64,000 nt of DNA from assembly GCA_036507075.1 (NCBI GenBank), contig DASXQR010000152.1:91189-155188 (forward strand), given 5' to 3'. Position 1 is the stretch's first letter. The number at the start of each line of letters is the position of its first letter. Made by a program: the position numbers and the translations under genes. The notes below the pieces were generated by a model, which saw nothing but the letters and a program-made list of their open reading frames with translations, was not told where the DNA came from and did not search any database. Positions 1 through 64,000 of the stretch are shown here, in pieces. The DNA is from Acidobacteriota bacterium (lineage in GTDB: Bacteria; Acidobacteriota; UBA6911; JACQSX01).

Positions 1-1758
1 GGATTCGTCAGTCAAAACGCCGAGTTAGCCAAGAAAGTACTTCTGGAGAGAAATGCAATAAAGGGCAACAGTATCGGCGTACGAATAGCCGTAAGCGGCT
101 TTCAGCCGGCGGGCTCGACAAAGAGCCGCGAATTTGGCTTCCCCAACGTCGCAGGCGCCGGTTCTCCACTTGTGCTCCAGAATAATTCCATCTTCGGTAA
201 CTTACAGTTCGGTGTCCGCATCGAAAATCGGAATACGGACCTGGGAGGTGGCTCATTCGGGAGTACAGGAGGTAACATCCTCTCGGCCAACGGTCAACTG
301 GATCTGACTAACGAATCTGGCGGTCGCATCTCGGCCAAGAACAACGTCTGGTCCAGTGCTGATCCGAATGAGATTCTAAGCAGGTATGTCACTCCTGGTG
401 CAGGGATCGACGTCGCTCCAGTCATGCCTGTACAGTCGAAGTACTTTGCTCAATTCGTCGAGTTGTCCGGCTTTACATCCAAGGCAACCCTGACCAATTC
501 GTCGCGTACCAATGGCGCTGCGGCATTACTTGCTTTTCGGAATTCTGCCGGTGTAGCGCAGAATGTACCACTTAACGGCAGCGACAGCGTTAACGGGCTG
601 CAGCCCGGGGCTGTCGCCGCGCTTGGAGCAGCTTCGTTTGCAACTAGCGCGGCAACGACGGCTGTCAATGTCGGCTCGCTCACTGTCGCCTCTGGCCGTC
701 CGCTTGCCGGGACTGTACTGTTTTCCGGCCCTTCGGGTGTTGCCGGAGTAGGCGCGTCTGAATTGCTTACTCAGTTCATCGCTCCTGTGGAAAGAAACAC
801 TGCCAAGTCCGTGAACTCCGGCGTCGCAATCACCAATCCGAATACGACGACGGCGGTTGGTGTCCAACTGCGGCTGCGCGAGAATTCTACTGGCCAGATT
901 CGGCAGGCGACGCTGCAGCTTGCGGCCGGCGGTCAGGCGGCTAAATTTATCGATGAGTTGTTTTTAGGATTGCCCAACGACTTCGTCGGCACATTAATCG
1001 CCGCTGCGCCGACACAGATTGCCGCAACCATCATTCGCACCAGTCCTGGCCAATTTGCCACATTGCCGGTGACCGGCGCCGGAGTGAAGAAGCTTCTCTT
1101 CGCACAGTTCGGCGAGGTGACGGGTGTCAGCTCGACACTCACCTTTGTGAATCCTTCCACGGACAAAACGGCCAACGTGACGGTGAAACTCTATGACGAC
1201 AACGGCGCCCCGCTCACTGTAAATCTGGGCGGTCAGGATCGGGCCGGGCAGTTTAACTTTAATGTGTCGCCGCAGAGTTCCGTCAGCTTCAGTTCTCCGG
1301 GAACGAGTGCTGCGGCCAAAGTTGGGTCCGTAGTTGTCGATTCGACTGAAAACATCGGGGGCACGATTCTGTTTGGCGGTGCATTTGGATTGGCAGGAGT
1401 GGGCGCAAGCCAGGCACTTTCAAACTTTATTGCGCCGGTTGAGCAAAGCGCCACAGGCAACGTGACCATCGGCGTGGCGCTGATGAACCTCGGCACGGCC
1501 GAAGTTACGGTTCGTCTGACGCTGCGCGATGAATCCGGTACGCCGCTCAGCAACGGCACCGTCGATGTAAAGCTGAAAGGTCTGGGCCACGATGCCAAAT
1601 TTATCGCCCAGCATTTCTCTAACCTGGATCTGAAAGATTTCCGGGGGACGATCACCGGAGAAGTCATAGGCCAGGGCCAGATCGGCGCCACGGTGATCCG
1701 ACAGTCAGGCGCGCCGCTGGAATTCGCGACGCTGCCGGTAGCGGAGATTATCCCTTAA
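1..1758 (+). CDS. 5'-truncated large surface protein ('gene A'): beta-helix-like repeats plus two tandem ~220-aa C-terminal domains (FAQF...TLPV)
   Basis: Frame is open from base 1 (GFVSQNAELAKKVLLERNAIKGNSIGVRI...). N-x-I-x-G-N repeats suggest a parallel beta-helix. Two internal copies of a domain starting FAQF and ending FATLPV. Confidence 0.75.
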   Translation, partial: GFVSQNAELAKKVLLERNAIKGNSIGVRIAVSGFQPAGSTKSREFGFPNVAGAGSPLVLQNNSIFGNLQFGVRIENRNTDLGGGSFGSTGGNILSANGQLDLTNESGGRISAKNNVWSSADPNEILSRYVTPGAGIDVAPVMPVQSKYFAQFVELSGFTSKATLTNSSRTNGAAALLAFRNSAGVAQNVPLNGSDSVNGLQPGAVAALGAASFATSAATTAVNVGSLTVASGRPLAGTVLFSGPSGVAGVGASELLTQFIAPVERNTAKSVNSGVAITNPNTTTAVGVQLRLRENSTGQIRQATLQLAAGGQAAKFIDELFLGLPNDFVGTLIAAAPTQIAATIIRTSPGQFATLPVTGAGVKKLLFAQFGEVTGVSSTLTFVNPSTDKTANVTVKLYDDNGAPLTVNLGGQDRAGQFNFNVSPQSSVSFSSPGTSAAAKVGSVVVDSTENIGGTILFGGAFGLAGVGASQALSNFIAPVEQSATGNVTIGVALMNLGTAEVTVRLTLRDESGTPLSNGTVDVKLKGLGHDAKFIAQHFSNLDLKDFRGTITGEVIGQGQIGATVIRQSGAPLEFATLPVAEIIP

Positions 1759-1987
1759 CCAGTGCATCTGAGTCCAAGCCTCCTGAGCGTGGCCTGCTGT
1801 TCCAAAACCAATTCACGGAGCGGCCTGCCCGTTAATTTGCAAATATTCGTGATGCGCGGCGAAACCTCCGCGAGCGATGGGGGAATGGCAGGTTTGCAGT
1901 TCTTGTTCCAGAAGATCGAAGGCCAGGCTCCGTTGTTGTCGCACCACGCGTGGCATTAGGTTTATACTCATGCGCGCGGTTTTTCGG

Positions 1988-2322
1988 GGCCGTTGGTTGA
2001 TCTTGATACACCGCCCGCCGATCGAATCCAGTGACATTACAGTCACCGCGACTTCCTTGCGCGCCCTTCAGGTCTATGCGCCGAAATCACAGCGGGCCGA
2101 CTATGTGAAGCCGCGGGAATGCCGGTTACCGATCAAGTCTATCGACGCGGGATCCGCTTTCTTCTGAACACCCAGCTCGAAGACGGGTCCTGGTATGTCC
2201 GTTCCCGTTCCATGCCTTTCCAGCCCTTTTTTGAAAGCGGATTCCCCCACGGACATGACCAGTGGATTTCCGCAGCCGCCAGCAACTGGGCCACCATGGC
2301 GCTGGCGCCGGCAGCGCGATAA
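1988..2322 (+). pseudogene. 3' remnant of a prenyltransferase/squalene-cyclase-repeat protein (usually ankyrin-fused), with internal deletion/frameshift
   Basis: RPPIESSDITVTATSLRALQVY in one frame, then RRGIRFLLNTQLEDGSWYVRSR...FPHGHDQWISAAA in another (QxxDGSW motif). No start or N-terminus. Confidence 0.65.
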
Positions 2323-2388
2323 GCCTTGAGGCTGCCGGGCCAATGTGCGGGCATTCAAGGCCATCGTTCCACCTCCTTGCCAGAGTGA

Positions 2389-2418
2389 TTGCAGCTTCAT
2401 CTGATATCGTTATATGAT
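2389..2418 (+). promoter_or_regulatory. sigma70-like promoter TTGCAG-N18-TATGAT, 6 nt before the antitoxin ATG
   Basis: Motifs read directly; no RBS, so probably leaderless. Confidence 0.5.
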
Positions 2419-2424
2419 GACGGT

Positions 2425-2655
2425 ATGCGGACCATCATTGACCTCCCGGAAGACCAGATTGAGGCGCTCGACGAGTGGTGCCGGCGAAAGAAGATCTCTC
2501 GCGCCGAGGCGATTCGCCAGGCGGTTGCCCAGCTTTTACCGCGCCACAAGTCGAGCTGGCGAAATCATCCTGCCGTGGGCTTGTGGAAGGGACAAAAAAG
2601 GCGGGCCGATTCGGTCGAATACGTCCGCCGCGTTCGGAAAGAGTGGCAGCGGTGA
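2425..2655 (+). CDS. vapB: CopG/ribbon-helix-helix antitoxin
   Basis: MRTIIDLPEDQIEALDEWCRRKKISRAEAIRQAV RHH pattern; GTGA overlap with the PIN gene. Confidence 0.8.
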   Translation: MRTIIDLPEDQIEALDEWCRRKKISRAEAIRQAVAQLLPRHKSSWRNHPAVGLWKGQKRRADSVEYVRRVRKEWQR

Positions 2656-3017
2656 AAGCGCTGTTCGATTCGAACATTGTAATTGACGCGCTCAAGGCCA
2701 TTCCGCTCGCTTTTGAGGAACTCGAGCGGTACGAGGAATGTCTGATCAGCCGCATCACATGGATCGAAATTCTTGCCGGAGCGGAGTCAATGCTCGAAGA
2801 GCAGGCATTTCGGGATTATCTGAAAAAATTCAGCATCCGCGAATTGGATGGACCGGTCAGCGAACGCGTCATCAGCCTGCGTCGGAAATACAAATTGAAG
2901 ATCCCCGACGCGATTATCTGGGCAACAGCCGAGCACGAAGGCTGTATCCTGGTCACGCGCAACACGAAAGATTATCCCAAAGACCTTCCGGGGATCCGGT
3001 TCCCGTATAGGCTATAA
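2652..3017 (+). CDS. vapC: PIN-domain toxin
   Basis: LFDSNIVID, E in ITWIEIL, PDAIIWATA, LVTRNTKDY. Confidence 0.9.
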   Translation: MKALFDSNIVIDALKAIPLAFEELERYEECLISRITWIEILAGAESMLEEQAFRDYLKKFSIRELDGPVSERVISLRRKYKLKIPDAIIWATAEHEGCILVTRNTKDYPKDLPGIRFPYRL

Positions 3018-3061
3018 CGCCGGGAAAAGAAAATGTTGCGGACTTTGGCGCATAACCGCGG

Positions 3062-3152
3062 TTAGTGCCGCGCAGACTGCATTTCGATGACTCGAATCCG
3101 GTGCTTGAGGTGGTGGATCTGGCGCCGGACCTCGTGCAGCTTTGTGTGGTCG
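3062..3152 (-). pseudogene. 3'-terminal 29-codon copy (B') of the gene at 4902-5234
   Basis: DHTKLHEVRRQIHHLKHRIRVIEMQSARH*: 28/29 aa identical to gene B; 12/91 nt differ by manual count, nearly all silent. Confidence 0.9.
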
Positions 3153-3386
3153 GGTAAATGGGGGACAGTCCCCTTTGGGTGGTAAATGGGGGACAGTCCC
3201 CTTTTTTCAGTCAATGGGGGACAGTCCCCTTTGGGTGGTAAATGGGGGACAGTCCCCTTTTTTCAGTCAAATGGGGACAGTCCCCTTTTTTCGGTCCCTT
3301 TTTTCGAGGGTCGATTTGAAACTCTGGTAAATGTAATACGGTTCTGTCCCCACATCCCCAATAGGTGTCTGTCCCCACATCCCCAC
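3153..3386. repeat. Array of five GGGGAC-A-GTCCCC palindromes plus two TGTCCCCACATCCCCA half-copies
   Basis: Read directly; the same motif occurs at 35655-35719 and 63974-63997. Confidence 0.9.
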
Positions 3387-3396
3387 GTCGATCCGC

Positions 3397-3822
3397 GTAG
3401 TCGACTCCACGGAAAACATCGGCGGGACGATATTGTTCGGCGGTAGTTTCGGACTGGCTGGAGCGGGAGCAAGCCAGGCGCTCTCAAATTTCATTGCACC
3501 GGTCGAGCAGAGCACCACCGGTAATGTGACGATCGGGGTGGCGCTGATGAACCTCGGCACGGCTGAAGTGACCGTCCGGCTGACACTGCGCGATGAATCG
3601 GGCACACCGCTGACCAACGGCACCGTCGATGTGAAGCTGAAAGGCCTTGGCCACGACGCCAAATTCATCGCCCAGCATTTCCCGAATCTGGATCTGAAGG
3701 ATTTTCGCGGCACAATAACCGGAGAAGTGGTAGGCCAGGGCCAGATTGGCGCCACCGTGATAAGGCAGTCTGGCGCGCCCCTTGAGTTTGCGACCTTGCC
3801 GGTGGCAGAGATTATTCCATAA
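3397..3822 (+). pseudogene. 3'-terminal 141-codon copy (A') of gene A (1333-1758)
   Basis: 135/141 aa identical, many synonymous differences, no 5' part. Confidence 0.9.
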
Positions 3823-3930
3823 GAATAACTCACCACAGAGGCACAGCCCGGCAAAGCCGCAACCACACGCGTCATCATCATTGTGCCTTTTGCACGCGAA
3901 GCAACGTTTCCTTCCGGCTTTTGTTCCGCT

Positions 3931-4461
3931 TCATTTCTTTTCCGGTCCGATGACGTCTTCGACGGATCGCCGGAAGGAAGCAGGGCTGATAGATGGATAG
4001 CGGTATAGTTGCGGCTCGATTTGCGAAAAGAACCGCCATGTTTCATCCGGCTCGATTAAGCCGCGCCGGATCATCTCGCGCACGTCGGCCAGATCCTGAT
4101 CGTGACTGCGTTCAATTTTTGCAAGAGCCTGGGAATACAGGTCGTAGTGATAAAAGGAAATCTTCCCTTCACGGGCGATGAAGACACTCCGGTCTTGCCA
4201 TCCAGGAAGCTCCGGAATGAAGTCGGCGGGCCAGGCCAGCTCCACGTTGATTTGCAGCGTCTCCTTCAATTTGGGAATCGCTCGCAGCAACAAGTCATGT
4301 TCCGGGATAAAGCGTACGTCGACGTCGATAGTCGCCTGGCGCCATCCAAGCAGAACAGCAGTTGCACCTCCGGTCAGATAGAAACGGGTTTCCTGCTGCG
4401 TTTCAAGTGCGATGGCACGCAGGAAACGCCAGATCCGGTCTGCATCCGCTATCTGGCGCAT
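3931..4461 (-). CDS. DUF6036/AbiEii-like nucleotidyltransferase, putative toxin
   Basis: FYLTGGATAVLLGWRQATIDVD (GG...T-x-D-x-D) and late K-x-x-R...D-x-x-D motif. Confidence 0.75.
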   Translation of the reverse strand: MRQIADADRIWRFLRAIALETQQETRFYLTGGATAVLLGWRQATIDVDVRFIPEHDLLLRAIPKLKETLQINVELAWPADFIPELPGWQDRSVFIAREGKISFYHYDLYSQALAKIERSHDQDLADVREMIRRGLIEPDETWRFFSQIEPQLYRYPSISPASFRRSVEDVIGPEKK

Positions 4462-4724
4462 TCCGCTGCACGTTCGAAGCTTACCAGGCGGCGAATCAGG
4501 GCATTGTAACGGGAGTGTGCGCCATCGGGATCGGATTCGGCAAGCTTGCGATACAGCCGTTGCTCCGGCAAGGAAATGGTCGAATTCGGCAGCGAGAAAC
4601 CGAGCCTTCTAAGCCTGGGCGCGCCGATAGAGACGAGCAGCGCAGGAATGGTTTCAACGCCCCTGTACAGGTCCTCGATGCCAGCCTGCACCAGTTCATT
4701 CCCCGGAAGCTGGTCTGTCCGCAT
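4449..4724 (-). CDS. Small partner protein of the nucleotidyltransferase, putative antitoxin
   Basis: 91 aa, overlaps the downstream NTase start; TGn-TAACAT 7 nt upstream. Confidence 0.6.
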   Translation of the reverse strand: MRTDQLPGNELVQAGIEDLYRGVETIPALLVSIGAPRLRRLGFSLPNSTISLPEQRLYRKLAESDPDGAHSRYNALIRRLVSFERAAECAR

Positions 4725-4764
4725 TCGCTTTATGTTAACACGGCCGGCTAAATCGATCTGCAGC

Positions 4765-4884
4765 CATCAGTGCCCGCGCTTCAGCCCCAGACGGACCGCC
4801 AGGCGCGCCGCGGGCTGACGCCGCCGCGGTACTGACGCTGGACAGATAGCACAAAGATCTTTGTGTTCTTCGTGTCTTTGTGGT
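4765..4884. repeat. REP-like element (CCGCGGGCTGACGCCGCCGCGGTACTG) plus a CACAAAG-type hairpin
   Basis: About 70 bp resemble 55502-55568. Confidence 0.7.
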
Positions 4885-4901
4885 GCATAACTTCGGTTTC
4901 G

Positions 4902-5234
4902 TCAGTGCCGCGCCGATTGCATTTCAATTACGCGGATGCGGTGCTTGAGATGGTGGATCTGGCGCCGGATTTCATGCAGCTTTGTGTGGTCGTGAGCCTG
5001 GACCAGACCGTCGCGCTGCGTCTTCAACTGGTGGATCTGATGCTTCAGCTCGGACTTGGTGTGGACCACGTTGTCGGAAAAATGCACGTGGGGCTTTTCA
5101 ATTCCCAGGGCATGGGCCAGCTCGTCCATCAGTTGCTCTTTGTGCTTCCCGTGCACAGCCTCAATCTGGGGAAACTTCAGCGCCTCTTCGCGCAGCTTTA
5201 CAACAGTCATCTTTTCCAAATCTTTCCATTCCAT
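4902..5234 (-). CDS. 'Gene B': small His-rich protein with a Rho-N-like N-terminus and coiled coil
   Basis: MEWKDLEKMTVVKLREEA...KEQLM resembles Rho_N/SAP-like helices; AGGGGG RBS. Confidence 0.7.
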   Translation of the reverse strand: MEWKDLEKMTVVKLREEALKFPQIEAVHGKHKEQLMDELAHALGIEKPHVHFSDNVVHTKSELKHQIHQLKTQRDGLVQAHDHTKLHEIRRQIHHLKHRIRVIEMQSARH

Positions 5235-5315
5235 ACAGAACCCCCTTATGGTTTGGTGAATCGGTGTTGAACTGTGGATTACGGAATCTATAAGGCGGAT
5301 TATATTCCCACTCTG

Positions 5316-5378
5316 ATTCACCACAAAGACACAAAGGACACAAAATCAAAATTTGTGTCTTTGTGCCTTTGTGGTTTT
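5316..5378. repeat. CCACAAAGACACAAAG inverted repeat (REP-like, possible terminator)
   Basis: Arms read directly, just downstream of gltD. Confidence 0.8.
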
Positions 5379-5379
5379 T

Positions 5380-6828
5380 TTAGTTGAGCGGGGCCGGGAG
5401 TTCGGAGTTTCCCATCAGGAACTGGTCGACGCCGCGGGCGGCCGATCGGCCTTCGGCGATGGCCCAGACAATCAGCGACTGGCCGCGCTGCATGTCGCCG
5501 CACACGAATACGCCGGGCACGCTGGTCATCCAGTTTTTGTCGCGCCACACGTTGCTTCGTTCCGTAAGCCGCACGCCCAGTTCCTCGAGCAATCCGTTGC
5601 GCTCCGGCCCGATGAAACCCATGGCCAGCAGCACCAGCTCCGCATCGAGGATGAATTCGCTGCCGGGAATCGCGCGGAAGCCGACATTTCCATTCTCGCG
5701 AACCATTTCGGCCTTGACTGCTTCGAGCTGCCGGACTCTGCCGTCTCCGTCTCCGATAAATCGCTGCGTCGAAACCGAGTAAACCCGCTCGCCGCCCTCT
5801 TCATGCGCCCCGGAAACACGAAAAATGTTGGGCCACTGAGGCCACGGGTTGTCGATGCCGCGCGTATCGGGAGGCCGCGACAACAGTTCGAATTGATGAA
5901 CTGAGCGGGCCTTCTGGCGATGCACCGTGCCCAGACAGTCGGCTCCCGTGTCGCCGCCGCCGATGATCACCACGCGTTTCCCTTCGGCGCTGACGAAATC
6001 TGAATCCGGAACATAGTCTCCTTCGCAGCGGCGATTCTGGAGCGTCAGGTAATCCATGGCGAAATGAATGCCCTGGAGCTCGCGGCCCGGAATTTTCAAG
6101 TCGCGCGGCCAGCGGGCCCCGCCGGCCAGCACCACGGCGTCATAGTCAGACTTCAACTGCGCGGCCGGCAGCGTCACACCCACATTTACACCGGTGCGAA
6201 ACTCCACGCCTTCTTCCTGCATGATGCGCAGTCGCCGGTCCAGGAATCGTTTTTCCATCTTGAATTCCGGGATACCGTAGCGCAGCAGGCCGCCGATTCG
6301 ATCGTCGCGCTCGTAAACGGTGACATGGTGCCCGGCGCGGTTCAACTGCTCGGCTGCGGCCAGGCCGGCCGGACCTGAACCGACCACGGCCACCCTCTTC
6401 CCGGTGCCCACCGCCGGGGGTTTCGCAGCGATCCATCCCTCGTCGAAAGCCCGTTCTATGATCGACAGCTCCACGCCCTTGATTGTGACCGGATCATCGC
6501 TGATTCCGAGAACGCACGACCCCTCGCAGGGAGCAGGACAGAGGCGACCCGTCCATTCAGGAAAATTGTTTGTGGCGTGCAGACGGTCAATGGCTTCGCG
6601 CCAGTGATCGCGGTAAACCAGATCATTAAAATCGGGGATGATGTTCCCGAGCGGGCAACCCTCGTGGCAGAAAGGAATGCCACAATCCATGCAGCGGGCC
6701 GCCTGCATCTGCAGTTCTTCCTTCGGATAAGGAAGATAAACCTCCTGCCAGTCGCGAACGCGCTCCTGCACCGGCCGCGCCGGAGGCTTCTTGCGCTTGA
6801 TCTCAATAAAGCCCGTAATTTTACCCAC
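5380..6828 (-). CDS. gltD: Glutamate synthase small subunit
   Basis: GKITGF start (GTG overlapping gltB stop), [22 protein letters not shown]. Confidence 0.97.
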
Positions 6829-9800
6829 CGCCGGCACCCACCAGTTCTTCAAAGGTGGCTTCGCGCTGTTCGGCGCGCGCCCGCGCTTCTGCCTGAAGGA
6901 CCCGCTTGTAGTCTCTGGGCATGACTTTAATGAACTGTTTTTGCATCGAAATCCAGTTGGTCAGGATTCCGGCGGCATAGCCGGACTGTGTTGCGTCGAA
7001 GTGTCGCGCAATCAGGTCGCGCACCGTTTCGATGTCTTCCGGCTGATCCAGCGGTCCCAGGTCGACCATTCCCAGATTGCAGCGCTGCGCAAACTTGCCT
7101 TCGCGGTCGAGCACGTAGGCGATCCCTCCGCTCATCCCGGCGGCGAAATTGCGTCCCGTCCTGCCCAGCACAACCACCCGTCCGCCGGTCATGTATTCGC
7201 AGCCGTGGTCGCCCACTCCCTCAACCACGGTCAGCGCGCCGCTGTTGCGCACGGCGAATCTTTCGCCTGCAACGCCCCGCACAAAAGCTTCACCGCTGGT
7301 GGCGCCGTAGAGCGCCACGTTGCCGATGACGATGTTTTCTTCCGGAACGAAAGTTGAACCCCGGGGCGGATAAACCACCAGCTTCCCGCCGGACAATCCC
7401 TTCCCCCAGTAGTCATTGGAGTCGCCTTCCAGCGTGAGCGAAATCCCTTTCGGCAGGAACGCGCCGAAGCTCTGTCCGGCCGAGCCGTTAAAATGAATGC
7501 GAATCGTGTCGTCGGGAAGACCCGCGCCGCCCCAGCGCGAAGTGAGCTCGTATCCCAGCATGGTCCCCACAGTACGATTCACATTTCGAATGGGAAGCGA
7601 GAACCGGATCGGCTTTTTGTAAAGCAAAGCCTGCTTGCAGCGGGAAATCAATGCGTTATCCAGCGCCTTTTCAAGCCCGTGGTCCTGAGCGCGCACGCGT
7701 CGCCGCGCAACCGACGGCGGCATATCCGGCTGGTGGAGTATCGAGGAATAGTCCAGCCCTTTGGCCTTCCAATGGTCCAGGGCCGGCTTGAAATCGAGTC
7801 GATCGACCCGGCCGATCATTTCATCCATAGTCCGAAATCCCAGCCGTGCCATCCGCTCGCGCACTTCTTCGGCGATGAAGCGGAAAAAATTCTCCACAAA
7901 CTCAGGCTTGCCGTTGAAAAGCTTGCGCAGTTCCGGATCCTGCGTGGCCACTCCGACAGGGCAGGTGTTCAAGTGGCAAACACGCATCATTACGCATCCC
8001 AGCACCACCAGAGGAGCAGTGGAAAAACCGAATTCTTCAGCACCCAGCAAAGCGGCGATCACCACATCGCGCCCGGTCTTCATCTGCCCGTCCACCTGAA
8101 CCACGATGCGGTCGCGCAGTTTGTTCATCACCAGCACCTGCTGCGTTTCCGCCACACCCAGCTCCCACGGTATGCCGCCGTGCTTGATGCTGGTCAGAGG
8201 CGATGCTCCGGTGCCTCCGTCGTGCCCGGAGATCAGCACCACATCGGAATGAGCCTTCGCCACGCCTGCGGCAACGGTTCCCACACCCATTTCCGCCACC
8301 AGCTTTACGTGCACGCGCGCTTTCGGATTGGCGTTTTTCAAGTCGTGGATCAGTTGCGCGATGTCTTCAATGGAATAAATGTCGTGGTGCGGAGGCGGTG
8401 AAATCAGCCCTACACCGGGCGTGGCATAACGGACTTTGGCGATCCAGGGATAAACCTTATGTCCCGGAAGCTGCCCGCCTTCGCCGGGTTTGGCGCCCTG
8501 CGCCATTTTGATCTGAAGATCATCGGCATTAACGAGATATTCGCTGGTTACCCCGAAACGCGCCGAGGCGACCTGCTTGATGGCGCTGCGCCGCCAGTCT
8601 CCATTTCGGTCCCGCTTATACCGAGCCGGGTCTTCTCCTCCTTCGCCGGTGTTGGATTTGCCGCCCATGCGATTCATGGCGATGGCCAGAGTCTCATGCG
8701 CCTCGGCGCTGATCGAGCCGTAGGACATGGCTCCGGTTGCAAAGCGCTTGATGATGGACTCGATGGGCTCTACTTCCTCAATGGGGACCGGCGCGGCCGC
8801 CTCTTTCAGTTCAAAAAGGCCGCGCAGGGTGGCCAGACGGCGGTTCTGATCGTCCACCAGACCGGTGTATTCCTTGAAGATCTTATATTGTCCCGAGCGC
8901 GTCGCGTGCTGCAGCTTGAAGACAGTTTCAGGATTGAATAGATGGAACTCGCCGTCGCGCCTCCATTGGTACTCTCCGCCCCACTCCAGCTCCGGCTCGC
9001 TCACCGGGCGCGGCGAGAAGGCGCGCTCGTGACGGCGGCGCCCTTCCTCGGCGACGATATCAATACCGATTCCTTCCACGCGCGAGGGCGTCCAGGTGAA
9101 ATAGCGGTCGATAAATTCCTTGTTCAATCCGATGGCCTCAAAAATCTGGGCGCCGCAATAGCTCTGCAGCGTGGAGATGCCCATCTTGGACATCACTTTC
9201 AAAATTCCCTTGTTTAGCGACTTGATATAGTTTTTGACCGCCTTCTTATGGTCGATGCCGGGCAGCAGTCCCTGGCGAATCATGTCATCCAGGGATTCAA
9301 ACGCCACCCACGGATTGACTGCGCCCGCTCCATAGCCGATCAGCAGAGACACGTGGTGCACTTCGCGCGCATCTCCGGTTTCGATCACCAGCGCGCAGCG
9401 CGTGCGCGTGCCTTCACGAACCAGGTGATGATGGATGGCCGCCGTCGCGAGCAAACTTGGAATGGGCGCACATTCTTCGTTCACGCCGCGATCGCTGAGA
9501 ATCAGGATGTTGTGTCCTTGTGCGATCGCCTGGCTGGCCCGCGCCTGCAGGGTTTCAATGGCATCGCCCAGTGCTTCACCGCCGCCGTTTACACGGTAGA
9601 GCATGGGTAGGGTATAAGCCCTGAACGCATCGAGCGGACTCTCACTCTCCCTCTCTCCCTCTCTCCCTCTCTCCCGCTCTCCATCCCTCCGTCCCTCCGT
9701 CCCTCCGTCTCCCCTTTCCCCAACCCCAAGGTGCTTAATCTTGGCCAGCTCGTCATTATCAATGATGGGATACTTGACCTTGATCTGGCGGCAGGATTCC

Positions 9801-11479
9801 GGCTGCGCTTCGAGCAGGTTGCCCTCCGGTCCGATGGTGCTTTCCATGGTGGTCACCAATTCTTCGCGAATCGCATCCAGCGGAGGATTGGTCACCTGGG
9901 CAAAGAGCTGCTTGAAGTAGTCGTAAAGCAGCCGCGGGCGATCGGATAGAACCGCCAGCGCAGTGTCGGTTCCCATCGAGCCGATCGGCTCTTCTCCCGC
10001 CTGGGCCATGGGGCCGAGCAGGATACGCAGATCTTCGTGGGTATAGCCGAAAACCAATTGCCGCGTCAGTACCGTTTCGTGGTCCGGCGCCGGCACAGGA
10101 TGGGCGGGAACATCTTCCAGGCTGATCAGATTCTTAGACAGCCATTCGCCGTAGGGGCGTTCTGCGGCAAGTTGAGATTTGATTTCGTCATCGGAAATGA
10201 TTCTTCCCTGCGACGTGTCCACCAGAAAGATGCGCCCGGGGTGCAGTCTTTCTTTGATCAGAATATTTTCCGCCGGAATGTCCAGCACTCCCACTTCGGA
10301 CGCCATGATTACCATGTCGTCCCGGGTGACGTAGTATCGGGAGGGTCGCAGGCCGTTGCGATCCAGCACTGCGCCGATAACGGTTCCATCGGTGAAGGCA
10401 ATGGAGGCCGGCCCGTCCCAGGGCTCCATCAGGGAGGAATGATACTCATAGAAGGCCTTCCGCTCTGCCGGCATGCTTTCATTGCCGCCCCAGGGTTCCG
10501 GAATCATCATCAATATGGCATGCGGCAGGCTGCGGCCGTTCATCACCAAAAACTCGAGCACGTTGTCAAAGATGGCCGAGTCGCTTCCCCCTTCGCGGAT
10601 TACCGGAAAAACTTTGTGCAGGTCTTCGCCCAGCAGATCCGACCGGCACAGAGCCTGGCGCGCCCGCATCCAGTTGATATTTCCACGCAGCGTATTGATC
10701 TCGCCGTTGTGGGCGATGTATCGGTACGGGTGGGCCAGCGGCCAGGACGGGAATGTGTTTGTGCTGAAGCGCTGATGGACCAGAGCCAGCGCCGATTCCA
10801 TGTCGGGATCGGCCAGATCCGGATACATGGATTCGATCTGGGTGGCCGTGAGCATTCCCTTGTAGATGAGCGTGCTGGACGACAGGCTGGGAATATAGAA
10901 GAGCTTCCTCTCGGAAAGGGGGAGCGCGTCGGCGGCATTCTCAATCCGCTTGCGGATCACATAGAGCTTGCGCTCGAAGTGTGCCTGGTCCTTCAACCCG
11001 GCGCCCCGGCCGATAAACATCTGCCTCATCTTAGGCTCGACGGCCCGGGCCGACTCACCCAACAGGTGATCATCAGCAGGCACATCGCGCCAGCCCAGGA
11101 ACTGCTGGCCCTCTTCGACCGTGATCCTTGAAATCAGTTCCTCAAGCAACTGCCTCTGGGCCTGGTCGCGGGGAAGGAAAACAAAGCCCACACCGTAGTC
11201 CTTTGACGGAGGCAGAGGAATATCCAGCCGGGCGCACTCGCGCCGCAAAAACCTGTCCGGAACCTGCATCAGTATGCCGGCGCCGTCGCCCGTATTGACC
11301 TCGCAGCCGCAGGCGCCGCGATGCACCAGGTTGATGAGCACCTGGAGAGCCTGGCGGATGATGGTGTGGGATTTTACTCCCTTGATGTTCACCACAAATC
11401 CCACTCCGCACGCATCGTGCTCGAACCAGGGATCGTACAGACCCTGTGCCGGTGGCGGTCCCGCTGCAAGCTGCCTCAT
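6821..11479 (-). CDS. gltB: Glutamate synthase large subunit
   Basis: [46 protein letters not shown] before ATG 11479. Confidence 0.98.
9639..9727 (-). repeat. Purine-rich octamer repeat translated in frame within gltB
   Basis: GGGAGAGA/GGGACGGA units encode [28 protein letters not shown]. Confidence 0.85.
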
Positions 11480-11675
11480 GAATTCCTCCCGAACCTGATT
11501 GCAAGGGATGATACCTAAACTTCTTCCATTCGCAATACGCAATGTTTGCATAGTATTCATGAGTAAAACGCATGGAAGCCGTGAACGCGGGAAAAGACTT
11601 CACGATGGCAGCCAAACTCGCGGGCTATCATGCTAGGTTGCCCCTACGATTTTCTGATATCATATTTTGTTTTGC

Positions 11676-11749
11676 GGCGGCGTAGCTCAGTTGGTCAGAG
11701 CATGCGGCTCATATCCGCAGTGTCCGGGGTTCGAGTCCCTGCGCCGCCA
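11676..11749 (+). tRNA. tRNA-Met(CAT), elongator type, CCA not encoded
   Basis: GGCGGCG/CGCCGCC acceptor stem, TGCGG-CTCATAT-CCGCA anticodon arm, GGTTCGAGTCC T arm. Confidence 0.93.
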
Positions 11750-11807
11750 TATCGAAATTCGCGCAAACTGGTTCCAACCGGCGACACACAGGGCCGCAAA
11801 GAACAAC

Positions 11808-12869
11808 ATGGCTCATCGCGAAACCCGCAACCCGAAACTGGTAACCCGAAACCTGGAACCGAAGACGCGCCCTTCCATATCGGCAAACGAACTGGTCAGC
11901 CGCCCGCGCCGCCTGCGCAGATCCGCTCTGCTGCGCAGCCTGGTTCGCGAGAACAGCGTGGAAAAGAACGACCTGATCTTCCCGATGTTCGTTTGCGCCG
12001 GCCAGAAGGTGAAGCGCGAAATCACAGCCATGCCGGGAAACTTTCAGTTTTCCGTCGATCGGCTCCTGACCGAGCTCGAGTCGGTGTGCAAAGCCGGTAT
12101 TTCATCCATCATTCTTTTTGGCCTGCCGGAAAGGAAAGACGCGTTCGCCACCGAAGCTTACTCGGCCAGCGGCCCGGTGCCCGCGGCGCTCCGGGCGATC
12201 AAGAAGGAAAAGCTGCCATTGATCTGTATCGCCGATGTCTGCCTTTGCGAATACACCGACCATGGCCACTGTGGTCTGGTGGACGGGGAAGAGATTCTCA
12301 ATGATCCGAGCCTGGAGGTTTTGGCGCGCACCGGCGTGGCGCTTGCCGATGCCGGCGCCGACATCATCGCCCCCTCCGACATGATGGACGGCCGCGTCGC
12401 CGCCATACGCGCCGGCCTCGATGCAGCCGGTCATGAGAACGTCGCCATTCTTTCCTACGCCGCAAAATACGCGTCGGCCTTCTACGGGCCCTTCCGGCAG
12501 GCGGCCGATTCGGCGCCCCAGTTCGGCGACCGGCGGAGTTATCAGATGGACCCAGCCAACGGCAGGGAGGCGCTCAAGGAAGTTGCGCTCGACATACAGG
12601 AAGGCGCTGATATGGTAATGGTCAAACCGGCGCTCCCTTATCTGGATATCGTCTACCAGGTGCGCCAGCAGTTTCAGGTTCCGGTGGCGGCATACCATGT
12701 CAGCGGCGAATTCTCGGCCATCATGGCGGCAGCACAGAACGGGTGGCTCGACGAAGAACGGGCGATGATGGAATGCCTGGTGGCCATCAAACGCGCGGGC
12801 GCAGACTTTATTCTCACCTACTACGCCAGACAGGCGTCCCTGCTGATCGATCAGGGATGGTTCCGGTGA
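11808..12869 (+). CDS. hemB: Porphobilinogen synthase (Zn type)
   Basis: [31 protein letters not shown]; first ATG after the tRNA. Confidence 0.95.
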
Positions 12870-14149
12870 ACAACCGGGAACTGTTCGAGCAGGCGAAGGC
12901 TCTTTTTCCAGGAGGAGTCAACAGCCCGGTGCGCGCCTTTCGCGCCGTCGGAGAAACTCCCCGTTTCATCGCGCGCGGTGAAGGCGCCTGGCTGGTCGAC
13001 GTTGAAGGGCGACGCTATATCGATTACGTGGGCTCCTGGGGACCTCTGATCGCGGGGCATGCGCATCCTGCAGTGATTGCCGCGCTGCAGGCTGCTCTCC
13101 CATCAGGCACGAGTTTTGGCGCACCCAATCCGCTGGAATTGGAGCTGGGACGGCGGATCACCAGGCGCTTTCCTTCGATTGAGAAGATTCGATTCGTAAA
13201 CAGCGGCACCGAGGCGACCATGAGCGCCCTGCGGCTGGCGCGCGCCGCCACCGGGCGGGACAAGATCTTGAAGTTCGACGGCTGCTATCACGGGCACAGC
13301 GATGGTTTGCTGGTGCAGGCCGGCTCGGGCGTCGCCACCTTCGGCCTGCCGGACAGTCCCGGAGTGCCGGCCGCTTTCGCGGCGCTGACGATTTCAGTTC
13401 CGTTCAACAACATCGACGCTGTCAAGGCGGCCTTCGTGAGACATCGCGGCGAAATCGCGGCCGTCATCCTCGAACCGGTCGCGGGCAACATGGGAGTAGT
13501 GCTCCCGCATAACGGTTTTTTGTCGCAGCTTCGGGAAATCACTCGCAATGAAGGCAGCCTGCTTGTCTTTGACGAAGTCATGACGGGCTTCCGCGTGGCG
13601 TACGGCGGGGCGCAGGAACTATACGGGATCGATCCCGACCTGACCTGCCTTGGAAAGGTCATCGGCGGCGGCCTTCCCGTGGGCGCTTACGGAGGAAAGA
13701 AGAAATATCTTTCCATGATTGCGCCCGAAGGTCCCGTATATCAGGCGGGAACACTTTCGGGAAATCCGCTGGCCATGGCGGCCGGAATTGCCACGCTGGA
13801 TCTGCTGACGCCCGATGCCTACCGAAGACTGAATCAGTGCTGCCAGGGATTTTACGAAGGACTGCGATCCGTCATTCGGCGCAGCACCGCTTCGAGCGGC
13901 CGCGCCCCTGTTCAATTGAACACGTGCGGCAGCATGTTCACCTTGTTTTTTACCGAGGCTGCGGTGGTGGATTATGAGACCGCTAAGACTTCGGACCGCG
14001 AAAGGTTTGCGCGATTTTTCCGGCTGCTGCTGGACCAGGGCGTCTACCTCCCGCCGGCTCAATTCGAAGCTGCATTCCTGTCGCTGGCCCACGGCCCGGC
14101 CGAGATTGACGCAACGCTGGCGGCAATTGAGAAGGCCTTTGCAAATTGA
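12866..14149 (+). CDS. hemL: Glutamate-1-semialdehyde 2,1-aminomutase
   Basis: [37 protein letters not shown] overlap with hemB. Confidence 0.97.
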
Positions 14150-14155
14150 GGAAAA

Positions 14156-14362
14156 GTCCGAACCGCGCGCGTAAGCAAGCGGACCCTCCGCGGGGATTTG
14201 GCCACGAAGGCACGAAGAATCGCTATTTATTTTGAAGTGACACTTCTCATAACTCGATCCAGGTTGTCGGAGAAGTGGCACTTCTAATTCAATCGTTGTC
14301 CTTCGTGCCTTCGTGGCCAAATCCCCGCGGAGGGTCCGCTTGCTTACGCGCGCGGTTCGGAC
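14156..14362. mobile_element. Composite REPIN/MITE-like element with a perfect 62-bp terminal inverted repeat
   Basis: 14156-14217 is the exact reverse complement of 14301-14362; the core recurs inverted at about 54977-55060. Confidence 0.85.
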
Positions 14363-14405
14363 GGCGGTGGGGGTGCTATCGAGAGCCTTTATCCAACAAA
14401 ACGCC

Positions 14406-14909
14406 TCAGGCGTTTCCCACCTTGGGGGTGCAGCCCAGACAGTCATCGATCATTATCTCGATCTTCGCCAGCGGCCATTTCTTCACGGTGGCGACTTCGG
14501 AAATGACCAATTGCTTGGCTCGATCCAGCATCTTTTTTTCACGGAAGGAAAGACTTTTTTGTGAACTGAGCTGACTGAGATTGCGAAGCACCTCGGCCAC
14601 CTCGAGAATCGAGCCCGTCTTCATCTTTTCCAGATTGACCTTGTAGCGGTCCTTCCAGTCAGAAATATGATGTCCGTTCCCATTCTGCAGAATATTAAAG
14701 AGTTGATCTAAGTCTTTCTTTCCGCAGAGTTTACGCAGTCCTACCTGATTTACATTTGCAGTCGGAATCAGCACCACGGAGCTGTTCGACTCGATTCTCA
14801 GAGTATAAAACTCTTCAGGCTTACCGCCGATGACTTTCAGGCTGATACTTTCTATAACGCCGACGCCGTGGTTGGGGTAGACAACTTTATCGCCGACTTT
14901 GAATGGCAT
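14406..14909 (-). CDS. carD: CarD family transcriptional regulator
   Basis: FKVGDKVVYPNHGVGVI, VGLR, WKDRY, LSFREKKMLDRA. Confidence 0.95.
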   Translation of the reverse strand: MPFKVGDKVVYPNHGVGVIESISLKVIGGKPEEFYTLRIESNSSVVLIPTANVNQVGLRKLCGKKDLDQLFNILQNGNGHHISDWKDRYKVNLEKMKTGSILEVAEVLRNLSQLSSQKSLSFREKKMLDRAKQLVISEVATVKKWPLAKIEIMIDDCLGCTPKVGNA

Positions 14910-14942
14910 AGGGCCCTCCGGGGAGTCAATAAGGAAGAGAAA

Positions 14943-14972
14943 ATTATACTCCTTCTGGGTCGACTAAGTCAA
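14943..14972 (-). promoter_or_regulatory. sigma70 promoter of carD, TTGACT-N18-TATAAT
   Basis: Near-consensus hexamers on the minus strand. Confidence 0.7.
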
Positions 14973-14986
14973 AACGAGCGCGAATC

Positions 14987-15056
14987 CCTTCGTGTTCTTT
15001 GTGTCTTTGTGGTGGATAAGTCGTTGCCACCACAAAGACACAAAGAACACAAAGAT
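14987..15056. repeat. CACAAAG-type inverted repeat
   Basis: CTTTGTGTCTTTGTGGTGG...CCACCACAAAGACACAAAG. Confidence 0.8.
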
Positions 15057-15061
15057 TCGAT

Positions 15062-15460
15062 TCATTTTCTTCGGTACTCCACAATCACGGCAGTGGAAAT
15101 GCCGCCGCGGGGAGTGAATTTTCCTTCCACGCGCGCAGTGACCGGGTCGCAGGCCTTAACAAAGTCGCGCAGAATTCGGTTGGTTGCGTTCTCGTAGAAA
15201 ATCCCGAGGTTGCGGTAGGCGAGCAGGTATTCTTTGAAGGACTTCAGCTCCACGCACCACTGATCCGGAACATAGGTGATCTTGATAGCGCCGAAATCAG
15301 GCAGCCCCGTCTTGGGACAAACCGCTGTGTATTCGGGAACTTCAATGATGATTTCGTAATCGGGAAACTGGTTTTCCCAGCATTCGATCTCAGGCAGCGC
15401 CGCGTCGATCCCCGACCTTGCTTCCTTTTCCGAGTAACGGCGCTCCTTGCGCTTTGTCAT
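15062..15460 (-). CDS. queF: NADPH-dependent preQ0 reductase (short form)
   Basis: PEYTAVCPKTGLPDFG, VELKSFKEYL, FTPRGGI. Confidence 0.95.
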   Translation of the reverse strand: MTKRKERRYSEKEARSGIDAALPEIECWENQFPDYEIIIEVPEYTAVCPKTGLPDFGAIKITYVPDQWCVELKSFKEYLLAYRNLGIFYENATNRILRDFVKACDPVTARVEGKFTPRGGISTAVIVEYRRK

Positions 15461-15521
15461 CACATAACATTTTAGCTGAGAACCGAGCAGCAAAGACAGG
15501 AGAGCGGGTAGGAAAACCTTC

Positions 15522-15676
15522 CCCACAAAGACACGAAGGACACGAAGGGAAGACGTGGGGCAGGCAGAGGCCGGTCAGCTTCAAAAACCCTTGCCGCGTT
15601 TACCTTTGGAAAGCTGACCGGCCTCTGCCTGCCCGACGTCTTGACTTCGTGCTCTTTGTGCCTTTGTGGTGAAAAG
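15522..15676. mobile_element. Hairpin MITE-like element, copy 1 of 3
   Basis: CACAAAG arms plus inner GGGCAGGCAGAGGCCGGTCAGCTT stem; related to 34851 and 44794. Confidence 0.75.
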
Positions 15677-15704
15677 TTCTGACTCGATTTTCTGAAACTA
15701 AGTA

Positions 15705-16391
15705 CTAACTCCTCAGCGCGTTTACAAACTCTCTCACTTTCCATTCCACACCCGTGATGGCCGTGCCTACCACTACGGCATGCGCACCGGCTCGCAGGGC
15801 TTCGCGGGCTTGTGCCGGAGTCTGGACGCCGCCTTCGCAAAACACGGGCCCTTTTGCGCTCTGACAGATTGCCCGCAACAGATCGATGGCCGGCAGAAGC
15901 ATGCTGCTGGTTTCCTCGGTGTGACCGGCCAGGGTGGTTGCCACGCAGTCGGCTCCGCTCTGCAGAGCGCTGAGAGCTTCCGCCTCGGTTGCGATGTCGG
16001 CCATGGCGATGCGGCCGGCGCGGTGAATCACTTCGATAATTTCTTCAATCGAATCAGCCTCGGTGCGGGGAAGATGGGTAGCGTCAAACGCGATCACGTC
16101 GGCGCCGGCATCAATCAAGCGCCCGGCGGACTGCGCGGTAGGAGTGATATAGATTGCGCTCGCGCTACGGACCTTTTCCAGACCGATCACCGGGACCGCA
16201 ACGGCGGCTTTGATGGCGCGAATATGCGCCGCACCGCGCGCGCGAATTCCAATGGCTCCCTGGATTACGGCGGCCTTTGCCAAGGCGGCTTGGAACTCTG
16301 CCGAATTGAGGGGAGAAGAATCGTCCGCCTGGCAGCTCACAATCAACCCGCCTCGCAGGCTGTCCAGGATTCCCTCCAGTTGGTTTGTCAT
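15705..16391 (-). CDS. nanE: N-acetylmannosamine-6-phosphate 2-epimerase
   Basis: GLIVSCQA, GIRA, YITPT, ATTLAGHT, VVVGTAIT. Confidence 0.9.
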   Translation of the reverse strand: MTNQLEGILDSLRGGLIVSCQADDSSPLNSAEFQAALAKAAVIQGAIGIRARGAAHIRAIKAAVAVPVIGLEKVRSASAIYITPTAQSAGRLIDAGADVIAFDATHLPRTEADSIEEIIEVIHRAGRIAMADIATEAEALSALQSGADCVATTLAGHTEETSSMLLPAIDLLRAICQSAKGPVFCEGGVQTPAQAREALRAGAHAVVVGTAITGVEWKVREFVNALRS

Positions 16392-16435
16392 CTGCCACCG
16401 GCACGACTGCGCAACGAATGCGTGATTCCTCACAA

Positions 16436-16577
16436 ATGCGGATTTCGGAATGCGGAATGCGGAATATGTCCATCTAAAGTTTTTGCACCTAAGATCAAGT
16501 CACCTCCCATTCCGCATTCCGAGATCCGCATTCCGCTTTCTGCATTCCGCGTTCCGCATTCTACATTCCGCATTCGA
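16436..16577. repeat. Inverted GCGGAAT/ATTCCGC heptamer arrays
   Basis: The left arm matches the one at 59145. Confidence 0.85.
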
Positions 16578-16591
16578 GTGCATCGCCGGCA

Positions 16592-17569
16592 CTATTGACG
16601 TCGCACTAATTTTGCGTCTCCGTAATTCGACTCTGCCCAGAGCCATCGATGCTTGTCGGGATCGCGCGAGATTTCCAGCGCGATTTCAAACGCCGCCTCT
16701 CCGGGAGAAGTCGCCGGCTTTCGGATTTTCATGCGCGGAAAACGGCGCTTGATATGACGGAAGAAACGCCGGCGGACTGTTTCGCTTTGGAATACCTTTC
16801 CCACGTAGCCGCAGATTGTGTTCTGGATTCCCAGATTCAAAATCACCCGCTCGGCGATTTCAAAGAGATCGTCTGCGGCGTCCGCGAGAAGCTTTCGACA
16901 CTGCGGATCTTTTTTAACACCCTGGTCGACGAGCTTCGACAGGTGCCCGATTGCCACCTTGTCGAAGCTTCCCTCATAGACAAAATCATGCAGGGCCCGC
17001 ACGTTGGGCGCCTTGCTTTGTTTCATGATCTGATCGGCCAGCCATCCCCATCGATCCCGCTTTTCGTGCGCCCGGAAGACATGCTTCAGCCCCGAAAGGC
17101 CGATGTCATACCCGCTTCCTTCATCGCCCAGCACATATCCCCACCCTCCGACGCGGGCAGTGCGGCTTCCTTTTTTCCCGAAGGCATTGGATCCTGAGCC
17201 GGCAATCACGATCATTCCGTCCTTTCCTGCCGTCACGCTCCAGAGGGCATTGGAAGTGTCTTCGGTGATGCTCAGGCTGTCAAAGTCGAAGAGCTCATTG
17301 AGAATCGGCTCGCGCAGGGACGGACCGCCGCTCAAGCCGAAGTGCGCGGCGGCAAAAGAGGCGCGTCCCGCTTTCAAACCCGCCTTCTCAAGCGCCCCAT
17401 AGATGGAGACTTTCATGGCGCCCCGAAACCGTTCCGGACCTCCCGGTTCCTGGATGTGATTACTCGGACCGGCGTGCCCTGTGGCGAGAATCCGCCCGGA
17501 AGCATCTCCCAGCACCGCTTCCGTGTGCGACTGGCCGCCGTCAACTCCCAGGATGAGCTGAACTGACAT
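16592..17569 (-). CDS. BadF/BadG/BcrA/BcrD family sugar kinase (amino-sugar kinase-like)
   Basis: LGVDGGQSHT, VIAGSGS, RVGGWGYVLGDEGSG. Confidence 0.88.
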   Translation of the reverse strand: MSVQLILGVDGGQSHTEAVLGDASGRILATGHAGPSNHIQEPGGPERFRGAMKVSIYGALEKAGLKAGRASFAAAHFGLSGGPSLREPILNELFDFDSLSITEDTSNALWSVTAGKDGMIVIAGSGSNAFGKKGSRTARVGGWGYVLGDEGSGYDIGLSGLKHVFRAHEKRDRWGWLADQIMKQSKAPNVRALHDFVYEGSFDKVAIGHLSKLVDQGVKKDPQCRKLLADAADDLFEIAERVILNLGIQNTICGYVGKVFQSETVRRRFFRHIKRRFPRMKIRKPATSPGEAAFEIALEISRDPDKHRWLWAESNYGDAKLVRRQ

Positions 17570-17576
17570 ACGTAAT

Positions 17577-17637
17577 TTTCACCACCAAGACACGAAGGCA
17601 CCAAGCTTCCTTTGGTGTCTTGGTGTCTTTGTGGTGA
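17577..17637. repeat. CACCAAG/CACAAAG-type inverted repeat
   Basis: Arms read directly. Confidence 0.75.
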
Positions 17638-17706
17638 TTATTGGCTGAAATTTTCTCCACCGTCGATATATCATAATTCGCGGTATTTCCCGATCCGAGG
17701 ACTCCC

Positions 17707-18297
17707 ATGCTTAGCCGATTCAGGTGGTATGCACTAACGATCATCGTCACGATATCGGCGGTTTCGTTCACTCTGATTTATTCGCAGAATCAGGATCGAG
17801 ACCGGGCCGGGCCGGTATTTCAGGGGAAAGAAACGCTGCTGCGGCCTGTCGGCTATCGGGAATGGGTATTTGTAGGAAGCTCGCTGGGACTTCGCTACGC
17901 CCCGGATCCGGAAGCGGCCTCAAAACGACCCGAGCTGTATCACAATGTCTACATCAATCCACGCTCCTATCGCGAGTTTGTTAAAACTGGAAAATTTCCC
18001 GACGGAACAATGATGGTGTTGGAACTGGCCGGCAAGGAATCAAAACACGAACCGGGGCTGCAGGGTTCCTTTCAGAAGGAATACGTCGCGCTGGAGGCTT
18101 CCGTAAAAGACAGCAAGCGATTCCCCACCGGTTGGGCTTACTTCAGTTTTGATTCCAGCGATGGGAAACAGAAGGCGAGCGCAGAACCCTTTTCGGCCGA
18201 GGAATGTTTTTCCTGCCACGACAAGAAGGCCGCCACCGATCACGTCTTTACGCAATTTTATCCCGTACTCCGCGCCGCGCGGCCTGCACAACCCTAA
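17707..18297 (+). CDS. Cytochrome P460/c'-beta family protein
   Basis: N-terminal hydrophobic segment, YREWVFVGS, FPDGT, C-terminal CFSCH, VFTQFYP. Confidence 0.85.
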   Translation: MLSRFRWYALTIIVTISAVSFTLIYSQNQDRDRAGPVFQGKETLLRPVGYREWVFVGSSLGLRYAPDPEAASKRPELYHNVYINPRSYREFVKTGKFPDGTMMVLELAGKESKHEPGLQGSFQKEYVALEASVKDSKRFPTGWAYFSFDSSDGKQKASAEPFSAEECFSCHDKKAATDHVFTQFYPVLRAARPAQP

Positions 18298-18321
18298 GCC
18301 GCAGTGCTGCAAAGCAGCGCT

Positions 18322-18440
18322 CAGTACCGCGATCCGTCAGGTCGTGGCGCTCCAGCTTGTCGAGTCATCTACCAGGCCGCCGCAGGTTCCACATCCAGAG
18401 CTTCAACTCCGGCTCGCCGCAACCTGACGGATGCGGTACT
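18322..18440. repeat. REP pair CAGTACCGCGATCCGTCAGGTCG...CCTGACGGATGCGGTACTG
   Basis: Inverted pair; same family at 19555-19751. Confidence 0.8.
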
Positions 18441-18486
18441 GCGGTCAGCTTCCCGACCAATCCATTAACTCGACAATCACCTCGGC

Positions 18487-19503
18487 TCACGGTCGCTTCT
18501 TTCCCAGTAACCCGGCAAGCGCATTGATCGAGCCGACCATTTCTTCAAATTGGGCGGGCAGCAGCGCCTGCGGGCCGTCACACAGGGCTTCCAGGGGGTT
18601 GGGGTGAACTTCGACCATTATTCCGTCGGCCCCGACGGCCGCACCCGCCCGGGCCAGCGGGACGACCTTCTTGCGATCGCCGGCGCCGTGGCTCGGGTCG
18701 ACAATCACGGGCAAATGACTCAATTCCCGAATAGCGGGAATCACGCTCAGGTCGAGCGTGAAGCGGCTGTGATCGGAGAAAGTGCGCACGCCCCTCTCGC
18801 ACAAAACGACCTGGTAGTTGCCTTCCGACATCAGATATTCGGCCGACATCAGCCATTCTTCCATCGTGGCCGACATTCCGCGTTTGAGCACCACCGGGCG
18901 GCCGCACTGTCCCGCCTCCTTTAACAGTGAAAAGTTCTGCATGTTGCGCGCGCCGATCTGCACCGCGTCCGCCTGCCTGGCAACCAGTTCCAGGCTGCGC
19001 TCGTTCATGGCTTCAGTGACAAAGGGCAAACCGGTCTCTTCGCGTGCCTCGACCAGCAGCTTGAGGCCCTCTTCTCCCAGACCTTGAAAGCTATATGGCG
19101 AAGTCCTCGGTTTGAAGGCGCCACCGCGGAGGATGTTGGCGCCGTGTTGTTTGACCAGGCGCGCTGTCGCCAGCAACTGCTGCCGCGTTTCCACGGCGCA
19201 AGGCCCTGCAATCACCGTAAAGTGGCCGCCGCCGATGGGCACGCCGCCGATCTTGACGACCGTATCGTCTTCCTTGATCTCGCGGCTCACCAGCTTGAAC
19301 GGTTTGGAGACGGGAATGGCCTGGCGCACGCCGGGCAGCATCTCGAATATTTTCGGGTCAAGCGGCCCTGGGTTCCCGGTGATTCCGATCGCGGTGCGCT
19401 GCGCCCCGGGCATGCAGTGCGCTTCAAAACCCATGGCGCGAATTTTCGCCACCACGCGATCCACATCCTGCTGCGTGGCATGCAGGTCCATGGCGATCAA
19501 CAT
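18487..19503 (-). CDS. aroF: DAHP synthase type I-beta with N-terminal regulatory domain
   Basis: [37 protein letters not shown] 6 nt upstream. Confidence 0.95.
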
Positions 19504-19554
19504 GTTTGTATTATACGAGTTGCCAGCCGAGGCGCACGCCAGATAAGGAAGCTC

Positions 19555-19751
19555 ACCGCGATCCGTCAAGTCGCGGACGCGCCAGATAAGCACGCCTCAC
19601 CCAACAGTACCGCGATCCGTAAGGTCGCGGCGCGCCGGAGAGGTCAGATGTGAAAAGCACGGGCAATACACAGTCGCCCCAGAGCAGTGAAAGAAGCTTA
19701 CGCCGCTGTGACATTATCCGGGGCGCCGCGACCTTACGGATCGCGGTACTG
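19555..19751. repeat. Three REP copies (ACCGCGATCCGTMAGGTCGCGG family)
   Basis: Two direct copies and one inverted copy. Confidence 0.8.
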
Positions 19752-19816
19752 CAGCCCTGAATGGCAGGCCATTTGCGCAAATCACCATGCCCATGCTACA
19801 AGAAACGTTCCTCCGG

Positions 19817-19902
19817 GCCGAAGTGGCGGAACTGGCAGACGCACCGGACTCAAAATCCGGCGAGGTTTACCCCTCGTGGGGGTTCGACTCCCCCCTTCGG
19901 CA
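19817..19902 (+). tRNA. tRNA-Leu(CAA), CCA not encoded
   Basis: GCCGAAG/CTTCGGC acceptor stem, CCGGA-CTCAAAA-TCCGG anticodon arm, long variable arm. Confidence 0.95.
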
Positions 19903-20109
19903 TTCAAGCCAACAACTCAGACTTGGGTACAGCCACGAGCTGACTTTAGAATCAAGCCGGAATTTCGACTCAGCGCCTCAATGAGAACGGAAATCCGGGA
20001 CCGAAGCGGTGGGCGTTCCGAATGCCTGGATTACAACGCTGGGCGCGACAACCCATTGTCTGGCCGCACTTTCATGCTCAGCTATGATGAAGAGAGAGGG
20101 ATAGTGTGA

Positions 20110-20866
20110 AAAGAAGGGCCGCGACATTTGGGTCGCTTACCGCGAAAGCGACCACCACCCATGGAGTGAACCGGCGAACCTGCCCGAACCTGTGAATTCC
20201 GCGTTCGACGACTTCTGCCCGACGCCGCTTCCCGGCGGGAGGTTGTTATTTGTGAGCAGGCGGGGAAGTAGCTGCGGAGTCAGCGCGGACATCTACCAGA
20301 CACGTCTGCACCCGGTATGGGGGTGGCTCGAGCCGGAGAACCTTGGTTGCGACGTGAACAGTCCTGCCGACCAGTTCTCACCATCCTAAGTAGAGGCGGA
20401 GGGCCAAACCATGCTGTTTTTCTCGAGCGGTCGAGAGGGTCCCCAGAATATCTACATGAGCGTGTTTCAGCCGGATGGCGGCTGGGGGCCGGCTAATCCG
20501 GTCGAAGAGTTGAACACACTCTTCAATGACGCTCGACCGAACGTCAGGAAGGATGGGCTCGAGATCGTCTTCGACTCCGATCGCCCAGCTGGCCTCGGTG
20601 GCTTCGACATCTATTCTGCGGCACGGTCCAGCATCTTCGAGCCGTGGTCGCAACCAGAACCCCTGGGGCCCAACGTGAACTCAGCGTCGTCAGAAACCAG
20701 AGCCTCGCTTTCCCGAGACGGCAGCCGCTTGCACTTCGGCTCCAACCGCCCGGGAGGCCAGGGGAACTCCGAGATTTACATGTCCAGGCGTTCCGGACCT
20801 GGTCGCCGCCCGGGAACTGCATCCCTGCCAATCAGCAGATCGCCGAGCCCAGAGGCGGAGCGCTGA
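20110..20866 (+). pseudogene. PD40/TolB-like beta-propeller, 5'-truncated with an in-frame TAA at 20387
   Basis: Repeated W-x-x-P-x-NLG-x-x-VNS...P...DG...F-x-S-x-R units on both sides of the stop. Confidence 0.75.
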
Positions 20867-20888
20867 GAACAGAGGAAGGAGAAAGACC

Positions 20889-21848
20889 ATGAAAGCGAAG
20901 CTATTCAAAATCAGCGGGGTGTTGGGAAGAGCCCTAGTCGGAATCATTCTTGGCCTGCTGGGCGCTGGGACGATCACTGCGCAACAAACCGTCCCGGCCG
21001 CGGGCTCCCTTGCCCAACCTACGAATGCGGCACCTGTTGTCATTCCACGGGCGACGCAGTATGACCTGCCCTCGCGAATCAACGGTCAGACCTATCGGAT
21101 CATGGTCTCTCTGCCGTTCATGTTCGATCCTGCTGCGGCTTATCCGGTGCTGTACGTGCTCGACGCCAACACTATCTTTGGCATCGTGACGGACGTCGCA
21201 CATTTCCAGTCGTTCGCGAAAGTCACCGCGCCAGCGATCGTCGTTGGCATAGGATACCCGACCGACGACCTTAACGAATGGGTACGCCGGAGGGCTTTGG
21301 ATATGACCCCGACTCCCTCTCCGAAGCCGGACAAAGCAGGCAAGAATGGAGGAGGCGACGCTTTCTTGCGCGTGATCGACGAAGAAGTCAAGCCATTCCT
21401 GGCGACGCGATACAAGATAGACCGCTCCAAACAGATCATCTTCGGGTTTTCGTTGGGTGGGTTGATCGCGCTTCGCAACCTGTTTCGCAATCCAACAGCT
21501 TTTGCGACTTATATCCTGGCCAGCCCATCGATCTGGTGGGACAACAAGACAGTCCTCGCAGACGAGGAGGCGTTTTCGAAACGAGCCCGCTCAGGTGACT
21601 TGCTGTTGACCGTAATCCTGACTTCAGCCCGCGACGAACAATACCACGATAATGATCCGAAGCTTCTCGCAGAGGCACAGAGCGGCTCTCGCATGGTAGA
21701 CAACGCCTCCGAAATCGCCGCTCGATTAACAGCGTTGAATCCGGAGAAGATCAAGGTCTTTCGAGTAATCTTTGACGGCGAAATTCACAATACGGTCACC
21801 GCAGCAGCGGTCAGCCGGGGCCTTCGTCTCGCGCTGCCGCCAAAATAG
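20889..21848 (+). CDS. Exported alpha/beta hydrolase (IroE/BesA-like esterase)
   Basis: Signal peptide, YPVLYVLDA, GFSLGG, SPSIWW, GEIH. Confidence 0.85.
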   Translation: MKAKLFKISGVLGRALVGIILGLLGAGTITAQQTVPAAGSLAQPTNAAPVVIPRATQYDLPSRINGQTYRIMVSLPFMFDPAAAYPVLYVLDANTIFGIVTDVAHFQSFAKVTAPAIVVGIGYPTDDLNEWVRRRALDMTPTPSPKPDKAGKNGGGDAFLRVIDEEVKPFLATRYKIDRSKQIIFGFSLGGLIALRNLFRNPTAFATYILASPSIWWDNKTVLADEEAFSKRARSGDLLLTVILTSARDEQYHDNDPKLLAEAQSGSRMVDNASEIAARLTALNPEKIKVFRVIFDGEIHNTVTAAAVSRGLRLALPPK

Positions 21849-22324
21849 ATCCGCACTGCGCCGATTTTCCGAGGACTTTGCGGACTTGGATTCACAAGGC
21901 GCCGCCGAACGAATTAAGGATTCTTGTCGCGCGCGGTTCTGCAGTGTGTGGCACAGTTCCGAGTGGTGAGCCGCGACATAATCCTGGGTTGAACTAAATC
22001 CTCAGTGAGTTATTTGGAAATTCAAATGGCTTTTGGAGCTCGGCTGTGCGGCATCGGCTGGTGTATTCCAGGTTGGGCACCTTTCACTGCCGCAAGCGAG
22101 TGCAATTTCCTCGCATCGTCTTCCATTTGCGCCACGCGCGGTGATTGGAAACAAGATTATGGAAGCAACGCTACTGAAAGTCCTCGACCAACATTCGCTC
22201 GTTGCCCGGGTATGTGGGATTGCACCTGTGAAGCCGGAGCCCCGAGCCTTATAAACATGGAGGGAAGCAAAGTTTTCAGAGCGCTAACCTGTCGTCAGTT
22301 TGGCGCATGAGACCGGAATTGGCC

Positions 22325-25300
22325 TCATCGGAAATTCTCCACCAGCATGATGTCCGACCCTTCGTTGCTTAGCTGCGCTGTTAAGAGTGACTTTCCATCC
22401 GGCGAAACACTCAGCCCTGGAAAATAAATAGAGGGGCGTCGCTGCAGGTCTGTAACATGACGGATGCGCTTCGTCGAAAACTCAAAGAAGGAGAGTGAGT
22501 TGCTCCTGTTTGTGGCAATTTGGGAAGATACAATGACGAAGTAAATGCCGGTCCTTGTGATTGTCCAATTGCCGTTACACTCCGGATCAAGATCAAACAC
22601 CAGGATTTCCTGGCCGCCTCCCAAGGGCATTTTCCAGAGGCCGCGCTTTCGAAGTTTGGTGAAATAAAGATTATTATCCGGCCCTTCGATTGCGATTGTT
22701 CCGCCTCCTTCTGTAATTTGCATAGCCGGTCCGCCGCGGATCGGCATTTTCCAGATCTGATAGTCACCCGTTCGATTAGACGTAAAATAAATGTGTTTGC
22801 CATCTCGACCCCAGCTGGGAAATGCTTCGATAGATGAATCCCGAGTCAGGCGCCGGGGTTCCCTTCCTGCAACGCTGACGATGTAAATGTCTCGATTGCC
22901 TTCAGCCTCGGCGGCGTAAGCTACGGACAGATTGTCCGGTGACCACTGGGGATGGAACCCGACTTGGGTCAACTGGATCGGGTGCGAACCGTCCGCATTA
23001 CAAATCCAAATGGCATGATGTCCCGACCGATTCGATGAAAAAACAATCTGCATTCCATCGGACGTATACGAAGGACCGACATCATCCAAGGTGGAGGCAA
23101 TCAGAGGCGCGTCATCCCTGCTCCTTCCGCCGGTGAGACGTATTCGCCAGATATCGCTTGTATCAGCGATGAGCGTGTAAGCAAGGCGGCGACCGGCGCG
23201 CGAAATAGTGGGCCGTTGCGCCGCTTCCCCAATTAAGAAAGGCTTAGCCGATCCACCTGAAGCGGGAACGGACCAGAGACGCAAAAATTCACTCCTAACC
23301 GCTGCGCTGCTGTGGGAACGATTTGACGAGAACACGATTTCTTTACCGTCAGAACTCCAGGCGCAGCCCTCAATGTTGCTGTTGTCAAATGTGATTTGTC
23401 TCGAGTGGCCTGCAGCCACCGGCACAACAAAGAGATTCGCCTTTCCGCCTGAGGATCTACGCACGAATGCCAGCGTCTTTCCGTCTGGAGATGGAGCGGG
23501 GAATATGTCGTAGTCAAGAGGGTCGTCCGGTGCCGTTAATCGTCTTTTCTCGAGCGTATCCAGCGACAGTTGGTACAGAGAATACGGACCGGGCTCCTTT
23601 TCTCTGTCTACATAAATCAAAGAATTGTCGCCAGGAGACCATGCCAGACCCGCATTAAGCCAAGGCTCGTTGTGCCAATTCAAAGCCTGAATCTTGCGCT
23701 CTGGTCCGCCGCCAATATCGAGCATTACAATCCCGGTCCAGTTCCTGTCCCAGCGAATGAAGGCAAGCCGCCTTCCGTCGGGTGACCAAACCGGGCAGCG
23801 ATCGTTCGCCGAGTCGCCGGTTAGCCGCTGCCGTTGTCCGGTCTCGATGTTTTTTACGTAGACATCGAAATTATGCTCTTGTTCGCCATTCCAGGCGAAC
23901 GCCAATTGTTTTCCGTCTGGGGAAAGGGAAGGTTCGACTTCAGAGCCGGGGTAGGTGGTAAAAGGAACCGCGTTCAGCGCCGGCAGGGTAGACAGATTGA
24001 GGCCGTCCGGCGTTCGCCGTTCTGAGTATTTCCAAAGCGCCGACACCAAAACGAAACATAGGGCGATAGATGCATAGATCCAACGTTGAGATTTTGTGGA
24101 GCGCAGCCAGAGACGCTTCTTACCTCCGCTGCGGCTGTGGTCGAGATCCTTGACCAGCCGGTAACCTCTTGCTGATCGAGCAATGGCTTTCAACTCCGTC
24201 TTGACATCAACCGCCCATGCCCAACGCTCGTTTGGCTTCAGACCGCGCTGAACGCGCAGCAGATCCGGTTTTAAATCTGATGCGGTTTGGTAACGAAGGC
24301 GGGGGTTCTTTTGGAGCAACTTCTCGATTATGCGCGAAAGGCCGCCGGGCAGTTTGGAGTTGAGTTTCGAAGGGGGAACCGGAATCTTCTGTTCGTTCAA
24401 GATCTCTTCGAAGATTACGGCCGAAGTCGGTCCGGCGAAGGGCAGCCGCCCTGTCGCCATTTCGTACAGAACAACACCGAGAGAAAAGAGATCCGAACGC
24501 GCGTCGACTTCTTTGCCTCGCGCCTGTTCGGGTGACATGTATGCCACCGTCCCGAGAGCTATTCCAGGGCTTGACAGTGATTCCGCGCTTTCGGCGGATC
24601 GACTCTGCTCCCACGCTTTTTTCTTATCGCCGACCAGTTTGGCTAAACCGAAATCGAGCACCTTCGCCGATCCGCGCGCTGTAATAAAGATATTGGTCGG
24701 CTTGATGTCCCGATGGACGATGCCTCGCGCGTGGGCGGCTTCTAGTGCGTCTGTGATTTCGAGTGCATAGCGGAGAACCTCAGGGGACCGCATTGCATCG
24801 GCCCGAATATAGTGCCTGAGCGTCTGCCCTTCCAGCAGCTCCAATACCATAAATGAGCGACCCTCGAATTCCTCTACGTCATGAATGGTGCAGATATGAG
24901 GATGATTGAGGGCGGAGGCGGCGCGCGCTTCGCGGTGGAAACGCTCCAGGACCTTTGCCTCCTTGCACGAGAGGTCTAAGGAAAGAAATTTGAGCGCCAC
25001 GAAGCGGTTCAGGCGAGTGTCTTCGGCTTTATAAACGATCCCCATGCCGCCCCCTCCCACTCGCTCCAATACACGATAGTGGGAGAATTGTTTCCCCAGC
25101 ATCGGGTCGGACTCAGATTCGGTCCGGAGGTTCGCGGCAAGAACATGGAGCGCTTCCGATTCGATGAAACCGAATGCTTCCGATCGATGCACTAACAGTG
25201 ATTCCACTTGTCGGCGGAGCTCGGAATCACCTGCACATGCTTCGGTGAGTAATCCGTCGCGCTGCGCGCCATCAACGTCGGCAGCCGCCTGGTAAATCTC

Positions 25301-25330
25301 TTCGATCCTTTTCCACTGTTCAGCTTTCAT
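22325..25330 (-). CDS. Membrane Ser/Thr protein kinase with an extracytoplasmic PD40 propeller
   Basis: [35 protein letters not shown] helix, many SPDG repeats. Confidence 0.93.
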
Positions 25331-25361
25331 GGAGTCGATTCGAACATTCCATTCAAATAAC

Positions 25362-25414
25362 TCACCGGCAATATTCAATCAGCATGATTCCGAGCTCTCG
25401 TTGCTTAGTTGCGC
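25362..25414 (-). pseudogene. Degenerate 3' tail of a paralogous kinase gene
   Basis: [16 protein letters not shown] with a 1-nt deletion, versus [17 protein letters not shown] at 22325-22378. Confidence 0.7.
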
Positions 25415-25659
25415 ATGACCTGCTGATGAATCTTTTCAATCAGCGCCAAGGCTCAGGGTTCACCGACATCCCGGGTTATTGATGAGAAAAGAAGCCTAGA
25501 CTTAACCGTATTATACGGGAGGTGGTCGCTAAGTCGTAACCCGGATAATTCATGAGTCTTTTTACTGCGGTAGCGGATCCGGGCATTCCGCTGGACGAGA
25601 CTTCTCGACGTGTTGTCCCTGCGGGACTATGCGTCGTGGGCCTTGTATCTATATCCGTC

Positions 25660-26319
25660 TTAGCTAATCGGATCGGGCGGGGATATGTGCGGCGGCGAAG
25701 TTGACTTGCTCAGATGCCGCAACAACCAGACTTTTGACATATTCCAGTCGCGCATCACGGTTTCAGTTGAAATGTCCAGCACCGCGGCGGTTTCTTTGAC
25801 GCTCAAGCCTCCGAAGAAGCGCATTTCCACGACTTTGCTTTTGCGCGCATCGAGCGTCGCAAGTTCCTCAAGAGCATCGTTAATCGCTATCAGATCGGTC
25901 TTTTTGGTTGGTGTGACGGCCAAGGCTCCGGTGATGGAAACCCTCTGCAAGTCCCCGCCGCGCTTTTGATATCTGCGCGATCGCGCAAAGTCGACCAGGA
26001 TTCTCCGCATCAACTGCGCTGAGACGGCAAGAAAATGCGCGCGGTTCTGCCAACGCACTTTACTGCTTCCCAACAGCCTCAGATAAGCCTCGTTTACCAG
26101 CGCGGTCGCCTGAAGCGTATGGCCCTGGCGCTCGCCGCGCATGTACCGTTCGGCGATCCTGTGCAATTCCCGGTACAAGAGGGGAACAAGTTCCTCGAAA
26201 GCGCCCTGGTCGCCCTGGCGCCAGGCGTGCAGTAATTGTGTGACTTCGCGCCGGCCTTCGCCGGCAGGATTCAGCCGGTCGTCTGTCGTAATCCCCTCCA
26301 GGAGCCGGCCAAAGAACAA
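25660..26319 (-). CDS. ECF sigma factor, TIGR02999/ECF43-like (start uncertain)
   Basis: VTQLLHAWRQGD, HTLQATALVNEAYLRL, WQNRAHF, VEMRFFGGLS. Confidence 0.92.
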   Translation of the reverse strand: MFFGRLLEGITTDDRLNPAGEGRREVTQLLHAWRQGDQGAFEELVPLLYRELHRIAERYMRGERQGHTLQATALVNEAYLRLLGSSKVRWQNRAHFLAVSAQLMRRILVDFARSRRYQKRGGDLQRVSITGALAVTPTKKTDLIAINDALEELATLDARKSKVVEMRFFGGLSVKETAAVLDISTETVMRDWNMSKVWLLRHLSKSTSPPHISPPDPIS

Positions 26320-26565
26320 CGATCATCCAGGTCGCGGCCAAATAACCGAAATTACCTCCCATTATAGCCGCTTAAACGCTGATTGCAGGCTGTAAACCAG
26401 CGGCGGACCGTGTGTTCCAAGAACCCACGGACCGTTGCTGACGCTCCGGCTCTGCTCCTAGTTTCATTGGCATGACAGTTTTTATCGTCCTTTCCCGCCT
26501 TCCCCACCAACAGCCACTTCACACCGGCCCGATTGGCCGGTCCGGTTGGCGGCGGGGAGGGAAAA

Positions 26566-27405
26566 ATGAAAGTCCAATTTTGGATAACACTGACACTGCT
26601 GGTACTGACAGGCAATGCAGCTCAGGCTGCAGATTCGGGCGAGATCGGTTTTAAGCTGTATAGAGGCTACATCATCGTGGTGCGCGGCTCGATTGCCGGC
26701 ATGACCAATCTGAATTTTCTCGTCGACACGGGAGCCATGCCGAGCGTGATCGATGAAAGTATCGCCGACAGGCTGAAGCTTGACGGCACCAAGCTGCGAT
26801 TGTCGGTTTTTACGGCTGATGTGCAAACCAGACAAGTGGTGTTGCCTGATTTGACTATCGGCCCAGTTCAAGTCAACTCACTCCCGGTTGTCACCCGGGA
26901 TCTATCGCAATTCGAAGCCGGCATTGGAACCCGGATCGATGCCATGGTCGGGAGCGACGTTTTGCAAAAGGCTGGTTTCAGCATCGATTATGAATCGAAG
27001 AAGATCAGGTTCCTTCCAGATAATGCGCCGCCATTTCGATGCTCCCGGGGAACCAGGTTGGGGTTCATCGTGACAGCACAGATAAACAACCGAGCGGTTC
27101 GACTGCTGGTCGATACGGGCGCCAAAGACCTGATTCTGTTTCGCAGACGGATTGAGAAAGTAATCGAAGCGATCAAGGTCAACGGGAGCAAGATCTCCAG
27201 CAACATGGCGGGAGAATCGCAACTCTCGCGACTCGATCTGAAGGAAATAACGGTTGCGGGACGAACCTATCGCGTGGAAACGGCACTGGTCCTGGATACA
27301 CCCGAGGACACGCTTCCTGATTTCGATGGCCTTCTGGGATTGTCTACATTAAAGATCAAACGCGTTGACTTTGCGGTCAGCGGCCAAATGACCGCGATGC
27401 AGTGA
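26566..27405 (+). CDS. Exported two-domain retropepsin-like aspartyl protease
   Basis: Signal peptide; FLVDTGA and LLVDTGA; DAMVG and DGLLG motifs. Confidence 0.88.
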   Translation: MKVQFWITLTLLVLTGNAAQAADSGEIGFKLYRGYIIVVRGSIAGMTNLNFLVDTGAMPSVIDESIADRLKLDGTKLRLSVFTADVQTRQVVLPDLTIGPVQVNSLPVVTRDLSQFEAGIGTRIDAMVGSDVLQKAGFSIDYESKKIRFLPDNAPPFRCSRGTRLGFIVTAQINNRAVRLLVDTGAKDLILFRRRIEKVIEAIKVNGSKISSNMAGESQLSRLDLKEITVAGRTYRVETALVLDTPEDTLPDFDGLLGLSTLKIKRVDFAVSGQMTAMQ

Positions 27406-27455
27406 TTACCAATAACAGGCAGCCCGCACCCACGAGGGCGGCCGGCTATTCCCCA

Positions 27456-27700
27456 TCAACGACGGGCGAGGGAGAGCCGGAAGGCGGCCATTTCCTCGCC
27501 GTTGCGAACCAGCAGGACGTCGCGGATCAACACCGGATGGTTCCAGGTCTTGCCCTCGAGCGCCTTGAACCGGGCGACCTCCGTGAACTGGTCGGGGGTT
27601 GCCCGGACCAGCGCCAGCTCGCCCTCCTCCGACAGCACCAGCAGCAAGTCTTAATCGGGCAGTAGAACAAGCTGGCCGTTGCCGTAGCGTCCGTCCTTCT
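27456..27700 (-). pseudogene. 3' remnant of a PQQ-like beta-propeller protein
   Basis: [28 protein letters not shown]...GKTWNHPVL; in-frame TAA, no 5' part. Confidence 0.75.
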
Positions 27701-27990
27701 CACCTGGCTTGGGGCGACAACCGGGACGTACCTTCAAACAAGTGCGTTTTGGAACCAGCTCTGTTCGGGCCCGATTTTAACGGAGCAAGGAATGCGAACG
27801 TGTATGTCGATCGCCTGATCGTCGCACCGTAAGAATACGGAAAGCCGTCGTTCAGGCGACCGCCTTCCAAGACGAGGCGCACCAACTAGCGGGTTGCCGC
27901 TGGCGCAGTTCAAGGGATGCGGAAGCGGTCCGTGTGCGGAAATGCGGCTGCTCACTATGGAGCTCAGAAGCCGTGAAAAAATCGAAAACT

Positions 27991-28068
27991 GCCACAAAGA
28001 CACAAAGTCGCAAAGAATGAAATCAAAGACTTATCAAATGTCCTCTGTGCCTCTGTGGCTCTGTGGCC
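27991..28068. repeat. CACAAAG-type inverted repeat inside the island
   Basis: Arms read directly. Confidence 0.65.
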
Positions 28069-28099
28069 AATTTTTTCACGGGTTCTACCTGGGGCCGCG

Positions 28100-28436
28100 T
28101 CATGGGACCAGTCGCTTCAACTCCTCCGCCCAGTGCTGCACCATCACGATGTGCCGGGGAGGGGCGGTTCACTCCTTGATCATCAGAAACCGCCGGCCGT
28201 CGGAGGTGACATCGAACTGGCGACCCCAGATCCCCCGTGCGAAGGAGGTAGGGGCCGTTGAAGAGCTTCGCCGGCGCAGCGGGGGTCCAACGGATTCCTT
28301 GCGCGGCGACCGGAACTGCCATCATCGCGCCGTCGGCTGCCGCGTAGAACAGCTCATCACCCTTCGGATTCCAGAGTGGGTGCGTGCCGCCGGCAGTCGA
28401 CACCTGCCACACGCCATCACCGACGTTGGGAAATTC
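28100..28436 (-). pseudogene. 3' remnant of a PD40-type Ser/Thr kinase sensor domain
   Basis: WQVSTAGGTHPLWNPKGDELFY...DVTSDGRRFLMIK...HWAEELKRLVP* across frameshifts. Confidence 0.75.
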
Positions 28437-28585
28437 TCCTTTTCCATGGCGCCTCAGAGGCGTCCAGTTTTCGTCCAGTGACCTTTGGGTTTTATTGGTT
28501 GGGAATGAAATGCGCGGTTCGGCGAGAACCCGCCCCCTTCCCTCGAAATGGTGGGTAATGGTTGGTGGTTTAAAAGTTCTGGTTA

Positions 28586-28643
28586 GACTCAAAATCCGGC
28601 GGGGTTTACCCCCCGTGGGGGTTCGACTCCCCCCTTCGGCATT
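28586..28643 (+). repeat. attR: 3' half of tRNA-Leu starting at the anticodon arm
   Basis: GACTCAAAATCCGGCGGGGTTTACCCCCCGTGGGGGTTCGACTCCCCCCTTCGGCATT; two differences from the tRNA. Confidence 0.92.
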
Positions 28644-28806
28644 TCAAGGCGACAACTTAGAGTGTCTGTCTGGTTCATCACTTCGGTTTTTGCCTCCACT
28701 TGTGCCGGAAACGTGACGCGAAAGAGTCATTGCATGAATCGCTCGAATACTGCTTTTCCAACTGGCATAATCGGACCGGCATAATCGGAGAGTGGACCTC
28801 TAGCTT

Positions 28807-30114
28807 ATGAAGAGATGGGTGTTTGTTGTGACGCTCGCCTTTGTGGGCGCCTCTGCTCTTCTCATTTGGCGCCATCAAAGAGTTGCCGCCACACTGCCAA
28901 AGCACGAACCGGTGGTCACGATCGAGAAAACCGGCGATGCGTTTGATTGGCTGACCGCGGCGGGTCCTGTAGATACCAAACTTCAGGAAGATTCTTGGGC
29001 CTGGCAGCAGGAGGCGGGCCGCACCCGCCGTCGTAGGTTTTACGCACAAGATGAGTGCCAGGCGTGGGTTTTCGGCGAAAGCATGAACCCGCCTGCGGCC
29101 CTGACTGGAATTCTTTCCGATTATGAAGCCGACCTGGACGATCTTCGTCGATTCCTCAAACAGGGTTCGCTGCGAATCGGCGCCGCAGGGTGGGCCGCCG
29201 CGGACAAGGCGGCCGGCAAGCCGCCGACGGCCGTTCGCGTCTCCAATACGCTTATCATCCGAACGGCGGCGCAGGGACTTGCGTGTTCAGCACTGTTGAG
29301 CCACAACCCTGTTGACGGATTGGACGACCTTGATCGGTTGATGCGAGCTTCGTGGCAGCCGCGGACACAGGTTGATCTTGCAACCTCAGATGCGATTTAC
29401 AACATTCGTGATGACACTTATCTTTCACTTGTGTTGCGCGACCGCCTGCCCGAGACGAAGCTTTCCGCCTGGTCGCAGGAAGAACGTCCCTGCGTTGATT
29501 GGGTCGCTGATTCCGTTCACACCGAACGCCTGACACTCGCGACCATCCATCCGTATTTCCTGGCTGGAGTTTATGTGCGTGTAAGAGGACCGCGCGCGCT
29601 GCTTCCCGCCGCAAAAATAGCGCTTTTTGGCGGAAACGACCTGGAAATCGCGGATCGATATTTGAGTCAGACGGAATCCTGGATACGCAACCGGCAGGGG
29701 TCGATGCCGTCCGCGAAACTGGCCGCCGGCGGGATGCTAAGTGCCTTAGGCAGATTTACCTTGACGAGAGGGGACGAGATGCTTGCCTCATGTCTGCGCG
29801 ACAAAAACAGACATCGTCTCTTTGCCCTGGGTGCAAAGACGGTGCGGCTCGCCCGAAAGTATCGCCGTCTTCCCCGCGATGAATCCGAATTGCTGGCGTG
29901 GCTGCAGGATCGAAATGCGCTGGCGCAGGGTATCGACCTGCCGCAACTTCGCTACGAGAACCTGGACCAAGCCTTCAGACTCTCGGTCGATCCGAATATT
30001 CCGTTACCCGACTACCTTCGACCTTCAGAACCGACTCGCTTCGGCCAACCGGTGCACCAATCCTTCTGGAAACAGATCAGTCCATGGAACCTGGAGCTGC
30101 GGTTCCGGATGTAG
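28807..30114 (+). CDS. Hypothetical N-terminally membrane-anchored helical protein
   Basis: 435-aa ORF with an N-terminal TM; no motif recognised. Confidence 0.6.
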   Translation: MKRWVFVVTLAFVGASALLIWRHQRVAATLPKHEPVVTIEKTGDAFDWLTAAGPVDTKLQEDSWAWQQEAGRTRRRRFYAQDECQAWVFGESMNPPAALTGILSDYEADLDDLRRFLKQGSLRIGAAGWAAADKAAGKPPTAVRVSNTLIIRTAAQGLACSALLSHNPVDGLDDLDRLMRASWQPRTQVDLATSDAIYNIRDDTYLSLVLRDRLPETKLSAWSQEERPCVDWVADSVHTERLTLATIHPYFLAGVYVRVRGPRALLPAAKIALFGGNDLEIADRYLSQTESWIRNRQGSMPSAKLAAGGMLSALGRFTLTRGDEMLASCLRDKNRHRLFALGAKTVRLARKYRRLPRDESELLAWLQDRNALAQGIDLPQLRYENLDQAFRLSVDPNIPLPDYLRPSEPTRFGQPVHQSFWKQISPWNLELRFRM

Positions 30115-30299
30115 CTGTCAAACCAGAACCGTGATCCTATTCGTTTGATTCCGCTTCGGAAATGGCTGTCCGAGGTTTCCCTTTCCGGAAGCCGCGCCAA
30201 AGATTTTTTGAAACCCTGCGCCAAGTTTAGCCTCCAAAAGAATGGACATTTAGTAGAACTGTAAGATCGACATTTAGTGAACTTAAGCAGGAGCTATAC

Positions 30300-31289
30300 A
30301 TGGATTCACAGAGCAACGCCCCCAAAAACTATGAAAAACCGCTGTTTGCGCATTCCTATCCTAAGGAAGCGCCCCGGCGTGGCACCGAACCGGTCGAGGC
30401 CGCGACTGCAAGCCAGCCCGCGCCCGCGAGCCCGGACCCAGCCACGGCCGCGCCGACTCATCATTCCAAGCCGGCCATCTGGCTTCCGATCGCCCTGGGA
30501 GTGATTGTCGCGCTGGTGCTGTTTGCCTTCCACTACACGCGTTCGAGCAAAGAAGAACTACAACGGGAAGTCGCCGCAAAGATCGCCGCAACCGAAGAGC
30601 AGACATCGGCAGCATTGAATCGCCAGTTGCAGGAGTCTGAGAAGCAGAGAGCGGCGCTGCAGAACGAGCTCGAAAGCAACAAGGCACACTTCGGTCAGGA
30701 GTTGAGTCAAACGCGCAACCTGTACGCTTCGGTCCGTAAAGAATCCGAGCTAAGGCAGAAAGAATTGAAGCAGGCGCTCGACACCAAGGCCGAAAACAGC
30801 CAGGTCAGTACCTTGAAATCCGAGCAGGAAACGGTCAAAACCAACGTGGTGGACCTGAACAACCAGGTTTCCAACGTGAAGACCGAGCTGGGTTCGGTCA
30901 AGGACGTGACCTCAAAACACGGCGCTGAGCTCGAGCAGCACTCGCGCGATATCGCAGCCAACCGTGAAAACATCGGAGCTACGAGCCAGGACCTGAAGAC
31001 GTTCAAGTCTTCTTTCGATCGGGAAGTGTTGACGTTCGAGCTTCCCAAGAACGGCTCTTACGTCAAGGTCGGCGAGATTGCGCTGCGTTTGTCCAAGACG
31101 TCGGACAAAAAGTCTCAGTTCACCGTCACCATCCAGGCCGGGTCGAAAGTCCTGACAAAGAAAGATCGGAATCTGAACGAGCCGATTTACTTCTATGTCG
31201 ACGGCTATCAGCGCCCGCTGGAGCTGGTGATTGACCGGGTCGACAAGAGTTTTGTAACCGGTAAGCTGAGCGTCCCTAAAAAGAGCTGA
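30300..31289 (+). CDS. Single-TM coiled-coil protein
   Basis: AGGAG RBS, TM IWLPIALGVIVALVLFAF, long coiled coil, C-terminal beta domain (NEPIYFY). Confidence 0.75.
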   Translation: MDSQSNAPKNYEKPLFAHSYPKEAPRRGTEPVEAATASQPAPASPDPATAAPTHHSKPAIWLPIALGVIVALVLFAFHYTRSSKEELQREVAAKIAATEEQTSAALNRQLQESEKQRAALQNELESNKAHFGQELSQTRNLYASVRKESELRQKELKQALDTKAENSQVSTLKSEQETVKTNVVDLNNQVSNVKTELGSVKDVTSKHGAELEQHSRDIAANRENIGATSQDLKTFKSSFDREVLTFELPKNGSYVKVGEIALRLSKTSDKKSQFTVTIQAGSKVLTKKDRNLNEPIYFYVDGYQRPLELVIDRVDKSFVTGKLSVPKKS

Positions 31290-31442
31290 CACCCCTTCAG
31301 AAACGACTACGGACTGCGGATTTGTCAGTTGTCCGTTGTCCGTAGTTCAGTACGCGAGCTCCGAGTATTTCTTGGAGCCGCGACCATCCAACTCCGCCAC
31401 AACGACATCCCATCTATGGACAATGGATAACTGACAACGGAC

Positions 31443-32764
31443 CAGTAGTGTCCGGTTAAAAGTCATTGAAAACGAGCTGTTTGCATGTTTGGATTTCTTC
31501 GATTTTGTAGTCTTGTTCTGTAAGTACCTGTGAAATGGGCCTTCTCTCGAACAACGAGATGCTGAGAATTTGTAGAATCGTGTAGAGGCTCAAATCGAGC
31601 TTGAGACGTTTTTTGATGATCGCCACGAGCACGTAAACAGAAACGGCAATCCAGATCTGAGTCTTGATCGCGTTTTCCGAAATGCCGTAAAACTTTTTGA
31701 TCCTGAGGTGTTGCTTGACCCATTTGAAAAACAGTTCGATTTGCCAACGGCATTTGTACAGTTGCGCAATGATCAGAGCGGGCAAATGAAAATTGTTGGT
31801 CAAGAAAATAAGTCGTTTGTCCTGTTGCGCATCCAAATACCGGATGCGCCGCAGTTTGTCTGGATAGCCTTTCTTGGGATAAAAGCTGGTCAAAACAATC
31901 GTCTGGTCGCATTGCAATCCCAGATTCTTGTCGACCGGATGTGAATAGAGTCGGTAGAAATGGAAGTCCTTGCGTGGTCGAATAATGAAGAAGGCCAGCC
32001 CTTGGGTGAAGCGATACAGTCGTTGAAAATCCAAGTACGCGCGATCCATTACGTAGATGGCTCCAGGCTCTGGCATCAGCTCGTCCAGAATATGAATCTC
32101 GTGAAAACGCGCCGTGGTAACGCGGATAAACGAGGGGATGTTGCCTCGCAGATCCAGCAGTGTGTGCAGTTTGACCGCGGCGTTTTTCTCGCGGTACTGA
32201 GCCCACGGAAACAGCGAAAGACACAAATCGATGGTAGTACAGTCCAGAGCGTACGTTGTTTGATCCAGTTGCACTCCAAATTCTTCGCTCGAGTACAAGG
32301 TGCGAGCCGTGCCGATCAGGACCCGTGCAAAATCGGCATAAATTCTCCAATCTCGACTTTCGTTGGCATCGCTCAAGGTACTGCGCGAAATCCTGCCGCG
32401 GATTCCCAAGTGATAAAGCTTGCCTTGCATGGTGCGCAGACAAGTCTCCACATCGCGCAGGCTCTCGCGACAAGTCACCTGAGCAAATGCCATGCACAAG
32501 AACTGGTCCCAACAACTGAATGTTCGTACTCGGTAATTCCCATCGTAACGTTTGGCGCATCGACTGAACTCGTAATGCGGAACAAACTCCATGAGCTGTG
32601 CAAAAACCGTGCGACCTTGGTTCATCAGACGTTTCCCTCCTTGGGGCGAAAGGATTGTCTGAAACGAAGTTTGGATTCAAATCGTTTAAACTCAAATTTA
32701 TCGCCAACTCATTGCCGTTTTTGATGTTGTAGTAATCTTAAAAAATCTTAACCGGACAGTACTG
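31443..32764 (-). mobile_element. IS4-family insertion sequence, 1322 bp, 17-bp TIRs, 9-bp target duplication ACAACGGAC
   Basis: CAGTAGTGTCCGGTTAA and TTAACCGGACAGTACTG (one mismatch); direct repeats at 31434-31442 and 32765-32773. Confidence 0.93.
31456..32625 (-). CDS. IS4 family DDE transposase (DUF4372-type N-terminus)
   Basis: LDCTTI, MDRAY, YKCRWQIELFFK (YREK motif). Confidence 0.95.
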   Translation of the reverse strand: MNQGRTVFAQLMEFVPHYEFSRCAKRYDGNYRVRTFSCWDQFLCMAFAQVTCRESLRDVETCLRTMQGKLYHLGIRGRISRSTLSDANESRDWRIYADFARVLIGTARTLYSSEEFGVQLDQTTYALDCTTIDLCLSLFPWAQYREKNAAVKLHTLLDLRGNIPSFIRVTTARFHEIHILDELMPEPGAIYVMDRAYLDFQRLYRFTQGLAFFIIRPRKDFHFYRLYSHPVDKNLGLQCDQTIVLTSFYPKKGYPDKLRRIRYLDAQQDKRLIFLTNNFHLPALIIAQLYKCRWQIELFFKWVKQHLRIKKFYGISENAIKTQIWIAVSVYVLVAIIKKRLKLDLSLYTILQILSISLFERRPISQVLTEQDYKIEEIQTCKQLVFNDF

Positions 32765-32874
32765 ACAACGGACCACTGACAACTGACAACTGACCACGGC
32801 CCAACCTTTGTGCTCTTTGTGTCTTTGTGGTTAGATCTGCATGTCACAATGCACTTTGAAACCGTCTGGGACCC

Positions 32875-33915
32875 ATGATCAAAGGAAGCCTGCTTCAACG
32901 GCGCTCGGCGCTCGCCACCACCAGCGAGCAGATTCGTATCCTGGAGGAAAATGTAAGTATTCCTCCCTTTAATTCCACGCTCAGCCGTCATGGACTATCC
33001 ACGCTGCACGCGGCTGAAATCGAAATTTTTCAGATCAACGTCGGGAAACTTTGCAACCAGACCTGCGCTCACTGCCATGTCGACGCAGGCCCGGATCGGT
33101 TGGAAGTGATGACGCGCGAAACCATGGCCGACTGCCTGGCGGCGCTGGCGAAGACCTCCATTCCAAAAGTGGACATCACCGGAGGAGCTCCCGAGCTTAA
33201 TCCGGATTTTCGCTGGCTGGTGCAGCAGGCACGTTCGCTGGGCCGGCATGTGATGGACCGGTGCAACCTCACCGTGCTGCAGGTGAAGGGACAGGAGGAT
33301 CTGCCCGATTTTCTGGCCCGGCATCAGGCGGAAGTAATCTGTTCCCTTCCTTATTACCAGGCGCGGGAAACCGATCGCCAGCGCGGCCTGGGCGTCTTTC
33401 AGCGATCCGTTGATGCGCTTCAGGCGCTCAACCGGCGCGGCTACGGCAAAGCTGGAACCGGACTGCTGCTGAACCTGGTCTATAACCCGGTCGGAGCATT
33501 CCTTCCCGGACCTCAGAAATCCCTGGAAGCGGACTTCAAACGCAACTTGCTGGCAAAATATGGAATTGAATTCAACAATCTCTATTGCATCACCAACATG
33601 CCGATCAGCCGCTTCCTGGAGTTCCTGCTCGCATCGGGCAACTACCAGCATTACATGGAGCGGTTGCTGCAGGCCTTCAATCCGGCTGCCGTGCAGGGAC
33701 TGATGTGCCGCAATACGCTTTCGGTCGGTTGGGACGGGCGGCTCTACGACTGTGATTTTAATCAAATGCTCGATCTGGAACTCTGCTCTCCAGCGCCGCG
33801 GCATATCCGCGATTTCAATCTCCAAGCGCTCAACGGCCGCAGGATCGTGACCGGACGCCACTGCTATGGATGTACCGCCGGCGCCGGCTCGAGCTGCGGC
33901 GGGGCGGTGGCGTAG
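32875..33915 (+). CDS. arsS: ArsS-like radical SAM protein (arsenosugar-type, DUF3641)
   Basis: CNQTCAHC, DITGGAPE, NMPISRF, DCDFNQML, HCYGCTAGAGSSCGG. Confidence 0.88.
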   Translation: MIKGSLLQRRSALATTSEQIRILEENVSIPPFNSTLSRHGLSTLHAAEIEIFQINVGKLCNQTCAHCHVDAGPDRLEVMTRETMADCLAALAKTSIPKVDITGGAPELNPDFRWLVQQARSLGRHVMDRCNLTVLQVKGQEDLPDFLARHQAEVICSLPYYQARETDRQRGLGVFQRSVDALQALNRRGYGKAGTGLLLNLVYNPVGAFLPGPQKSLEADFKRNLLAKYGIEFNNLYCITNMPISRFLEFLLASGNYQHYMERLLQAFNPAAVQGLMCRNTLSVGWDGRLYDCDFNQMLDLELCSPAPRHIRDFNLQALNGRRIVTGRHCYGCTAGAGSSCGGAVA

Positions 33916-33934
33916 ATGCAATGAGTGGAGTGAC

Positions 33935-34103
33935 GGAGGCAGCAGGCAGAAGGCTGAAGGCAGGAGGCAGGAGGCAGCAGGCTGAATGAGGGAAGCGGAG
34001 TCTAGACTTTGTGCCGGGAGTCTCTTGCATGGAAACCATTCCACATGGAGTTCCGCCTTCTGCCTCCTGCCTCCTGCCTGCTGTTTCCTGCCTCCTGCCT
34101 TCC
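33935..34103. repeat. Inverted GGCAGGA/CCTGCCT heptamer arrays
   Basis: Read directly. Confidence 0.8.
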
Positions 34104-34133
34104 GCATTCTCCGGTCGATAGCAATGTATCGCG

Positions 34134-34823
34134 ATGAACACACCGTCCATTTCCGTCATCATCATCTGCCGGAATGAAGAGGCGCAGCTTCGGGAACTGC
34201 TGCCGGAATTGCTGCTGTTTCCCGAACTGGAATTGATCGTAGCGGACGGTGAAAGCAGCGACCAGACGCGGCAACTGGTGGAATCTTTCGGCTGTCGTTA
34301 TATCCGGACACCCTGCGGCCGCGGCCGCCAGCTCAACGCGGGCGCTCAAGTAGCTCGCGGCGAGACGCTTCTTTTCCTGCACGCGGATTGCCGCCTTGCC
34401 AGGGGATGGAAAGCAGAGCTGGAATCTGCGCTGAAAAATCCCGAAGTAGTGGGAGGCGCGTTTTCTCTGAAGCTTTGCGGCGGGCGTCCGTGGCTGGATC
34501 GGTATCTGTCGTGGACGGGAACCTTGAACGCGCGCAATTCCCAGGTTTTCCTCGGCGATCATTCCATCTTTGTGCGTCGCGGCGTATTCGAACAAATCGG
34601 CGGCTTCCCCGAATTGAAGCTGATGGAGGATTACCATTTCTCCCGGGAGCTGCGAAAAGCGGGCAAGCTGGTGCAACTGAGATCGGCCTCCATCGCTTCG
34701 TCGCGACGCTTTGTGCGGAACGGATATTTAAAAACAGTGGTGCAAATGCGGCTGTTGCGCCTCTACGGCAGGTTCGGTTTATCCAGCCCCCGACTGGAGC
34801 GCTGGTACCTGCAGGGGCGGTAA
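34134..34823 (+). CDS. GT2 glycosyltransferase, TIGR04283-like
   Basis: GRGRQLNAGA, LLFLHAD, GDHSIFV, LMED, SSRRF. Confidence 0.88.
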   Translation: MNTPSISVIIICRNEEAQLRELLPELLLFPELELIVADGESSDQTRQLVESFGCRYIRTPCGRGRQLNAGAQVARGETLLFLHADCRLARGWKAELESALKNPEVVGGAFSLKLCGGRPWLDRYLSWTGTLNARNSQVFLGDHSIFVRRGVFEQIGGFPELKLMEDYHFSRELRKAGKLVQLRSASIASSRRFVRNGYLKTVVQMRLLRLYGRFGLSSPRLERWYLQGR

Positions 34824-34850
34824 ATCCGAAAATCCGAGTAATAATTTTTC

Positions 34851-34991
34851 GCCACAAAGACACAAAGGCACAAAGACACAAAAGCGGGACGAGGGGCAGG
34901 CATAGTCCGGTCAGGTCTCAAAGGGAACTGGTACGTGTTCTGAGGTGACCGGACTTGCTCCTCGTCTGACTTTGTGTCTTTGTGGTGAAAA
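34851..34991. mobile_element. Hairpin MITE-like element, copy 2 of 3
   Basis: GGACGAGGGGCAG...CGGTCAGGTCTCAAAG core shared with 44794. Confidence 0.75.
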
Positions 34992-34994
34992 CTG

Positions 34995-35642
34995 ATGCGC
35001 GAATTTAGGAGAATCGTCTTCGGAGTTGCCGTGGTCGGCTTGCTTACGCTTGCGCTCTGGCCGTATCGAGGGCGGCTCCAATCACTTTCGCCGCAGCTTT
35101 TGAAGGGACTGCTTCTGCAGTGGGGTTTCTGGCAAGGTGCGGCGCTGTACGTAATGGTTTACTCATTCAGCATTCGTCCTTTTGTTCCCATCCCTCCAAC
35201 GCTTTACACATTGGCGGGGGGCCTGACCTTTGGTCCTTTGTGGGGAACAATTCTGACCGATATCGGGGCAACGATAAACGCGTCGATCACCTTCCTGCTG
35301 GCGCGGTATTTCGGCAGGGAGTGGGTCGTGAAGCATGCCCGCGGCGGGTGGGCCAATGCGCAACGCAGGCTCTCAGGCGCAGGATTTGTGACAATCCTGT
35401 TGGTTCGCTTGTCTCCGGTTGGCCCCCCTTATGATCTGGTCAGCTACGCGGCGGGCGTCACAGGCATTCGGTTCCGGGATTACTTCTGGGCGACTGCGCT
35501 CGGCATCCTCCCGGCAGTCGCCGCGTACAGTTATTTCGGAGAGGCGATAACCAAAGGAGTTGTCGGCCTGCTCACGGCTCTCTTCGGCCTGGTCCTCCTT
35601 TCGATCGCCTTGCCCTGGCTGTGGAAGAAAACCTTTAATTGA
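34995..35642 (+). CDS. TVP38/TMEM64 (DedA superfamily) membrane protein
   Basis: GGLTFGPLWG, FLLARYFGR, RLSPVGPPYD, ATALGILP. Confidence 0.88.
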   Translation: MREFRRIVFGVAVVGLLTLALWPYRGRLQSLSPQLLKGLLLQWGFWQGAALYVMVYSFSIRPFVPIPPTLYTLAGGLTFGPLWGTILTDIGATINASITFLLARYFGREWVVKHARGGWANAQRRLSGAGFVTILLVRLSPVGPPYDLVSYAAGVTGIRFRDYFWATALGILPAVAAYSYFGEAITKGVVGLLTALFGLVLLSIALPWLWKKTFN

Positions 35643-35654
35643 CACTCTGCCCAC

Positions 35655-35719
35655 AATTGGGGGACTGTCCCCATTTTTAATTGGGGGACTGTCCCCATTT
35701 TTAATTCCCATTTTTAATT
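35655..35719. repeat. Tandem 24-bp AATTGGGGGACTGTCCCCATTTTT palindromes
   Basis: Two exact copies plus a partial one. Confidence 0.85.
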
Positions 35720-36010
35720 CACGGTTTGAATCTCGGCTGGGGCGGCGGTTCGCTGCGCAAGGTTCATGAATTTTTTCCGCATCTGACGCTCGAGGCTGGG
35801 GCGAACTTCCCTCCTCAAAAGCAAAGGCTTCACCTGGGATTCGCGGCGCCCGCGTTCAAGCTGCAATAGAGAAGCAGCAGGGCGGGCAGCGGGAGCTGTG
35901 ACCGACGGGCCGCAACTGACCGGGGGGCCTAACTCCAGCTCAGATGGCTCAATTACGGGCGGTGCAAGCGCGACCATAGACAACAAAGCCAGCAGAAAAA
36001 TCCTATTCAT
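35714..36010 (-). CDS. Possible small exported hypothetical protein
   Basis: Signal-peptide-like start with a plausible AGGA RBS; no family recognised. Confidence 0.35.
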   Translation of the reverse strand: MNRIFLLALLSMVALAPPVIEPSELELGPPVSCGPSVTAPAARPAASLLQLERGRRESQVKPLLLRREVRPSLERQMRKKFMNLAQRTAAPAEIQTVN

Positions 36011-36228
36011 CGCAATTTTTTCCTGATTTTAAAGGTGCTCTTTCTCGACATAACAATCTTCAGAACTGCACGTGCAAATTCCATTCCAACCCGGGGATTC
36101 TTGTCATAAAATTCGCCTATCTATTTTTTTCTTTTAAACCTCGAGAGCCTCCAAAAAACTATGCTGGTGGCAAACGCAGGCCGTCCTTTAAGGGGGCATT
36201 CCCCAGGGAAACAATCCAGGAGGTGTGT

Positions 36229-37599
36229 ATGAAAGCTACGGTTCAGAAGCTGACCGGACGACGCGCGTTCTTTAAGTCTTTTGGAGCTGCAGCGGCAGGA
36301 ATCGGAGCCGCCGGCCTGCTCACCGATGCCGATATGGAAGGGGCGACACAAAATGTGAACCGCAGTTCCATGCCCTCTCAATTGAAAATCACCGATCTGA
36401 GAGTGGCCGTCGTCGAGCGCGCCCCGATGACCTGTCCCATTATCCGCATTGACACCAATCAGGGGATTTCCGGGTACGGCGAAGTTCGCGATGGCGCAAG
36501 CAAAGTTTACGCGCTCATGCTCAAGAGCCGCATCCTGGGCGAAAACCCGTGCAGCGTCGACAAGATCTTCCGCAAGATTAAGCAGTTCGGTTTCCACGCC
36601 CGGCAAGGCGGCGGTGTATCAGGGGTGGAAATGGCCTGCTGGGACCTGGCGGGGAAGGCCTTCGGCGTGCCCGTGTATCAAATGCTCGGAGGCAAGTTCC
36701 GGGACAGAGTGCGCCTGTACGCGGACACCACCGAATCGCGCGACCCCAAAGTGATGGGCCAGCGGTTAAAAGACCGGATGGAAGCCAAAGGCCTCACCTG
36801 GCTCAAGATGGATCTGGGAATGGACATTGTCAGCAGCATTCCCGGGACCGTGAGCCGGCCTGCCGGCGCCGAGATGGAACAGCGCGGCCGCGTGATGCAT
36901 CCCTTCACCGGCATTGAGCTCACCGACAAGGGTATCAGCCTGATGTCCGATTTTGTGGCGCAGGTGCGCGAGGTCATCGGGATCGAGGTCCCGCTGGCCA
37001 CCGACCACTTCGGCCATATCGGCCTGAACAGTTGTATCCGCCTGGCACGCGCCATGGAAAAACACCAACTGGCCTGGATGGAAGACATGATCCCCTGGCA
37101 ATTCACCGATCTGCTCAAAAAGATCACCGACTCGGTGGACATTCCCATTCTGACGGGAGAAGACATTTACCTGAAGGAAGAATTCGCAAAACTGGTGAAT
37201 GGGAAGGCGGTCGACATGATTCATCCTGACCTGGCCACGGCGGGCGGAATTCTGGAAACCAAGAAAATCGGCGACCTTGCCATGGAGGGCGGGGTGGCCA
37301 TGGCGATGCACTTTGCAGGCTCTCCCGTCTCCTTTATGGCAAACGTGCATTGCGCGGCAGCCACGGAAAACTTCATGTGCCTGGAACATCATTCGCTCGA
37401 TATTCCGTGGTGGGAAGACATGGTGACCGGAATTCAAAAGCCTCTGAACAACCGCGGCTTTGTTACCGTTCCCGACACTCCGGGTCTGGGCGTCGAGTTG
37501 AACGAGGAAGTAATCAAGCAGCACCTGCGCGAGCCGGGATATTTCGAGCCGACCAAAGAATGGGATACAGAACGCGCTAACGATCGCTTGTGGAGCTAG
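36229..37599 (+). CDS. Mandelate racemase/MLE (enolase superfamily) enzyme with a Tat-like leader
   Basis: TGRRAFFK, WDLAGK, WLKMD, WMED, TGED, HPD; AGGAGG RBS. Confidence 0.9.
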   Translation: MKATVQKLTGRRAFFKSFGAAAAGIGAAGLLTDADMEGATQNVNRSSMPSQLKITDLRVAVVERAPMTCPIIRIDTNQGISGYGEVRDGASKVYALMLKSRILGENPCSVDKIFRKIKQFGFHARQGGGVSGVEMACWDLAGKAFGVPVYQMLGGKFRDRVRLYADTTESRDPKVMGQRLKDRMEAKGLTWLKMDLGMDIVSSIPGTVSRPAGAEMEQRGRVMHPFTGIELTDKGISLMSDFVAQVREVIGIEVPLATDHFGHIGLNSCIRLARAMEKHQLAWMEDMIPWQFTDLLKKITDSVDIPILTGEDIYLKEEFAKLVNGKAVDMIHPDLATAGGILETKKIGDLAMEGGVAMAMHFAGSPVSFMANVHCAAATENFMCLEHHSLDIPWWEDMVTGIQKPLNNRGFVTVPDTPGLGVELNEEVIKQHLREPGYFEPTKEWDTERANDRLWS

Positions 37600-37653
37600 G
37601 ACCTAATCTGACTTTGTGTCCTTTGTGTCTTTGTGGTGAAAAAAGGAGATTCC

Positions 37654-40600
37654 ATGGAATGCAAAAAAGCCCGAACAATTCTTTCGGTAGTACTGTGTTT
37701 GATCCTTTCAGCGTTTGTCCACGGCCAGTCTGACCGGGGGACTCTTACAGGGACCGTCACAGACAGCTCAGGAAGTGTCATCCCCGGCGCAACCGTGACG
37801 GCCACCAATCAGAACACCAATGTCTCTGCGCGCACCATTACCACAGATGACGGTTTATACGTCATCCCGGCCTTAGTGCCTGGGACCTACAAGATTCGAG
37901 TGGAGCTGACCGGATTCAAAGCGGCCGAGCAGGCCGACGTCAATATCGCGGCTGCCACCACCACGCGCGTGAATCTGGCATTGACGGTGGGAGAGATCTC
38001 AGAATCTGTGCAGGTCACAAGCGCCCCATTCCAGCTCCAGACGGAAAACGCAAAGATCTCCGCGCAGGTTTCCAACAAAATGGTGGATGAACTGCCGCTG
38101 GTTGTCGGCGGTGCGGTGCGAAGCCCGTTTGATCTGGCGCTGATTACGCCGGAAGCCAAGCAGGTGGAAGGCACCGGCCCGAATAAAGATGAAGCTTTTG
38201 CGCTGGGCGGCGGCCAGGTTGCAAGCTGGGGGATCACCCTGGATGGAGTCTCCGCGGGAACGGGACGCTTCGCATCGGTTGAGTGGGCGAGCGTCAACAC
38301 GCCTTCCCTGGACGCGATTACAGAATTCACCGTGGACACCAACGGCTTCAAAGCCGAGTACGGGCGAGCGTCGGGGGGCATCATGTCTTTCGCGTCCAAA
38401 TCGGGGACCAACCAGTTTCATGGGACGCTTTACGAGTTTTTGCGCAACGACGTTTTTGACGCGCGGCGTTTCTTCGAAGACAAACGCGGCATTTACAAGC
38501 AGCACGATTTTGGCTGGAGCGTGGGAGGTCCCGTCTGGATTCCGAAACTTTACCACGGAAAGAACCGGACTTTCTTTTTCAGCTCGATGGAATGGTTCCG
38601 CAATCGAGTCGGAGCTTCCAGTGAACGATTCAGCGTTCCCACGCCCGAGATGTACCGGGGCGATTTCAGCAATTGGGTGGATCAGAACGGAAGAAAGATC
38701 ACTATTTACGATCCTGCAACGACACGCGCCAATCCCAGCGGAACAGGCTTCATCCGCGATCCATTTCCCAACAACTTGATTCCGGAATCCCGTTTTTCGA
38801 ATTTTGCCAAGGCAGTACTCAAAGTGGCTGGGAATGTTGGATTCCCCAACAACAATGCGGCGCCTGGGACCAGCGACTACGTGCGCAACAACTACATCAA
38901 CAACAGCGGCGTGGTGCTCGATCCCTGGACCAAGTTCAGCGTCAAGGCCGATCACAACTTCTCTGATAACAACAAAGTGAATTTTCTTTACCACTACGGA
39001 ACGCACCTGAGAAACCCGGGCTCGGAAGGCTTCCCCGGGTTGCCCGGAGCACTCAGCAACGGCCGCACGGGAAACCAGCGCACCGACGTCTATCGCGCCG
39101 CATACACCTGGGTAATCCGCCCCACGCTGGTCAATCAGATGTACGGGGGAGGAAACAACTGGCGCGAGCTGAATGCCTCCATTAACGCCACCGGCGGATG
39201 GAAGGATCGCGGAGTCTGCCTGCAGAATGCCTTCGATTGCGACAAGAATTTCGTGCAGGTTGAATTTTCAGACTTCCAGAGATGGGGAGATTCGGCCGGT
39301 GATGGTTCTGAAAACACAGTCTATTCTTTTGGCGACGACCTCACGCTGATTAGAGGCAAACACAACTTCAAGACGGGTTATGCGTGGGAGCGGATCCATT
39401 ACAACGGTTTCGGGCGTCAGACCATGTCGGGCCTGGTGAGGGGCGATCGCCGCAGCACCAGCATTCCGGGAAATAATAATCTCTCCACCGGCGGTGGAAA
39501 CGGGTTCGCCTCTTTCCTCCTCGGTGAGTCCTTCTCCGGCGGGACAGAAAACGACCGTTTCGTGGGCCAGCAGTGGCGCAGTCATGCCTGGTACTTTCAG
39601 GATGACTGGAAGTTTTCGCATCGACTGACGCTGAACCTGGGGGTGCGTTATGAGTTCACCCTTCCGCCGCTGGAGCGCGATAACAAGTGGAGCGACTTTA
39701 CTCCGGACAAACCGAATCCCGGAGCGGACGGCTTTCACGGGGCGCTTCGCTTTGCCGGTTTCGGGCCGGGTCGCGAGAACAGCAGAACGCTGGTTGATGG
39801 ATGGTATGGCGGAATCGGCCCGCGCTTTGGAATGGCCTACAGCTTTAATGACAAGACGGTGGTGCGTGCATCGGCCGCGCGCAGTTTTGGAATAGTAAAG
39901 ACTGTCACGGGCAGCACGCACTTTGAAGGCGCCATCAGTATTTTCCGTCCCAGCTCGGGCGACAACGGGATTACTCCGGCCTTCCGCCTGGACAATGGAT
40001 TGCCGCCCTTTCCGCGGCCACCCAGCATCGATCCCGCGTTTTCAAATGGAAACAATACAGCTTACTGGGACAACGAAGCGGTGCGACTGCCGGAAAGTTA
40101 TGACTGGACTCTCTCGATCCAGAGACAGCTCACCAAGAGCTTGATGTTTGAGACGTCATACAACGCCACCATCGGGGCGCACCTGGTATCGGGGCTAAAG
40201 AATCCCAATCAAGTGCCTTTTTCCGCCTTCCAGAAATACGGAATCACCGTGCTGCAGAGCAACATCAACTCGGATCTGGCCAAAGCGGCTGGCATCACAA
40301 AACCTTATCCGAGCTTCAACGGCAGCGTGGCGCAGGCGCTCCGCCCCTATCCGCAGTACCTGAACATTCAGACCCGGGAGGGTCACGGCGATAAGAGCGG
40401 TCACTCAACCTACCACGCCTGGCTGATGAAGCTGGAAAAGAGGTACTCGACCGGATTCACGCTTCAGACGTCTTATGTTTTTTCAAAACTGCTGACCGAT
40501 TCGGACAGCTATGTCGGCGATAACGCCGCCATAGATCACTACAACCGTTTCCTCGAAAAATCGATCGGGCAGTATGATCAGACTCACTCTTTTAAGACCA

Positions 40601-41136
40601 GCTACATCTGGGAAATGCCCTTTGGTTCGGGGAGAAGATGGTTAACTCAAGGTCCGCTCTCTTATGCCCTGGGCGGGTGGCGGCTGGCGGCCTTTCATTA
40701 TTACGCCAGCGGCACACCGATGGAGCTCACGAACAACAACAGCTATAACATCTTCAATGGCCGGGGGGCGGCCACGGTAACCACCTATGACGGATGGCTT
40801 GCCAATCAGGAACATCCTGACTGGAAGGGCGCCGACCGCTATTTTCAGGCGCCCTCCTTCTTTGGCCCGCAGCCCACCGACAGGCTTGGCAACACAACCA
40901 GGCACAATCCAAAGGCCCGCACTCCGGCCAATCTGGGAGAAAACTTTTCGCTGGCTAAATCTTTCTTCTTCACTGAAACGACCAAGCTCGATTTTCGGTG
41001 GGAAGCTTTCAACGCCTTTAACCGCACTCGATTCGATCCGGGCAGCCGCAATGTTGCGGACCCCAATTTCGGCAGGGTGCAGGCTCAAATCAATCAACCG
41101 AGGCGAATGCAGTTTGCGTTGAAGTTGTATTTTTGA
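37654..41136 (+). CDS. TonB-dependent receptor-like (Oar-type) protein with carboxypeptidase-regulatory N-domain
   Basis: GTVTDSSG, AEYGR, KSGTNQFHG, YFQDDWK, C-terminal RRMQFALKLYF. Confidence 0.92.
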   Translation: MECKKARTILSVVLCLILSAFVHGQSDRGTLTGTVTDSSGSVIPGATVTATNQNTNVSARTITTDDGLYVIPALVPGTYKIRVELTGFKAAEQADVNIAAATTTRVNLALTVGEISESVQVTSAPFQLQTENAKISAQVSNKMVDELPLVVGGAVRSPFDLALITPEAKQVEGTGPNKDEAFALGGGQVASWGITLDGVSAGTGRFASVEWASVNTPSLDAITEFTVDTNGFKAEYGRASGGIMSFASKSGTNQFHGTLYEFLRNDVFDARRFFEDKRGIYKQHDFGWSVGGPVWIPKLYHGKNRTFFFSSMEWFRNRVGASSERFSVPTPEMYRGDFSNWVDQNGRKITIYDPATTRANPSGTGFIRDPFPNNLIPESRFSNFAKAVLKVAGNVGFPNNNAAPGTSDYVRNNYINNSGVVLDPWTKFSVKADHNFSDNNKVNFLYHYGTHLRNPGSEGFPGLPGALSNGRTGNQRTDVYRAAYTWVIRPTLVNQMYGGGNNWRELNASINATGGWKDRGVCLQNAFDCDKNFVQVEFSDFQRWGDSAGDGSENTVYSFGDDLTLIRGKHNFKTGYAWERIHYNGFGRQTMSGLVRGDRRSTSIPGNNNLSTGGGNGFASFLLGESFSGGTENDRFVGQQWRSHAWYFQDDWKFSHRLTLNLGVRYEFTLPPLERDNKWSDFTPDKPNPGADGFHGALRFAGFGPGRENSRTLVDGWYGGIGPRFGMAYSFNDKTVVRASAARSFGIVKTVTGSTHFEGAISIFRPSSGDNGITPAFRLDNGLPPFPRPPSIDPAFSNGNNTAYWDNEAVRLPESYDWTLSIQRQLTKSLMFETSYNATIGAHLVSGLKNPNQVPFSAFQKYGITVLQSNINSDLAKAAGITKPYPSFNGSVAQALRPYPQYLNIQTREGHGDKSGHSTYHAWLMKLEKRYSTGFTLQTSYVFSKLLTDSDSYVGDNAAIDHYNRFLEKSIGQYDQTHSFKTSYIWEMPFGSGRRWLTQGPLSYALGGWRLAAFHYYASGTPMELTNNNSYNIFNGRGAATVTTYDGWLANQEHPDWKGADRYFQAPSFFGPQPTDRLGNTTRHNPKARTPANLGENFSLAKSFFFTETTKLDFRWEAFNAFNRTRFDPGSRNVADPNFGRVQAQINQPRRMQFALKLYF

Positions 41137-41149
41137 TTAGAAGAGGTAA

Positions 41150-41198
41150 TTCACCACCAAGACACAAAGGCACTATTGTGTCTTGGTGTCTTGGGTGG
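41150..41198. repeat. CACCAAG-type inverted repeat
   Basis: Directly downstream of the receptor stop codon. Confidence 0.7.
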
Positions 41199-41200
41199 AA

Positions 41201-41294
41201 GGGGTCAGGTCTTCAGAATTCATTTTTTGCACATTTACTCGTGCTTCCCATCTTCAAAATTCATTCAAAAAATGAATTCTGAAGACCTGACCCC
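41201..41294. mobile_element. 94-bp element with a perfect 29-bp inverted repeat GGGGTCAGGTCTTCAGAATTCATTTTTTG
   Basis: Arms are exact reverse complements. Confidence 0.8.
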
Positions 41295-41309
41295 TATCCG
41301 GAGGAATCC

Positions 41310-42074
41310 ATGTTAAAGAATCGCATCTGGTTCGTTTTCGCCGCCACTCTATTGCTGCTTCCGATCGGGTTTTTCGCACAAGTCAAGGAGAGGCGCGAGG
41401 CTGCCACCGCCTTACCTCCCGGCATCACGGCTGAGCAGTATCAGGAGCTGAAGAAGGCGAGCACCGGAAATATCGCCGACGCGGTGGATGAGGCCACGGG
41501 ACATCGCGGCTTCATGTTTCATGACATGAAGCCGATCTTCAAAGCCAAGATCATTGGCCCGGCCGCCACTGCCGTTTTGCGGCCGGTGCTGAAGACTGAC
41601 AGCCGTAATTATCCCAACTATGCGCTGCAGGTTCTTGACGAGGCTGCTCCGGGCAGCGTGATTGTGTACGTGTTGGAAGACGGCCTGGAAACAGCAGGGA
41701 TCGGCAACCTGATGTCCACCACCGGTAAGGTTCGGGGACTGGCCGGAGCCGTAATTGACGGCGGCGCGCGCGATGTTGACGAAATTGAGCAGATCGGGTT
41801 TCCGGTATTCAGTCGCAGCATAACGCCGGCAACGTCGGTGGGACGCTACGTAAGCGTTTCGAAACAAGTTCCGGTCATCTGCGCGGGTATCGCGGTTCGG
41901 CCGGGAGACATTGTTGTCGGCGACGTGACCGGCGTTGTAGTCGTGCCGAGGGAAAACCTGCCTCAGGTTGTGGATTTGCTGCGCCAGTACGACAGCAAAG
42001 AAACAAAGATGATCCCGATCATCAACGAAACCCGGTCGATGTTGAAGGCGCTCGAAAAATATAACCGGTACTGA
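41310..42074 (+). CDS. RraA/HMG-aldolase family protein with signal peptide
   Basis: TGNIADA, GAVIDGGARD, VRPGDIVVGD. Confidence 0.88.
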   Translation: MLKNRIWFVFAATLLLLPIGFFAQVKERREAATALPPGITAEQYQELKKASTGNIADAVDEATGHRGFMFHDMKPIFKAKIIGPAATAVLRPVLKTDSRNYPNYALQVLDEAAPGSVIVYVLEDGLETAGIGNLMSTTGKVRGLAGAVIDGGARDVDEIEQIGFPVFSRSITPATSVGRYVSVSKQVPVICAGIAVRPGDIVVGDVTGVVVVPRENLPQVVDLLRQYDSKETKMIPIINETRSMLKALEKYNRY

Positions 42075-42077
42075 ACC

Positions 42078-42520
42078 ACGGTTAGCGGGTTTCCGGGTTG
42101 CGGGTTTACGAGTTGCGGGTTTACGGGTTGCGGGTTTGCGGGGTTGCGGGTTTACGGGTTGCGGGTTTCGGGTTTACGGGTTTCGGGTTGCGGGTTTGCG
42201 TAGGTTACGGGGTTTCGGGTTTCGGGTTACCGGTTACGAATTACAACGAGTTACGAGTTACGAGTCGAAGAGTTTACGAGTTGATGAATCAAAAAATTCC
42301 CAAATTCTAAATTGAAAGCCATGAGACTCCGCGGAATTTGTAATTTCAATGTGACTCCTGCTTGAAACTTCAATTTTAACTTTGAATTCTTCAACTCGTC
42401 AGCTCGTTTCAACACCGTAACCCGCTGTAACCCGCAACTCGAAAACCCGTAAACCCGCAACTCGAAAACCCGCAACCCGCAACTCGAAAACCCGCAACCC
42501 GCCAACCCGTTAACTCGTAA
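42078..42520. repeat. Large inverted GGGTT(G/T)C-type 7/8-mer arrays around an AT-rich core
   Basis: G-rich arm about 42078-42283, C-rich arm about 42392-42520. Confidence 0.9.
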
Positions 42521-42537
42521 CGCGCGAGCCCGCGCGC

Positions 42538-43425
42538 TTATTGTTTCCCGAGCTTCTTCTTCAAATACTCCTCATATTCTTTTTTAAGTTCAGGATCTTT
42601 GGGAGACGGATAAAGATCGCTGGACTTGTACTTGCCGGTGAGGAGTTTGGCCTTGGTCCATTCGTCGTGAATATGAGTCGTTTCCGCCTTGGTCACGATC
42701 TCCTGTACAAACTGAGGAGGGATGAAATAGACCCCTTCCCGGTCCCCGAGCACCACATCTCCCGGCATCACGATGGCGCTCCCGATGCGAACCGGTATGT
42801 TTACTCCTGTCAGCATGACGTTGCCGATAGCCGAAGGGTGCACGTTGCGAAAGTATGCCGCCATCGGTATCTCAAAAATACCCGTCAGATCTCGAATGGA
42901 ACCGTCCACGACAAACCCGGTCCTGGTGGCGGCATAAATCGCGCTGGCCAGGTTATCGCCGACGATGGTGCCATTTTCCACCTTCCCGAAGAGATCCACG
43001 ACCAGCACATCCCCGGGCTGCAGGAGGTCGATCACGCGCTGGTTGGCGTTATTCCCCAGCCCCTTTGCTTTGGCATCCGCCTCGCTGACTTCCGCCACAT
43101 CGGCGCGAAGCGGCATGAAATGTGCCGTGACCGCGCGTCCCACCAGCTTCCTTTCCGGGTGGAGAATGCGCCAGTTTCCTTCGTACTGGTTGATAAACCT
43201 GGCTGATTGGAGCACCGGAAAAACCTCCTCCAGCGAAAGGCCTTTCACCTTGTCCAGCAGTGCATCGGGAACCTTGGGCCGTCCGTCGGGAAATCGATCA
43301 AAGGGGTTTTTGGCGGTGTACTTGATCATGTCCTCGCGCGACAGCGTGAATAATTGCGCGTGGCTCGTTAGAATCGTGACGAATGCGATGGCCAGGACGA
43401 GGGAAAACCTGAATCCGTTTGTCAT
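42538..43425 (-). CDS. RraA family protein with signal peptide
   Basis: GRAVTA, VVDGSIRD, VMPGDVVLGDREG. Confidence 0.88.
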   Translation of the reverse strand: MTNGFRFSLVLAIAFVTILTSHAQLFTLSREDMIKYTAKNPFDRFPDGRPKVPDALLDKVKGLSLEEVFPVLQSARFINQYEGNWRILHPERKLVGRAVTAHFMPLRADVAEVSEADAKAKGLGNNANQRVIDLLQPGDVLVVDLFGKVENGTIVGDNLASAIYAATRTGFVVDGSIRDLTGIFEIPMAAYFRNVHPSAIGNVMLTGVNIPVRIGSAIVMPGDVVLGDREGVYFIPPQFVQEIVTKAETTHIHDEWTKAKLLTGKYKSSDLYPSPKDPELKKEYEEYLKKKLGKQ

Positions 43426-43515
43426 GATAGGCTCCGCTGAAAGTCTTGTTAAGGATGGACCTGAGGGAGAAAATAATAACACCTGCTGCATAGGAAACCG
43501 AGTGAGTTGTCCTGG

Positions 43516-43562
43516 CTTGGTGTCTTGGTGGTTAATTCTTTTTCAACCACCAAGACACCAAG
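43516..43562. repeat. CACCAAG-type inverted repeat
   Basis: Arms read directly. Confidence 0.75.
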
Positions 43563-43595
43563 CCGGAAATTATCATCTGGAGAAGTAAGACGAAG

Positions 43596-44789
43596 ATGCG
43601 AGAAATGATTCTCATCCTTCTTTCGATTTTTTCGCTCGCTCTGTTAAACAGCAGCGGCATGCGACCGCCTGCGGAGTTTCGCGAGCACACGATCGCCAAC
43701 GGCCTGCGAGGGGGTTATCAGGTTGTAGCGACGGATCTCAACCACGACGGAAGAATTGATTTGATTGCGCTCGCCAGCGGGATGAAGGACCTGCTCTGGT
43801 TTGAGAATCCCGGCTGGGAGCAGCACGTGCTGGCTTCCGGCCTTTCCCGGATGATCAATGCAGCCGCAGCCGATACGGATGGCGACGGAATACCCGAAGT
43901 TGTCGTGGCCCGCGAGTTCTCAAACGATCCGGCGAACAGCGCCGGGATAGTGTCGCTTCTTACCCATGGCGCCGACGTGCGAGCGCCCTGGTCGGTGACG
44001 GAGATTGATCGACTCCCGACTTCACACCGACTGCGCTGGGCTGATTTCGAGCATACCGGGCGGAAAGTGCTGGTGAACGCGCCGCTGGCAGGCGCGCTCT
44101 CCAAGGCGCCGGATTACCGGGACAAGGTGCCCCTGGTGTTCTATCGCCCGGGCCGGTCGTGGAAAAGAGAACTGATTTCTGACCGGATTGAAGGTGTGCT
44201 GCACGGGATTTTCGTCACCGACTGGGATCGCGATGGACGCGATGACCTGCTGGCCGCCAGTTTTCTGGGAATCGATCTGTTCCGTCTGAACAAGCAGGGC
44301 GCCTGGACAGGCACCACGCTTGCCGCAGGCAATCCTGAGCCCTGGCCGAAGTCGGGCTCCAGCGAGGTGGCCGTAGGAGAGCTGGGAAAAGAGAAATTTC
44401 TTTGCACCATCGAACCGTGGCACGGGAACCAGGTTGTTGTCTATAAAGCGGCGGGCGATTCCCGCGCATCGCGGCATTCCAACGATGCGCGCGCCTGGAA
44501 ACGCAGCGTAATTGACAATTCGCTCAGCGATGGTCACACGCTGCTGACTGCTGACTTCAACCGGGACGGGCGAGACGAAATCATTGCAGGATTCCGGGGC
44601 AAGGGACAAAGCGTCTATCTCTACTGGGCGGATCAAAACAGCGCCTGGACGCGCCGCACTCTCGACGACGGCGGAATCGCGGCCGCCGGCTGCGCCGTCG
44701 CGGATCTTAACGGTGATGGATTCCCTGATGTCGCCTGCATCGGATCGGCGACGGCGAATTTGAAGTGGTATGAGAACGTGGGGAAGTAG
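43596..44789 (+). CDS. Exported FG-GAP/VCBS beta-propeller (aldos-2-ulose dehydratase-like)
   Basis: Several DxN/DxDGxxD repeats; PTSHRLRWAD, IEPWHGNQVVVY. Confidence 0.82.
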   Translation: MREMILILLSIFSLALLNSSGMRPPAEFREHTIANGLRGGYQVVATDLNHDGRIDLIALASGMKDLLWFENPGWEQHVLASGLSRMINAAAADTDGDGIPEVVVAREFSNDPANSAGIVSLLTHGADVRAPWSVTEIDRLPTSHRLRWADFEHTGRKVLVNAPLAGALSKAPDYRDKVPLVFYRPGRSWKRELISDRIEGVLHGIFVTDWDRDGRDDLLAASFLGIDLFRLNKQGAWTGTTLAAGNPEPWPKSGSSEVAVGELGKEKFLCTIEPWHGNQVVVYKAAGDSRASRHSNDARAWKRSVIDNSLSDGHTLLTADFNRDGRDEIIAGFRGKGQSVYLYWADQNSAWTRRTLDDGGIAAAGCAVADLNGDGFPDVACIGSATANLKWYENVGK

Positions 44790-44793
44790 CTTT

Positions 44794-44946
44794 TTCACCA
44801 CAAAGACGCGAAGGACACAAAGCAGGACGAGGGGCAGACAGAGTTCGGTCAGGTCTCAAAGCCAACCGTGGCAGCGTGCACTGAGGTGGCCGGACTCTGT
44901 CTGCCCCTCTTCTTACTTTGTGTCCTTCGTGTCTTTGTGGTGAAAA
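44794..44946. mobile_element. Hairpin MITE-like element, copy 3 of 3
   Basis: Same architecture as 15522 and 34851. Confidence 0.75.
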
Positions 44947-45020
44947 TTCATACGAGACCGCTTAGAATTTGCCCCAGCGGGACGAATATCCACGTTCACC
45001 ATAAAACAAGGAGGTCGGTC

Positions 45021-46388
45021 ATGGATCGACGCGACGTACTTCGCATCCTTACCAGTGGAGCCACTGTCGGGGGGGCCGGGTTGTTTTCACAGGCCAGCCC
45101 TCTTGCCGGTCTCTGGGCCCAGGCACAACCGTCCGGCGCGCGCGGCCTGCCCGCCTTGAAAATCACCGACATCAAAACGATTCTCACCGCCCCGAACAGG
45201 ATCCGGCTTGTGATCGTCAAGGTTCTGACCAGCGAGCCGGGTCTCTATGGCCTGGGATGCGCCACTTTCACCCAGCGCGCCTACGCCGTGCAAACTGCCG
45301 TCGAACAGTATCTGAAGCCCTTTTTGATCGGCCGCAACGTCGACGAGATCGAAGATATCTGGCAGTCATCCTATGTGAGCTCCTATTGGAGAAACGGACC
45401 CGTGCTGTTCAATGCGATGAGCGGCGTCGATATCGCTCTGTGGGACATCAAGGGCAAGCGGGCCAACATGCCCTTGTACCAGCTTCTGGGTGGAAAGTGC
45501 CGCTTTGGCGCGGATCTGTATTTCCATGCCGCCGGCAAGGACTTTCAGGAAGTTGAAGAGCGCGCCCGCGAAGCAATGGACAAGGGCTATCGTCACATTC
45601 GCATTCAAGTGGGCGTTCCGGGCATGGCAACCTACGGCGCGGGAAGCCGTCCCGCCGATACGACAACCGACGAACCTGCCGGACCCACCAATCCGAAAGC
45701 AATCTGGGAGAGCAACTCCTACGTACGCACCCTTCCCAAGCTGTTCGAGCACATGAGAACCAAGCTCGGCGAAGAGGTGCAGCTTCTCCACGACGTGCAT
45801 GAGCGCGTTACTCCCTATCAGGCTGTGAACCTGTGCAAGGAGGTCGAGAAGTATCATCCTTACTTCATCGAAGATCCGTTGCCACCCGAAGAAAACGAGC
45901 ACTTTCGACTGATCCGCCAGCAGTGTGCCACTCCCATTGCCATGGGCGAGTTGTTCAACACCCAGCACGAGTACGTGCCGCTTATCGCCAACCGCCTGAT
46001 CGACTTTATCCGGATCCACATATCTCAGATCGGCGGTTTGAGCATGGCGCGCAAAGTTGCGGCCCTTTCGGAATTCTTCGGCGTTAAAACAGCCTGGCAC
46101 GGGCCGGGCGACGCTTCTCCTGTGGCGCACGCGGCGCAGCTTGCCCTGGAGCTGGCCAGTTACAATTTCGGCGTACACGAAGGTTATGTGTTTCCTCCCG
46201 AAACGCGCGAAGTTTTCCCCGGATGCCCGGAAACACGGGACGGGTACATGTACGCGCGGGAGGCTCCCGGTCTGGGAATGGATATTGACGAAAAGCTGGC
46301 AGCCAGGTTTCCATACCCGCCCGGTCGCACCTTTGATTACAGTTGGGGCACCACTCGCAGGAAAGATGGAACTGTAATCCGGCCGTGA
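45021..46388 (+). CDS. RspA/mannonate-dehydratase-like enolase superfamily enzyme with Tat leader
   Basis: MDRRDVLR, YWRNGPV, LLHDVHER, IEDP, MGELF, WHGP; AGGAGG RBS. Confidence 0.9.
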   Translation: MDRRDVLRILTSGATVGGAGLFSQASPLAGLWAQAQPSGARGLPALKITDIKTILTAPNRIRLVIVKVLTSEPGLYGLGCATFTQRAYAVQTAVEQYLKPFLIGRNVDEIEDIWQSSYVSSYWRNGPVLFNAMSGVDIALWDIKGKRANMPLYQLLGGKCRFGADLYFHAAGKDFQEVEERAREAMDKGYRHIRIQVGVPGMATYGAGSRPADTTTDEPAGPTNPKAIWESNSYVRTLPKLFEHMRTKLGEEVQLLHDVHERVTPYQAVNLCKEVEKYHPYFIEDPLPPEENEHFRLIRQQCATPIAMGELFNTQHEYVPLIANRLIDFIRIHISQIGGLSMARKVAALSEFFGVKTAWHGPGDASPVAHAAQLALELASYNFGVHEGYVFPPETREVFPGCPETRDGYMYAREAPGLGMDIDEKLAARFPYPPGRTFDYSWGTTRRKDGTVIRP

Positions 46389-46389
46389 G

Positions 46390-46531
46390 GAATTCGCAAT
46401 GCGGAAGGGGAAGGCGGAAGTGCCCTTTGTGCACTTTATGCCTTTGTGTTGAATTGGAATTAACCACAAAGGCACAAAGGACACAATGCCCGCCTTCCAT
46501 TCTGCATTCCGCATTCCGCATTCGGCATTCC
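46390..46531. repeat. GCGGAAT heptamer arms enclosing a CACAAAG-type inverted repeat
   Basis: Nested arrangement read directly. Confidence 0.75.
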
Positions 46532-46556
46532 CATCAGCACTAAAGGAACACCACCC

Positions 46557-48236
46557 GTGACCTGGTCTCAAAACTACGACCCTCTTCACTTCTGGCCACT
46601 GTCCACTGCGGTGTCGGCGCTGCCGGTACTCACCTTGTTTTTTGTCCTGGTGGCCTTGAAAAAGCGAGTCTGGATTTCTGCGCTCAGCGGAATGCTGGCA
46701 GCCATCGGTCTTGCATTACTCGTTTTCCGAATGCCGCCCGTGCTGGTATTGACCGCCGGAATCCACGGTGTGATCTTTGGAATGCTGCGCATTGCCTGGA
46801 TCATTGTGGCGTCGATTTTTCTCTACAACATTGCCGTCGAGACCGGCCAATTTCAGGTGATGAAGGATTCCATCGCGGGCCTCTCTTCCGACAAGCGGCT
46901 TCAATTGATCCTGATCGCGTTCTGCTTTGGCGCGTTCCTGGAGGGGACGGGCGGCGGCGGCGCGCCGGTGGCCATCGCCGGCTCATTTTTGATCGGCCTC
47001 GGTTTTGGGCCGTTTGAGGCGGCAACGCTGTGCCTTCTTGCCAATACCGCGCCGGTCGCCTGGGGCGGTGTCGGTAATCCGATCCGGACGCTCAGCGGCG
47101 TAACCGGGTTGTCGGAAGTCACGCTGAGCGCAATGACGGGACGCATCCTGCCGATCATGTCCTTAATTCTTCCGCTGTGGCTGGTACGCAGCATGGTCAA
47201 CTGGCGGCGAACACTGGAAGTATGGCCCGCGCTGCTGGTAAGCGGACTCTCGTTTGCCGCCATGCAGTTCTACTGGTCCAATTACCAGCCGTCGCAGTGG
47301 GGCCTGGTAGACCTGATCGCCGCCATCTTCTCGCTGCTGGTGATGGTTGCATTTCTGAAAGTGTGGAAGCCCAGGACGATATTGGAGACTGGCGCCCCGG
47401 CCGAGCCGGACGGACGGCCGCAGCCGCCCTCGGAACCTGAAACCGGCGCGTCCCGGCGCGCGCCGGCGCCCAGGCATTCAGTTGGAGTGGTGCTGAAGGG
47501 CTGGTCGCCTTTCATTCTGGCGACAATTTTCATCTTCATCGCCGGTATGCCTGAGATCAACAGATACCTGCGATTCTCCAGCTTGCTGCAACCGATGCCC
47601 TACCTGCATGGCGTCGTGCTGAAGGTTCCGCCGGTTGCTCCCGCACCTTCTCCCGAGAGCGCCATCGTGGACCTCAATTTCTTTTCGCTGCCGGGAACCG
47701 CCGTCTTTTTAGGCACCATCCTGGCAGCGCTGGTTCTTGGCCTGAAGCCGGGCCGAATATTCCATATTTTCGGCCAAACGGCGCGACAAATGATTCCATC
47801 CCTGCTGGCTATCAGTTTTATGGTGGGTCTGGCGTACGTGACCAAATATTCCGGCATGGACACGGTGCTCGGCCTCAGTCTTACGCGCACCGGGATGCTC
47901 TTTCCTTTCTTTGGAACAATGTTAGGCTGGCTGGGAGTGGCTTTGACTGGAACGGACGCAGGGTCGAACGCGCTTTTCGGCAATCTTCAAAAAGTGACCG
48001 CCGAGCAGCTGGGCCTTAGCCCCATCCTGATGGCTTCAGCCAATTCCAGCGGTGGCGTGATGGGAAAGATGATTGACGCACAGTCGATCGTTGTTTCCAG
48101 CACTGCAACCCAGCAGGTCGGCAACGAAGCGGCCATCTTCAAGGCCGTGTTCAAGCACAGCATCATTTTGGCGTCGATGATCGGGTTAATCGTGACCTTC
48201 TACGCGTTTGTTATTCCCCAGATTATTCCGCGTTAA
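46557..48236 (+). CDS. lctP: L-lactate/glycolate permease family transporter
   Basis: WSQNYDPL, FGAFLEG, ANTAPVAWG, TGTDAGSNALFG, GKMIDAQSI. Confidence 0.9.
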   Translation: MTWSQNYDPLHFWPLSTAVSALPVLTLFFVLVALKKRVWISALSGMLAAIGLALLVFRMPPVLVLTAGIHGVIFGMLRIAWIIVASIFLYNIAVETGQFQVMKDSIAGLSSDKRLQLILIAFCFGAFLEGTGGGGAPVAIAGSFLIGLGFGPFEAATLCLLANTAPVAWGGVGNPIRTLSGVTGLSEVTLSAMTGRILPIMSLILPLWLVRSMVNWRRTLEVWPALLVSGLSFAAMQFYWSNYQPSQWGLVDLIAAIFSLLVMVAFLKVWKPRTILETGAPAEPDGRPQPPSEPETGASRRAPAPRHSVGVVLKGWSPFILATIFIFIAGMPEINRYLRFSSLLQPMPYLHGVVLKVPPVAPAPSPESAIVDLNFFSLPGTAVFLGTILAALVLGLKPGRIFHIFGQTARQMIPSLLAISFMVGLAYVTKYSGMDTVLGLSLTRTGMLFPFFGTMLGWLGVALTGTDAGSNALFGNLQKVTAEQLGLSPILMASANSSGGVMGKMIDAQSIVVSSTATQQVGNEAAIFKAVFKHSIILASMIGLIVTFYAFVIPQIIPR

Positions 48237-48250
48237 TCAGCGCGTTTGGC

Positions 48251-48405
48251 TTTGTGCCTTGGTGTCTTGGTGGTAGATCCTTTTTTTAACCACCAAGACA
48301 CCAAGCCAGCTTAAGTACGTCCCAGGCGATTTCCCAGCCGAAGCTTGCAACCTTCCGCATTCCGCCTTCCGCATTCCGCTTTCCGCCTTCCGCATTCCGC
48401 ATTCC
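48251..48405. repeat. CACCAAG-type inverted repeat followed by an ATTCCGC heptamer tract
   Basis: Read directly. Confidence 0.75.
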
Positions 48406-48437
48406 CCTTCCAAACTGATATTCTTGCCATCGAGCCC

Positions 48438-49241
48438 ATGTATCCCGTTTTCCTCAAAATCGGATCGATCACCATTTATACGCATGGCGTGCTTACGGCG
48501 GCGGCATTTCTGGCCGGAATCTGGCTGGCGACGCGTCATGCCCGCGAATATGGCCTGGACGTGGAGCGAATGAATGAGCTTTTCATCTACATCCTGGTCT
48601 CCAGCATCATCGGAGCGCGTTTGTTTTCTATTCTCTTCGATGGAGAGTTTCGCTGGTACCTGGCTCACCCCGCCGACATGTTGAAGGTCTGGCAGGGAGG
48701 TCTGGTCTGGTACGGCGGCTTCATTTTCGCTGTGACCGCCGGCCTACTCTTTATTCGTCTCAAACGAATGCCGCTGGGACTGACTACGGACGCTCTGGCG
48801 CCGGCGATTTCGCTGGGACAGGTACTGGGCAGAATCGGTTGTTTTGCGGCCGCGGATTCCTGGGGAAAACCGACCAAGGTCCCGTGGGCAATTACATATA
48901 CACATCCCGAAGCGCTGGCGCCGTTGAATGTACCGCTGCATCCAACCGAGCTGTACATGATCATCGGAAACCTGATCGTCTTGACGGTACTGCTGCTGTT
49001 GCGGAACCGCAAGAAGTTCGACGGGCAGCTCTTTTTGACTTACGGACTGCTCTATTCGATCAGCCGCTTCGTGATTGAGTTTTACCGAGACGATCCGCGC
49101 GGAATGTGGTTCAACAATCTTCTGTCGACGGCCCAGATTATCAGCATTTTGTTCTTCTTTACCTGCGCCGCCATCTGGATGTTTAGACGCAAGGCGGGAA
49201 CGAATTCACCACAGCGACACAGAGGCGGAGAGACGGCCTGA
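48438..49241 (+). CDS. lgt: Prolipoprotein diacylglyceryl transferase
   Basis: IGARL, GGLVWYGG, GRIGCF, HPTELY, RFVIEFYR. Confidence 0.93.
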   Translation: MYPVFLKIGSITIYTHGVLTAAAFLAGIWLATRHAREYGLDVERMNELFIYILVSSIIGARLFSILFDGEFRWYLAHPADMLKVWQGGLVWYGGFIFAVTAGLLFIRLKRMPLGLTTDALAPAISLGQVLGRIGCFAAADSWGKPTKVPWAITYTHPEALAPLNVPLHPTELYMIIGNLIVLTVLLLLRNRKKFDGQLFLTYGLLYSISRFVIEFYRDDPRGMWFNNLLSTAQIISILFFFTCAAIWMFRRKAGTNSPQRHRGGETA

Positions 49242-49343
49242 GGGCCGTCTCAGCTTGGCAGGACACCGCAGAGAGACGGCCCTCAGGCCGTCTCTCCTTG
49301 ACTTTTGGTTGCGGCTTCGCCGCGCTAAGTCTCTGTGGTGAAT
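49202..49343. repeat. Nested inverted repeat overlapping the lgt 3' end
   Basis: Outer AATTCACCACAG/CTGTGGTGAATT and inner GAGAGACGGCCTGAGGGCCGTCTC pair. Confidence 0.75.
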
Positions 49344-50129
49344 TTATTTTTTTTCCAGGATCGGCTCGTCACAGTAAATCGCGCCGATCCACTCCCATCC
49401 TCCCTTGATAGGTTGCATCAGAAAGTAAATATAGTTGTAAGGGATGCTCCAGCCGCGCGTCTCCAGAACATACCAGCCCTCCTGGTATGGAAATTTCCTG
49501 ATCGACGGCGCCACGCGGATTTTGGGCGAAAAGTTCTCAGAGAGAAAGGCTGACATCTCTTCCATGTCCGAATTCAGATACTCACTCTGGCAGGCCCCAA
49601 GAAAGAAATTCACCTTGCTGGCAAATTTCTCCAGCGCTGTGAACTCCTGAAGGCGGATGGACCGGGTGAGAATCCGCACCAGATGGGAAGCAGAGCGAAC
49701 CATCCACGACCGGTCACTGGAGAGCCAGATCAGCCGCCGGCGAGCGAATTCCGCGTAGCGGTCGCCGATCTCATCCTTTTCATCCGGGTAATCAAGAATT
49801 ATCTTTTGGAAAATCTGGCGCGCGCGAAGCGAATCTCTGGTTTCGAAACACTGGCCGATGCGCAGCAGGTAAGCAGCCACATTTGAAATCATCTTCCTGT
49901 CGCGCGCGCGGCTCAGCCATTCCTGCGCCGGATCACAGAGGCCATTTTCCAGATAGCCGTCAATCAAATCGCGAACTGCGCGCTCCACCACTTTGGGATC
50001 CTGGCTGGAGAGGATCATTGCTTTCAGCCTTTCCTGATCATCCACAAGCTGTCTCGACTGGGCCGCGAGAACATCGGGAAGGAACAACGTGGCAAGTGCG
50101 AAAGCGAATAAAAGACCTGCCGATCTCAT
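49344..50129 (-). CDS. Exported TPR-like hypothetical protein
   Basis: Signal peptide; AAYLLRIGQCF...ARQIFQKIILDYP TPR-like motif. Confidence 0.7.
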   Translation of the reverse strand: MRSAGLLFAFALATLFLPDVLAAQSRQLVDDQERLKAMILSSQDPKVVERAVRDLIDGYLENGLCDPAQEWLSRARDRKMISNVAAYLLRIGQCFETRDSLRARQIFQKIILDYPDEKDEIGDRYAEFARRRLIWLSSDRSWMVRSASHLVRILTRSIRLQEFTALEKFASKVNFFLGACQSEYLNSDMEEMSAFLSENFSPKIRVAPSIRKFPYQEGWYVLETRGWSIPYNYIYFLMQPIKGGWEWIGAIYCDEPILEKK

Positions 50130-50316
50130 TGCAAGTCAGAATTAGTGAGTGGTGAAACTCAATTGAATAATGCGGATTCTTTCTGCGCGGACGGAGCTCA
50201 GAAGCACGTTTCTTTTCTTTTGCGATCCCGCTGGTAAAGTTATCATAGTTCGGACTTGGAAAAAAATTTTGTGAACCGCTGATCGGTTTTTGCAATCTAT
50301 TGCTAGCGAGGGTTTT

Positions 50317-51504
50317 ATGACTTTTTCGAGCAGGATTACCGTGCTGTTTTTCAGCATAGGGTCTCTGATGGCCTTTCCGCAGTACCTGGCCCGCTTTACC
50401 GCCGATCCGTTGAGCTCTCCGAATTTCAAGGGCCGCTGCGCCACCTGTCACATTGATCCCAAGGGGGGAAGCCCGCGGAATGAATTCGGCCAGGCTTTCG
50501 AAGCCAACAACTTCACCATTACACCCGATCTGCGCGCGCGCTTTCCGGAGCGCTTTCAATATCCGATTCAAGTTGTCGACGCCCATACCGAGGTCCATTT
50601 TGCCGATCCCTCCAACAAGGCGGTGGTACTGAAAAGCGATGGCAAGGTTACGCTTATCGATCCCTCAGCGCCGCCCACAGGAGGCGCGCCGCAACCAGTA
50701 GCAGCAGCGCACACTGCTCAAGCGGCGCCGTCCGGGGCTGTCTCTGACTGGGAAAAGCCGATGCAGGATTCAAATCGTTGGATTAATCTGCCCCAACCGA
50801 TGCCGGTTCACTTCAAAGATATGAATTTTCTGGTGCAGCATCGCTTCAGCAGACCGCTGTTTCACGCCTCCATGAAGGACCTGTTCGGCCTGGACAGCAC
50901 CGCCAACATCGCATTCGGGTTCGACTATGGAATATGGAACCACCTGATGTTGTCGGTGTACCGCGCGCGCACCGAGCGCACCCTTGAAATGAGTCTTACG
51001 GCCGACCTGCTCCATCAGAAACATGAAGACCCGATTTCACTGGCGGCCCGGGTCGGCATCGAGGGCCAGAACAACTTCCAGACCTTTTTTTCGCCGCACG
51101 TCCAGTTGATGGCCGAGCGCCGGTTTGGCAGATATGTGACGGCGCTGGCGTCGCCTTCGATCGTTTTCAACAGTCAAAACAACCAGTTGTTCTTTTTCAG
51201 GGACATCGCCACTAATCCGGATAAGGACTATACGCTCAATCTCGGTCTGGGTCTGGCGCTCCAGTTCAGGCCGTCACTTGCGCTGGTCGGCGAGTATGTG
51301 CCGCGCCTGTCCGGTTTCCGCGGTTATACCACCGATCGGCCGGCGGTATCGGTCGCACTGCAGAAGCAGACCTTCCATCACGTCTTCAGTCTGGTAATAT
51401 CAACTTCAAACGAATTGTCCCCTGCCCGCTACGGTCCAAATGTGGGGCCGGACACAGACAACCGATTCAAGATCGGTTTCAATATCTTCAGGAAGTTACG
51501 ATAG
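50317..51504 (+). CDS. CXXCH heme domain fused to a DUF5777-like outer-membrane beta-barrel
   Basis: [37 protein letters not shown]; ends [11 protein letters not shown]. Confidence 0.75.
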
Positions 51505-51509
51505 ACCTC

Positions 51510-53066
51510 ATGAAGCTGTCGCAGATATCCTGGGTTTCCGGCGCGCTGATCTTTTGCGCGCTGTGGATGTTGATGGCAATGCAGCCGGGCGCCCCGGCCG
51601 CCGCCATCCTGAACTCGAACATGTGCGTTCAGTCGGGCTGTCACACCACCAATGCGCTAAACGCCAGGCCCGAGCTGCTCACTGTCACCGGCTTCCCTCT
51701 CGCCTATACTCCCGGAACCAGTCATGACATCACCGTGACGGTCGGCAATAATCCCAATCCTGTGTCCACGGGACCGCTGGCAGGTTTTGCCGCCTACGTG
51801 AATCGCGACGGGGGGATCAGCAGCGCTTCGATTGGAACACTGGTTCAAACCGATGCAGGCACGCGACTGTTAAGCGCGAATGCATCACCGACGACTGTAA
51901 TACGCTATGTCACCCACAGCTCCCCGCGCGCGGGGACGCCTTCGGCAACTTTCCGGTTTCGCTGGACGGCGCCAGCAACCGCCGACACAAATGCGGTGCT
52001 GGTCGTGGGATCCAATTCTGCGAACGGGAACGGGCAGAACACCGGAGACTTCATCAGCAAGAAAACATTCACTGCCACGCCGGCAGCGGTGAACTGCACA
52101 TTCACCTTGTCGGCCGCCGGTCAATCATTTGCGTCCGGCGCCGCCACGGGCAGCGCAGGCGTGACCGCCTCTGATGCAAGCTGCGCGTGGACCGCCTCCA
52201 GCAATGCCGCTTTCATCACCGTCACTTCCGGCGCCGGCGGAACGGGCAACGGAACTGTGAACTTCTCGGTGGCGGCAAATACGACGGCTTCGGTGCGGAC
52301 CGGAACGCTCACTGTCGCGGGACAGACCTTTACAGTGACACAGGCGGGAAATCTTCCGGAAAATGAGAAGGTCGATTTCGCCCAGTTCGGCGACGGCAAC
52401 GGCCTGACTTCAACGTTTATCATCATCAACCGTTCCATCACACAGTCGGTCAGCGGCACCATAAAACTGAATGACAGCAGCGGCAATCCCATATCACTTC
52501 AGGTAAACACGAAAATGGCGGCCGGCGCCCAATTCGAGCCGTTCGACATCAGCACGGTCCTGGTGAACGGCAGCTTCCCCTTCATTATTCCCCCGCTGGG
52601 CGTCGGCTTCTACGCCACCGACGGAAAGTCGACCACCACACAGGTGGGATCGGCCCGGTTGAGCTCGACGCTTCCTGTGGCGGCGACCATTCTGTTCGCC
52701 GCCAGCTTTGGAACAACGGGAGTGGGCGCGGTCACGCCGCTGACGCACTTTTCCGTGCCCATCGAGATGGACATTCCCAACGGGGTCCTGACCGGCGTTG
52801 CTATCGCCAATCCGACTGAAGCTTCCGTCACGGTGACGCTGCAGTTGCGCGATACCCATGGAGCTCCGGTCGCCGGCGGCAGCAAAACCGAAACGCTGCC
52901 CGCAAACGGGCAGATCGCCAGGTTCCCCAATGAGCTGTTTCCGACCTTGAATCTCAGCCAGTTCCGGGGGACTCTGGAAGTAACGGCCCCGGTCGGCCAG
53001 GACGGAATGGCAGTGCGTGTCAGTCCCGGCCAGTTTTCGACATTGCCGGTGGCGGCGATTAATTGA
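51510..53066 (+). CDS. Surface protein: Reeler/choice-of-anchor-V-like domain (CX4CH), BACON, shared C-terminal domain
   Basis: CVQSGCH, YTPG, FRWTAP, SANGNG...[11 protein letters not shown]...[12 protein letters not shown]...[16 protein letters not shown]...QFSTLPV. Confidence 0.8.
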
Positions 53067-53069
53067 GCG

Positions 53070-53332
53070 AGGGGTTTGCGGGTTTGCGGGTTTGCGAGGT
53101 TGGGGTTTTGTTCGGAGTCCGCGTGTCAGGGTTCCGCCCAAATCCGAACCGCGCGCGTAAGCAAGCGGACCCTCCAGGGGGATGGAGAGATGGAGGTCTA
53201 GAGTGAGGGAAAGAGAGAGTTCTGTACGCGGCTTTGGCCTGCGCTCCAAAAGTCTCCCTCTTCCCATCCCTCATTCCTCTCCATCTCTCCATCCCCCTGG
53301 AGGATCCGCTTGCTTACGCGCGCGGTTCGGAT
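53070..53332. repeat. GGGTTTGC tract, then a REP pair (CCGAACCGCGCGCGTAAGCAAGCGG) enclosing octamer arms
   Basis: About 50-bp near-perfect inverted repeat, 53142-53332. Confidence 0.85.
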
Positions 53333-53373
53333 GACGGAGAATCAAATTGAAAGAATTCTTAACCGAGGAATGA

Positions 53374-54915
53374 ATGAAGCTTCTTAAATTCTGTACTATT
53401 TTAGCCGCACTCGCTTTTGTGGCCATTTGCATATTATTGGCGCATTCGGACGGCGCGCCCTCTGAGGCAATCACCGCTTCAAATATGTGCATCCAATCAG
53501 GCTGTCACACGGGCACGCTCAATGGAACCGCCGGCCTTTTAACCGTAAGCGGATTTCCTTCTTCGTATACGCCGGGAACTGCTTACAACATGACGGTCAC
53601 AGTCAAGAAAAACCCAACGGTGAGCGCCGCGGCGGCCCGCGCCGGGTTTGCCGCTTTTGTTAACAAAGATGGCACGGGCAATTCTCCCTCGATCGGCACC
53701 CTTGCTTTGACCGATACCGGAACCAAGCTTGATGTGGCAACGACGATAAACGGCTTGATTCGGTACGTCACTCATAACAGCACACTCAGGACGTCGGGAA
53801 CCGGCGACATAAACTTTACATTCCGATGGACCGCTCCTTCCACTACCTCCGGCAATGTGGTGCTGGTGGTGGGTTCAAACTCGGCAAACGGCAACGGCAT
53901 GGAAACCGGAGACTTCATCAGCAAATCCACTTTCACCGCCACACCCGCCGCCGTGAACTGCACGTTTACCATCGCACCCACGACGCAGGCACTCCCGGCA
54001 GCCGGCGGAGATGGCAGTATTGCAGTGACCGCTTCAGATTCCAGTTGCACCTGGACCGCTTCCAGCAATGCGTCGTTCATCACCATCAGCTCGGGCGCCA
54101 CCGGCACCGGCAACGGAACGGTAAATTTCTCGGTGGCGGCAAATACCACCGACTCTGTGCGAACCGGCACCCTGACGGTAGCCGGCCAGACGTTCACGGT
54201 TACACAGGCGGCCCCCGCACCCGAGAATGAGAAAGTCGAATTCTCGCAATTCGGAGACGGCGGCGGGCTGACTTCAACCTTCGAGATCATCAACCGTTCC
54301 AGCACCCAGACCGTCAGCGGCACGGTCAGGCTTTTTGACAGCGGCGGAAATCCGATCACTGTAAACATCAACACCAAGGCGGCGCCCGGCGATTCGCTCA
54401 ATACGGCGGTGGTCAACGGCAGCTTCACGTTCAGTATTCCGCCGCTGGGTGTCGGCTTTTATTCCACGGACGGAAAATCGTCCAGCGTGCAGGTGGGTTC
54501 GGCCCAGTTGAGCTCCACGCTTCCGGTGGCAGCGACCATCCTGTTTGCCAGCAGCGCCGGAACGACCGGTGTCGGCGCCGTGACGCCGCTGCAGCACTTT
54601 TCCGTTCCGATCGAGATGGACATCCCCAAGGGAATTCTCACGGGCGTGGCGATAGCCAACCCGACCGGATCTCCAGTGACCGTTACGCTGCAGTTGCGTG
54701 ATACAAACGGAAACCCGGTGAGCGGAGGCAGTACCACGATCACGCTGGCGGCCAACGGACAGGTTGCACGGTTTCCGAATGAAATGTTCCTGTTGTTGAA
54801 CCTGAATCAATTCAAGGGTACGCTGGAGGTTACTGCGCCCGTCGGCCAGGACGGCATGGCCGTACGCGTCAGCCCGGGCCAGTTCTCGACGCTGCCGGTG
54901 GCGGCGATTAACTAA
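53374..54915 (+). CDS. Tandem paralog of the 51510 surface protein
   Basis: AHSDGAP, CIQSGCH, same architecture; C-terminal domain nearly identical. Confidence 0.8.
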
Positions 54916-54924
54916 GCATTGAAA

Positions 54925-55120
54925 GTTGGCGGGTTGCGGGTTCCGGGTGATTTGCCACGAAGGCACGAAGACACAAAGGACGACGATCGAGTTAGAAATG
55001 CCACCTCCCCGACAACTGGATCGAGTTAGGAGAAGTGTCACTTCAAAATGAATGGCGATTCTTCGTGCCTTCGTGGCAAATCCCGCTGACGGTCCGCTTG
55101 CTTACGCACGCGGCTCGGAC
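54925..55120. mobile_element. Second, diverged copy of the 14156 composite element with its core inverted
   Basis: Core aligns with the reverse complement of 14215-14303; left outer REP replaced by GGGTTGC heptamers. Confidence 0.8.
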
Positions 55121-55137
55121 GAATGCGTAGGTTGCTT

Positions 55138-55362
55138 ATGCGAACAACTCCGTTGTTCTGGGTGGGTCTGGCGCTGATTCTGATAGGTCTGGCGATTATC
55201 TTCATGGGCGGGATTCCTCACCGCGAGTCCCATTCTGCAGATCTTGGGCCGGTCAAACTCAAGGTGGAAGAACGGACGCGCCGGCCGGTGCCGCCACTGG
55301 TGAGCTTCGGAATTGTCGCTCTTGGTGGTCTTCTGATGATAATGGGAACGAGGGCGAAATAA
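55138..55362 (+). CDS. Small two-TM membrane protein (DUF3185-like)
   Basis: TM, ADLGPVKLKVEE...VPP, TM. Confidence 0.7.
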   Translation: MRTTPLFWVGLALILIGLAIIFMGGIPHRESHSADLGPVKLKVEERTRRPVPPLVSFGIVALGGLLMIMGTRAK

Positions 55363-55390
55363 GTCGAAAGTCGAGCGTCGCGTTCTCCAG

Positions 55391-55570
55391 GGTCAGTACC
55401 GCGGGGGGCGTCAGCCCGCGGGGGGCGTATCAACTTATCTCCACTTATGTCATTACCGCGGGGCGTCAGCCCGCGGCACTCTCATCATCGTCACCTCTGA
55501 CCCACCAGTGCGGCGCTGAGGCTCGGGCGGACCGGTAGGCGCGCCGCGGGCTGACGCCCCGCGGTAATGA
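55391..55570. repeat. Three REP copies (TACCGCGGGGCGTCAGCCCGCGG family)
   Basis: Two direct and one inverted, between convergent genes. Confidence 0.82.
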
Positions 55571-55580
55571 TGGAGGCGCT

Positions 55581-56843
55581 TTACTGCAGCAGCACACCCC
55601 GCTCGTCCTGGTAGAAGATCCCCAGTTCGCCGCGCTTGCTGACTTCGGCGATCAAAGCATCCAGGTAGACGGCAAAGCGATGCAGGTTGTGATGCCGATC
55701 ATCTTCGCTTCCGCAATTAGATAACAACTCCAGGAAGTTTTGAACTTCGAGCTGGTCCTTATACATCAGGTATTGCATGGTGGTCTTCGCGAAGCTGCGC
55801 AGAGTGGCGACAAATCCTTCAAAGTCCCGGTCCTGCGATGCGGCGCCCACCTTCTGGGCGAGTTTCTTCAGGTCATTCAGCAGACGCACTGACTGCTCGT
55901 AACGCTCAAAAATATTGTCGAACACTTCGTAGCGGTTGAAATCAGGGTTGAAGCACTTGGCGAGCGTGATAAAGCAGTTCTGGTAGCAGTTCCAGAGCAA
56001 GCCGCTGCTGTCTTCCAGCCTGACGCGGACATTGTCCTCCCTTTCGGATTGGTCGATCAGCTTCAGCTCCTGTTCGAATACGCGGCGGTTTTCGATCTTC
56101 AGCGCCGATGTCGCTATTTGGAAAGACTCGCCTATGCGAGGGTCCTTGTTCATCATCACGCCGGCGAAGGCTTTCAGCCGGCGCAAAAGCACCTGCGCTT
56201 CAAAATGGATCAGGGTGAAGATCAGGAAGAAATGCTTCGGCCGGTAAACCCCGCGCAATCTGGAATTCATGAACCTGAGGTATGCCATCAGCCGCACGAA
56301 ATAGAGAAACAACTCGCTTACTTCGACCCTCAGCGGAATAGACCGCGTCCGGATCAGGACGTTGGAGGAAATTACCGGCGCTACCCTGGTTTCAAAATAG
56401 CTGTAGTTGAGTGCCGTAAAGTAAGGCGTTCCCCTGAAGCTCTCGAATTCGCGGCGCAGCAGGTTGCCTACGCTTTTGAATAACCTCAGGTCCACAGCCA
56501 CCTTGGCCAGCATCCCGGTCAGCACTGTACGAATCTGCTTTATCGAGTCAGCAAGGGTATCGACATTGCTGTCTTCTTTTTTCTCGCCGTCGCTTTCGCC
56601 CTCCGCCACGACCGCCCCGTTGGATGGATTCCCCGGATCAGCCTTCAGTTTTTCGCAGAGTTCCTCAATGCGCCGCACCATCTCGAGAGCCAGCTCAAGT
56701 TCTGCCCTGAAATCCTGCCCGTCGGCGGCGTCCCTCTTGGTGAAGGGAAAGCGCTTGTAACGGAAAAGAATCGGTACCGATTTCAACCACAATTCGAGTT
56801 CCAGGAACTCGTTGATGCTAAAAATCGATTCACGATTTTCCAT
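55581..56843 (-). CDS. Hypothetical all-helical protein
   Basis: 420-aa ORF, TATACT upstream; no function recognised. Confidence 0.7.
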   Translation of the reverse strand: MENRESIFSINEFLELELWLKSVPILFRYKRFPFTKRDAADGQDFRAELELALEMVRRIEELCEKLKADPGNPSNGAVVAEGESDGEKKEDSNVDTLADSIKQIRTVLTGMLAKVAVDLRLFKSVGNLLRREFESFRGTPYFTALNYSYFETRVAPVISSNVLIRTRSIPLRVEVSELFLYFVRLMAYLRFMNSRLRGVYRPKHFFLIFTLIHFEAQVLLRRLKAFAGVMMNKDPRIGESFQIATSALKIENRRVFEQELKLIDQSEREDNVRVRLEDSSGLLWNCYQNCFITLAKCFNPDFNRYEVFDNIFERYEQSVRLLNDLKKLAQKVGAASQDRDFEGFVATLRSFAKTTMQYLMYKDQLEVQNFLELLSNCGSEDDRHHNLHRFAVYLDALIAEVSKRGELGIFYQDERGVLLQ

Positions 56844-56937
56844 AGCGGTCCAAAACTTAAGTATAGAAACAGGCCGGGTTCGGTACTGTGACGGGGGATA
56901 CAGACGTCAACACAAAACGACTATCCGCGGCGTCGCC

Positions 56938-57253
56938 GGGGAGTGGGGGAGTGGAGGAGTGGCAGAGTGAGGGAGTGAGAGCGGAGAGTGCGAGAGTGGG
57001 GGAGTGCGGGATTTCGGCGACGTCCGAACCGTGCGCGTAAGCAAGCGGACCCTCGATTGAGCACCTCTGCACGGCGTTAGAAATGTACGTCATGTGGCCT
57101 TGTGTATTCGGCTTATGCGAAGGTGGCTGCAGGGAGAATCCGCTTGCTTACGCGCGCGGTTCGGTTGTCGCCGAAGCTCCCCAGTCCCCACTCAGCCACT
57201 CTCCCGCTCCCCCACTCTCCCGCTCCCCGCTCTCCCACTCTCCCGCTCCCCTC
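56938..57253. repeat. Octamer arms (GGGAGWGN/CTCTCCCG) enclosing a REP pair
   Basis: G-rich arm, REP at 57023, inverted REP at 57139, C-rich arm. Confidence 0.85.
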
Positions 57254-57275
57254 TTGATGCAATAATGTGACTGTC

Positions 57276-58160
57276 ATGTTCGCCGGATCGAACCTGAAAA
57301 GTCGCACTGCCCGGCTCGCCGTTACTGTCGCCGCATTGCTGGCGGTTGCGAAGCTGGCCATCGGGATCTGGATGAATTCGGTGACTGTAATGGCCACGGC
57401 CGCCGATTCGCTCCTTGACATGTTTGCTTCCGTCATCAATTTCCTGTCGATCCGCAAGGCACAGACACCTCCCGACCGTGAACACCCGTTCGGTCACGGA
57501 AAAGCGGAGAGCCTGGCGGGGCTGTTTCAGTTCCTTGCGATCTTATTCACTTCACTTGTGCTCGGCTGGCAGGCTTATCGAAAGCTTCTTGCAGAGGGAC
57601 CGACTTTATACCTTCCGGCGGGTATTGCTGTTCTGGCAGCGTCGAGTGTCGCCAGCGGATACGTTGCCTATCGGCTGAGGCGTGTCGGAAAAGACACAGA
57701 GTCGCTGGCACTGATCGCCGACAGCATTCACTATCGCATGGACGTATTCACCAACGTGGGTGCGATGGCAGGACTGCTGATCATCATGTGGCGCCAATGG
57801 CACTGGGTCGACGCGGCCATATCGCTGGTGATCTCCGTTGCCATTCTGGCGGCGGCAGTGCGAGTCGGCCTGCGCTCAGTGGATGAATTGATGGACCGCA
57901 ATCTGCCGGACGAAACACGCGTGCAGATTGATCAGATCCTGGCAGAATTCAAACCCGACATCATCAGCTATCACAATCTGCGCACGCGCAAATCGGGTTC
58001 GCACAAGTTCATCGACCTGCACATCGTCATTCCCGCAGATTATCCGTTTGGAAAAGCACATCGGCTGACAGAAGAAGTGATGGCGCGGATCCAAAGGCGT
58101 ATCCCGAATTCCGACGTGATGATCCACACCGACCCGGCCGGCGAGGCGGACTTGTTCTAG
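57276..58160 (+). CDS. fieF: Cation diffusion facilitator (FieF-like)
   Basis: DSLLD, PPDREHPFGHGKAESL, ADSIHYRMD, HNLRTR, IHTDP. Confidence 0.9.
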   Translation: MFAGSNLKSRTARLAVTVAALLAVAKLAIGIWMNSVTVMATAADSLLDMFASVINFLSIRKAQTPPDREHPFGHGKAESLAGLFQFLAILFTSLVLGWQAYRKLLAEGPTLYLPAGIAVLAASSVASGYVAYRLRRVGKDTESLALIADSIHYRMDVFTNVGAMAGLLIIMWRQWHWVDAAISLVISVAILAAAVRVGLRSVDELMDRNLPDETRVQIDQILAEFKPDIISYHNLRTRKSGSHKFIDLHIVIPADYPFGKAHRLTEEVMARIQRRIPNSDVMIHTDPAGEADLF

Positions 58161-58167
58161 AAAATCG

Positions 58168-58329
58168 AACCGCCAAGAGCGCCAAGAACGCCAAGATCAT
58201 TATTTCAGACCCTGCAACGCTGAGCGCCGGCTAGTCCGCCACGCTTTTAACGCGACGCCATTAGTCAGCAATCTGAAAGTCAATAGTGGAAAAGAAATAC
58301 TTGGCGGTCTTGGCGGTCTTGGCGGTTCC
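58168..58329. repeat. 9-mer CGCCAAGAN / CTTGGCGGT inverted arrays
   Basis: Three units per arm. Confidence 0.8.
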
Positions 58330-58333
58330 GATT

Positions 58334-58798
58334 TCAGACGAACTGCTCCAGGCGCAGCTCGTTGACGATGTCACGCACTCCGCGCACGGCGTAAATCACG
58401 TCGAGCACGTCTTTCATCTGATCGCTGTCAACAACGGTTCCCTTGACAGTGACTACGCCGTTGAAGGTGTCCACGCTCAGGTTGGCAACATTGCGGCTTT
58501 TCACATTGCGGCCCAGTTCGGTGCGGACCCGCTGGGTCACCGTCTCGTCGGATGCATACTCGGGCGTGGAAAACTTGCGCCTCGTCTCGTAGAAAATCCC
58601 GCGCAGGCGATTACGTTCGTACTCGGCCCGCCTGCGCAAAAACTCGCCGCCACGGCCAAGCAGCTTTCCCCCGTGGCGCGCCTTTTGACCAATCCAGTCC
58701 CTGGTCTGTCTGCCCGTGCGCGGAGCCAGCAGAATTCCCAGCGCCAGACCCGCAGCGGCGCCCAGCAGCGTTCCAACTACAACATTCCTTCGACTCAT
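58334..58798 (-). CDS. YtxH-like N-terminus plus BON domain protein
   Basis: GILLAPRTGRQTR; DETVTQRVRTEL...GVVTVKG...VRGVRDIVNEL. Confidence 0.85.
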   Translation of the reverse strand: MSRRNVVVGTLLGAAAGLALGILLAPRTGRQTRDWIGQKARHGGKLLGRGGEFLRRRAEYERNRLRGIFYETRRKFSTPEYASDETVTQRVRTELGRNVKSRNVANLSVDTFNGVVTVKGTVVDSDQMKDVLDVIYAVRGVRDIVNELRLEQFV

Positions 58799-58801
58799 AG
58801 A

Positions 58802-59056
58802 TCAGGTCCGCCTGCCGACCAGAACTCGATAGATCGCAAGTACGATAATCGCCCCCAGGATTGACAAAATCCAGCTCGGCTTGGCACTCGGTTCGCTATA
58901 AAGCCCAAGCATCCTTCCAAGATAACCGCCCAGCATCGCGCCAACGACACCCAGCAGAATAGTAATGATGCAGCCGCCCGGGTCGCGTCCCGGCATAATC
59001 AGCTTCGCCAAAGCCCCCACGATCAGGCCGAACAGAATCCACGCCAGTATCCCCAT
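58802..59056 (-). CDS. GlsB/YeaQ/YmgE family membrane protein
   Basis: MGILAWILFGLIVGALAKLIMPGRDPGG...GA. Confidence 0.92.
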   Translation of the reverse strand: MGILAWILFGLIVGALAKLIMPGRDPGGCIITILLGVVGAMLGGYLGRMLGLYSEPSAKPSWILSILGAIIVLAIYRVLVGRRT

Positions 59057-59144
59057 GTCCTACTCTCCGCTTCCTCTGAAAGTGCATCGCATTGCGACAA
59101 CTTCAGTTTAGCAGCACAGCCAATCAAATGCGGATCTACCCAAG

Positions 59145-59242
59145 TGCGGATTTCGGAATGCGGAATGCGGAATATAAGCCAGATCGAGTTCCGCAAGCCG
59201 AGATCACAATCAAATCCAATTCCGCATTCCGAAATCCGCATT
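59145..59242. repeat. Inverted GCGGAAT/ATTCCGC heptamer arrays
   Basis: Same left arm as 16436. Confidence 0.82.
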
Positions 59243-59248
59243 TGAGCA

Positions 59249-59920
59249 TCAGTGAATCCACTTCTCCAATTCTGCCTGGAGGAGTTTGGGAGTGTATTTT
59301 GTACCATGATTCAGGCCGAGATTTTGAAGCCAAACGGTCGGCTCGGGAGCAGCATTCCCCCAAAACACCTGGGGCTTGTAAACCACGAAAATGTCCCAGG
59401 CAAGGGTATTGGCAGGAAAGTTCAACTGGGTGGTGTACAGCTTCAGACCGTAGCTCCACAGATCCCAGAAATGAGCTGATCTGGCGTCGGGCAGATAACC
59501 GGAGGCAATCTCGGCGGCGCGCCGGTTGTCGCTGGTGCGGATTGGACCCCACAGAACAAATACTTTGATTTTTGCTTTCGGATTCTGTTCCAAAAACTCG
59601 CGAACTTCGGAGGCCCCCCGAAGACAATGCCCTCAGGTGGGGGAAAAAACCAGCACCAGGCGCACTCGATCTGCCGAAGCATTGAAGGCCTTTATGAATT
59701 CCGCGCCGCCAAACGATATCGTAGTAACCGGCTGCATCTCGCCGGGCGGGGGAAGCGTAAAGGGAGCCGGCTGTGTTGCGGGTTGCTGCGAACCCTGGGG
59801 CGGAGGCACCTTATCGTTCTGTCCCGCAGCAGTCTGTGGATGGCGCTGCGCCACTGTTGCCGGAGAATGAAGAATTCCCAGGAGTGCGGTCATGAAAATC
59901 AGACAAAATACGCGTCTCAT
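59249..59920 (-). CDS. Exported thioredoxin-like selenoprotein (SPT-U-GHC), 223 aa with UGA read-through at 59633-59635
   Basis: Two track ORFs share a frame and are joined by one TGA that gives UxxC; a hairpin follows. Confidence 0.78.
59605..59623 (-). promoter_or_regulatory. Candidate bacterial SECIS hairpin CTTCGGGG-GGC-CTCCGAAG
   Basis: Starts 9 nt after the UGA; G-starting loop about 17 nt downstream. Confidence 0.6.
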
Positions 59921-60070
59921 AGAATCGAAATCGTCCTGTTGTTTGGGGGATAACTTACCGGACACGGTAAAAGTCTCCGGTTGCAATCTTATCCACTGAT
60001 CTCTCAAGATACCCAATTGGGCGTAAAGTTGGCAACTTTGTTGTTTCCAGAGGGGTGTTCCGAGGTCTGA

Positions 60071-60130
60071 ATCACCACAAAGGCACAAAGGCACGAAGAG
60101 TCTTTGTGCCTTTGTGTCTTTGTGGTGATT
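60071..60130. repeat. CACAAAG-type inverted repeat
   Basis: Arms read directly. Confidence 0.8.
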
Positions 60131-60179
60131 CTTTAACAGAGTCTTTCCTGCGCTTGCTCGGAACAGGAGTTACAGAGTT

Positions 60180-60758
60180 ATGACGTCTGGAGAGAAGGTC
60201 TTCATCACATTCCTGCTGGCGTTCTGCATTCCCGTGACATCGCTGCAGGCGCAGAGCCGGCTTGGGCAGCGAGCCGGATGGACTGCGCTCGATCCGGCCG
60301 TACTGGCGCTTTTGGAGCGTCGCCTGACCCCGGCTGATCTGAAAAGGTTTGTCGAGTTCAGCGAAGCTCTGGGGTTGGTGCAATCAGAGTTTCCAAAGCT
60401 GGCCGGCCGTCGGCCGGCGCCGACAAACCCGATGGTTGCCCTCGGCAACATGGCGGTGCTTTTTACAAACCTGGCAAATAATTATGGTCAGAAGGGCGAT
60501 CTTTCCCTTGCCGGCAAGTGCGCCGCCACCGCGCTGAAGCTCAATGCCAACCATGTGCCCGCCATGCTCACGCTGATTCAGATCAATCTGCAAACCGGCA
60601 ACTGTCCCACCGCCAAGAGTCTGATTTCGATGGCGCGAAGCACGCTGGCCCGCCTGGCACAGGCGTCGCAGAAGCAGGGCGCCGCGGACAAGAACGCTAT
60701 TCAGCTCTACGGCGATATGCGCAAACAACTGGATGCCTTCGCGCGGCAATGCCCTTAG
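60180..60758 (+). CDS. Exported TPR-containing protein
   Basis: Signal peptide; NLANNYGQKGDLSLA...ALKLNANHVPA. Confidence 0.7.
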   Translation: MTSGEKVFITFLLAFCIPVTSLQAQSRLGQRAGWTALDPAVLALLERRLTPADLKRFVEFSEALGLVQSEFPKLAGRRPAPTNPMVALGNMAVLFTNLANNYGQKGDLSLAGKCAATALKLNANHVPAMLTLIQINLQTGNCPTAKSLISMARSTLARLAQASQKQGAADKNAIQLYGDMRKQLDAFARQCP

Positions 60759-60822
60759 AAGGGGTTATGAAGGGGGATGAAGGGGAATGAGCCGCCAGCC
60801 AAGCCGCGCGCGTGAGCCCGGA

Positions 60823-61653
60823 TTACCGCGCCCCCGCCTTGCGGATATAGATGTTCCCGTTGAAGTTCTTAAACTGGATCTCGGGACCGCCGCCGTTAAT
60901 GGTGCCGGAGATTCCCTTATCGATTCGCACGCGATACCTCCCGCCGCGGGGGCGCGCATCTTCGACTACGGGTTTTGGACTTTCCTGTAATTTGATCTCA
61001 AAGTCACTGTAGATCTCACCCATGTCGGTGCGCATGTTTACACTGGCGCGAATATCGGCGGGAAGCGTCACGTCGATGTTTCCGTTGAGCGAGCTGAACG
61101 ACATGGCCTTGTTCGGTTCCACTTTGAGAAGATTGACTTTTACGGTGCCGTTGAGAGCATGCACCACCGCCGAGCCTGAGACGCCGGCCAGCGTCACAGA
61201 ACCGTTGGTGTTATTTGCTTCGATTTCGCCTTCCACCTGCTCCACGTTGATGTCGCCGTCATTCAGACATTTCAATTTCAGGGAAGTGCGCAAAGGCACC
61301 TGGATGGTCAGATCGACGGTGTGATTCATGAAGCCCGTCCCAACGCTCATCACGTTGTTTTCTTCTTCGACCGTCAGCCCGGAGGAACTGTTAACGATCC
61401 TCCGCATCCCACCGCTGCGCGCCTCCGACCTGGAATCCTCCCGGCCGCGCGGGTGCGCCTCAACCACCACTTCCTTTCCGTTATAGCCTTTGATCTTCAA
61501 TCCTCCGCTCATCAGGCTTACTTTGAGCGTGCCGGAACGCGACGGATCCGAGAATGCCACAGACACCTTGTCTGCACTCTGCGCGCGAGCCGCCTCCGAC
61601 AACGGCAGGCTCAACATTATTAAAGCGACGGTGATTCGACAAAAGAATTTCAT
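60823..61653 (-). CDS. Exported DUF4097 beta-strand repeat protein
   Basis: Repeated NG-x-I/V units; ends GGGPEIQFKNFNGNIYIRK. Confidence 0.85.
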   Translation of the reverse strand: MKFFCRITVALIMLSLPLSEAARAQSADKVSVAFSDPSRSGTLKVSLMSGGLKIKGYNGKEVVVEAHPRGREDSRSEARSGGMRRIVNSSSGLTVEEENNVMSVGTGFMNHTVDLTIQVPLRTSLKLKCLNDGDINVEQVEGEIEANNTNGSVTLAGVSGSAVVHALNGTVKVNLLKVEPNKAMSFSSLNGNIDVTLPADIRASVNMRTDMGEIYSDFEIKLQESPKPVVEDARPRGGRYRVRIDKGISGTINGGGPEIQFKNFNGNIYIRKAGAR

Positions 61654-61667
61654 TCTGTTTCTTCCTT

Positions 61668-62522
61668 TCATTTCTCGCGTTGCAATATGCGGATGGTTCC
61701 GTTGAACCCCTCCAGCTTGATTTCCGGCCCGCCGTTGCCGATGCGGATACTTGAGAAACCATTGTTCCTGTAAACAAACCTTCCGTTGCGCCGCTCTCCG
61801 GCCGGCGTGGCATTTGGCAGATAAGTCACCGGGAAATCTGAGTAGATGGCGCCGTTGAATGTCTTTACCTTCACGTCGGCCGATAGTCCTGGACGGAAGG
61901 AAATCTCGACATTCCCGTTCAGCGACCCGAAATAGCAGGATGAACGGGGATTCTCGCGGAACAGCGTCTTCATCCGGCCATTGAGCGCGTAAGCCCTGCC
62001 GGATCCAGAAACTTCGTTCATTTCAACGCTGCCGTTGATATTATCCACGTCAAAATCACCGCTCACGTTTTCAACTTTGATGTCACCGCCATTGACCGTG
62101 TAAAGCCGCAATCCTGCGTCCTGTGGTACTTTCAGCTCGAAATCGTAGTTCACTTCATAACCGTAGTAGCGCGGACCGCGCGAATGCAGGGAGCCATCCT
62201 GGCATCGGAAAGGGCCATCGACATAAAGACGGAGCACGTTATCCTTTTCTGAAATGTCCAGCTTCACTTCCTTTCGTGCGACTTCGATCTTTTCCTTCGA
62301 GACGGCGCGGATGGTTTGGTTGACCAGCAAATGGACGCTGCGCCCGTTATAGCCGGCGACGTGAATCGATCCGAACACATTGTCCACGTTTACTTCTTTT
62401 GCGGCGGAAGGATTGGAGAATTCAAGCGTCCTCTGAATTGTCTCTTTCTGCTCCACGTCCAGGCTCACTCCCCATGAGTTAAGAGCGAGCATAAACAGGA
62501 TCCCGCTGATCACGCCGGCCAT
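61668..62522 (-). CDS. Exported DUF4097 beta-strand repeat protein
   Basis: Repeated NG-x-V/I units; ends GGPEIKLEGFNGTIRI. Confidence 0.85.
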   Translation of the reverse strand: MAGVISGILFMLALNSWGVSLDVEQKETIQRTLEFSNPSAAKEVNVDNVFGSIHVAGYNGRSVHLLVNQTIRAVSKEKIEVARKEVKLDISEKDNVLRLYVDGPFRCQDGSLHSRGPRYYGYEVNYDFELKVPQDAGLRLYTVNGGDIKVENVSGDFDVDNINGSVEMNEVSGSGRAYALNGRMKTLFRENPRSSCYFGSLNGNVEISFRPGLSADVKVKTFNGAIYSDFPVTYLPNATPAGERRNGRFVYRNNGFSSIRIGNGGPEIKLEGFNGTIRILQREK

Positions 62523-62532
62523 AAAATCCTCC

Positions 62533-63345
62533 TCAACTTAGTTTTTGGATACCCCAGGCGGCGCGCTCGCGCACCACCTTGTTCACTTCACGATCCCGGC
62601 TCAGTCTGCGCAGCACATCCACAGCCTGCTTTTCGCGGGTTTCCACCATCGCATCTATCAGAGCGATCTGGACCAGCGGCGAATCCTGCCGCGGCAGGGT
62701 TTCAATCATGCCCTCGCGCACCGACCGCTGGCTCATGAATTGCCGCAACGCATCCACGGCGGCCAGCCTGACATCCACGTTGGAATCGTGATCGAGCGTG
62801 CGCATCAGCGCCGACAGCACTTCGCCGGTCGGCCGCTCCATGCGGTAACTCCAGTTGACGCCTTTGAGCCTTTCGCTGGCCGACTGCTGCTGCAGCAGCG
62901 AAAGGGTGACCAGTTGCTGCATCTGGTGCACTTCGGCCTGCAATTGCCTCAAATCAGTATTCTGAGGAGTGGCAGTGAACTGCCGCCCGGTCAAAAGTCC
63001 GATCACCAGAAAGCAGAGCGCCAGTGCAAACTGAAGAGCAGGCTGTCGCGGCCACCAGCGCAGCAACATGTCTTTGAACGTCTCTTTCCAGCGCGCGGAA
63101 GCTCCGCTGTGACTCATGCCGGCGGCGTAGGCCTGCAGCATCGCCTCAAACCTTGTGCGCATTATCGGGCTGGGCAGTTCGTCGGGAATCTGTCCCAACC
63201 GGGTCCAGATGGCGCTCAGACTCTCCATTTCCGCCCTGCAGACAGAACAGCCGGAAACGTGGGCCTCCAGCGCTCCCCTGGCGGAGGAATCGAGTTCCTC
63301 TACCCAGTAATCCGCGAATTGCTCTCGTGCTCGCTCGCATTTCAT
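62533..63345 (-). CDS. Zinc-binding anti-sigma factor (zf-HC2) with TM and HEAT repeats
   Basis: HVSGCSVC; TM; DSNVDVRLAAVDAL. Confidence 0.88.
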   Translation of the reverse strand: MKCERAREQFADYWVEELDSSARGALEAHVSGCSVCRAEMESLSAIWTRLGQIPDELPSPIMRTRFEAMLQAYAAGMSHSGASARWKETFKDMLLRWWPRQPALQFALALCFLVIGLLTGRQFTATPQNTDLRQLQAEVHQMQQLVTLSLLQQQSASERLKGVNWSYRMERPTGEVLSALMRTLDHDSNVDVRLAAVDALRQFMSQRSVREGMIETLPRQDSPLVQIALIDAMVETREKQAVDVLRRLSRDREVNKVVRERAAWGIQKLS

Positions 63346-63899
63346 GACGCTTTTTCACCTGCCATTTCAAAGTAGAGTTCGCGCAGGTCGCGCATCGCGC
63401 GAAATACCCGCGTTTTTACCGTGCCGATGTCGCACCCCAGGATTTCGGCGATCTGGCGGTATTTCAGGTCCTGGAAACGGCTCAGCACCAGGACTTCTCT
63501 CTTTTCTTCGGGGAGCTTGAGCAGCGCATCTCGCAGCAGCGCAGCCTGCTGATCCGCTTCCAGTCTCCGGCCGTGCAAGGGGCCTTGATGCAGTGTCTCT
63601 TCCATCTCATCTTCCAGCGTTACTTCACGCCTTCTCTTTCGGAAGTAGTCGATCTGCGCGTTGCGCGCAATGCCGAACATCCAGGTGCTGAACTGGCTGT
63701 TTCCGCGATAGGTGCGCCGGTACTTGAGGATCCGAAAGAATACGTCCTGAACCAGATCCTCGCTGATCTCGCGACTGGCCGTGAGGCGCAGATAAAAATT
63801 GAACAGCCGGCCGTGGTACCGCTCAAAGAGCACTCCCAGCCGGGACAGATCGCCATTCTGCACATCCAGCATCAATTGATGATCTGTCGGTCCGTTCAC
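63342..63899 (-). CDS. ECF RNA polymerase sigma factor
   Basis: SEDLVQDVF, FSTWMFGIARN, LKYRQIAEILGCDIGTVKTRVFRA; GTG start with GGAG RBS. Confidence 0.92.
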   Translation of the reverse strand: MNGPTDHQLMLDVQNGDLSRLGVLFERYHGRLFNFYLRLTASREISEDLVQDVFFRILKYRRTYRGNSQFSTWMFGIARNAQIDYFRKRRREVTLEDEMEETLHQGPLHGRRLEADQQAALLRDALLKLPEEKREVLVLSRFQDLKYRQIAEILGCDIGTVKTRVFRAMRDLRELYFEMAGEKAS

Positions 63900-63938
63900 G
63901 CCTCTCCCGTCCCCGGCTCCCTGCTCTTTCCTCTTAGG

Positions 63939-63966
63939 TAAACTCCGATCCCCCAAAAAGGTTACA
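63939..63966 (-). promoter_or_regulatory. Possible ECF autoregulatory promoter TGTAAC-N16-AGTTTA
   Basis: AAC-type -35 element at the expected place upstream of the ECF gene. Confidence 0.45.
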
Positions 63967-63973
63967 GGAATTT

Positions 63974-63997
63974 AAAATGGGGACAGTCCCCTTTTTT
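63974..63997. repeat. GGGGACAGTCCCC palindrome
   Basis: Same motif as the 3153 array. Confidence 0.8.
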
Positions 63998-64000
63998 AAG

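Follow-up and report, generated by a model that had tools for sequence, protein, structure and literature searches.

A heteroallelic tandem of the interval between two convergent genes, with a REP cluster at the joint, in an acidobacterial genome

Phages and genomic islands inserting at a gene's 3′ terminus supply a replacement tail, as phage 21 and e14 do in icd. C-terminal displacement and orphan-module arrays have reportedly been described at Rhs and CDI loci, and REPs reportedly play a role at duplication join points. Homology-facilitated illegitimate recombination (HFIR) is found in both transformation and conjugation, giving a seamless homologous junction and an illegitimate joint with foreign DNA trapped beside the resident sequence (PMC3240628). 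An HFIR-type displacement that leaves shifted 3′ ends has been proposed for T6SS and Rhs loci; an incoming allele and its downstream cargo are anchored by homology in the conserved part of the gene, the former 3′ end moves downstream together with its cargo and is retained, no integrase takes part, and HFIR is described as rare in experiments (Kirchberger et al. 2017, PMC5361080). Transformation-generated merodiploids have duplications of 100-900 kb that arise between identical sister chromosomes, with a dispersed repeat present at both ends beforehand and found at the tandem join, and both copies of the segment kept (Johnston et al. 2013, PMC3784515). REP, BIME and REPIN elements are associated with RAYT transposases; they are short GC-rich palindromes that are high-copy and extragenic, and their evenly spaced arrays flank one Y1 (IS200-like) transposase gene (Nunvar 2010, PMC2817692; Bertels & Rainey 2011, PMC3116915).

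The locus described here lies near the left end of a 64,000-nt stretch of DNA (the window) and has the order A, vapBC, B′, array, A′, NTase pair, B, where A and B are convergent genes and A′ and B′ are copies of their 3′ ends (Table 1). The arrangement is a heteroallelic tandem of the interval between A and B, and since a foreign version of the interval adjoins the resident one, two toxin-antitoxin-like modules stand side by side. It resembles the displacements at Rhs, CDI and T6SS effector-immunity loci in the putative homology anchor, the retained 3′ end and the lack of an integrase, but what is displaced is a conserved domain, taken from an ordinary secreted protein, and not a polymorphic toxin tip. 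Its cargo consists of toxin-antitoxin-like modules lying where two convergent genes meet, part of the other flanking gene came along, and a REP cluster fills the joint. It would have the combination of junctions seen in HFIR, with foreign DNA beside the resident sequence, but is a natural product inferred from sequence rather than an event that was observed, and the donor would be a diverged allele of the same locus, giving a tandem of two alleles. As in merodiploids there is a dispersed repeat at the tandem join and both copies are kept; here the unit measures ~2 kb, its two copies differ by 17% and hold different cargo, and each end falls within a gene. The array matches REP/RAYT systems in its palindromes, spacing and link to a Y1 transposase gene, but consists of five same-orientation direct repeats with locus-specific spacers and sits between two gene fragments. 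As at icd, the intact gene uses one tail and a silently diverged second tail lies across the insert, but there is neither an integrase nor an identical att core, and the other flanking gene has a duplicated tail as well.

Table 1. Features of the A-B locus and its right flank, in window coordinates.
Feature	Coordinates	Strand	Basis or remark
Gene A, 3′ part	1..1758	+	ORF; gene start upstream of window
A tail, last 141 codons and stop, continuous with intact gene	1333..1758	+	Gapless alignment
Decayed remnant, squalene-cyclase-like C-terminus	1987..2320	+	blastn to C134
VapB-like ribbon-helix-helix antitoxin (cargo 1)	2425..2655	+	Pfam RHH_1 34.4 bits, cut-off 20.5
VapC-like PIN-domain toxin (cargo 1)	2652..3017	+	Pfam PIN 57.5 bits, cut-off 23.6
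B′, last 29 codons of B, stop and ~18 nt of 3′ flank	3046..3152	-	Ends at array
REP cluster	3153..3396	.	Five palindromes, then decayed flank
A′, displaced last 141 codons of A, without N-terminal part	3397..3822	+	Alignment; P0014, P0015
Dispersed intergenic repeat, family other than the array's	3830..3876	.	Dozens of genome blastn matches
DUF6036 nucleotidyltransferase, 176 aa (cargo 2)	3931..4461	-	Pfam DUF6036 32.8 bits, cut-off 23.6
91-aa partner of nucleotidyltransferase (cargo 2)	4449..4724	-	ORF; 13-nt overlap with nucleotidyltransferase gene
Gene B, intact, 110 aa, conserved small protein without known family	4902..5234	-	ORF
gltD, glutamate synthase small subunit	5380..6828	-	TIGR01317 741.7 bits
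gltB	6821-11560		ORF; after gltD

Gene A has a full open frame of 950 aa (934 aa in the NCBI gene call, P0016) that passes through position 1333, so that the putative anchor gene is left intact. It encodes a secreted-type protein with an N-terminal beta-helix/DUF1565 part (Pfam DUF1565, Beta_helix) and repeated ~135-aa domains at the C-terminus. The duplicated tail is one complete copy of this domain, with other proteins matching from query residues 1-8 to 137-141. Among 137 genomes from the class, 58 have gene B in one copy; here it is flanked by CACAAAG-type inverted repeats (4860-4888 and 5316-5375). The genes gltD and gltB form the core-genome right flank of the interval. The source of the locus is an uncultured soil acidobacterium.

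Aligned without gaps, the A tail (1333-1758) and A′ (3397-3822) are identical at 353 of 426 nt and 135 of 141 residues, with 62 of the 73 nucleotide differences at third codon positions. B′ (3062-3152) differs from B (4902-4992) at 12 of 91 nt (79/91 identical) and at one of 29 residues (28/29 match), and the homology extends ~18 nt beyond the stop codon. The members of each pair are direct repeats, only 83-87% identical; for A/A′ the divergence is 17% and the longest identical run 26 nt. These counts agree with the initial annotation, which had also argued that both versions evolved as working genes in different lineages, and the substitution rates it called for bear this out: dS is 1.14 and dN/dS 0.021 for A/A′, and 0.86 and 0.017 for B/B′. 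Since nearly every difference is silent, each version evolved as a working gene in a lineage of its own, and by this measure the two lineages would be about as far apart as different species. The alternative that A′ or B′ matches a paralogue elsewhere in the genome better finds no support, as blastn detected no further copies of either tail in the 6.1-Mb genome, and the next best A-domain paralogues have 39-46% protein identity. A′ is open over its 141 codons without frameshift or stop codon and is called as a gene by annotation pipelines (129 aa from a TTG at 3433), this TTG, 12 codons in, being its sole start codon, and has no N-terminal or secretion part. A and B are intact, and A′ and B′ are presumably dead passengers. 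The same soils contain further alleles of A and B: sequencing run X3 has a third allele of A that crosses position 1333, and a Logan B allele (P0019) has the same valine as B′.

The joint between B′, the array and A′ is non-homologous. Five exact copies of GGGGACAGTCCCC begin at 3161, 3189, 3217, 3245 and 3273, all in one orientation within 28-nt units (3153-3293), and the cluster contains a 58-nt exact internal duplication. The initial annotation had both gene fragments ending at the array edges; this holds for B′, which runs straight into the first unit, but A′ begins 111 nt past the last full palindrome, beyond a stretch with only half-sites in a 25-nt tandem repeat (3335-3384). As single-stranded DNA the cluster (3153-3396) has a strong predicted fold (z -4.1). 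The illegitimate joint of HFIR usually falls at a short microhomology; here the B end CTTTGTGTGGT matches the array spacer CTTTGGGTGGT at 10 of 11 nt, but the array may postdate the joint. Either the cluster inserted and grew at the joint, or its hairpins helped to form it.

The palindrome array first reported is an ordinary cluster of the genome's own REP family. The 13-mer palindrome has 70 exact copies in the genome compared with one control match, and a relaxed motif gives 46 clusters; the 19 exact-motif clusters with flanks viewed are intergenic by eye. Adjacent palindrome pairs number 36 in this genome and 12 in the other 136. One of the 12 Y1_Tnp matches in the genome, on contig C163 (52.5 bits, cut-off 23), has palindrome arrays on both sides, and its protein scores 71.1 bits against NCBIfam REP_Tyr_transpos, just under the cut-off of 80; this RAYT-like transposase is a candidate enzyme serving the REP family of the array. 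Other arrays joining the 3′ tails of flanking genes were not recovered: the present locus is the only case among the 46 clusters, and of eight array loci from other genomes one (G029) has duplicates spanning palindromes, in a different geometry. A palindrome-initiated general mechanism for moving cargo is thus without recurrence.

The VapB-like and VapC-like genes are adjacent with a 4-nt overlap and exceed the Pfam cut-offs for RHH_1 and PIN while falling below those of the NCBIfam VapB and VapC models, an architecture that matches a predicted VapBC type II toxin-antitoxin system. The remnant upstream corresponds to two segments of contig C134 (4985-5106 and 5373-5547, 77-79% by blastn) with an internal deletion of ~229 nt relative to the C134 gene, and its TIGR01787 match is below cut-off. 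Cargo 2 was first read as a nucleotidyltransferase pair, which stands for the DUF6036 gene but not for its 91-aa partner, which has no Pfam, NCBIfam or PADLOC match; the two genes together are found at ~70% nucleotide identity in many relatives, in other contexts. By gene content both cargoes are putative toxin-antitoxin-like modules. None of the cargo proteins matches PADLOC at E <= 0.01 (0 of 5 proteins compared), so that describing them as defence cargo is unsupported. The suggestion that no integrase was involved fits the gene content: Pfam scans of 19 ORFs, 10 from the interval and 9 from the 15 kb upstream of it, gave no integrase or transposase, the sequence ahead of 11676 has no tRNA gene, and there is no Rfam match. 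The boundaries share no identical att core, the longest identical run (26 nt) being internal, and a site-specific integrative element (phage, ICE or island) was considered and rejected on these grounds.

We favor, with somewhat better than even confidence, a real heteroallelic tandem in which a foreign interval was trapped by one homologous exchange and one illegitimate joint. Donor DNA from a relative at dS ~1, carrying its own version of the A-B interval, would have been anchored by homologous exchange within one of the flanking genes and closed by the illegitimate joint, placing the donor interval beside the resident one as a displacement product of HFIR. With the anchor in A, the incoming segment would comprise the inside of A, the A tail and vapBC, up to 91 nt into the donor B, its end would be joined to the resident A at codon -141, and the resident A tail, NTase pair and B would be pushed downstream. 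A mirror-image event with its anchor in B or gltD would be equally possible, and GC3 comparison of the two halves does not discriminate which is foreign. The 17% divergence, with no identical run longer than 26 nt, would keep the tandem from collapsing. A and B are both intact, consistent with a seamless homologous junction, and one of the two segments is, by its divergence, of foreign origin. The position of the array exactly between the two truncated ends is not predicted by simple HFIR and counts against this reading. The same genome offers a one-arm precedent on contig C46, where Fic/DOC cargo separates an MBL-fold hydrolase gene from the second displaced tail that follows (identities 327/354 nt and 110/118 aa, dS 0.24, dN/dS 0.13). 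No close relative turned up in any of the collections searched, and none with either allele alone was seen.

The tandem join is probably real in the chromosome. Had no reads spanned the array, the order could have been an artefact; Logan contigs covering 2107-3186 cross the B′/array joint in runs X1 and X2 (0 and 3 differences), and an X3 contig does so at 3016-3186, so that B′ is cut at the array in three runs. On the other side, one contig from X3 (3743-3893) connects A′ with cargo 2 and one from X1 (3834-5344) connects cargo 2 with B. In a second assembly, from JGI, the JGI-only forms of A (P0004), VapC (P0021), the A′ ORF (P0014) and GltD (P0024) each have a longest contig of 7,873 nt, and three of the four are present on two JGI contigs; to judge from this shared length, a single 7,873-nt contig appears to carry genes from both halves colinearly. 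Against this, the predicted end fragment of GltB was not recovered. We consider it quite improbable that A-vapBC-B and A-NTase-B populations were stitched together at a repeat during assembly. The genome is a 233-contig metagenome-type assembly whose locus-bearing contig, C152, itself ends in the palindrome of the array; among the Logan contigs listed none covers 3293-3742, and the array/A′ joint is therefore not directly seen in read-derived contigs, and contigs break in the 3830..3876 repeat, with loose ends at 3830. Depths also differ between the halves in X2 (left half ~9.5-10.4, B only 3.7) and slightly in X1 (12.9-13.3 and 10.3), with these runs read to 76% and 90%; equal depths are expected of one genome. 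Such a chimera would, however, presuppose that in each of two organisms a gene had independently been truncated at an array, and in X3 the depth is ~3x for either half. No other contig shares a homologous stretch of 400 nt or more with C152, and the 25- and 31-mers of 3120-3420 (0/242 each) occur nowhere else in the genome; as A and A′ share at most 26 nt, no graph path exists for a misjoin within the genome.

An old in-place tandem duplication, both copies of which, including A′ and B′, were kept by selection as working genes, seems very improbable. A′ does form one complete widespread domain that has stayed open and is called as a gene by two pipelines, but it lacks the part needed for secretion and has only the internal TTG start, B′ amounts to 29 codons running into array sequence, the intervening cargo is unrelated, and dS, equal and near saturation in both fragments, speaks for a single import out of a diverged lineage. 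The initial annotation had proposed a circle composed of the A tail, cargo, B tail and array, which crossed once with the resident locus in Campbell-type integration. The observed order is the exact product of one such crossover, homology-arm repeats lie in direct orientation on either side of the inserted DNA, both flanking tails are naturally accounted for (in the one-anchor model B′, or A′, is just an incoming fragment end), and such a tandem can itself loop out a circle. Forming the circle would still need the same illegitimate joint, which starts within B, crosses the array and ends within A, though, the arms are diverged with only short identical runs, the second displaced tail (C46) is one-armed, and none of the remaining 45 arrays shows the structure. 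The 13 joints listed among the Logan contigs, themselves weak evidence, include none that skips the 2064 or 1840 nt of a circle or collapsed junction. We regard the circle as unlikely, and it is not required, since one homologous exchange and one illegitimate joint yield the same order.

The locus appears to be one trapped recombination product, not a novel system for transfer; the route and direction of the preferred displacement by HFIR are what we infer. It is doubtful, though conceivable, that REP clusters and their RAYT close or trap segments bounded by both flanking 3′ tails, creating cassettes with homology arms that need no integrase. If so, toxin-antitoxin or defence cargo would move between species-level lineages by a single crossover, the A-B locus would be an example caught in place, and the C46 and G029 tails near dispersed repeats would be related traces.

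The interval between the convergent genes A and B contains, in order, a vapBC cargo, the last 29 codons of B (B'), a palindrome array, the displaced last 141 codons of A (A') and a second cargo with a DUF6036 nucleotidyltransferase gene. The genome assembly (G000) is 6.1 Mb in 233 contigs, with 56% G+C, 95.7% completeness and 2% contamination, and the genes upstream encode SecA, a GuaB-type IMPDH, a sigma factor and a type II/IV secretion ATPase (Pfam). Gene B is single copy wherever it is found (58 of 137 genomes); its nearest homologues, at 59-71% aa, belong to a different family of the class (f6), and those in genomes of its own family reach only 48-49%. Within the squalene-cyclase-like remnant a 67-aa gene is called by both NCBI and JGI. 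Dispersed repeat families other than that of the array bracket the second cargo and gene B (3830-3876, 4860-4888 and 5316-5375), the last two containing CACAAAG-type inverted arms on either side of gene B; at the repeats around the second cargo and gene B the Logan contigs of all four sequencing runs break or branch, and summed depth is very high. The second cargo was initially described as a pair of nucleotidyltransferases, which is correct for one gene but not for its partner, and the label of defence cargo is unsupported, as none of the five cargo or B proteins matches PADLOC.

Features of the interval between genes A and B (window positions)
Feature	Position	Strand	Remarks
Gene A	to 1758	+	Large secreted-type protein; beta-helix/DUF1565 part and repeated ~135-aa C-terminal domains
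Squalene-cyclase-like remnant	1987-2320		Decayed copy, 3' part only, of a gene from contig C134 of G000 (77-79% nt), internal deletion of ~229 nt
RHH antitoxin gene	2425-2655		Overlaps PIN toxin gene
PIN toxin gene	2652-3017		Overlaps RHH antitoxin gene
B'	3046-3152	-	29 codons fused to array sequence
Repeat array	3153-3396		
A'	3397-3822		Without N-terminal part
Dispersed repeat	3830-3876		
DUF6036 nucleotidyltransferase gene	3931-4461	-	
Partner gene of the nucleotidyltransferase	4449-4724		91 aa; overlaps nucleotidyltransferase gene
Gene B	4902-5234	-	110 aa, no family
gltD, then gltB	directly beyond gene B (downstream)		

The tail of A aligns with A' without gaps at 353 of 426 nt and 135 of 141 aa, and B' differs from B at 12 of 91 nt with 28 of 29 aa identical, bearing out the duplicated tails reported in the initial annotation. 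The differences are, as it also stated, overwhelmingly silent: 62 of the 73 in A are at third codon positions (dS 1.14, dN 0.024, dN/dS 0.021), and for B' the dS is 0.86 and the dN/dS 0.017. Both fragments were said to end at the array edges, which needs correction for A', as it starts 111 nt past the last full palindrome, with half-sites in a 25-nt tandem repeat between them. No further copies of either tail were found in the genome by blastn, the next best A-domain paralogues in G000 are 39-46% identical, and the longest identical run common to A and A' is 26 nt; the duplicated stretch of A corresponds to one whole copy of a domain shared by many proteins of the class. Fragments that are unable to work could not have acquired in place a dS near 1 with a dN/dS of 0.02, which supports the earlier proposal that both versions of A and of B evolved as intact genes, each in its own lineage; their union in one chromosome was recent relative to their divergence. 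GC and GC3 gave no discrimination between a resident and a foreign half.

Related A and B alleles circulate in the same soils. An intact B allele (gene call P0019) in a Logan assembly has last 29 residues that are those of B'. Run X3 contains a third A allele (1277-1608), ~90% identical and at low depth, on a contig that continues across position 1333, as expected of an intact gene; within the duplicated region, seven of its 15 listed variant letters are shared with A'. More distant sources gave little. A DNA search of 41 related genomes, none of the same genus, had matches only for the cargo genes, gltD and B (65-77%), and a metagenome scan with the A tail gave three weak loci among 310 candidate stretches, all short pieces of 42-65% identity. 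The best match outside G000 in a class-wide protein search was 48%, and the best outside matches in protein databases were 76-79%. None of the conclusions draws on the unpublished genome G015.

The tandem is probably not an assembly artefact. Logan contigs, which are built independently from the raw reads using short words, extend from vapBC across B' and reach into the array (2107-3186) with no differences in run X1 and three in run X2, and a contig from X3 (3016-3186) also crosses from B' into the array; further to the right, an X3 contig (3743-3893) joins the end of A' to the second cargo, and an X1 contig (3834-5344) joins the second cargo to B. The read check proposed for 3000-3900 is answered in part, with contigs of three runs crossing the B'/array edge but with 3293-3742 uncovered among the Logan contigs listed, a gap that proves nothing given that 90% of X1 and 76% of X2 were read. 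Exact look-up in a protein collection identified JGI/IMG calls for a 315-aa end-fragment of A (P0004), VapC (P0021), the 129-aa A' ORF (P0014) and GltD (P0024). These differ from the NCBI calls in the first residue or start codon, and for the A end-fragment in extent. Each gives 7,873 nt as its longest contig and three are on two JGI contigs, the simplest reading being that one or two separate assemblies also place genes lying on either side of the array on a single contig; exact look-up of four candidates (618-621 aa) for the GltB fragment predicted at the right end of the JGI contig did not find it. None of the 242 31-mers or 242 25-mers across the junction (3120-3420) occurs elsewhere in G000, nor is there an inter-contig homologue of at least 400 nt for C152, the contig containing the locus. 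The sole repeat within the junction is an internal 58-nt duplicate, so that only the number of array units is uncertain, and we regard it as very likely that the arrangement is real in the chromosome. Across 1200-5400 the depth in X2 is ~9.5-10.4 in the left half versus 3.7 over gene B, and in X1 12.9-13.3 versus 10.3, with both halves near 3 in X3; the imbalance in X2 and X1 may reflect population heterogeneity or an effect of partial reading.

The array palindrome GGGGACAGTCCCC is present in 70 copies in the genome (42 forward and 28 as the A/T-centre complement) versus one for a reversed control, and a relaxed motif gives 46 clusters. Nineteen exact-motif clusters inspected with their flanks each have their own spacer and look intergenic, by eye only. 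Adjacent palindrome pairs number 36 in G000 versus a total of 12 in six of 136 other genomes of the class, and none is in the four genomes of the same family. On contig C163 (36096-37250; locus L028, 596-1740) a 227-aa RAYT-like Y1 transposase ORF has GGGGACAGTCCCC arrays on both sides, the only one of 12 Y1_Tnp matches in the genome to do so; it scores 52.5 bits against Pfam Y1_Tnp (cut-off 23) and 71.1 bits against the NCBIfam "REP-associated tyrosine transposase" model, below the cut-off of 80. A Y1 transposase gene with REP arrays on both sides is described as a hallmark of REP/RAYT systems (PMC2817692, PMC3116915), and the C163 protein is probably the enzyme serving the GGGGACAGTCCCC family. 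With a genome-wide family and an array-flanked RAYT-like gene, the array is a REP cluster, enlarged by local tandem duplication, rather than a special recombination site. As single-stranded DNA the array is strongly folded (z -4.1), and no Rfam family matches at the locus. A CRISPR-like or iteron array was rejected, there being no spacer diversity and the motif belonging to a genome-wide REP family. A second, two-copy array is present mid-window (35660-35696), and C152 itself ends within a palindrome copy (63979-63991), showing that GGGGACAGTCCCC repeats break the assembly.

Among the loci compared, arrays joining the tails of both flanking genes do not recur. Only one of the 46 clusters in G000 lies between gene-tail duplicates, and of 70 local diverged duplicate pairs in G000 only the A and B pairs span GGGGACAGTCCCC palindromes. 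Eight array loci from six other genomes include one, in a complete genome of another family (G029), with duplicates spanning palindromes; there the palindrome pair is on the 3' flank of a fragment and not at its cut end, and the tails are 96% and 82% identical and hence of differing age. This island (locus L033, G029:C1:5137000-5153500, at 4359-11831) has two displaced gene tails in interleaved order, from an oxidoreductase (82%) and an alpha/beta-hydrolase (96%) gene, surrounding a GNAT-like gene, a pair of the same palindrome, a T5orf172-type gene and an Rpn-like nuclease gene (by eye, from N-terminal residues), with an IS transposase gene nearby. That REPs inserted later and multiplied locally in a joint free of selection is no less likely than that the palindromes had a causal part.

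Whatever the route to the tandem, one illegitimate joint is needed, running from within B across the array into A. The simplest complete route, which we consider the most likely, adds to this joint only a single homologous exchange in one of the flanking genes. A linear fragment entering from a donor and anchored in A would bring with it the donor versions of the A tail and vapBC plus the first 91 nt of donor B; its junction with resident A would be at codon -141, and the resident A tail, nucleotidyltransferase pair and B would be shifted downstream, although the mirror case with the anchor in B or gltD would fit equally well. Support for a single anchor comes from a second displaced tail in the same genome, on contig C46 (17663-21784; locus L026, 3664-7785), where the gene for an MBL-fold hydrolase (323 aa) precedes a 103-aa ORF and a DUF4172-Fic/DOC gene, after which comes a copy of the hydrolase gene's last 118 codons (327 of 354 nt, 110 of 118 aa, dS 0.24, dN/dS 0.13), a single arm. 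The B' end CTTTGTGTGGT and the array spacer CTTTGGGTGGT agree at 10 of 11 nt, which also counts in favour of a single anchor; either the joint made use of this microhomology or the piece was copied as the array grew. The cut end of the C46 fragment lies ~30 nt from a CACAAAG-type dispersed repeat, of a family other than GGGGACAGTCCCC.

The initial annotation proposed instead a circle of A tail, cargo, B tail and array, with built-in homology arms and possibly initiated at the palindromes, that entered the resident locus by one crossover. This is possible; it yields the same gene order and accounts more naturally for there being two tails, but closing the circle needs the same illegitimate joint, and no circle was seen: of the 13 joints listed across four runs, none skips 2064 or 1840 nt. 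Such a circle is neither required nor, at one of 46 arrays, recurrent. The associated description as integrase-free agrees with the 19 ORFs in or near the interval, none of which matches an integrase or transposase (Pfam), and there is no tRNA gene before 11676. Displacement via homology-facilitated illegitimate recombination, as in the linear single-anchor route, has been proposed for T6SS and Rhs loci (PMC5361080; PMC3240628), and the outcome proposed for such displacement in PMC5361080 is the same as that for the A-B tandem; the transformation-generated merodiploids described in PMC3784515, which carry a repeat where the copies join, are another known related case. We would class the locus as a natural heteroallelic tandem formed by one-sided homologous and illegitimate recombination, in which a REP cluster occupies the joint, the route being the inferred part.

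Although a single case, the locus is a clean natural fossil of accessory-cargo turnover between conserved genes without mobile-element machinery, and the dead gene tails are the record of the event. A diverged allele was added beside the resident allele rather than replacing it, and the host therefore holds two alternative toxin-antitoxin-like modules. The displacement pattern described at polymorphic toxin loci is seen here at ordinary genes as well, in a soil phylum that has received little study. With a REP cluster exactly at the illegitimate joint, the site also allows a test of the long-standing question whether hairpins of REPs favour the formation of joints of this kind.

Follow-up and report, generated by a model that had tools for sequence, protein, structure and literature searches.

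The window, by which we mean the whole stretch of 64,000 nucleotides of acidobacterial DNA analysed here, carries on its minus strand a gene interrupted by a single in-frame TGA (Table 1). Translated from 59920 to 59249 with TGA read as U, it yields 223 residues followed by a terminal TGA. The internal TGA at codon 96 lies within RVRLVLVFSPT-U-GHCLRGASEVREFLEQ, and the frame remains open for 127 codons behind it, as had been claimed in a preliminary description made from the sequence alone; the segments IKVFVLW, HFWD and AWDIFVVY quoted there are all present in the translation. The strand was not given in that description. The plus-strand reading of 59249-59920 is nearly open as well (one TGA) and was rejected as an antisense shadow. 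A longer open reading frame with an upstream GTG start at 60094 was also rejected because the homologs and the deposited 95-aa fragment, which shares the ATG of the whole gene, start at the signal peptide. Calling open reading frames by standard rules gives two pieces, and the split by gene callers that had been predicted is found in the public databases, where the halves of 95 and 114 aa are each deposited as exact separate proteins. The TGA at codon 96 is no assembly slip, since contigs from two soil runs match the window exactly: the contig of run X2, which may itself be the source of this DNA, is identical at each of the 951 bases compared, and 59559-59709 is covered without any difference by a contig of run X4 that is 151 bases long.

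Table 1. Features of the predicted selenoprotein gene and its product in the window
Feature	Position	Strand	Description
Whole gene of the predicted selenoprotein	59249..59920	minus	223 codons and TGA stop, one in-frame TGA at codon 96
Predicted signal peptide, residues 1-24	59849..59920	minus	From hydropathy; cleavage site inferred by eye
Pro/Gln-rich linker, residues 25-64	59729..59848	minus	19 of 40 residues P or Q (48%)
Predicted thioredoxin-fold domain with TlpA/Prx-type helix-strand insertion, residues ~65-223	59252..59728	minus	From structure model and fold search
Predicted U-G-H-C active site after conserved S-P-T	59624..59635	minus	U96 = TGA 59635-59633, C99 = 59626-59624
Putative bSECIS hairpin	59605..59623	minus	8-bp stem, GGC loop (59615-59613), 17 nt from UGA
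W175-D176	59393..59398	minus	D176 aligned with cis-proline of TlpA-type proteins; directly before model strand 177-181

The N-terminus is signal-peptide-like by hydropathy, in agreement with the preliminary description: MRR is followed by a hydrophobic core (11-residue Kyte-Doolittle values up to 2.8), then by T-V-A and, beyond the predicted cleavage site, Q. The predicted structure has a helix at residues 3-16, and a hydrophobic N-terminal stretch (at least 2.0) occurs at 67 of the 73 related loci. The Pro/Gln linker, also described earlier, does lie ahead of the thioredoxin-like part; it is modelled with low pLDDT and no secondary structure, coincides with gaps in the homologs and is longer in the window protein than in most relatives.

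The gene is solitary and has palindromic repeats on both sides. A divergent TPR-like gene lies upstream of it; the genes downstream, of GlsB type and BON, are small. The repeats are two different imperfect palindromes (59141-59244 and 60069-60131, with 26-nt and 31-nt arms) whose arms recur many times across the genome in the manner of REP elements (102 hits on 56 contigs and 29 hits on 23 contigs, respectively). Contigs of runs X1 and X2 which join 59242 to about 60070 share only 20-23 matching bases at this junction and probably represent other copies of the repeats. Clustering the neighbours of 65 related loci and the window revealed lineage-specific synteny only, and no neighbour was shared with the window. 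A gene for a CDF cation-efflux transporter (57267-58160) lies about 1.1 kb off on the other strand and is not conserved among close relatives; a CDF gene is likewise found upstream at one distant locus (L140). Elsewhere in the window, 51510-53066 and 53374-54915 encode tandem paralogs of an exported protein (69% identical over 520 aa), both with a C-x3-GCH motif near the N-terminus and the latter with a BACON domain. A minus-strand run at 60823-63956 comprises an ECF sigma factor gene, a zf-HC2/HEAT anti-sigma-like gene and two DUF4097-like genes. tRNA genes lie at 11676-11749 and 19817-19902, and no other Rfam family reached the gathering threshold in the window.

The codons of the homologs indicate how the TGA is likely to be read. 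TGA 96 occupies the first Cys position of the motif S-P-T-[U/C]-x-x-C, and this column is Cys in all 35 close protein homologs and in 169 of the 175 rows of a wider alignment, the remainder including three Ser, one Asp and one Trp. In the DNA of 73 distinct close loci the codon is either TGA (57 loci, window included) or TGC/TGT (16 loci) and never another. The homologs thus carry Cys or TGA here and not the Trp or Arg that would have spoken against the preliminary description. TGA is also present at three loci outside the parsed 73 (L054, L114 and L116), two of which (L114 and L116) are frameshifted relatives. Distant loci gave the same picture, TGA being at the first Cys position in 35 of 35 TGA-bearing loci, which were chosen for showing TGA; the resulting 35:5 proportion of Sec to Cys among 40 distant loci reflects this selection of regions and is no frequency estimate. 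In a sample of 401 genomes of the phylum, which takes in the window's own genome and the unpublished G024, the family is present in 69 genomes, and 71 of the 99 listed matches have one in-frame TGA, as counted by hand. The relatives that bear names are Acidobacteriota MAGs. Parsimony on a midpoint-rooted tree of 112 loci reconstructs Sec for the root and requires 9 changes, and the resolving Cys (position C99) is kept in 239 of 244 sequences. Judged from these codons, the UxxC family is mostly Sec-using. Two loci (L033:1500-2650 of G336, and L102) hold two paralogs in tandem, one with Sec and the other with Cys, which provides a natural pair for testing the advantage of Sec.

An 8-bp stem with a G-led loop had been noticed 3' of the UGA, and we found it at 59623-59605 with a GGC loop that begins 17 nt past the UGA. 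The hairpin (-9.3 kcal/mol) agrees with all four consensus constraints given in section 5 of PMC13188914. Taken singly, the hairpin in the window sequence is not significant: its z-score is -1.59, 13 of 200 shuffles were equally stable, and an equally stable hairpin followed 34 of 1200 sampled TGA stops of long open reading frames in the same genome. Its significance comes from covariation in the relatives and not from the stability of the single hairpin. In 52 distinct TGA genes, 95.2% of 416 stem cells are paired, two-sided changes occur at 6 of the 8 pairs and the first loop G is invariant. None of 500 shuffles reached such pairing, although this test is inflated by the relatedness of the 52 genes, and slid controls were 27-67% paired. 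The same positions in 12 Cys genes, which encode nearly the same peptide, are 47.9% paired without any two-sided change, and this contrast is unaffected by relatedness.

The Sec machinery, which according to the preliminary description was to be sought in the genome, is present in full. The window's genome (G000, completeness 95.7%) encodes SelA (E 5.5e-128 with Pfam, 1e-158 with TIGR00474), SelB (E 2.7e-113), a tRNA-Sec (selC) with a TCA anticodon, and SelD, whose gene has an in-frame TGA of its own (L020, contig C59). selA was found in 300 of the 401 phylum genomes, and selB exceeded the cut-off in 65 of 68 genomes bearing the family. The search for selB gave nothing over the cut-off in two TGA-bearing genomes, G120 (84% complete) and G204, and selA was not found at E<=1e-60 in two others, G230 and G318; these cases may be assembly gaps. 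Members of genus g8 (G088, G148, G170, G200 and G260) have only the Cys form of the family, yet they have kept selA; their selB matches cover only positions 1-346 of the 581 of the model, which suggests a divergent SECIS-binding end. Further genes with an in-frame TGA in the window's genome include a deiodinase-like gene with S-C-T-U-N-L-F (L127, C17), two Prx/redoxin-like genes (L181 on C218 and L189 on C88) and a third redoxin match (L187, C187).

The homolog codons, the hairpin covariation, the Sec machinery and the co-occurrence of selB with the family together support the predicted insertion of Sec in place of the first Cys of CxxC, and the in-frame UGA is almost certainly read as selenocysteine. 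The two deposited pieces are thus very likely one exported thioredoxin-fold protein with selenocysteine in its active site. That the TGA is instead a true stop (of a pseudogene or between two short genes), a sequencing error or a Trp codon is highly improbable. The insignificance of the hairpin taken alone and the few frameshifted relatives could be quoted in its favour, but TGA recurs at the same codon over dozens of genera and interchanges only with Cys, the covarying hairpin is confined to the TGA genes, and the contigs of two runs agree exactly. TGA is not a Trp codon here because it also ends the window gene and many others in the genome. From what the comparison of homologous genes implies, this reading is effectively refuted.

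The thioredoxin-like features claimed earlier were borne out by a confident model and a fold search. The domain was modelled with pLDDT 98 and pTM 0.93 as a thioredoxin core (beta-alpha-beta-alpha-beta-beta-alpha) in which helix 1 begins with the dithiol and which contains the helix-strand insertion known from TlpA/ResA/Prx/GPx proteins. The fold search returned ResA 2f9s (Z 12.8, rmsd 2.8, 126 aligned), M. tuberculosis DsbE 1lu4 (Z 12.8, rmsd 2.7, 123 aligned) and mouse Dio3 (Z 9.8), and extracytoplasmic CxxC oxidoreductases (ResA, DsbE, FetE, SdbA) make up most of the best-ranking structures. Many thioredoxin-fold families score alike here, at 5-22% identity, and the matches do not indicate a function.

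No Pfam or NCBIfam 20.0 model covers the domain. An NCBIfam scan of overlapping sets of 36, 63 and 88 proteins gave hits over or near the cut-off only to fused partner domains, PF08534 and PF00578 had no match near the cut-off (best Redoxin E 0.029 among 88 members), and the locus is not among the 13 Redoxin matches in its genome. Neither PDB sequences nor the ESM Atlas yielded a family with a name; the closest Atlas clusters are 'hypothetical' (0.96-0.97), and named ones reach at most 0.88. The PLSDB plasmids contained no match. The family nevertheless numbers 1,635 clusters or representatives at 50% identity (E<=0.001). Table 1 of PMC13188914 (119 families, some of them defined through CDD profiles only) has no recognisable entry for it, a motif search of the supplementary GOS sequences (PMC2398784) gave no member, and our literature search found no paper on it; members may be listed in BSepDB under the generic label 'Trx-like'. 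The absence of the family from the catalogues is probably due to gene callers cutting the gene in two. Several members have additional domains. In a clade of ~310-aa proteins (P0058, P0067, P0071-P0074 and about 40 similar ones) the domain follows an unnamed beta-rich N-terminal domain, and both DNA-checked members (L175 and L179) have Cys. In L141, L148 and P0061 it is fused to aspartyl-protease-like domains, with TGA at the active site in two of them, and the distant members P0095 and P0153 are fused to DUF4097/LiaG.

The signature residues are F79, R87, S-P-T-[U/C]-x-x-C, W124, D131, D145-x-R147, H-[FY]-W-D, A-W-D, W187 and P-x-P. None of 244 sequences has Pro at positions 175-177, and Asp aligns with the usual cis-proline, a register supported by a profile alignment of low probability (8-39%) together with the order of strands, not by coordinates; the TlpA control alignment held 7 sequences. 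Profile-profile comparison (hhalign) gave 61-81% to bacterial deiodinase-like proteins (E 1e-5 to 8e-5; one row of that set is from the unpublished G024) versus 39% to TlpA. Between themselves the deiodinase-like and TlpA profiles reach 99.6%, a much closer match than the family has to either of them, and the family is for this reason a branch separate from both. Passages of PMC2757866 describe the cis-proline as more conserved than CxxC in thioredoxins and CMPs and as likely to help in binding substrate polypeptides, and add, citing Su et al. (2007), that it may prevent metal binding at CxxC.

In a tree of 244 sequences (141 columns, FastTree), the window protein belongs to a 78-member clade (support 0.95) with no metal-linked member, and metal-related genes are near none of 43 loci of its group. 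By contrast, 15 of 40 distant loci have MerR, MerT, MerC, HMA, DF, CsoR or zf-CopZ genes within about 4 kb, also after removal of self-hits; 25 of the 40 have no metal-type neighbour, and the queries, drawn from distant loci and fused family members, favour hits there. The background of 0/601 tiles in the window's genome is an uninformative null because that genome gave almost no hits to these queries. In sister clades, the domain is fused to HMA, MerT, DF (NF049942) or GDCCVxC domains, and its gene is found in the operons csoR-merT-gene-merC-merA-like (L165), merR-DF-merT-gene (L161 and L166) and merT-(gene+HMA) (L170). The window's genome has no MerT match and one weak MerR-like tblastn hit (E 0.002). 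The metal link bears on the family, not on the window's copy. The active-site dipeptide of the window's clade contains His in 57 of 78 members and is G-H or P-H in 52, and position 199 is Gln in 68 of 78, whereas it is His in 121 of the 166 sequences outside the clade.

We tentatively suggest that the protein is an exported thioredoxin-fold selenoprotein acting as an envelope selenol-thiol reductase, and the tentativeness applies to the whole chain of steps. Its observed starting point consists of a TGA where the first Cys would be encoded, the hairpin behind it, and selA, selB, selC and selD in the genome. SelB would then, almost certainly, bind the hairpin and Sec would be inserted to give a 223-residue precursor. 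Export is likely, and the precursor would in all likelihood be cleaved near A24 and released into the periplasm. There, with rather good probability given the fold, the selenolate of Sec96 would attack an oxidised target and Cys99 would resolve the adduct, leaving a selenenylsulfide. We would guess that the targets are oxidised or metal-loaded cysteine pairs rather than nascent folding polypeptides, because Asp takes the cis-proline position; the CxxC of HMA, MerT or DF partners, as in the sister clades, may be candidates. Re-reduction of the U-G-H-C site might be performed by the DsbD/CcdA-redoxin fusion of the genome, whose only DsbD_TM gene (C83) shares a 411-codon frame with a redoxin match. 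Several observations count against such a reductase. No functional or metal-gene neighbour is conserved in the window's clade. The G-H/P-H dipeptide resembles those of oxidising or isomerising PDI and DsbA sites and not those of reductases. The loss of the cis-proline speaks against ordinary disulfide exchange: in thioredoxins and CMPs this residue is conserved even more strongly than CxxC itself (PMC2757866).

The dipeptide leads to the reading as a disulfide oxidase or isomerase for envelope protein folding (DsbA/PDI-like), which we regard as rather improbable. CGHC/CPHC-type dipeptides dominate the window's clade, the predicted location is exported, and the best, though weak, sequence hits among solved structures are PDIs (E 0.0015-0.005, whole sequence, motif-driven). 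Such enzymes, however, use the cis-proline as part of their polypeptide-binding site (PMC2757866, in the passages cited above), which this family lacks; moreover, the model has no DsbA helical insertion, DsbB, the oxidant searched for, gave no match in the window's genome, and none of the Dsb/PDI models of Pfam and NCBIfam came near the cut-off. A small-molecule selenoenzyme on the same fold, either a peroxidase or a deiodinase-like dehalogenase, is improbable to a still greater degree. The S-x-T-U and the A-W before strand 3 that are common with bacterial deiodinase-like proteins, the better hhalign probability to these than to TlpA, GPx structures among the Foldseek hits and weak SelP_N hits of 2 of 88 members (E 0.055) point that way, but deiodinase-like proteins and TlpA resemble each other far more than the family, the E-A-H motif and the deiodinase insertion are absent, mouse Dio3 scores three Z units under ResA, there is no GPx or Prx family match, and the genome already has a separate PF00837 selenoprotein on C17.

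The same selenoprotein might also be a carrier or sink of soft metals (Hg2+, Cu+, Ag+), with Sec96 and Cys99, and Asp176 nearby, binding the ion as MerP does for MerT, and with the stand-alone copy of the window as a general periplasmic scavenger; we consider this unlikely, though it is the foremost competitor of the reductase reading. The slot after merT is normally held by merP, and in sister clades it is taken by the gene described here (L165, L161 and L166; as gene+HMA in L170). The metal-type neighbours of the 15 distant loci, the MerT and HMA fusions and His199 outside the window's clade fit a carrier as well, and so does the absence of the cis-proline, the possible bar to metal binding at CxxC mentioned in PMC2757866 (citing Su et al. 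2007). Against it stand the Gln199 and the 0/43 metal neighbourhoods of the window's clade, the mer-poor genome, the 25 distant loci without a metal neighbour and the choice of queries; fusion to HMA, itself metal-binding, would fit a reductase partner equally well. It is doubtful that the family lost the cis-proline in turning into a handler of soft metals based on selenium, one which replaced MerP behind merT in several clades, and similarly doubtful that the window's clade serves as a general envelope metal/thiol scavenger in mer-less soil Acidobacteriota.

UxxC thioredoxin-fold selenoproteins are a well-known kind, and for this reason the recoding as such will not surprise a specialist. 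Of interest is a large family (69 of 401 Acidobacteriota genomes) that lacks a Pfam or NCBIfam model, and apparently a hidden selenoprotein family with an unusual active-site loop in which Asp would stand for the cis-proline. Its sister clades occur in mer-like operons, and MerT-family selenoproteins are already catalogued, while the preprint of Haft and Gwadz reported none in characterised mercury resistance. With this family it can be tested directly whether bacteria use Sec in handling mercury or copper; the window's copy is a control there and not the prime case because it belongs to a stand-alone branch. If the metal-handler reading were true, selenocysteine would be tied to operons of the mercury-resistance type through replacement of MerP behind merT.

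Among known systems, TlpA, ResA and DsbE (CcmG) (PDB 2f9s, 1lu4, 3gl3, 8t4c) share with the window protein the thioredoxin fold and its helix-strand insertion (121-130 residues aligned at Z 12-13 and rmsd 2.4-3.5), a dithiol motif where helix 1 begins, and the export, which is predicted for the window protein. They differ from it in sequence (5-13% identity among the top hits, profile-profile probability 39%), in having W-A-x-W-C for the S-P-T-U of the window family and x-I-P (A-I-P) for its A-W-D at the cis-proline loop before strand 3, and in lacking its extra W-x4-P-x-P-x2-W segment. The catalogued UxxC forms of Redoxin (PF08534), Prx-like (PF00578) and cd02966 proteins in Table 1 of PMC13188914 likewise have Sec at the first Cys.

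The deiodinase-like proteins (PF00837) have in common with the window family S-x-T-U, A-W before strand 3, the thioredoxin fold and the phylum, where they occur in 17 of 151 genomes. The window family has no PF00837 hit, lacks the E-A-H motif and the deiodinase insertion, has D where the deiodinase-like proteins have P after A-W, and possesses a resolving Cys, which is missing from all 15 Dio-like sequences examined (they read U-P-P-F or a variant of it). The Acidobacteriota deiodinase-like genes (L121-L135 and L138) themselves show an in-frame TGA in 16 of 19 PF00837 matches in the 151 genomes. SelP is secreted and metal-binding. SelP_N (PF04592) and the GOS 'Prx-like 2' proteins (PMC2398784) also combine UxxC with a thioredoxin-like fold, and two of the Prx-like 2 sequences given there apparently have Asp just before strand 3, as judged by eye. 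PF04592 hit 2 of 88 family members weakly (E 0.055) and had no match over the cut-off in 201 Acidobacteriota genomes.

MerP is comparable in that the sister-clade genes take the slot after merT or are fused to MerT or HMA, and in the exported two-ligand Cys/Sec site (export being predicted); the window family has a thioredoxin fold, in contrast to the HMA fold of MerP. Catalogued MerT-family selenoproteins are NF033556 MerTP, NF045683 MerT_CopZ_Se and NF041115, and the window's clade is not mer-linked. SaoT (NF040730), NF053656 TUGYCR, NF047660, NF041383 and NF045500 are UxxC thioredoxin-like selenoproteins that gene callers also split. None of these NCBIfam models matched at the cut-off, the best being NF053656 with one member (E 0.038) and not the window locus. 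SaoT is a protein of about 85 aa that is proposed to touch heavy-metal species (bioRxiv 10.1101/2022.07.06.499078).
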